Shown here: piece by piece, positions 1 to 64,000 of the stretch | Position numbering within the stretch: the stretch's first letter is position 1 | Layout of the letters: every line of letters starts with the position of its first letter | Origin: Owenia fusiformis | Lineage: Eukaryota | Assembly: GCA_903813345.2 (NCBI GenBank) | Contig: CAIIXF020000001.1 | Location: forward strand, 6,882,001 to 6,946,000 | Direction of reading: 5' to 3' | Length of the DNA: 64,000 nt | The notes under the pieces: model-generated | What the model was told of the DNA's origin: nothing | Seen by the model: the letters and a program-made list of their open reading frames with translations, nothing else | Database searches by the model: none | Program-made: the position numbers and the translations under genes

Positions 1-299
1 TAACCTGCCAACAAGACAGTACAATAATAGGTCCATCACATTAAGATTTACATTTAGATTACACTTCTTGGTTTAAGCACCTTGGTAAAGGTAGATCCGT
101 AGAAATGTAGATATGTAGCTAGAAATTATAATCATGAATATTAGTCAAATATTTGAGTAAATTGTCCAAAATATTATCACAACTCACCTCTGGTCCTTAA
201 AGATTACTTCATTTAATACACTTATTATCTATCTTATGGAAGTACTATGTTTTTCTAACAAATTGAAAATTTAATTTGATTACACTTGTTCTTTTACAG

Positions 300-504
300 G
301 GGTTTCCAAGCCTACATAAAATGTGCTCCAAATTATAATTTTCCAATGTACAGACAGTTGGTTCATGAAATCACTCAAGGATTCAAAAAGATATCTGAGG
401 AGATTGTCAAAATACAGCAAGATTTTGTGGAACTACAGTCAATGCCAAATGTGGCTACATTCATTGAAAAAATACAAGAGGATGAAAAACAAAAACTAGA
501 GTTG
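300..504 (+). CDS. REX1BD: REX1BD/C19orf60 homolog, internal coding exon (earlier exons lie upstream of the window)
   Basis: ttttacAG acceptor, GTGAGT donor at 505. Translates GFQAYIKCAPNYNFPMYRQLVHEITQGFKKISEEIV...EDEKQKLEL, matching the recalled family motif G..Y...P.YDF..YR..VH.VTQ.F...S.EV. Confidence 0.85.
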
Positions 505-616
505 GTGAGTTCACTCAGTAAAATTGGCATGTCAAATCAATCCTTACCTTGCTTGCTTTTATAAAGATGAATAGTTATATGCTAAGAGTGATATGCTTAC
601 AGAAGGAACATTATTG

Positions 617-880
617 GTAAGATGCTAAGAAATCAATCATTGATCAGTAAGATGCTATAAGATCAATTATTGATCAGTAAGATGCTGTAAGATCAATTAT
701 TAATCAGTAAGATGCTAAAAAGATCAATCATTGATCAGTAAGATGCAAGAAGATCACTTAATGATCAGTAAGATGCTTAAAGATCACTCTTTGATCAGTA
801 AGATGCTAAAGGATCAAACACTGATCAGTTAGATTCTAAAAGATCAGTCATTGATCAGTTAGATGCTAAAAGATCAAACA
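617..880. repeat. Intronic ~30-bp minisatellite (gatcagtaagatgctaaaagatcaatcatt), ~9 degenerate copies
   Basis: Tandem repetition visible inside the REX1BD intron. Confidence 0.9.
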
Positions 881-913
881 CATGAGAAAAATAAATACAT
901 TTAAATATTCCAG

Positions 914-1002
914 ACAGTGAAGCTTCAATTAGCAACACAGAACAGCATAGACCACTCAGATACTCAGTCATACAAAGAGGAATGTGAAGATCTCAAGCAA
1001 AG
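914..1002 (+). CDS. REX1BD: REX1BD penultimate coding exon
   Basis: ttccAG acceptor, GTAAAT donor. In frame with the previous exon: TVKLQLATQNSIDHSDTQSYKEECEDLKQ. Confidence 0.8.
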
Positions 1003-1768
1003 GTAAATAATAATATATCTGGAATAATACATATTGGTTTTATTTTGACATTCCCAATAATGCTATTTAACCAGGCTTTATTTTCCCAGGTTACCCTGTA
1101 TTTCTGTTTCTTAGGAGATGATGAAATGACAATATAGAGCACATGTGCTTCATTAAAGTTTTAAAATATTAAAAAAATTACAAAAACGATCTTTGTTTGC
1201 TTTCATTAAAAATTGTTGTTTGTAAGATAAGTTTACATGTGACAATGACCAATCTATTTGTTTTTTTGTCCATCCATCAATACTCTCCAGCCATGAATGA
1301 TTGCTAGTATACCTGGCATCCATCTGAACTCAATGCTCATATCCATATATGGGTCCATAATGGTAATTTACACCATTGATCCCAGTTTGAAATTTTGCCT
1401 CGTTTTGGGTAAATAATTTTTTTTCAGAATATCACAGTTTTGACAATACACGAGTCTGTATCATTTAAAGTGTTCCAAAATCAGATAATATAATGTTACA
1501 ACTTACAATTGATATTGAGAAGCGTGTGTCAGTGTGTCAGATTTCTCTTGACATTCCATACATTTTGCAAAAAGACGTTTTCTTAAAGTTTGCTATCCTT
1601 CATGTATACCAAATTGTTAGTCCATTTGTGAATAAAAGAATCATAAGTAATTTTTACACTTTTGCTGAGAATAATCTTGAACTTAAAAGCAAAGATCTAC
1701 AGTTTATTATACTCATTCACACCTGTTTAGAGGTCTTTAATTTTCCCTGTGATCTTTCTTTGTTTCAG

Positions 1769-1853
1769 TATGAAGGAAACAATAGAACAAATAAACGAGC
1801 ACATAGAAGAACTGAAGTATGAAACTGAAGATCTGTTTTCTCAAGACACATAG
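1769..1853 (+). CDS. REX1BD: REX1BD terminal coding exon
   Basis: Pyrimidine tract plus tttcAG, phase-compatible. (S)MKETIEQINEHIEELKYETEDLFSQDT* resembles the family C-terminus (..KT.E.I.E....L.F/Y). Confidence 0.8.
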
Positions 1854-2533
1854 GAAAATGAAAGAATATTCAGAGACATATAAAATATCTCTGGAATATT
1901 TGCCTACAGTATACAGGGACAAAAATAATAGAATTTATTTTTAAATAATATTTTGGTTTTATTACACTCTATGCAATGAAATTGAACTTTTTTCAATTGA
2001 GATGTGAACAATTTTGAGACAGGCATTGACAACATTCTTGTAATGAGGATATACAAACTGGGAAAGTGCAGAATAAAAGAACAGACAGTGCTTGTGATAA
2101 AATGAAAATGGAACAATAAAAAATACAGTGTAGTAGACTATACAAAAATACAATTATTTTGTACATCAATTTTTGGCTTATACTGTACATTGAAAAGACA
2201 AAGCTCCCTTTTAGAAGCGAAGTCCATTGAATGCAAATTGTATGAAGGTTGGCAATCACTAGAGAAAACGCCAGTGCTATAATTTTCAAGAGATGATGAA
2301 GCATTGTCCTGAAATTCATTTTCATTTATGTCGTCTAGACCCTATACTGGGAATTTTAACTACTGTATGTGAATGTCATATTTTACTTTGTGGACTCTAA
2401 AATTGCAAAAATACTTATATATTGACCTTTAACCTTCATCAAGATGGCATCTGGCTCTTAATATGACATAAAACTAACCCATAGCCTATTTTGGGACGCT
2501 TGAATTGCAAATGGGTATGAAATAATGTATATT

Positions 2534-2669
2534 AGGGAGTTTAAGCTTGCATATAAAATCGAAACGCCAACCTATACTCAAATACGTATGACCAATCGCC
2601 CATACAAATTGCTTAAATATTTTCCGTTCACGTTTAGGTTGTGAAAAACATTGCAAGCTTAAACTCCCT
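2534..2669. mobile_element. Short MITE with 18-bp TIR
   Basis: agggagtttaagcttgca ... tgcaagcttaaactccct perfect inverted repeat. Confidence 0.6.
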
Positions 2670-3384
2670 TTTGACCTTCATTACAGCGACATCTAATGTG
2701 ACATTGACCAACAATGAAGGGGGACCTTAATAATATGGTTCTTCATGATTTAGCGGACTCGTAATATTTGCACATAGACATTCCATGATAGCATTGCCCT
2801 TGGCGATGAGTTAAACCTGGACTTTGACGGGGGGGGGGGGTGGGGTTAAACTCTTCCCACACTCGCTCGAACTGGTAAAAACGTCCGACAAAATAGGGTC
2901 CAGTTTTGAAAAGGGACATTATTTTGAAAAATCTTGACCGAATTTTTCAAGTTCTTAAGCCAGGGTGGGTGCATAGGGGGAGGGGTCATAATCGTATGCA
3001 ACTGCCACACATTCGAAACACAATATGTTAACAAAGTTAAAACAAACAGATTGTTTGAGATCACGAATCTCAAACGATTTATTTGTTTTAAACACATTTA
3101 AAACAATTCCATGTTGATGTTAATTGTTCTGGTGTCCTTTCAAAACGTAAAGTATTAGTAATTGTATGACGTGGATTTACGACTCAAATTTATAATATGA
3201 CGTCATGATTTAATTCACAAGTTCTGAGGATACAATACGCGATTTGTTAACGTTTCCTTGGAGACATAAAGCCTTGTTTTCATTTGAATAAAACAAGACA
3301 ACTGTTTGTTTTGACGATCGTGGAAAATCATCTGGAACCTAAAATCACGGACCTGAAGATAAAATCGACATTATCCTTGATATA

Positions 3385-4572
3385 ATGAATACTGAAAAAG
3401 AAAAGGAAGAGCCCAGTTTTAAACGACAGAGGTTAGAGGCGAATTCGGACGACGAAAGCGAATTTGATGCCCCTGTACGGACGACAAAAAACGAATCTGG
3501 AATACATGTACATGAAGGCGTAGAACATGTCCAACTTATTTCAAATGGACTTGAAGATGCTTCTTATGATATTAAAAAAACTGACACAAATTCTGCTAGT
3601 TTTAGAGCAAATCAGTCTATTAAACCATCCAGGAGAGTTCAAGTTGATAGTTCCAAAATCATGCCAAAGCCAATGCCACCGCCTCAAGCTGTATTACTAA
3701 AGAAAGATACTCCAAAGTTGACTTTGAATAATACACAAACAGTCCATTCTGTATCAAATATTAAAGAATTGTTCCCACAATTTAAAGGTTCAGCGAATAG
3801 ACGAGTGTTTGTTGTAAAACCAATCACCTCGGGTGGTAACAGGAACCCAATCTTGAATAGCAAAGAAGAAACAAAGAATAGAAGTATTGTTTTAAAGACC
3901 GTGTCTACATCGGTGCCAAACGCATTTTCTGTGAAGACCCCGATAGTATTTACGAACGCACTGACAACGTTACCCAGTGTTGTTGCCCATACTGCGGGCA
4001 TTCCTACCGGACCATTCGCATTGATATCAAAAGACCGCTATACATGTGCATTTCCCAATTCTTCAGATTTCCCTACTCACATACCCGACGCGTCTTCAAT
4101 ACAATGTGGACTTCAAAATACGTTCAACATGACGAGCTTCCTCCCCATAAAAGATGTAGATGATATTAAAGTGATAACTAACACACTACATGTAACTGAG
4201 ATGAACAAAAACGAGAGAGATAAACAAAAATGGGTCAATGATAAATCTCGGGAAAACAAGGACATTGCAGAAACTAATATAATTGTAAACGTTTTGTTAG
4301 AACAATGGGAAAGATACCTGTCAATGCCGATGGAAGATATGAAAAAGATAGCATTGCAACAGGCGCGATCACTCAAATACACCGATACTTTCATTGAGCT
4401 CATTGAAGAAACTATGGACGATATCGAAATTTTATCCAAACAATATTGTCTCTATGATATCTCGGTAGATGATATTAATATTCATGTATTCGATACCTTT
4501 GTGGAAGATCGTGGGAATACTATAGCTACTGACGTCAACAAACAAGAAGTTTCCAGTAAAAAATCAATATAA
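3385..4572 (+). CDS. Intronless 395-aa ORF of unknown function (basic N-terminal patch, S/T/P-rich middle, acidic helical C-terminus)
   Basis: 1188-nt ORF in AT-rich DNA where long ORFs are otherwise absent and not explained by a repeat. ATG start, KRQRL NLS-like motif. No family recognised. Confidence 0.6.
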   Translation: MNTEKEKEEPSFKRQRLEANSDDESEFDAPVRTTKNESGIHVHEGVEHVQLISNGLEDASYDIKKTDTNSASFRANQSIKPSRRVQVDSSKIMPKPMPPPQAVLLKKDTPKLTLNNTQTVHSVSNIKELFPQFKGSANRRVFVVKPITSGGNRNPILNSKEETKNRSIVLKTVSTSVPNAFSVKTPIVFTNALTTLPSVVAHTAGIPTGPFALISKDRYTCAFPNSSDFPTHIPDASSIQCGLQNTFNMTSFLPIKDVDDIKVITNTLHVTEMNKNERDKQKWVNDKSRENKDIAETNIIVNVLLEQWERYLSMPMEDMKKIALQQARSLKYTDTFIELIEETMDDIEILSKQYCLYDISVDDINIHVFDTFVEDRGNTIATDVNKQEVSSKKSI

Positions 4573-5206
4573 TTTTACTCAGATTCAGTAGTGTGCATTA
4601 GATCCCAATTGAGTTTTTGATGGGATGTATATTCACAGTATTTAGGTAATAAAGAATGTCGTGCTCGTTAGAAAACCATTGATTGTTCGTTATGCAAATG
4701 TTCACTTGGAAAAGGATCCCATGACCACAAACGTTTGGATTAATATAATTGCATTTATGTCTTCGATGAAGTCTCAATTCAAACTGGCTGCATCGTCAGA
4801 ATTGACGTAGGGAGAGGCTTCTTTATTTACATGTTTATGTGTGAAAAGTGCTAAAGTGTACTAAGTACACGCAAGTGTAACGAAGTTATGGCAAATAAGT
4901 TATCTTCATTAGAATACTGATTTCTCAGTCGACGCATTTGACGGGTGGTATTCCCCAACCGCGTATCCTTTTAATGGTCGTCATCATGTTGATCATAGCC
5001 GTAGCCAGCGGGGGTTTTGTGGGTTCGAACGAACCCCCGGTCAGGATTTCCAAAAATATCATTTTGCGAAATATGCATATAACCAGAAACATTAAATCAC
5101 TTTGCTATTTGAAAACTACATATATGAGCAGTAAATGAATAGATATAATTTTGTTATGGTGAACACGAGAGCCTCATTTCGCTAAAAACATGTCAAAGTG
5201 AAGTTA

Positions 5207-7584
5207 CACTTCCCTCAAAATGTTTGGCAACCTTAGGCACGGGGTGAGATTTAATTTTGGGAAGACCCCAGAGCATGAGATTTTACATTTAGAAATAACA
5301 ATAATTTCGCACAATTAACTTAAAAGCTGCTTCTTCTCGGACAAAATAACCCATCTTGGGTAATGGCTAAATCAGTCCTTTGTAGGAATTTTGTTTTAAG
5401 CCAATTCTGGTCCAATACGAAGTTATTGAAAAATTCAGACGTCCCATACTCCGATGATGAACATTGCCGAATAAATATCTGGAATAGTCGTAATATTGAT
5501 GAAACACATGTTCTTTCAAATGTGTACATCTTTGTTTTGTTTTATTTCAATAAAATTTAAAATATTTCTTGGGACGTCCCTGAGGCTGGCAAGTCCCCGC
5601 GTTAAATAATTCAAAACGCTGTGAAACACCCTATGCAGACAGAGCCTGTGGGAAATATTGGGTGCGGCGCAAATGAGCGGAGGGTGCGGAGCTAACGGTC
5701 ATTTTTGAATTTAAAATTGGGATATTTCTGAAACTAAGCCGTTTTGGGACTTCAAATATACCAAGATATGTGTATTTGACACCAAATATCAATAAAATTG
5801 TGAAAATAGTAGTGCAATTCATTTTATAGCGACGCAGTATGCCTTAAACATTTCCCAGACCTATATATTTTGAGACTATCCTTTTAATACTGCGTCCCCA
5901 GCATTCATAAAAAATGGTGTTCAAGATACACTACCCATGCAAATTATTTTTGCATCTTGGAAGCCAGGCAGTATCTGTGTGATTTTATAAAAATTCGGAA
6001 ATGTTCTTCAGATATGAGCCCCTCTAAATATTGGGTGCGGAGCTACGTTTATGGAGCTGCTCCGCACCCAATATTTAGAGGGGCTCATATCTGAAGAACA
6101 TTTCCGAATTTTTATAAAATCACACAGATCCTGCCTGGCTTCCAAGATGCAAAAATAATTTGTATAGATAGTGCACCTTGAACACCATTTTTTATGAATG
6201 CTGGGGACTCAGTATTAAAAGGATAATTTCAAAATATATAGGTCTGGGAAAAGTTTAAGGCACACTGCGTCGCTATAGAATGAATTGCGCTACTATTTTC
6301 ACAATTGTATTGATATTTGGTGTCAAATACACATATCTTGGTATATTTGAAGTCCCAAAACGGCTTAGTTTCAGAAATATCCCAAATTTAAATTCAAAAA
6401 TAACCGTTAGCTCCGCACCCTCCGCTCATTTGCTCCGCACCCAATATTTCCCACAGGCTCTGTCTGCATAGGGTGTGAAATGAATTATTTAAAAGCGTAT
6501 ATCGTATATTGTTCAATTTATTCATTCTTTCATTTGTTCATTTTATTTATTTACCCATCACTTTTCCAAAGAAAAATCAATCATTGCAAAAAATGATTTT
6601 TTTCCAGATACACTCCACTCATCTAAGAGATTCTATAGAATTCAATTTTTTATCGTTCCAGTTTACTTGCTCTCCATTTTCATGTTAAAGAGAGAATCAG
6701 AGCAGTCTAAACAAAAAATTGTTTCAATTTTAGAATATTTCTGGCTCATGTCGTTCCTTTTCATGTCTATTTTCTAAAAATCACAAAAGTGCATACTTTA
6801 TTCCAGGAAAACTAAAGATTTTTACAAAAATGTACTATTTTTCTATAAAAACGGTTATCATTCTTATTATTTGGGAGAATTTAAACATTTTTGCACTTTG
6901 AATCAATAATAACTTCACCAATTTATTCAAAACGCTGTGAAATGAATTATTTGTGAATCTTTTGGGAGATATTGTATTTGATATTGTAAGGAATGGATTG
7001 GTAATTATACATGTTGCTTGTAATTTTGTTACCCCAGATTTAAGCAATACAACTATCCTGAATAGTTTAAAAAGCCTTCGTGTAAACGTTGTGAAAAGTT
7101 ATCGTAGAAGAACGATCTTTCGGAGTATAGGGTGTTTGCGCCAATTTCAATTACCTTGCATTTGATCCGAACTGGCTTCCAACAAAATTCCTGAAAAATA
7201 GTCATAAGCCATTGCATAAGGTGATTTATTTTGTCCTAGTTGTTTGACTTTTTTTGCACGTTGCCTGTTTATTTTACTTTGTGAACATTAAAGTTACAAA
7301 GCTACAAGGTCATTTTTGAAAATCATTTTTACGTCCTTTGTTATTTCAATGGGAGAGGTTTCTTGATAAAGCCTATTACCTTCAGACTTTGCTTAACGTA
7401 AATAAAGACATCATTTTTGTTAAATAAAATTCAATTGTCTACTTAACTTAATGAAGGTATTAAAATGAATTATATTTCCCCTTCCAAAATAGTTTTTTCT
7501 TTACAAATAAGATTTCAAACTTAAAGGTGCTTTAATACATAAGCCAATGGGTTAATTAGGATTGCCAAACTTTTGGAGGGAGTG
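5207..7584. mobile_element. Non-autonomous Tc1/mariner-like element (TA-flanked), nested
   Basis: TA|cacttccctcaaaatgtttggcaa ... ttgccaaacttttggagggagtg|TA; diverged internal inverted segments 5340-5420 vs 7160-7240. Confidence 0.6.
5627..6475. mobile_element. 849-bp foldback (near-perfect palindrome), CACCCTATG termini, 5-bp TSD TGAAA; copy 1
   Basis: ~415-bp arms with a short loop near 6045-6058; TGAAA on both flanks. Confidence 0.9.
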
Positions 7585-8183
7585 TAATTGTACAAATTGC
7601 ATTTTTTAAGGAACCCTAATGAAGGGGGGGGGATTTGTGAATAACATAAAAATAGAACCCCCGGTCACCAAATCCTGGCTACGCCACTGTTGATCAATTC
7701 AATTCGAAATTCATATTTTCTCATGTACCGTACATAGTATGCATATTAACATATGGAGGGTGTCAATTAAGTACTCTATCCCTCTGATTTACTTTCAAAA
7801 GCATCCTTTGCAATTTCACTTACTCTTTAAAAATAATTCAGTTCTTGGGAGAGTATGGTTTCATGCCTGTTAGTGTACCTCAATGAGTGCACCATTCCGC
7901 ATCTCCTAGAATAAAGTTAATGTCGTATTTCAACATGAATAACATTTGATTTTAGGACATTGGGGGTATCGTGTTTTTGTCTGAAAGAAAAACGTAACAA
8001 CGCTATTTATAGTAATAATTAATTATATATCTACATGACGTGTAGTTTGATATACAGTGTATAATATGAGGTTATACGCAAATACGTATCAAGTCGAAGA
8101 GTTGCATACGCTATCCAGGAGTTGTATATTGTTCTCAAGAGTTAAATACGATGAGTGTTGGTTTTATATTGCAGTTATATAAT

Positions 8184-9032
8184 CACCCTATGCAGACAGA
8201 GCCTGTGGGAAATATTGGGTGCGGAGCAAATGAGCGGAGGGTGCGGAGCTAACGGTTATTTTTGAATTTAAATTTGGGATATTTCTGAAACTAAGCCGTT
8301 TTGGGACTTCAAATATACCAAGATATGTGTATTTGACACCAAATATCAATACAATTGTGAAAATAGTAGCGCAAATCATTCTATAGCGACGCAGTGTGCC
8401 TTAAACCTTTCCCAGACCTATATATTTTGAAATTGTCCTTTTAATACTGAGTCCCCAGCATTCATAAAAAATGGTGTTCAAGGTGCACTATCTATACAAA
8501 TTATTTTTGCATCTTGGAAGCCAGGCAGTATCTGTGTGATTTTATAAAAATTCGGAAATGTTCTTCAGATATGAGCCCCTCTAAATATTGGGTGCGGAGC
8601 AGCTCCATAAACGTAGCTCCGCACCCAATATTTAGAGGGGCTCATATCTGAAGAACATTTCCGAATTTTTATAAAATCACACAGATACTGCCTGGCTTCC
8701 AAGATGCAAAAATAATTTGCATGGGTAGTGTATCTTGAACACCATTTTTTATGAATGCTGGGGACGCAGTATTAAAAGGATAGTCTCAAAATATATAGGT
8801 CTGGGAAATGTTTAAGGCATACTGCGTCGCTATAAAATGAATTGCACTACTATTTTCACAATTTTATTGATATTTGGTGTCAAATACACATATCTTGGTA
8901 TATTTGAAGTCCCAAAACGGCTTAGTTTCAGAAATATCCCAATTTTAAATTCAAAAATGACCGTTAGCTCCGCACCCTCCGCTCATTTGCGCCGCACCCA
9001 ATATTTCCCACAGGCTCTGTCTGCATAGGGTG
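8184..9032. mobile_element. 849-bp foldback, copy 2 (inverted relative to copy 1), 5-bp TSD ATAAT
   Basis: Nearly identical to the reverse complement of 5627-6475; ATAAT on both flanks. Confidence 0.9.
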
Positions 9033-11042
9033 ATAATGCTATTATACAATCATAGCACTTATATAGGGTGGGATAATAAATATATATATAATATGCCTAA
9101 CATTTACCACGTATCCAACATATTTTGTAATCATCCGATCCTATTTTCAGGCACAATTTCATTCATAATACACAAGGCGACACAAGGTCATGAACATTCA
9201 TTTTATATTAGATAAATGAGTTGTATGGTAACTGAACTGCACCGGAGAACGGAGGTATATGAAAGCATCCTTCCACGTCAAACAGTCAAAAGGAAGGAAC
9301 TGGCTCGAAGCTAGAGCCTAATGACCAGAAAATATTGTCTGAGAAAATAAGGTTTCAAAGTCGAAAGTTTTTAAGCAGCTTAGTGCCAATTAGATAGAAT
9401 GAAAGATGAACGTGTCTATTCCCAGTCAGACCCACACATTCTCACTACCTAAGTCGAGATTATCTCCCCGCTAATAAAAAATAGATTGGGATTTGCCGTC
9501 GAAGATCATGATAAATGTAATTAAATCTAGAAGTTATTCATGACACACCAGTTTCTTTCTCTCGACGAATGATCGAGTGAATAGTTGTTAAAAAGCCAGG
9601 ATCTGATTTGTATGACTGATACGTCATTTTTACGTTTCGCTTTTTCCGGACTTGGCAGTTCTGATAAGATCGGCTACTTCCGGAGATATATCAACCGCAT
9701 CTCGATAAGTTAAGTAAGTTCGAATTCCGTGCGTCATCCATCGAAGTTTAATTGATTCTTCGTAGTCCTAAGATATGATTTGAATCATTTTAAGCTGATG
9801 TTTATGTTTATGATGTTTTATTCTAGCCTATTTCAATGTATATTTGTGTTACTGTAACAACCAATTTATTGTCAATCAGCGACATAATATGCGGCCAGCC
9901 ACTCTTAAATTAAAGGTGCAACAATTAGAGCAGGGTGGGGGGGGGCATTCAACGATCATCGACCAGTGTCAAAATATATTTAAGTTTGGATATTTCATCA
10001 AGACTAACAAATATTTTCATTATCTACAAAGAAACCCCCTGGTTGAACATTATTTCAGCTGATATTCCTCTTGAAACGTGGTGAATCTTAAAAATCTATG
10101 AGTGGGACTCCCTTTATAGAAGCTTTGAACTGAATTTACACTTCTTTATGCTGAAATTGATAGTTTATCCATACATTTTAAGAAAATAGGTATGTCAAAG
10201 AAGATGTTAAGCCAAATATTGACCTGATAACTCAGAAAAAATAAAAAATTTCAAATGTTCTCTCTATAGTCCTTGTTGCCCCTTTAATAACTTCCCTTCA
10301 TAATCGGTCAGCTCATCTCACATGACTTTGTAAGAACAACAGACTGCAAATTCTGGCGGGTATTAATGAAATAGCAATTGTATTTATTTTTACCTTATAT
10401 ACTGCCAAAGAAGCCGTCTACTATATTACCTTACGGAGTCCTCGCTGTTATCTTCTTGTGGGGCGCCCCGGACGTAACGATTGTCGATGTCGATATATAT
10501 GTAGAGTACTTCATGTATTGTAATGTTGATAGTTACTTTTAATTCTAATTAGTTCTAACTAGGTTTCATCTGTGGTCCTAATTATCTTATTTCTAATCAT
10601 CTCATTTCTAGTTGTCTCATTTCTACCCAGCTCATCTCATCTCTGCATTTTGCCTGTTTACTCTCAATGCAACTTTTCTCAACTGAACTTATGTGCACTT
10701 TGTTTCTGTGTTTTTGACCTCTATTGATTAGCCTTACTAATTATAAGCCTATTTGAATTCATAAAAACATTTTGATTAACTATTCACAACAACTTACACA
10801 ATTTTATATCACATATACCCACTAGTATTTTTTATATATTAATTGTTGGTTGTACAAAAATGAATTAACCAAAGCAGACCAACAAACAAAACATGGCGAT
10901 AGACAGGATTCCGGATAATAAAGATGATTACAAAAATGACATTTTAGTTATTAACCATTTCAATATACCAACTAACATTAAAATAAAAAAATTGTTAACA
11001 CTGAAAATACATTAGAACAAGAAATCATTGTTCTAGAAGTGA

Positions 11043-11336
11043 TACTAGAGAGCTTTCGATAAGTTTTCAGCCAAAACTATACTGCACCTTTTACTTTTAA
11101 ATGACGTAAACACCACTGGGGAGGAAGGTTTCTCAAAGACCAGGAAGTACATTTCAGTAATCATATTTTGAAACCGGAACTCACGAACTACATACTTGCC
11201 AAATATGTTGTGATTTGAAGGATGTAAGCACCCTATCTTCGTTTCCAGAGTTCCTCCCCAGTGCTATACCTGACTTGTACAAGTACAAGTTTGCGTATAC
11301 GTATTCCAAATAACTTATATCGAAATCTCTCTAGTA
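11043..11336. mobile_element. MITE family with TAGAGAG(A/C)TTTCG-type TIR; related copies at ~44283-44575 and from 63941
   Basis: tactagagagctttcga ... tcgaaatctctctagta; internal atcatattttgaaaccggaact and acatacttgccaaatat shared with ~44460-44500. Confidence 0.6.
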
Positions 11337-14052
11337 ATGTTTTCTAGACCCCAAAATATCTAGGCTTTCAAAAAGTTTTCGTTAGGTTAAATTTGCATTA
11401 ATCTCCATGTTCTTTAGGCTGCCTTTAACTCATGTTTAACTACTTCTTTATGATATTTTCCACTTTGATACATCTCTGGATGATATTAATAACAACTGGC
11501 TATCATGACCATGGGATATATATTGAATATATTGCTGATTAATTCTTGGATAATGTATCATGTGCTTCGATAATTTTCAACTTCTTAATAAAATATGTTT
11601 GCAACCAGCTCTCAAAGGGGATTATTTGATGTTTCATGCTCATAAAACAGAATACATTTTATTATGTCCATGTGATTTGTATCCTCCAACACACTGCTTG
11701 AATTAACGTTGCTGATAGTGATAAGTTGTTGATGGATACTTTGTTGGAAGCTTCGCCAGAAAGTGCCTTAGGGGTATAACCTTTTAAAGGACAGACAACG
11801 ACAACATCAGACGAAATGCTGTTATTCTTGTGGTGAATTTAGGTTTTTCTGTCGAATATTTTGTATCCTCTAAACAGTAATATTTCAGCTATGTACCAGT
11901 ACGATTCCAATGTCTATTTTGAGAAATGAAACTAATCCAATGTAATATGTAAATGATTGTTTTATAAATTCTTAATTATATCTAGTTTCTTAGTAAATTG
12001 AATGTGTTGAGCATGTGTTGGAGAATACAAATCATATGGACATAATAAAACGTGTTCTTATCATGAGTATGTAATATCAAGCAAATCCCCTTTGCCAAGA
12101 GCTGGTTTCAAACATTTAATTAATAATTTGGAAATTATAGGAGGACGTGATACATTTTATTTTATGTTGTCTGAGTTTGTCAAAAAATCATCGTTATAAA
12201 GCTGTTTTATAGAATTAATAAGCAATATATTCAGTATCGCATGGTCATGGATAGCCAGTTGTGTTAACATTAAAATAGTACACAATAAATGCCGTTGATA
12301 TTAATACACATGGCACAGGCTTTGGTAGAATAACAGAATTTAATATATATTAAAATATATTTGAAAATATATTTTATATTTGAAAATATTAATCATCGTA
12401 AATGTGCCCTTATAAATATGGTAGACACCCTGTACGTGATAAAGAATTATACGTTGGTTAAACAGCATTAATAAGTGATTAGGCACCGTTGCCTCACAAT
12501 AAGAAATTAATAAACGAGACTACACTTTTACGAGAACGATTCATCAATGTGACAACGATTATACTTTATAAATGGTCTTCTGATTTGAATATTTATAATT
12601 TGGACTTAGTATGCATCATTAGATCAATGAGTACAATATGCACCGGTATTTTAATACGCTGGTGAGTTATAGCTATACGCTCCCCAGCTTCTAAACCCAA
12701 TTGTGTTTTGTTCCCAGTTAATCCCTAAAGTGATAATCACGTCTCCCGTTTCCAAAGTTCCAACCCATGCCATGCATTGAATCTACGTCGTTGCATTGGG
12801 GTGAATAATAGATGTTACTCCAAGGATCCAAGCAATCCAGAAAGGACCTGTTTGGCAAAAATTGCGAACTAAACTTCCAAACTCAGCATACCTATACGGC
12901 AAAACCCATCTATATTAATGTATATGAGTGCACCATTGATCCTACCGTAAACACTTACACGCAAACCAAATTATTATTGACAAAGGTACAAATATGGGGA
13001 TTATCCCAATTTACTGTGCTTGTTTGATCAAGAATGTAATATTAGAAATGTATAAAATTATGTAAAATGATTGGAGAAAATAAATCGCAATAAAAAAATT
13101 AAAAAAAATATTGACAAACGTATTCCAAAAAGAGGGTACACTTTTGTGTCACCCTGTACGTTGTGAATTGTTTTTCTGTTTTAATGTAATGATTTGCTAC
13201 GCCCCAGAATTGTCCTCCTTTTGAAAAGTCAAGGGTTGCCATTTCTGATCGATCAGAACGTCATGAAAGTCACAATTGGTAAGTTTAAATTCCAGTATCA
13301 TATTAACTATAGGTTATGATGTTTAAATCAGAATTGGTAAGCTAAAAATCCAAATCATTTATTAAAGCAAGTTCCTCAGGCTTGTGACTGAGCATTGGTG
13401 GGTTTGACGTTTTAACCCATGGAAACGCTTCCTTTCCTAATCCCTGATTTATTTCATTTGGCCCTTGAACTCTATATTCAAGTCCATGAACACTTCAGTA
13501 GACCAACTTGTGTATTATTTTATAGTTTACATTTTTGATTTGTTTTCTATATTTATAGTTAGCATTTTTTATTTTGTGCATTTTTCATTATTCTTATCTA
13601 TACAATCTATTCAGTATTTTTGATTGTTAAAAAATCTTATTTGTATTGACGGACACTAATGAATTGAGCTCAAGCAATTTCTTTGGTAAACATGTTCCGT
13701 GCGTTACATCTCGCACGCATACTCGCTGACCAGTATGATTTTCAATCAAGATCATGCCTCGCATGTTATCGCATCGTGTTATTTTTATGATGATAGTCAT
13801 TGACTGATATTAATACTAGGACACCACACACCGTCATTGGCCGACATTCAATGTCGGATAAATAACGTCACTGGGGGAGGATATAATTGATGGAATAATT
13901 TTAAATATTCATCGGATTGCATCGGACCTCAGCTACCTTATTTAAAGCAATTCTGCAAGTCCTCGGCCATTAAGCTGTAAGATACCATCAAGAGGATCGC
14001 CAGGAAATATATAAAAATGCTATTAACTAAACCGTTATTTCTTTCAGTGACA

Positions 14053-14206
14053 ATGGTAAAACGTCAACATTTGATAAACATAGTGTTTTACATGGTAGCA
14101 AACATGCTGGTGCAATCCAGTCTGGGACATTCTCATTGTGATAAGAGATGTGAAAATCAAGAAGTTTCTGCATTACGGTCAACCTGGCGAGACCTGGGGA
14201 GTCAAG
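14053..14206 (+). CDS. Candidate secreted precursor gene, coding exon 1 (signal peptide + CxxxC)
   Basis: tttctttcAG acceptor at 14046-47, acaATGg start, donor G|GTAAAT (phase 1). MVKRQHLINIVFYMVANMLVQSSLGHSHCDKRCENQEVSALRSTWRDLGSQ. Confidence 0.55.
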
Positions 14207-14777
14207 GTAAATGAAACATTCACTATTCAATTTTATTTGAATTTATATTCCTAATATTGTTACATTGCAACTACGGGCTCGTGGTACTTTGGCATACAGG
14301 CAATACAATTGATTAAATGGCTGGTTTTACAAATGGTCGGACTCATATACATTATTAATAAAGACTGTATAGAACCAATCTAAATGAAAATATACATAGT
14401 ACTATTTAACAAAAATCAGAACAATTTTCGTATGCTGATCTAGGATGAATTCGAATAAAATAAAGTACATCCTAGCTATCGTGGAAAACAGCAGATCAAA
14501 TTTAAAATCTTTCACACTTTTGCAAAAAAAGTCAAATTGACAATCGGAGAAGTGTATGCAATTAAGTTTGCAATTAACGTCTCATACGGCTAGAGCATCG
14601 CCTTATTTCTTTTCAAAATACCTTGAGAAGTACCAGAGTTCCATCATTTATGCGCAAACATCTTCCTATTTCCCATTTTGGGAAGGACCGTTGTACATTT
14701 TAGAGAAGATGAGAAAGTATGAAGTTTTAGTACTCGGAACACAAGAAATGTGGACATTTTTGGCCCGCTTATATTAA

Positions 14778-16210
14778 CACGCCTAACCATCGACAAGGTA
14801 CAGTGACAAAATATACCGTAGTACACTTTTGATGTGCGATGTCACTATTTAACCGATTTGAAGCAAAGACAATGATGTAGGTTTGATATAGGTTTTAAAA
14901 AAAGAATCTGAGGAATGCATTAAGGATTTCATGTTTGATTTTTTGTGTATTCGTTTAGGAAGACACTTAACTTTCTAATAATGTTAAAAGATTTTCGAAC
15001 AGTGCTCGATTATTTCGTTGTAAATCTACCCATATCATTGGTCGGTTGGAAAATGTTGTGTTTTTACACATTTACTTTGATAATTTCCTCCCCTGTCGTC
15101 TAAGAGTGTCGACGATTTTTATGAGAATATGTTTCTTTAAACAGCACAATATTAAGGTCTGTTGAAGATTTAATAAGCATTAACATTTTGGCTATAATTT
15201 AAAAAATCCTAAGTGTATGTTGTCAACTGAACTTACTAAATTCTCAGTTAACCCTAATGCAGACAACGTATTGTTCATAACACTAACAGACAGGGGGGTC
15301 GGATGCATTTAAAATTGAAACAGAACAATTATATAATTACTTCAATTTGATTGAACTATTGAAACTTTCCAGATATATCATAAACGGGATTTTAAAACTC
15401 ATATCCAATAAGCTAGTATAGATGAGTAGATCTATCTTTCAATGTAACTAACAAAACGTAAAGTACAGACGCCAAATAATCAAACAGGCTGGAAGGAGAC
15501 TCCGTGGCAGTACTAGTCTTCAACATATTCTATTCCGAGACACTGGATGGGAGTTTGGGCTGGAAGCTAACACCAAATGGGCACAAATTAACCACCGCCA
15601 CTACTTTCATGAAATGAAAAAGCAAAAAGGATACTTGAAAATGTTCGTTAAAGATCACGTGTTACTCATAAAAACCTTAATGATTTTTGAAATGAAATCA
15701 TTACATTGTTTAATATTACGCATATCTCATGAATTTCAATTACAGGAACAACGTACATTCGAGTTGACAACGCACATTTCTGATTTTTTTAAATTACAAT
15801 AAATACTTGAATAGTTTTTAATCGCCACCCGTCCTTAATTGTGTAGTATAGAAAACATATTCTCATAAAAATAATCGACAGTCTTAGGCAACAGGGGAAA
15901 AAATGATCAAAGGAAATGTGAAAAACCCAACATTTTACAAGCGATCAATTTTCGTGGGTAGATTGACTACGAAAAACATCGAGCACTGTTAGAAAATCTT
16001 TTAACATTATTAGAAAGTTAAATGTCCGCCTAAACGGATGCACACGAAATTAAACATGAACTCTTTCAAGTATTCCCAAGATTAATTTTTTAAAACCTAC
16101 ATCACACCTGCAGCATTGTCTTTGCTTCAAATCGGTTAAATAGTGACATCGTACATCAAAAGTGTACTACGGTATATTTTGTCACTGTACCTTGTCGATG
16201 GTTAGGCGTG
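14778..16210. mobile_element. 1.43-kb non-autonomous DNA transposon with CACGCCTAACC termini, ~350-bp inverted arms and 5-bp TSD ATTAA
   Basis: Outer ~95 bp almost perfectly inverted, inner arms diverged; ATTAA on both flanks. Confidence 0.85.
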
Positions 16211-16919
16211 ATTAATGTGGTTGAGAAACTGAGTTCTGAAATATTTTTGAGCTAACGCACCTATTCAGTACTCACCCTGTGACTGAAGGTCAGAACGTCA
16301 AATAACTAAAGAATGCAGCTATAATTTTCTAAACGGGCACAACGTACTAGCTGATTATTTTCATCTAAAACATATTTAAAGACGTTACAAATATTTTCCT
16401 TTGGTAAATGTGATTTTTCTGAGCTCAGTATCACCCTATGTTGACTGTGTTATACGAAAACAAGCGTTGTGGCTATCATATGTGCACTGTCACTAAACGG
16501 TCATTTTTAAATTTGAAATTTGAATTTGAAAATGGGAAACATTAATCGGAAATGTGCTACCTCTAAACAATCGGTGTAGCTATCTGTCTAGTGACGGATC
16601 TCTCTCAAAAACAATTTATATCGATATGTCATCTCGATCACCAATACTGAACGAAGGCTGTAAATGGTGTATTAAAGCGGCAATTTCAAATTATTTGCTT
16701 TGGAGAAAGAATAAATGCGTCCCTTTTATTAGTTATCCAAGATACAAATGGGTGAATATAATTGAGTACCCAACGCGTCTTAGTTTATGAACTGTCGCAA
16801 ATTCAATTTCAAAAATGACCACACCGTGCGTACATGATATCCGCATTTTGTTTTCGTATATAGCACACTCCGTATATTGTGAGTATATATCTGATATCGT
16901 TTTTGGAATCACAGTACGG

Positions 16920-18064
16920 ATATTTATAGGATATCCTATGATTTTGAGGAATACCATTTTTATATACGAGTTGATATTGATATCTGCACGAGAGAGCGAA
17001 GCGAACGAGTGCATATATCAATATCACCGAGTAGATGATATTCTGAAAAATCATAGGATGTTCTTATTAGTAGCGCACTAGATGATTATCATTGAAAATT
17101 ATAGTTCAATTTGGCCGGAAATCAACAAGGGTAGTATATCATCGCGATATCCTCCACATTGGTTCGAGAAACGAACGGGTGCATTTATAGGATATTCTAT
17201 GATTTTGAGGAATATGATTTTTATCTACAGGGTGATATTGATATCTGCACGAGAGAGCGAAGCGAACGAGTGCATATATCAATATCACCGAGTAGATGAT
17301 ATTCTGAAAAATCATAGGATATTCTTATTAGTAGTGCACTAAATGTATAGTGTTACGCGGTAAACACGATACAAAAATATGTCATATTCCGCAACGAATA
17401 TGGCATATTCACTTGCGGTGTATGACAGATTCACCTGCGGTATATAGCATACACACTAACCAATGAGAACGTGATACGGAAGTACGTGATTGTCAATTGA
17501 ATCGATTGAACGACCAAGTAAAACGCTGTAGATTATTATAATGATTACTGAATCAACAGTTCTGTGTATCGAATATATTAACTTAGCAGAATTATCAGTC
17601 ACCAATCTCGCGTAATAAACTTACTCAATCAATCCAGGATTCATATATTAGTACTCGACGCACTAACTATATTGGTAATCCAGCGTAGTTTTACATTTAG
17701 AGTCGACTCTTGCAACCAATCAAATCAAGGCTTTTTGTATCACGTTTTCACCTGCGGTATATGTCATATTCACCTGCGGTGTATGGCATATTCCGCAAGT
17801 GAGTATGACATATTCCGCAGGTGAGTATCGGGTATTCACTGAAATCAATGTATCGCATATTCACTGCGGAATATCGCATACTCACCTGCGGAATATGCCA
17901 TATACCGCAGGTGAGTATGGCATATTCACCCGTATCACAAATACCGCACAACCATGAATGTATGCCATATACCGCGTAACATATAGTATCATTGAAAATT
18001 ATAGTTCACTTTGGCCGGAAATCAATAAGTGGAGTATATCATCGCGATATCCTCCACATTGGTT
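16920..18064. repeat. Tandem duplication of a ~245-bp module with a hairpin centred on GAGAGCGAAGCGAACGAG; second copy interrupted by an insertion
   Basis: 16920-17085 matches 17183-17345; 17087-17164 matches 17987-18064. Confidence 0.75.
17351..17981. mobile_element. TGT...ACA-ended non-autonomous element (Ginger2/TDD-like), 5-bp TSD TATAG
   Basis: tgttacgcggta ... taccgcgtaaca TIR; TATAG on both sides; ~21-bp subterminal repeats (tatgccatattccgcaggtgag); absent from the sister copy of the duplication. Confidence 0.7.
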
Positions 18065-18124
18065 TCTTCCCGGAGTATAACGGTGGCGATATCCTCCGGT
18101 TATTCATTTTGCCAATAGTTATCA

Positions 18125-19271
18125 AACGAGCATGTAGGTTATCGAAAACAATTTCAAACGATTCTAATTTGAATTATGAATATTTTCTGATCATGAACAT
18201 GAGTGTATCTTTTAGATCCATTCATTATCTTCAAGAAAAGTATATATATAATGATAATTTAGTGAATCAGACCTAAGTGATATTGAAGAGGCAATGGACC
18301 AATCAACATACTTTTTCAAAAATGTTGACCTAATTTTCACCAAATATGCAACCTTTTATTATATTGTTGAATGCATAATTAGAATGTGCTTTGAGCCATG
18401 TTCGATTTCCTAAAAGGAAAAGTTGATTGCTCCATGGACTTTAAACATACTGAATTTGGATGACCAAAATGAACTGAAACCAATGGATAGCATGATATTT
18501 TTCAATGGAGAAATAACATGGGGAACACTTATCTTAAAGCAATGAAGTGTTTCTTTCAAGAACTATTTGATACATCAAAATAGAATAGTAATGCATTAAA
18601 CATTCTAAAAAATGATTGCATTTTTGGTGAAAATGGGGTCAACATCTTCGAAAACGCGTGTTGATTGCTAGTTAAATATCCCCGAGTTTGTTTGACTTCA
18701 TTATTACTGTATATAATTTTCTTTGAGATAATGAATTGATCTTAAAGATAAACCTGTCTTCATTGTCAGAAAATAGTCATAATCGTGGCGATATACTTTG
18801 TATTTTATGTGATGAAAACAAGGTTGAAAATGAGACACGTTTTTTATTTCAATGAACTAGATATCATGATAAAAGATTAAAATTCTTTCAGAATCTTGAC
18901 CTAAATAATTTAGAAGAAAGTGAAAAAATGAAACTTCTTTTCAATGAACACACCTGTAAGATAGTTAAATATATCAAAGAAGCATTTATTAAAAGAAGGG
19001 AATATATTTATAATCAATGACTTTCTCTTATATATACTTACAAAGCATTACTGCTGAAATTCGATTTTTATAATTTGTAAAAAGTGGTTGATAAGCCCAA
19101 GGTGGGCTGGGTAAATTATTATATTACACTGTATTACTGATATATATTGTATGTAAGACCGACCACTATAATATGAAATAAACTAAACTAAACTAAACTT
19201 TACTAAACTAAACTAAACTAACATAATCCAAGATATAACCTTCTGAAATTGTTTGCTATACCCTACGTGCT
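18125..19271. mobile_element. Old, diverged foldback element interrupted by a LINE tail
   Basis: 18125-18350 is an imperfect reverse complement of 18610-18784 plus 19222-19271. Confidence 0.55.
18785..19221 (+). mobile_element. 5'-truncated non-LTR retrotransposon (RTEX-like) 3' end with (ACTAA)n tail and TSD CATAATC
   Basis: Translates ILCILCDENKVENETRFLFQ*TRYHDKR...KIVKYIKEAFIKRR, a decayed C-terminal CCHC motif (CxxC...ExExHFLFxC); microsatellite tail; cataatc at 18778 and 19222. Confidence 0.75.
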
Positions 19272-21131
19272 CCTTTATTTTCCAATGTTATGCATTTAGT
19301 AAACCAAGTTTAGGACAATCTCCTTTCGATCGTATGTTCGGCAAAAGGACCGAGGCGTTTACTCCTGCTTAACACCCTTGTTCATTTCCCATTCCACTAC
19401 CATCCACTCCTACGTATACACGTTGGAGAAATAGATTATGGGGTGGATTGGAGTGGAAGCAAGAACTTGACGATGCAAGATTGACGTATACTTTTTTGGA
19501 ATGACACCATGGCGTAGAATAATGGAAATATTACAACGCATGCGCGTAAATCGACATTTCATGGTCCAAAGATTTCAATGGAGAGCAGTCTTCATCAAAA
19601 TTTAAAATCTTAATAATTTTTTAGCAAATCATTTATTTTCTTTGGATTCAACGGATCCTTGTTACACCCAACGAAGTGTTCGTTTTGATATATAAATCAG
19701 CAAAATCCATCCATAGATCTTTCGGCCTTTTAATGATTTAATTTTCGGAATATTTTGCTTAAATCCCCCATTGGCTGCCATTATAAACTTTGAAAAAACT
19801 CAAATCCTCATCATTTCATATCATTCGTTAAGTGATCTAAACAACTCCAATCTCGCTAAGGATTCAACGGATTCTAAGAGATCAAAGCTAATACAATATG
19901 TTGACAACCCCCGTTTCACCATTTGCCGCATAATCTTTCCATTATTCTATACGCCATGCAATAGTACAGGAAACTGTTCCAGGGTTTGAAAAATGTATAT
20001 ATTTTTTTAAACCACTCTTTTCCTTATTTTCTTCAAATTGATAAAGAATGTGTTCTATTTCAAAACGTTTTAAACAACTAATAGAAATGAGTGTATATCT
20101 TTAACTATATTTAAGCCAATTTCTATCCTTGACTGGAACGTAAATATCTAATTATAGCTTCCCTACCAGAACGTAAAGATCCTTTTTTACACATAAACGA
20201 CGGAAACATAACATTGGAAGCGAATTAGTAGCACACTTAGATCTGTTTAACTTGACAGACACTCACTAATTGGTATTTCAATTAAATTACTCAATGCACC
20301 TTGACGTCACCTCAAGGGAGAAGATAAGCAGAGATACTGTTCCAACTGTAAGACTTATCTAAATGATTGATTTATAAACCCAACGAACGCATATTTTACC
20401 AGTCGACTTTCACCATTGTGAGTTGGCGTTAAAGTATTCTAATCCAACGTGAACGTAAATGGCATTTTGAAAATTTTTAATCTAACTAGCAATTATTACA
20501 CATCCACTCGAAGTTTCGAACGAAACCTTAATCCATCCTCTTTTAACGAGATTTATGTTGGATTAAGGCAGTTCGAGACGTATCCTTTGATACACTTGGG
20601 TATCTCTCCCCGCAAGACGTGCACCACTCCCGCATAAGTAACCCCGACTCATCCATCACCTGTGAGCCTATTAGATAATTCTCATCATCTTTATCGTTAT
20701 TATCCTGGATTATACACCAGTACTTACTTAGCAAGTAATTATAACGAGGGGGATATCGATACTTATTACGTTTAATTGACTTGTGGTCGTCATATTGACT
20801 CTCCAGATCGCTACTTATGTATTATTAAGGAAATCATAAAATACATCCGGATTTTTACGCTACCCTAGTTTCGTAGTGTCCTAGTACTTTGTATAGCTTT
20901 GTAATATCAACAAGGGGCGCCCTGTTTAACAATGACGTGTTCTCCATTTGTTTATAAACTGCCATTTTCTGAAATCACCTCCTCAAAGCATTTTTACCTT
21001 TTTTTACCTTTTTAGCCATAGACTACAACTCTCAAATCTGGGCTCATCGTTACAAATGCATCTAATGTTTTTTATCATCATGATTTAATTATTGAGTGTC
21101 GTGATCAATTTGTTTTTATCACTATTTGCAG

Positions 21132-21359
21132 ATGTTCCATTTGAAATGTTCGTGCGCAATTTACTACATGAACTACAGCAATTCAAAGAACTTGAAATGG
21201 CAAGAACTGCTCTACTGGCATTAATAGAAGAGTATAATGACTGTATGAGGACTTGTGAAGTTCCGCACAGTAAACGAAATATTATGTCATCACCGAAATC
21301 GTTAAAATTGGCCAAGGTTATTGAAATGATTGCAACCAACTACGAGAGAAAGGTTAAAG
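21132..21359 (+). CDS. Candidate secreted precursor gene, coding exon 2
   Basis: tttgcAG acceptor, AAG|GTAAGA donor, open phase 1-1 exon: (D)VPFEMFVRNLLHELQQFKELEMARTALLALIEEYNDCMRTCEVPHSKRNIMSSPKSLKLAKVIEMIATNYERKVK. Confidence 0.6.
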
Positions 21360-21620
21360 GTAAGACACATGACTTGCTTTAATGTCTGATTCTTTTCTTC
21401 ATCATATATCTGTGGAAACAATAAACCGATGAGGTGTTGTTGTTTTGAGGTGTATTAATGATTTGATATTAATCTGATGATTAATATATTGTCATCCCCT
21501 GTCGCCTTGTCTACGTACACTGTCGCCCTTATTTCCCTCACGCGGCACTAACATGGCCTATTGCATAATCTTGTAAAACGGTTATTAAAAATTTATCATC
21601 AATATACATTTTCTTTTCAG

Positions 21621-21649
21621 AGCCACAGACGGTAGGCTTCAGCAAATGA
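21621..21649 (+). CDS. Candidate secreted precursor gene, terminal coding exon
   Basis: Strong ttttcttttcAG acceptor 260 nt after the exon 2 donor; (E)PQTVGFSK*. Confidence 0.5.
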
Positions 21650-23235
21650 CATGCATCCATGTAGCTCCTTATATTGTATGATTCAAGGAGGAAAGTGAAA
21701 CATGACAATGGCTCCTATCACTGCGGACAGGACACTGTTATTCACAATGATGCATCAAATAAACGAACAGCGTTATACGCTGAGATAGAGACTGCACTGG
21801 ACATTGATATTAGAGGCGACTAGAGTAGTTCTATACGACACACATGATCTCAGGCGCATTCATAAGTAGATCCATGACATCGGTACCCTGTATTGACAAT
21901 ATTATACCATTATACAATTAATCAAAGCGTGGACACATTAATTATAATGAAAGTTATTAAAAAGGTTTCATCTTATCTTGTGGGGATGAGAAAGAGGGAA
22001 TCTTCCTCAATAATCAATTAATAAGAATATGTTCTGGATCCTATGTAAATACCTAATAATAAATGGGGTATAAGACTATGTGCTTCGTCCGCTCTCTGTC
22101 CAAGTTACCAACCACCCTTGATCTACATTTCTATCAAAAATATTTTTGATCAAAATTATCCAATAACCCTAACATTTGCCGCCTTTTGCCCCATCAACAA
22201 AACTTCATTTGATAATGCCATAAATTGTAATTAGCTATGTTTCCAGACAGGACTACTTATCGCTTATAAACGTATTGCTTTTTTGAAAGATTTCTTAGCA
22301 TAAGTGAACATAAGTGCCTACAACTTATGACATCATAAATATGGCCTATGTAGCTAAGAAAAGCAATATACTGCCTCACACAGGAAAGTTACAAATTCTA
22401 CCACGTGATACATGCGATTGTGCCTCTGTCTGAATAAATCATTTCTAAGCCAATTTTTCTCACTATATTCAATTTTATATTTTATTTATCTTGCTTTAAG
22501 AACATAAGACCCCTAAAATGTTGCAATTTCAAGTGATTATTAATTGAATACCTTTTATCCAATATTCACGGAAGATGCGCTGAGTGTGCAAAAGACAATA
22601 AACACTTTATTAAAATGGTTATTCAGTATCAATTCTTGATTAAGGCAACGCTTAGAATCCCAATGGACTTTCTATATAAAACTATTTAATAGGATATGTT
22701 GGGAGTATATTAGTAGTATATTTCTTGTTTGTTGGATCAGAAATAAATGCACTTTAAATGCTGAAAATCATTTTATGGATAATGGATCCCAAAGGTTTTA
22801 CTAAAAGGCGTACCGTCATTGGATTTAAAATTAATTCAAAATATAATCACAATCCGAGGTATGTTAATTACAATGTGTTCACCTTACCTCGGTAGGTGTC
22901 TGTTGGAAACTACAATGCTAAGAGTGTCAGGGAGCATTTCAAACTATCAATGAATTATATCAAACAATGATATACTATACTCTAGTATATGTATGGGTAG
23001 TTCCCGATTTCCCCTGAAATAATATACACTGCATCAAAAGTTCACATATATAGGGTTCCAAATATTTGGTTTTTCTTCTTAAAAGAGAGTTTCATCTCGG
23101 TTTACATATATTGAACACTAGGCTCTGGCTCTATGGGTACCTAGCTTTTGGAAAGTGTGGGATAAATTGTTTTTGGTTATGTTAGTACTTCTTTGATGTT
23201 CAAGTTTTAAGCCCTATGCACTAGTAACCTATATA

Positions 23236-24090
23236 CAGGGTGAGCAAAAAAACGTCCATATTTCTTTATTTTGATAGAATGTTTTTGTAATGCATGGGGC
23301 GAAAAGTAAATGCGCCCAATTTTCTATTCTTGGACAGGAGGATTAACAAAGTATTAATCTGGGGTTCATTTTTGGAAGGTCGTAACATACGATTGGTCGC
23401 TAGTCCTGGTTCGTCAAAAAGTACACAATGGTTTTCTTGGAATCGTAAATAACGATCAAACCAAAAACGAACCCCTGAGTCCCGTGCCCTGAGTACTATG
23501 GAACATAAAAAACAGTTATATCGCTTGTGGGCCCAATCGAACACCTTGTTGATCTTCTCTACCACAAACAAGATTTCGGAATCGTTTTCCATGTATGGGC
23601 GGATTTTCTTAATCGCCCCTTTCTTAGTACTGGAGCAGTTTTTATTCATCTTACTACTTATTCGTCGTATGATACCACTGGCGGATCTGGGAGGGGGGGG
23701 GGGCCAAAAATAATTTTGAGCAAAAAAGGCCTTAAAGCCCCAAAAAAGGCGCCTTTTTGGTCATTATTTGGCCTTGTAAGGCCTTATTTTTGAATTTCAG
23801 GCCAAATTTTGAAGAAAATTTCAAAATTGGGGCCCACTTTTCGGTTTTAGGGGCCAAATATTTTTTTATGCGCAAGCGCGGAAGTTGTTTTTTACCTGAA
23901 ATTTGGGCCCCCCCTTGTTTGTTTCCAGATCCGCCCCTGGATACTTTAACATTCCATTTTATGTGGAATTAATATTTCAGAATATGCCGAACACCCCACA
24001 ACATACTTCCCCATCAAAAATATTTTTAAAATATATACATTATTCAAAACACATTGCCAAATAAACAAATGGAAGTTTTTGGTCACCCAG
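23236..24090. mobile_element. Tc1/mariner-like non-autonomous element (TA|CAGGGTG termini), degenerate
   Basis: TA|cagggtgagcaaaaa ... tttttggtcacccag|TA. Confidence 0.5.
23676..23939. mobile_element. CA...TG MITE (GGCGGATCTGG TIR), 5-bp TSD GATAC, nested
   Basis: gatac|cactggcggatctgg ... ccagatccgcccctg|gatac. Confidence 0.8.
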
Positions 24091-26099
24091 TAGATTAGAT
24101 GTTTACGTAATCAACATGCTAAACTGCGTCTAACATGGTTTAGAGAAACGTTTTGCTCTGTTTGTCGAATATTAATGTACAAATAAATGCAGAATTGTAT
24201 GGGAAATCCATACACAAAATAATAAAAAAAATTGTTTAAACTGATTTGCTTTTTGGTTATTTATTACTTCGGTGCATTGAACAAATTGTGTAATCATGCG
24301 TTCACCCCTTAAAGTGTCATGAAACTTACAGACTGAAAATATGGAAAACTCTTCTAAAATTAAAGATGCGAATGAAGTAATCCAATATTAAATATTTAAT
24401 TTGTCATATTAGCAGCATATCAAATACGTTTGCTGAATAACCGTGTGACAGTTGAGAACTACCTAGGGGCTACTACTCCAACTAAATAGACTATGAGTGA
24501 CTTAAGTCAATAAAGACGTGTCATAATCCACCGGTGCTCACTTACATTCCATATAGCAATCATCATTAATCCATTGTACACAGTAATGCTACTTGCTAGT
24601 TACTCAATAAGTTAAAAAACAGAAAATGTGAGAGGTATGTGGAGCTCCACGTGTCCAGGGCTACCCAAGTATTCCGACTCTTGCTAAAGTATTATTCTGA
24701 CTTGACCCAAGTATTCTGGGTTTAGTCATTTTATTAAATAAACTCGATATGTTGTTGATTTAACTTAATTTAATTTTATGTTCCTTCAAGAGAGCTGGAG
24801 ATGACTGTTGAAATTTTGTTAGCGGAACAGCACTTGAATGAGTCTCAGGTTGGTATTAAAATATAAAAATCAGTTCATCAATTCATAATCGAATTTAAAC
24901 AAATTAAGGTTGTGAATGAGAGGAAACTTTTTGTTTTTTCATTTTTTATATAAACTACATGCTACCCGTTGATGAGTGGCAGATCCCGGGGTGTGCGACT
25001 AATGTACCATGCGACACTCCTGAGCAATGCAATATTTAGAGTATATCAATATATTTATTTAGGCTGTGTCTCAACTTCAGGAAAATGGCTCATTTCTGAA
25101 AAATGGGCCATTTGAAAATATCGGCCTCGATTTTAAAAATGGGTCCAAAGTTCCAAAATTGGGTCTAAATTTTCAAAAGGGCAATATTTTAGAGCCAATA
25201 TTTTCCAAGAAAAAATAATTTTGGCAGCATCCTCTATTTTGAATTTTCAGATCTGATGAAATTATTGGAATTGAACTCGAAATGCTTTGGTTGTCAGAAT
25301 AGTTGGCCAAGAGCGAGAACATTGAAACAGGCGCTTCCTCAAATTCTGACTGCTAAAAAGGATAAACTGTTTGACAAATCTCTAAAAATCTTAAAAATCA
25401 TATGGTCAAAAAAAGTAATTACAATGTGTGATACAATGTTAAATATGACTTTAGAGTGTGGGCTTTTTGTACCCATACCAGGATGATGCAGGATCATGGT
25501 ACGGTTCCAGAACACGAATTATTCTCACCCACCGGTCCTGAAACATGAATATCTTCGGCACGTGTTTGGTGTAGTGTAACGGTGGTCAGTAAGCTCACCT
25601 CCATCTTCCTCCAATAATCGAGAGTAATTATTCACTATGAGATCCACATAACAGTCTGTAAGCTTTAGATAGATAGACTGATTTGGAATTCAATAGAATG
25701 AGAGTAGTAGGAAGTTTACAATGATAGTATGATTGTCCAAGATACAATTGCTTTAACTAAATAATTTAACTTGATAAAAAATGTTTTTAAATACAAAAGA
25801 ATCTGGAATCTAAATTTAGCCCCTGACATATTACATGAAGCAGGGTCGAGGCAATAGAGTCGAGTGCAATTCGGACACTTGACGCAAAATAGAGGCGAAG
25901 TGACGCAAAACTACCACTGATCATGACTGATCAGATATCACAATCTAACATAATTCGTAACAATTATGCAGTATGATAGGATGTTGGAGGGTATGAGGAC
26001 TCGTGATGTAAACCACACAAATTCCAATTATATCTTCGTGACATTTGAACTGCCACCTCATGCTATGATATTTATGGAGTGCTTTCTTGTATATCATTA

Positions 26100-26419
26100 G
26101 GGGAGGCGTCAAAAAATCGATGTCTGTTTAGAAACTTAAATAATTAAGTTTGGGGGTGGGGGGGGGGTCAATACTGAAAAGCTTTACTGCCTTCAAAGAT
26201 ATAGTAAAGAGATGCTAACCATCATTCATGTGAAGCTGTTGCTGAATCCTACCAATTTCATCATATATTGGGAAAGTTTACTTTTTTTTCATTTCAATTC
26301 CTTTCCCTGATTTTAAAAAGTTTAAGAATTAAGATTTAGATTAAGATTGGAGGTCAGAAGTCAAACTTAATAAGATACGTTTTTAAACAGACATCAAATT
26401 TTTGATGCCCCCCCCCCCC
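26100..26419. mobile_element. GG...CC-ended MITE (Zator/Harbinger-like)
   Basis: ggggaggcgtcaaaaaatcgatgtctgttta ... taaacagacatcaaatttttgatgccccc; flanks TTA/ATA. Confidence 0.6.
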
Positions 26420-27407
26420 ATAGTACTATTCTGTAGAGTATAGATCTACTTGTACGAATAGGAGTTTCCCGCATAACAATTCCTTCTACAATGGCTTGGA
26501 ATTGAACCTCTTTCATGTCAAGTTGTATTTGAAGTCATATAAGAGGTCGGGTTGGGAGGTTTTTCTTCAGAAATAATGGAAAATTTTAAAAATTGTTAAT
26601 GGCAATTATTTTCCCATCCACAATTTATCACAAAAGTGTTCACACTAAAGGCTAATGTAATTATCTCCGAGTATGTGTTTAATGGTCTAAACAGAATGAT
26701 GCAAATCTTGCAGCCCACTTTATTCAGAATAAGAAGCATGGGAAAACATACAAGACAAATTACCAAGGAGATTCTTCTGAATAGAATCAGGAATATGGGA
26801 TACATGAAAATTAAATATAATGCTACTGTTATAGTTACCATTGGAAAAGTTCAATGCTCACAAATTCTTCAAAAACATTTGAAACCTTTCCAATGTTCCA
26901 TCAAAGTTCTGTCCAAACAAGTTCACCTATTCCGGTGTGAAGTCGGGAGCATTCAAATATGAACTTGCCTGAAGATCATTCTGTATGTAAATAACATGTT
27001 TTTGTATACACTGTATTGTATTATGATAGCGTAGTATAGTTAGCTTTATTTTTCGTGCTGACTTATATGGCATACTTTGACATCTAAAAAGTCTAAAAAT
27101 CAACAATTTGTCTATTTAAGGATTTAAGCCTTGGACGCAGTGCAATGCTCTCCAAAATTTGCATGAGATGCACAGCATCGAGTGTTCCTTTTAGGTAACA
27201 ACGTCTGAATACAATAGTCATTCCACAATGCAGGAGTCCTGGGCTTAAAGTGTCTCACATATTTGATCAAAATTTGCCATGCAAACATGTTAGTCTACTT
27301 TACTGGCCCCCCTTGCTGTAACAAGGAACCCAAAACACATTAAAACGTAAACATAAACAAATTAGTCACTTCACTATGAAAGTGGGGGTGTTAGCAAATG
27401 TATATTA

Positions 27408-27834
27408 GGCCATAAGAAGTAGATTCTTTGTTTTGCGTCCTGGCAAAATCCAAATCATGCAAGGGTACAAGGAAAACAAACACAAACTCAAGAAAAAAAA
27501 CTTGTTTGCTGAGAAATATATACATTTTAGGGGCATAAAAAAGGATGACATCCCAATTTGCAGTGATTACAAACACATATCTATACATTTGATACAATAT
27601 ATAAAAATATAGCTATTATTCAAAAGTAAAAATTAAGAAAAAACACAATGTATGTCAAATAATTATAACGCTGTCAATTTTGACGCACATCAAATTATCC
27701 GCCATTTCATCTGATTCTGAAATGCGATGGTACTTTCAGACCCTTGTGATTGCTATTTGGATGTGTTTTTTTCTGATTTACTCAAAATCGTGCAAGCAAG
27801 GGGACGCAAAACAGAGGATCTACTTCTTATGGCC
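27408..27834. mobile_element. GG...CC-ended MITE with 3-bp TTA TSD (Zator/Harbinger-like)
   Basis: tta|ggccataagaagtagat ... atctacttcttatggcc|tta. Confidence 0.8.
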
Positions 27835-28974
27835 TTAGCAGAATACGCTGTGTGCATGGACTAACACAATATCAGTGGTCATATACTGTGTCAACTTAGT
27901 AACCCTTGCATATCGTGCTCACTCAAGTATTGAATAATTTTTTATGATCTAAATGTTTTTGGTTTATAAAAAAAAGTGATATATTTTAGTTAGAAATACA
28001 TTAATTAATATATTCATTCAAACAGCACTAGAATGCGGGAAGAAAGAGCAATGGTGACAAAATGTAGACAGAATTTTCCGTAAGGGTTTCAAACATTTCT
28101 GGACACAATCATACATGTATATAGTGTACTGTTATTTTTAGTGCTGTATTTCTAGATATAATTTCACGTATTAAAATCATATTTTCCAGAAATGACTTCA
28201 AATCCGGAACCACACCCATATCACATTTTCTTCAATAACTCCAAACATGTGTAAACATTGACCATGTGCATATAAATTCAGATTTCACGAGCTCTTTCAT
28301 ATTCGAGTACCTCATACACCCCTGCATGGATTTGAGTTGGATTCGCCTTTTATACGTGAGCCGACACACTCGCAAACGCTGATTGGATAAAGATTGCGAG
28401 AATCTTTAAATTATTTTCACACATAGCACTTCAAAGATACGAAATCACTAAAAGAACATATTCTCAATGAAACTTTTTGCTCGGGTCAAGTTGGCAAAGC
28501 ATCAATTTCAATCTGTAGAGTCAAGTTGTAACCTTCCAACCACATAAGGAATGACCTTGGATGCGGTGATTGGTTATATAATGCACACCAGTTATCTGAA
28601 GTTGGGTACACCTTGCCTAGCTGTGTAAATGGTAAATAAACCAATGAATAATATGTCCAGTTCAACCAAACAAACAAATTAAGATTCATGCCAAATTAAC
28701 TACAGCTCACTTACAGATTAAAGGCACTGTGAAATGGGGTTCTTCTGATCTGAAGATCTAATCTGATCTTGTTTAAGATCTCAGCTAGTTTCATAAGCTC
28801 ATAAAACAATTGTAAACAAGATATTATTTTTTCTGTAAAATGTATTTGATGATCAAATAAATTCCTACAGATACATTATGTATAATAATAATATCCTAGG
28901 GTATAAAGCTGCCATTGATACATGATTGAAATACATCTCTCCAGATTCTGCTTTGTAGTTTCTTACATAGGTAT

Positions 28975-29065
28975 ATGTGTACATGTATAATACATGTAAT
29001 AATATGTGTACATGTATAATACATGTAATAATATGTGTACATGTATAATACATGTAATAATACAT
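28975..29065. repeat. 29-bp tandem repeat, ~3 copies
   Basis: tacatgtataatacatgtaataatatgtg repeated. Confidence 0.8.
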
Positions 29066-29718
29066 GAATATCTTATTCCATACTTGGAAGTGACACAGAT
29101 TTATAAAGCCTCCATACAGCTGCTTAATTTCATAAAACACACCTCGTTTCTTTTGTAAAATTTGATTAATCAAATCAAATCAGCTGTTTCTACAATACCT
29201 CATAGAAACAACAATCATAATATGTTTTTTGGTTTATCAATAATAAAAATCAAAAAAACAATGGAGACTTTTTTCTAAAAATACCACATTTAGAGAGTTT
29301 ATACATAATTTACCCATTGTCTTGATTACAGGTGAATGTATATATTTCCATGACGATGGATCGAGCTATGCTTATGAAGTATTAATAAGTCTCTTACATT
29401 TATATTCTAGTTTATGCACAACGTAATTTAGCCTGTTTACCCCATTATTAACCATTCATTTATAGCCTGTTTATAACATTTTAACATTTTTCTATGTATA
29501 AAGCTATAAACCAAGCTTTGTTAAAGGCTCTTCCTCTACTCCAACTACTTACTTGACAGTTTAATCTTGCTTTACTGCATATGCAGTGAGAATGACGTCA
29601 ACAAATGAAGCAGGTCAGTATGCAATAATTTTGCTTAATTTTACATTTCACTGATACAAAATCATGATGAAAAAATCACATGGCAAAAATGCACCCTTGT
29701 ATGATCTACTTCTGAATA

Positions 29719-30040
29719 AAAAGATGTGTTTACCACTTGAGTTAATACATGTAAATAGCTATAGTGATATTTTAAAAATATCAAAAATGCGTAATTCAAA
29801 AGATGTATTTACCACTTGAGTTAATACATGTTATTAGCTATAGTGATATTTTAAAAATATCAAAAATGCGTAATTCAAAAGATGTATTTACCACTTGAGT
29901 TGATACATGTTAATAGCTATAGTGATATTTTAAAAATATCAAAAATGCGTAATTCAAAAGATGTATTTACCACTTGAGTTAATACATGTTAATAGCTATC
30001 GTGATATTTTAAAAATATCAAAAATGCGTAATTCAAAAGA
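29719..30040. repeat. 79-bp tandem repeat, 4 near-identical copies
   Basis: gatgt(a/g)tttaccacttgag recurs at 29723, 29802, 29881 and 29960. Confidence 0.9.
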
Positions 30041-31686
30041 AAATCTCGAGGAACAGATATAAAATTGTACGGTGGGATCAAAACAGACTAATTTGACCAG
30101 GCAGAGTGCTTATAAACTAGCAGTGGTGTAGCAAAAGAAACTGATTAACATTTCCAACAAAATTCAACAAATATTTTTTACAAAAATAATAATGATTTTA
30201 AAGTACAAGTGAGATGATGAAAGATTTTGCTAGCTAGACCAAGGATATGATGTAATGATTCAAAGAGCAGCCCTGACTTTGGCATCAAGTGTTATTTGAA
30301 GAACAAAACTAATTACTAATATAAACCTTTGAATCTCCATATCATATTTGTGAGACCCCACCACCAACATACAACACTTAAACACGTGATACTAAAGTAT
30401 TATAGTATATGACTAGTACAGGTTAACAAAAGACCAGATCATCAAGGTATATCATTGGACTACAAAATATCTAATAACATGAGACAGCTCAAGTGAGAAA
30501 AAAATGCTTAATACATTAATCAATTGAAGCAAAACAGTACATATAATAAACCTATGTAGAACCAGTAATTTTTGAATTTTCATAATTCACAATGCATAGC
30601 ATTTTCATGAGTCTAGCATCAATTTTTGAGTCTTCATCTTCTCATGAGAGATGTGCTCTGTGTAGGAAGGGGAGGGGGGTGCAAAAAGCTTTGACATAAG
30701 ACTTGCATGACATTCTGAACGCCTTGACACGTTATTGCAAATTACTTCGCACGTTTACACATAAATTGAAGGCTTCGTGTTGCAACTTACAATACATAAT
30801 TATTACATACGCACATAATAATACATACATATAATAATTAAGTCAATGTGTTAATGAAGGGGTTGTCATACCAGGGAGGAAAAGTATGATCATCCTCGTG
30901 CAAAGTTTCCCCACATTGAAACCTCTGTGGCATAAATACGGAATACGGTTTAAGGGCTAATAGTTGTATTTCCAAGAAAAATAATCCTAAAACACTCCTA
31001 ATTCAAATTATTCAATTGAAATTGATGGTAAATAATATTATCTTATACGAGATATATTCCCTTGATAGAGAAATGTGTAAAAAAATTGTGACTTAGAAGT
31101 TTGTGAAAGGTTAAAGAATGCACTTTACATAAGGTCCCTTTCTCATTGCTACTGAAGACATATTACCCCAGATTTAAATCTCTTTTGCGTAACTGTGTCC
31201 TCCAATTAATTCCCAAATTCCCAGATCTGTCTCCATTTAGTTCAATGCACATCCAAAAATCCATAATTTTAAAAATCTTAAAACGTTACACTAAAAAAGC
31301 CATGTTTGGTGATAAAATGAGACATAAACAGCACCAAGTTTTTCACCAAACATGAAGCTATCAAAATTCCTAGAATGTTGCACTAAAAATCCTCCACACA
31401 AAAAATCAATAGTAGAGTCAGATTGTGCCTGTACATGCAAGATATCATTTACGTCAGTACCAAAAGCTATTCATATTTTCCATTGTCAAAATGAATCATT
31501 TAATTCAAAGCCATATCGAAAATCCTTTAATCATTGGTTTAGAGTACATCTGATTCATGAAAATAATTTCATTTAGATACTACACTCTGCACTGATTGTA
31601 CCTCACTTGAACAAAAGACTTTTTAATAGGCAGTGAATAAATGAGATCTTAGTAATATTCAATGTATTGATTTCCATATATTAATA

Positions 31687-33553
31687 CTGTACCCCTGGGA
31701 TTTTCACCTGCATTTTAATTTCACGAAATTCATGATTGTGGTTAAGTCACGAAAAATAATCTTCGCTAAATGTGCAAATTAAATCATGATAATTAAAGGA
31801 CAACTGAAATAGATTTTCTCAACTTGCAGCTAGTAAAATGTGATCATCTTCATTGTAAGCCCATCGTAGAGTTCTTGTAATGGCCATTATAAAAGAAATG
31901 TTAGATAACTGTTAATGGTCATAAATAACATAATAAAATTAACTGATCAATCAGATTGGCCCCCACATGATTAGTAACGTCATACATAACATATAGTTTT
32001 GATTTATTGGTTCCTTGGTAATCACGACGTCACGGCAACCACATGATTGTTGTGTAAACAAATAACAAAACATCTTGGCATTATGACGTCATGATTTAAT
32101 GGACCAAAATGGGCCACGTGGGGCCAGTGAGAGGTCACGTGGGGGCCAATAACGTCACAACTTATTCGAATATTGCTTTTGAAAAGCAGCTATAACTATC
32201 GTTAGAGTGAAATAATACTCAGAATACTGATGAGAAAACATGTCCAAATACATTTATCAAAAAATTCTATTGATTCCTTTAGGTCAACAATACCATTTCA
32301 TATCTACTTTAAATAATAGCAACAATGTAAAGCTTGAGGCTTTAGAAAATAACGAAATTTAAATTGTCAAATCCTCAAAATTAAGTAGCTACAAAATTTT
32401 CCATCTCGCGGTTCGCTCTTTGAATCGGAACGTTCGCAAATATGGAGCAAATATGTACCCAAAAGGACTAAAGGACGATTCTCGGTTTGGAGAACGAAGT
32501 TCATCAATCTAAATGAGCATTATCCCTGCTTCGGACAAATTTGATTTTTTTCTCATAATATAGATTTGAATGTCTTCTTTTAAATAGTCATAATTTTATT
32601 TGGGTAATATTTCTAGATTTTTCGCAAAGAATATATTAGCGCAGTACACTGATGAACTTCTTTCCCCAAATCGAGACTTGTATTTTATTGAATCGGTCTA
32701 ATTGAGCATTATCCCTGCTTCAGACCAATTTGTTAATTTTACATCTTGTAGATTTAAATGTCCTCTTTTGAATATTCATAGTTTAATTTGGGTAATATTT
32801 CTATATTTTTCATGAAAAAAATTATTAGCCCAGGAGACTGTTCTCCAAACCGAGAATCGTCCTTTGATAAGTCAATATTTATATAATAAATAATTACGCA
32901 AAGTTGTTTTACACCCGCACGCTAAATGATAAAAACAATGACACCATCGGAAGTATTCTTCTTTGTCATTACTTTAATAATCGGTATACCGAGTTTAATC
33001 AATAAAAGATTGTACATGAATGAACAACAAAATTCGGAAATGAGTACTATAGATTTTCTTTCGATTCACTGAACAGATTGACCTAGATAATAGCGACGCG
33101 TCTTCTTTGGTCAACTGCTCAGTTGTTTTGGGGTTTTCAACGTAACTCTATAATGTAATTTGAAGATGAGTACTTTTATTCAGTTGTTGCATCGATGTTG
33201 CAGTTTGTAGTGCGATTGGCACGAAAGTGTCGAAAGTCAAATGGAAATGTTTTTTTTCCAATATGGCAACTAGTCAACTGATCACGTGACCTCTTCCGGA
33301 ACCTTTTCTCTTTTTTAAATCATAGTTTTCACCATAGTTTGAAAAATAGGTGTGAAAATCCCCATGTTAAACCTATGGGGGAAAACAAGGAAGTATAAAT
33401 TTGTTCCACTGCGAACTGCATCATGGGAAATATTTTGACCTTATAAGGAAAGATTTTCGCATCTCTTCTTTTGAAGAGGGAACAACGATCTGCTTAATTG
33501 TGATTTCTCAAAATTTGCAAAATTAAAACGCGTGAAATATACCAGGAGTACAG
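31687..33553. mobile_element. TA-flanked TIR element with nested insertions, downstream of the ALDH4A1 stop
   Basis: TA|ctgtacccctgg...ttttaattt vs aaattaaaa...ccaggagtacag|TA. Confidence 0.55.
32472..32863. mobile_element. Kolobok-like MITE with perfect 24-bp TIR and internal ~190-bp direct duplication
   Basis: aggacgattctcggtttggagaac ... gttctccaaaccgagaatcgtcct; flanks CTAA/TTGA (TTAA-like). Confidence 0.7.
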
Positions 33554-33732
33554 TAGTATTCCCTTGTTAATGAACTCAATTGTATGACCTCCACCCTGTT
33601 GCACATTTCCAAAAACAAACAATTTGTGATAGATTTGAAATAATACATTTGAAGAGATACTCAGGTTACCGATTCTCTTTCATGCATTATCTATTCTTCC
33701 ATATAAGGGCATTTCCAGTCTACACAATTGAC

Positions 33733-61853
<28,121 letters not shown>

Positions 61854-62060
61854 GTCGTCGTTCAATTAACAAAATAGTGTTCAAAATTTGTAGAACGAAC
61901 ATATGATTTGGCTGGACCTAAGAACTTAAGCCCGGAAATGCATACGCGTGAACAAAATACTTGGGTCTACTTAAAATATTCATACGCGAACATTTCGTTC
62001 ATTGCTACATATCTGATCCCAGGAGTGTATTTTTCTGGCTGCGGTTCCATGTAAGCAGTC
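61854..62060 (-). promoter_or_regulatory. Likely ALDH4A1 5' UTR / proximal promoter
   Basis: Immediately upstream of the ATG; locally CpG-richer; ETS-like CCGGAA near 61932. Confidence 0.35.
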
Positions 62061-62114
62061 ACGAGCTAAAATGTCACGGCACTTAGCCATTTCTAACCAT
62101 GCAACATGTATACT

Positions 62115-63125
62115 GTACATTGCTACACATTGCTACACTGTGTCAAGCACCTATACATAGGCTGGAAAGCGGGGTAAACGGGGTACATATCCTTACCTGT
62201 ATACTCTACATTGCTACACTGTGAGGCAGCTTCTACACATACCATGGAGGTGGGGTAAGCGGGGTAAGCGGGGTGCATACCTTTACATGTATACTCTACA
62301 TTGCTACACTGTGAGGCAGCTTCTACACATACCATGGAGGTGGGGTAAGCGGGGTAAGCGGGGTGCATACCTTTACATGTATACTCTACATTGCTACACA
62401 TTGCTACACTGTGTCAAGCACCTATACATAGGCTGGAAAGCGGGGTAAGCGGGGTACATACCTTTACATGTATTCTCTACATTGCTACACTGTGAGGCAG
62501 CTTCTACACATACCATGGAGGTGGGGTAAGCGGGGTAAGCGGGGTAAGCGGGGTGCATACCTTTACATGTATACTCTACATTGCTACACTGTGTCAAGCA
62601 CCTATACATAGGCTGGAAAGCGGGGTAAGCGGGGTACATACCTTTACATGTATTCTCTACATTGCTACACTGTGAGGCAGCTTCTACACATACCATGGAG
62701 GTGGGGTAAGCGGGGTAAGCGGGGTGCATACCTTTACATGTATACTCTACATTGCTACACTGTGTCCAGCACCTATACATAGGCTGGAAAGCGGGGTAAG
62801 CGGGGTACATACCTTTACATGTATTCTCTACATTGCTACACTGTGAGGCAGCTTCTACACATGCCATGGAGGTGGGGTAAGCGGGGTAAGCGGGGTGCAT
62901 ACCTTTACATGTATTCTCTACATTGCTACACTGTGAGACAGCTCCTACACATACCATGGGGTAAGCGGGGTAAGCGGGGTACATACCTTTACATGTTACA
63001 TAGAATATATTAGTTACTACATTGTTTCAAGCTCCTACATGTATACATAAACACTGTACATTGCTACACTGTGTCAGGCACCTATACATAACCTGGGAAG
63101 CGGGATTAACGGGGTACATATCCTT
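62115..63125. repeat. Compound minisatellite (81-bp and 90/99-bp units containing GCGGGGTAA 9-mers) upstream of ALDH4A1
   Basis: Alternating units visible directly and in the ORF translations (YPAYPA..QCSNVE). Confidence 0.9.
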
Positions 63126-64000
63126 ATGTATATCTTATCCATATTAAATGATTTGTTTACACAATGTTGCATTAGTTGTGTGGATGTACACTAAAAAACT
63201 TACATTTTTTGGTTTTGGTTTGACTCCCAAATAACTATATAAAGTATGGACATTTATTTAATTGGTTTTTAATAAATAATCCTGTCTGGTTGTGATATAG
63301 TCATTTCACAGATACATCTACATAAAGCCTTGCCTGTGTATTTGTAATAATAACTAGTAAAAAACATTTCTTGAATATTGGGTACTTACTAAAGTGAATG
63401 AAGCTTATGTGTAACTATGTTTATTAAGAATGGTAATAAATTTAATTGTTATGAAGAATGTTGATATTATTCTTATAAAATGCACCTTTTACCAATTTAT
63501 TCCTAGTAACCTTGCGTTGTGCGCCGTGCGTTAACATTTCATTGATTAAAAGTGCAGTTCATTTCCATTTTTTATTTTTACCAGAATGACGTTAAAAACT
63601 GACACATCTTGAATATTAATTAATTTAATTTATTAAATTTTGTTGGTGAGGACGTATTTATTGTTATGTTCATAATGGGAGCCAGGACTCGTATAGATGG
63701 CAGTTAACTACTAGGTTGTTCTCTACAACTAGCCCATTGGTTTATGTGTAAATATTGCTGTTTTGAAACTTCAAATTCTCTGCATATATCAAATAAATAT
63801 CATATTTTCCTTCATCATTATTTTAATTTACAAACATGTTTTAAGATTCACAATTAGAAGTTTTGGATATTTTCAATAAAATTTATCTGTGTCAATATCT
63901 ATCTATCTACCTGTTATTTAATTCGTAAATACTTTAAAACACTAGAGAGATTTCGCACATAAGTGAAAGTACAACTTATACGTATACGTATACTTTAAAG

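Follow-up and report, generated by a model that had tools for sequence, protein, structure and literature searches.

The window, the whole stretch of 64,000 nucleotides of Owenia fusiformis DNA that was analysed, contains a three-exon gene that is transcribed and spliced, and its protein is very likely a secreted prohormone. We find it fairly probable that this is a neurosecretory prohormone of an annelid-mollusc family which is probably homologous, as a spiralian sister family, to vertebrate FAM237A and FAM237B, with GPR83 as its likely receptor. On our reading, the members of this sister family have four cysteines and no amidation, and they are candidate ligands of GPR83.

An earlier note on this DNA had proposed three exons with good splice sites in phase 1, encoding a protein of 136 amino acids. 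The coding exons 14053-14206, 21132-21359 and 21621-21649, when joined, reproduce that sequence letter for letter, and both introns are GT..AG and in phase 1. This structure was borne out by a 1159-nt Logan contig from run X9 (depth 51.7), which carries both junctions, 14206/21132 and 21359/21621 (pieces 13937-14204, 21130-21357 and 21619-22284), and one raw read of run X13 crosses the second junction. The length may have to be revised, since the first in-frame ATG lies at 14017, 12 codons upstream of the ATG at 14053 and within the X9 contig, and gives 148 amino acids, corresponding to database protein P0001, an uncharacterised Owenia fusiformis record. The mature peptide is identical with either start. 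The features of the gene are as follows:

13937..14016, + strand: 5' UTR, as far as the contig goes (X9 contig piece 13937-14204)
14017..14206, + strand: coding exon 1, with the signal peptide, Cys41, Cys45 and Trp57, and a phase-1 end inside codon Asp64 (sequence and contig)
14017..14127, + strand: N-terminal region and predicted signal peptide, with a putative cut after Gly37, small residues being at -3/-1 (hydropathy)
14038..14047, + strand: pyrimidine tract and AG, acceptor-like, just 5' of the ATG at 14053 (sequence)
14128..21271, + strand: mature hormone as predicted, 73 aa (His38-Ser110), encoded by 14128-14206 and 21132-21271 on either side of intron 1 (conservation and AlphaFold2 model)
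14207..21131, + strand: intron 1, 6925 nt, GT..AG, phase 1, many dispersed repeats (X9 contig, sequence)
21132..21359, + strand: coding exon 2, with the FxxF helix, the long helix with YxDC, Cys101, Cys105, the KR site and the start of the propeptide (sequence, contig, conservation)
21272..21277, + strand: Lys111-Arg112 convertase site (conservation, Lys in 18/18 aligned sequences)
21360..21620, + strand: intron 2, 261 nt, GT..AG, phase 1, within the propeptide (X9 contig and one X13 read)
21621..21649, + strand: coding exon 3, end of the propeptide and TGA stop at 21647-21649 (sequence)
21650..22284, + strand: 3' UTR, minimum extent (X9 contig)

Judging from the sequence, an alternative splice in the 5' UTR, from a candidate donor at 13977 to the acceptor-like site at 14038..14047, is possible and would delete the ATG at 14017. 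An acceptor stands immediately 5' of the ATG in the relatives' loci L007, L009 and L010, and no splicing at the Owenia site is seen in the X9 contig, which is unspliced there. Further exons, which had been suspected inside the 6.9-kb intron, are absent from the X9 transcript, where exon 1 abuts exon 2. At the 3' end, X13 reads in the expected orientation extend to ~22.9 kb, and poly(A)-like hexamers occur at 21758, 21956, 22058, 22433 and further on. Among the four runs examined, X14 had zero depth over the coding exons and X1 yielded unspliced pieces and behaves like DNA; expression of the gene was nil or trace in both raw RNA runs. In three genome searches the gene was single-copy, and no paralogues were found.

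Relatives were collected with phmmer, which gave 14 matches (12 true relatives, the protein itself and one coiled-coil artefact), and with a profile search, whose 8 matches added 5 relatives. The artefact, P0002 (E 2.6e-11), is repetitive, lacks cysteines and was dropped. The resulting 17 relatives include Capitella and six named gastropods, and the named orthologues, all uncharacterised (Aplysia LOC101851294, Biomphalaria LOC106066607, Haliotis LOC124151488, Gigantopelta LOC121385686, Lymnaea, Bulinus and Capitella CapteP224782), resemble the Owenia protein in their four cysteines, FxxF, YxDC and KR. The Capitella orthologue is also present in a published file, apparently a SignalP-filtered set. 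The position and phase of intron 1 are kept in all three relatives' loci that cover that point, and the gene is slowly evolving.

The hydrophobic leader described earlier recurs in the family, as a hydrophobic stretch precedes the first cysteine in 16/16 sequences with an intact N-terminus; in P0001 the top 11-aa window reaches 2.23, at residue 22, and among the 16 the weakest is P0005, which has a short leader. The pattern of four cysteines and KR, which the earlier note had proposed to check by homologue search, is invariant or nearly so: F67, F70, Y98, C101, C105 and K111 are invariant in the alignment, C41, C45, E106 and R112 are found in at least 90% of it, and the dibasic site is KR or KK in 18/18 aligned sequences. 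Besides the four cysteines, the tryptophan, FxxF, YxDC and KR are kept among relatives, the block C-E-x-x-x-S/T-KR is the most strongly conserved stretch, and nothing is conserved beyond KR. The mean top-residue frequency is 0.52 in the mature part versus 0.14 in the tail, which several relatives lack. Because conservation stops at KR, the active product is taken to be the disulfide-closed three-helix segment of ~73 aa and not the tail. Its length is 72-80 aa in 12/12 sequences tested (this test and the spacing test below used 12 of the 18 aligned rows, leaving out 6). Conservation in 17 relatives thus supports the original proposal that the gene encodes the precursor of a secreted helical hormone closed by disulfides. 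Ten of the 16 full-length sequences, including those from Aplysia, Lymnaea, Bulinus and Biomphalaria, have another basic pair in the loop that follows the tryptophan, which is absent from Owenia; to judge from the sequences, this pair could give a two-chain hormone.

AlphaFold2 with the family alignment predicted helices at 48-59, 67-79 and 82-105, with a block pLDDT of 87-93 over residues 41-100, whereas the single-sequence model was poor (pLDDT 52.6). A helical tail with RK had been noted before; the model does place an additional helix at 118-139, but the tail is an unconserved propeptide. Database comparisons placed the protein in no established family. Pfam returned 0 families for P0001, nothing at cut-off for single exons, and for 13 aligned members three scattered weak matches, none at cut-off. 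Searches of the PDB by sequence and profile gave chance matches only (E>0.2), Foldseek with the predicted model gave none at E<=0.001, and the best VIA-align Z of 5.9 is no more than helical proteins give as background. As no FAM237 chain was among the fold-search matches listed and no GPR83 chain in the best 60, these searches cannot test a link to FAM237. In the ESM Atlas, an exon 2 query gave no usable match, and a query of the mature part with the tail gave sub-threshold leads to neuropeptide S and neuromedin U/S (0.76-0.80, weak).

The earlier note had recognised no family, yet a resemblance to vertebrate FAM237A/B (NPGL/NPGM) exists. FAM237A is neurosecretory protein GL (NPGL), a reported GPR83 agonist (10.1101/2022.09.27.509696; PMC5553934), and FAM237B is NPGM (10.1101/2023.05.04.539513; PMC4625114; PMC5768754). 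NPGL acts on feeding and fat storage in vertebrates; FAM237A/B come from neurosecretory neurons, and their mature proteins measure about 80-88 aa. FAM237A is described as a signal peptide, an 80-aa mature protein and a propeptide, with three helices, one disulfide, a core of W17, L24, W28, F39, W40, M43, L46, F58, L61 and F65, and a C-terminal H78, G79 and L80. In rat NPGM fragments the first cysteine adjoins a tryptophan, followed by an F-x-x-F-M-x-x-L helix and a D-C eleven residues ahead of the dibasic site. The Owenia family shares with FAM237A/B a predicted signal peptide, a single mature protein of 70-80 aa, a dibasic site and an unconserved propeptide, and with FAM237A three helices with a long C-terminal one, predicted on both sides.

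For the comparison, 20 conserved FAM237A/NPGL positions were taken from the descriptions in the papers, 7 of them located by an indirect route, through the NPGM paralogue and the description of the amidation and dibasic sites. A single register, requiring only two one-residue offsets, aligns C16 with C45, L24 with L53, W28 with W57, F39 with F67, F42 with F70, L46 with L74, D71 with D100 and C72 with C101, so that L, W, FxxF, L and DC coincide, and in molluscs also H; H78 falls on column 107 (His 0.66 of the family by weight) and the dibasic site on K111-R112. The Cys-Cys spacing is 56 in Owenia and 56 in FAM237A, and the distance from the cysteine to the first basic residue 10 in both, the vertebrate cysteines being placed from the papers; in 12/12 family sequences these values are 55-63 and 10. 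The profile of 16 sequences (P0009 and P0012 left out) scored 51.0, with 13/20 positions above and 7/20 below zero, versus a best of 19.1 among 4000 column shuffles, or 34.5 with cysteines and KR fixed; under either null, 0/4000 reached it. Owenia alone scored 44, reached by 0/5000 full shuffles, 1/5000 fixed-Cys shuffles and 0/562 real-protein windows, and P0009, where exon 1 is missing, did not pass the test (179/300 shuffles as good). These p-values are optimistic, because FAM237 was picked from recall before the test was built, 7/20 positions were placed indirectly and the shuffles do not preserve helical periodicity. The matched positions are the most conserved of the family, five having a weighted frequency of 1.00 and L53, W57, L74, D100 and R112 of 0.83-0.93. 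Of the ten core positions, seven are identical or hydrophobic in the family (L24, W28, F39, M43, L46, F58 and F65; Owenia itself has Ala at the F58 site), whereas the columns of W17, W40 and L61 are mostly polar. The sequence likeness suggests that the family is probably homologous to FAM237.

There are also differences. W17, W40, L61, G79 and L80 have no counterpart in the family; F65 and G81 come out slightly below zero. The family has four cysteines, two of them extra and conserved, versus two in FAM237A. Mammalian NPGM, which is amidated, likewise has two cysteines four residues apart near its N-terminus; in the register used, however, its extra cysteine is four residues C-terminal to the conserved one and that of the Owenia family four residues N-terminal to it, hence the two are probably not a shared feature. 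Where vertebrate FAM237 has an absolutely conserved amidation glycine ahead of the dibasic site, the family has Ser/Thr in 16/16, so that no amidation is expected; in rats, amidation is dispensable for the effect of NPGL on adiposity. The receptor-critical H-G-L end of FAM237A is V-P-H in Owenia and H-x-F/H in molluscs; against His-Gly-Leu/Met, the family has His at the first position at 0.66 and never Gly at the second. Five residues follow Cys105, versus eight after the FAM237A cysteine. Finally, a phase-1 intron interrupts the mature coding sequence at Asp64, whereas the mouse mature peptides apparently lie in one exon, to judge from the knock-out design.

These differences could mean that this hormone or neuropeptide family arose independently in spiralians and has a receptor other than GPR83, its likeness to FAM237 being a convergence of short amphipathic Cys-closed helices with a dibasic site. 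The missing amidation glycine, the extra cysteine pair, the 7/20 positions below zero and the intron not common to mouse fit such an origin, as do the after-the-fact choice of FAM237 as candidate and the absence of vertebrate FAM237 from the phmmer, profile and Atlas results. We nevertheless consider it unlikely, given that the FAM237-matched positions are the family's most conserved ones in one register, and that no shuffle reached the score even with cysteines and KR fixed.

GPR83 is a bilaterian receptor, found in annelids, molluscs, brachiopods and nemerteans but lacking in phoronids. In a 2013 survey (PMC5818035) it was among the three bilaterian receptors of peptide type that had vertebrate members and no ligand. 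Its vertebrate ligand is disputed between PEN and FAM237, and the FAM237-GPR83 pairing is still classed as preliminary. The Owenia genome encodes three GPR83 receptors, all intronless, which cluster with shark and frog GPR83 with an SH-aLRT of 99 in a quick tree that has long outgroup branches and an outgroup without verified luqin or tachykinin receptors. The odds are somewhat better than even that the mature peptide is a GPR83 ligand. A true FAM237 homologue might instead signal through another receptor, owing to its altered C-terminus and second disulfide, or use GPR83 only in some lineages. Human GPR83 binding requires H78, G79, L80 and the amide, all missing in Owenia, and non-amidated FAM237A barely binds; the shorter end after Cys105 points the same way. 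However, the C-E-x-x-x-S/T-KR block is the best conserved, as an end that touches a receptor should be, the Owenia genome has retained three copies of GPR83, and ligand and receptor can co-evolve, which makes such a loss quite unlikely.

Helical pheromones exist in molluscs, and the helix at 118-139 and the nil or trace expression could be accommodated by an exocrine product, such as a pheromone or a protein of mucus, tube or defence, or by a short four-helix cytokine with the tail as its fourth helix. This is very improbable, as the tail shows no conservation and is missing in several relatives, against an invariant KR site; the gene evolves slowly and has a single copy, neither Foldseek nor VIA-align turned up a cytokine or pheromone fold, and the Atlas feature matches, although weak, are neuropeptide precursors. 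That there is no gene, but chance exon-like segments or a fragment of a globin, of whose A helix exon 1 is reminiscent in what we take to be one helix's superficial look, has practically no probability and is refuted by the spliced contig and the family conservation (17 homologues, a conserved intron position), with no globin match in Pfam or PDB.

For the preferred FAM237-related prohormone, we propose that the leader is cut after Gly37, and that Cys45-Cys101 would form the counterpart of the FAM237 disulfide and Cys41-Cys105 another rung, a helical turn further out. A prohormone convertase would cleave Lys111-Arg112 and a carboxypeptidase trim the end, giving a non-amidated 73-aa protein that is predicted to fold into three helices, and the tail would be discarded. 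The short end after Cys105 may contact GPR83, and the peptide would most likely regulate feeding or energy storage, as its vertebrate counterparts do.

Published FAM237 descriptions run from fish to mammals only. A literature search, with most subscription journals outside its reach, found no description of this family and no publication on an invertebrate FAM237, and the family was not found under any name in the searched supplements of three neuropeptide surveys. We slightly favour the view that the family is the missing protostome FAM237/NPGL orthologue and supplies invertebrate GPR83 with its endogenous ligand. Should the FAM237 link fail, a prohormone family conserved among spiralians remains. 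Since annelids and molluscs have both a FAM237-like precursor and GPR83, there is a ligand to test on the invertebrate receptor, with test cases including Aplysia, Lymnaea and Platynereis, whose feeding circuits are well studied. If the link holds, the spiralian form would be four-cysteine, non-amidated and possibly two-chain in some molluscs, and there would be an independent evolutionary argument that the true ligand of GPR83 is FAM237 rather than PEN. The origin of the FAM237-GPR83 system would in that case lie in the last common bilaterian ancestor, and an ancient energy-balance system would join the bilaterian list.

The earlier note had described a three-exon gene encoding a 136-aa prohormone-like protein, and this structure was borne out, with GT..AG boundaries, phase-1 introns, and a translation as stated. 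Features of the window are as follows.

3343-4572, forward strand, open frame of 409 codons, partly low-complexity and without a Pfam match at cut-off, probably a large exon of an upstream gene
9000-10600 and 16500-19700, dispersed high-copy repeats (X1 contigs reach depths of about 50,000), which also draw RNA reads from elsewhere
13977-14047, possible 71-nt 5'-UTR intron that would excise the ATG at 14017, unspliced in the sole contig seen
14017/14053-14206, forward strand, first coding exon
near 16920-17080 and 17190-17340, duplicated segment within the 16500-19700 repeats
21132-21359, forward strand, second coding exon
21621-21649, forward strand, third coding exon
35084-41911, tandem array of a 56-nt unit, about 121 copies
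53544-59159, reverse strand, exons that we presume to encode ALDH4A1 (pyrroline-5-carboxylate dehydrogenase), judging from how they read
62104-62996, 90-nt unit repeated about 9 times in tandem, both strands carrying long open frames

Four sequencing runs (X1, X9, X13, and X14) were compared with window positions 9000-25000. Both predicted junctions were found in one 1159-nt contig of run X9 (depth 51.7), which aligned in three pieces (13937-14204, 21130-21357, and 21619-22284), and the second was also crossed by one raw read of X13, a run that covered exons 2 and 3 and the 3' UTR thinly in the expected orientation. X14 had zero depth over the coding exons, and the pieces from X1, which behaves like DNA, were unspliced. 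The further exons that the note had thought might lie in the 6925-nt intron were not seen in the X9 contig. In exon 2 this contig is 3 bases shorter than the window, which suggests an in-frame indel allele. As to the start, the 136-aa frame from 14053 is possible, but an in-frame ATG at 14017 lies upstream within the X9 contig and begins the 148-aa Owenia fusiformis database protein (P0001, whose numbering is used here). A strong acceptor ends at 14047, ahead of the ATG at 14053, and an acceptor lies directly 5' of the ATG at the loci of three relatives, so that the shorter form may also exist. In the Owenia genome, neither exon 2 nor the full protein nor a divergent relative, each used as a query, matched a second locus.

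A phmmer search of 1.84 billion representatives returned 14 matches, comprising the protein itself, 12 true relatives, and a coiled-coil artefact (P0002), which was rejected. A profile search gave eight matches from 1150 candidates, five of them new; those named are uncharacterised proteins of Haliotis, Gigantopelta, Aplysia, Lymnaea, Bulinus, and Biomphalaria. One relative, P0004, is identical to a Capitella teleta entry of a published secretome file, and 4 of 61 candidate metagenome stretches encode relatives. The Cys/KR pattern, whose conservation the note had left to be checked, is indeed shared: in an 18-sequence alignment six positions (F67, F70, Y98, C101, C105, and K111) do not vary, and four others (C41, C45, E106, and R112) hardly do. 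The mean top-residue frequency, computed on 16 of the 18 rows, ran from 0.14 (tail) through 0.24 (leader) and 0.52 (residues 38-110) to 0.96 (KR), which marks the stretch from leader to KR as the conserved unit and the tail as a propeptide. At the three metagenome loci covering the site (L007, L009, and L010), as in Owenia, a phase-1 intron lies three codons 5' of the invariant Phe. An extra intron, placed within the mature region ahead of the residue that matches Ala90, occurs in L009 (523-600), L010 (7840-7917), and a fourth locus, L008 (432 onward), and has no counterpart in Owenia or L007.

AlphaFold2 with the family alignment gave block pLDDT values of 87-93 over residues 41-100 and predicted helices at 40-45, 48-59, 67-79, and 82-105; searches of Pfam, and of PDB by sequence and by fold, matched no known family. 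A second basic pair, in the post-Trp loop that joins helices 1 and 2, is present in 10 of 16 relatives (P0006-P0008, P0010, P0011, and P0015-P0019), and cleavage there could yield a two-chain hormone held by two disulfides. Family motifs and gene identifiers had no match in the literature searched, which lay mostly outside subscription journals, where a prior description is possible, and the same literature held nothing on FAM237 in invertebrates. By title, the listed papers pairing FAM237A with GPR83 were vertebrate studies or receptor reviews. Among supplements, those of PMC8557429 and PMC5996578 gave no motif match to a family member; in the covered part of those of PMC6425005, a member was matched in file 2 only, among the matches listed (9 of 14), and this file appears to be an unclassified input set. 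Further sources are 10.1101/2023.05.04.539513, PMC5768754, PMC10740756, PMC13494238, PMC11521371, and PMC10606834. It is very likely that this is a real gene of an annelid-mollusc prohormone family that is apparently undescribed.

The starting point for the comparison was a presumed resemblance to vertebrate NPGL (FAM237A) in the inner pair of Cys and in how the mature part ends. The test was built on positions published in papers, here in excerpt, and not on aligned vertebrate sequences. Human FAM237A has 80 aa, three helices, one disulfide, a core of W17, L24, W28, F39, W40, M43, L46, F58, L61, and F65, and a C-terminus of H78, G79, and L80, after which come Gly and a dibasic site (10.1101/2022.09.27.509696); in rat NPGM (FAM237B) fragments, the first Cys adjoins Trp, the second Phe lies three residues after the first, and Asp-Cys lies eleven residues ahead of the dibasic site (PMC4625114). 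Twenty positions in three blocks, allowing at most 4 residues of slack from one block to the next, were given BLOSUM62 scores. Of the 18 sequences, 17 beat 299 or more of 300 shuffles; the exception was P0009, which lacks exon 1. The Owenia score of 44 was reached by 0 of 5000 full shuffles and by 1 of 5000 with Cys and KR fixed (0-3 and 0-13 of 5000, respectively, for 11 other sequences), p-values that overstate the case because the candidate was picked after the fact, seven positions are indirect, and shuffling ignores helical periodicity. Among 562 real-protein windows none reached 44 and two reached 33, and the family as a profile scored 51.0, where two sets of 4000 column shuffles, the second with Cys and KR fixed, peaked at 19.1 and 34.5. 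With just two one-residue offsets, FAM237A C16, L24, W28, F39, F42, M43, L46, D71, and C72 correspond to C45, L53, W57, F67, F70, V71, L74, D100, and C101, H78 to column 107, and the dibasic site to K111-R112; the Cys-Cys spacing is 56 in both Owenia and FAM237, and the distance from Cys to the basic pair is 10 in both.

Against this, 7 of the 20 positions scored below zero, W17, W40, L61, G79, and L80 clearly and F65 and G81 marginally, and the Owenia family carries two Cys more than FAM237. Ser or Thr immediately precedes KR in 16 of 16 sequences, so that amidation is not possible; binding to human GPR83 requires the amide and H-G-L (10.1101/2022.09.27.509696), although the adiposity effect in rat did not need amidation (PMC5553934). 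In mouse knock-outs the whole mature region was deleted within one exon (PMC13538515, in excerpt), so intron 1 is apparently not common to mouse, and phmmer, profile, and Atlas searches surfaced no vertebrate member. Since two defining features of FAM237A and FAM237B, the amidation Gly and the H-G-L end, are absent here, the family was filed under neither. It is probably a sister family to FAM237, homologous and working like it; for homology to FAM237/NPGL itself, we judge the chances to be good.

GPR83, the reported receptor, is a bilaterian family found in annelids, molluscs, brachiopods, and nemerteans and, in the sections covered, absent from phoronids (PMC5818035; PMC8557429). A degenerate GPR83-motif pattern gave three matches in the Owenia genome and none in a reversed control, all three being intronless GPCR frames. 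Among the best 120 of 182 relatives of these frames were proteins named GPR83 or GPR83-like from molluscs, nemerteans, Artemia, Callorhinchus, and Xenopus, as well as Platynereis orphan GPCR 40. A quick tree had 32 rows, 13 of them other Owenia GPCRs; the remaining 19, all GPR83 and among them the three from Owenia, fell on one side of a branch (SH-aLRT 99). The next-best Owenia receptor had an E-value of 1e-58 versus 1e-119. The three genes (L004, L005, and L006) lie on one contig (G000 C5), two being recent duplicates with short branches about 18 Mb apart, and a further GPCR gene (L014) is located about 95 kb from L006. That receptor and candidate ligand occur together is to be expected if the family is a ligand, and does not in itself demonstrate the pairing; on balance, we favor the family as a candidate ligand of invertebrate GPR83.

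It is established here that the gene is transcribed and spliced, that conservation is confined to residues 38-112, and that GPR83 is present; the three-helix fold is predicted. Following established prohormone biology, the signal peptide would be cleaved after Gly37, disulfides would form between C45 and C101 and between C41 and C105, a convertase would cut at KR followed by carboxypeptidase trimming, and a 73-aa free-acid protein would be released in a regulated manner. By analogy with the vertebrate hormones, its C-terminal end may engage GPR83, and the system may control feeding or fat and energy storage.
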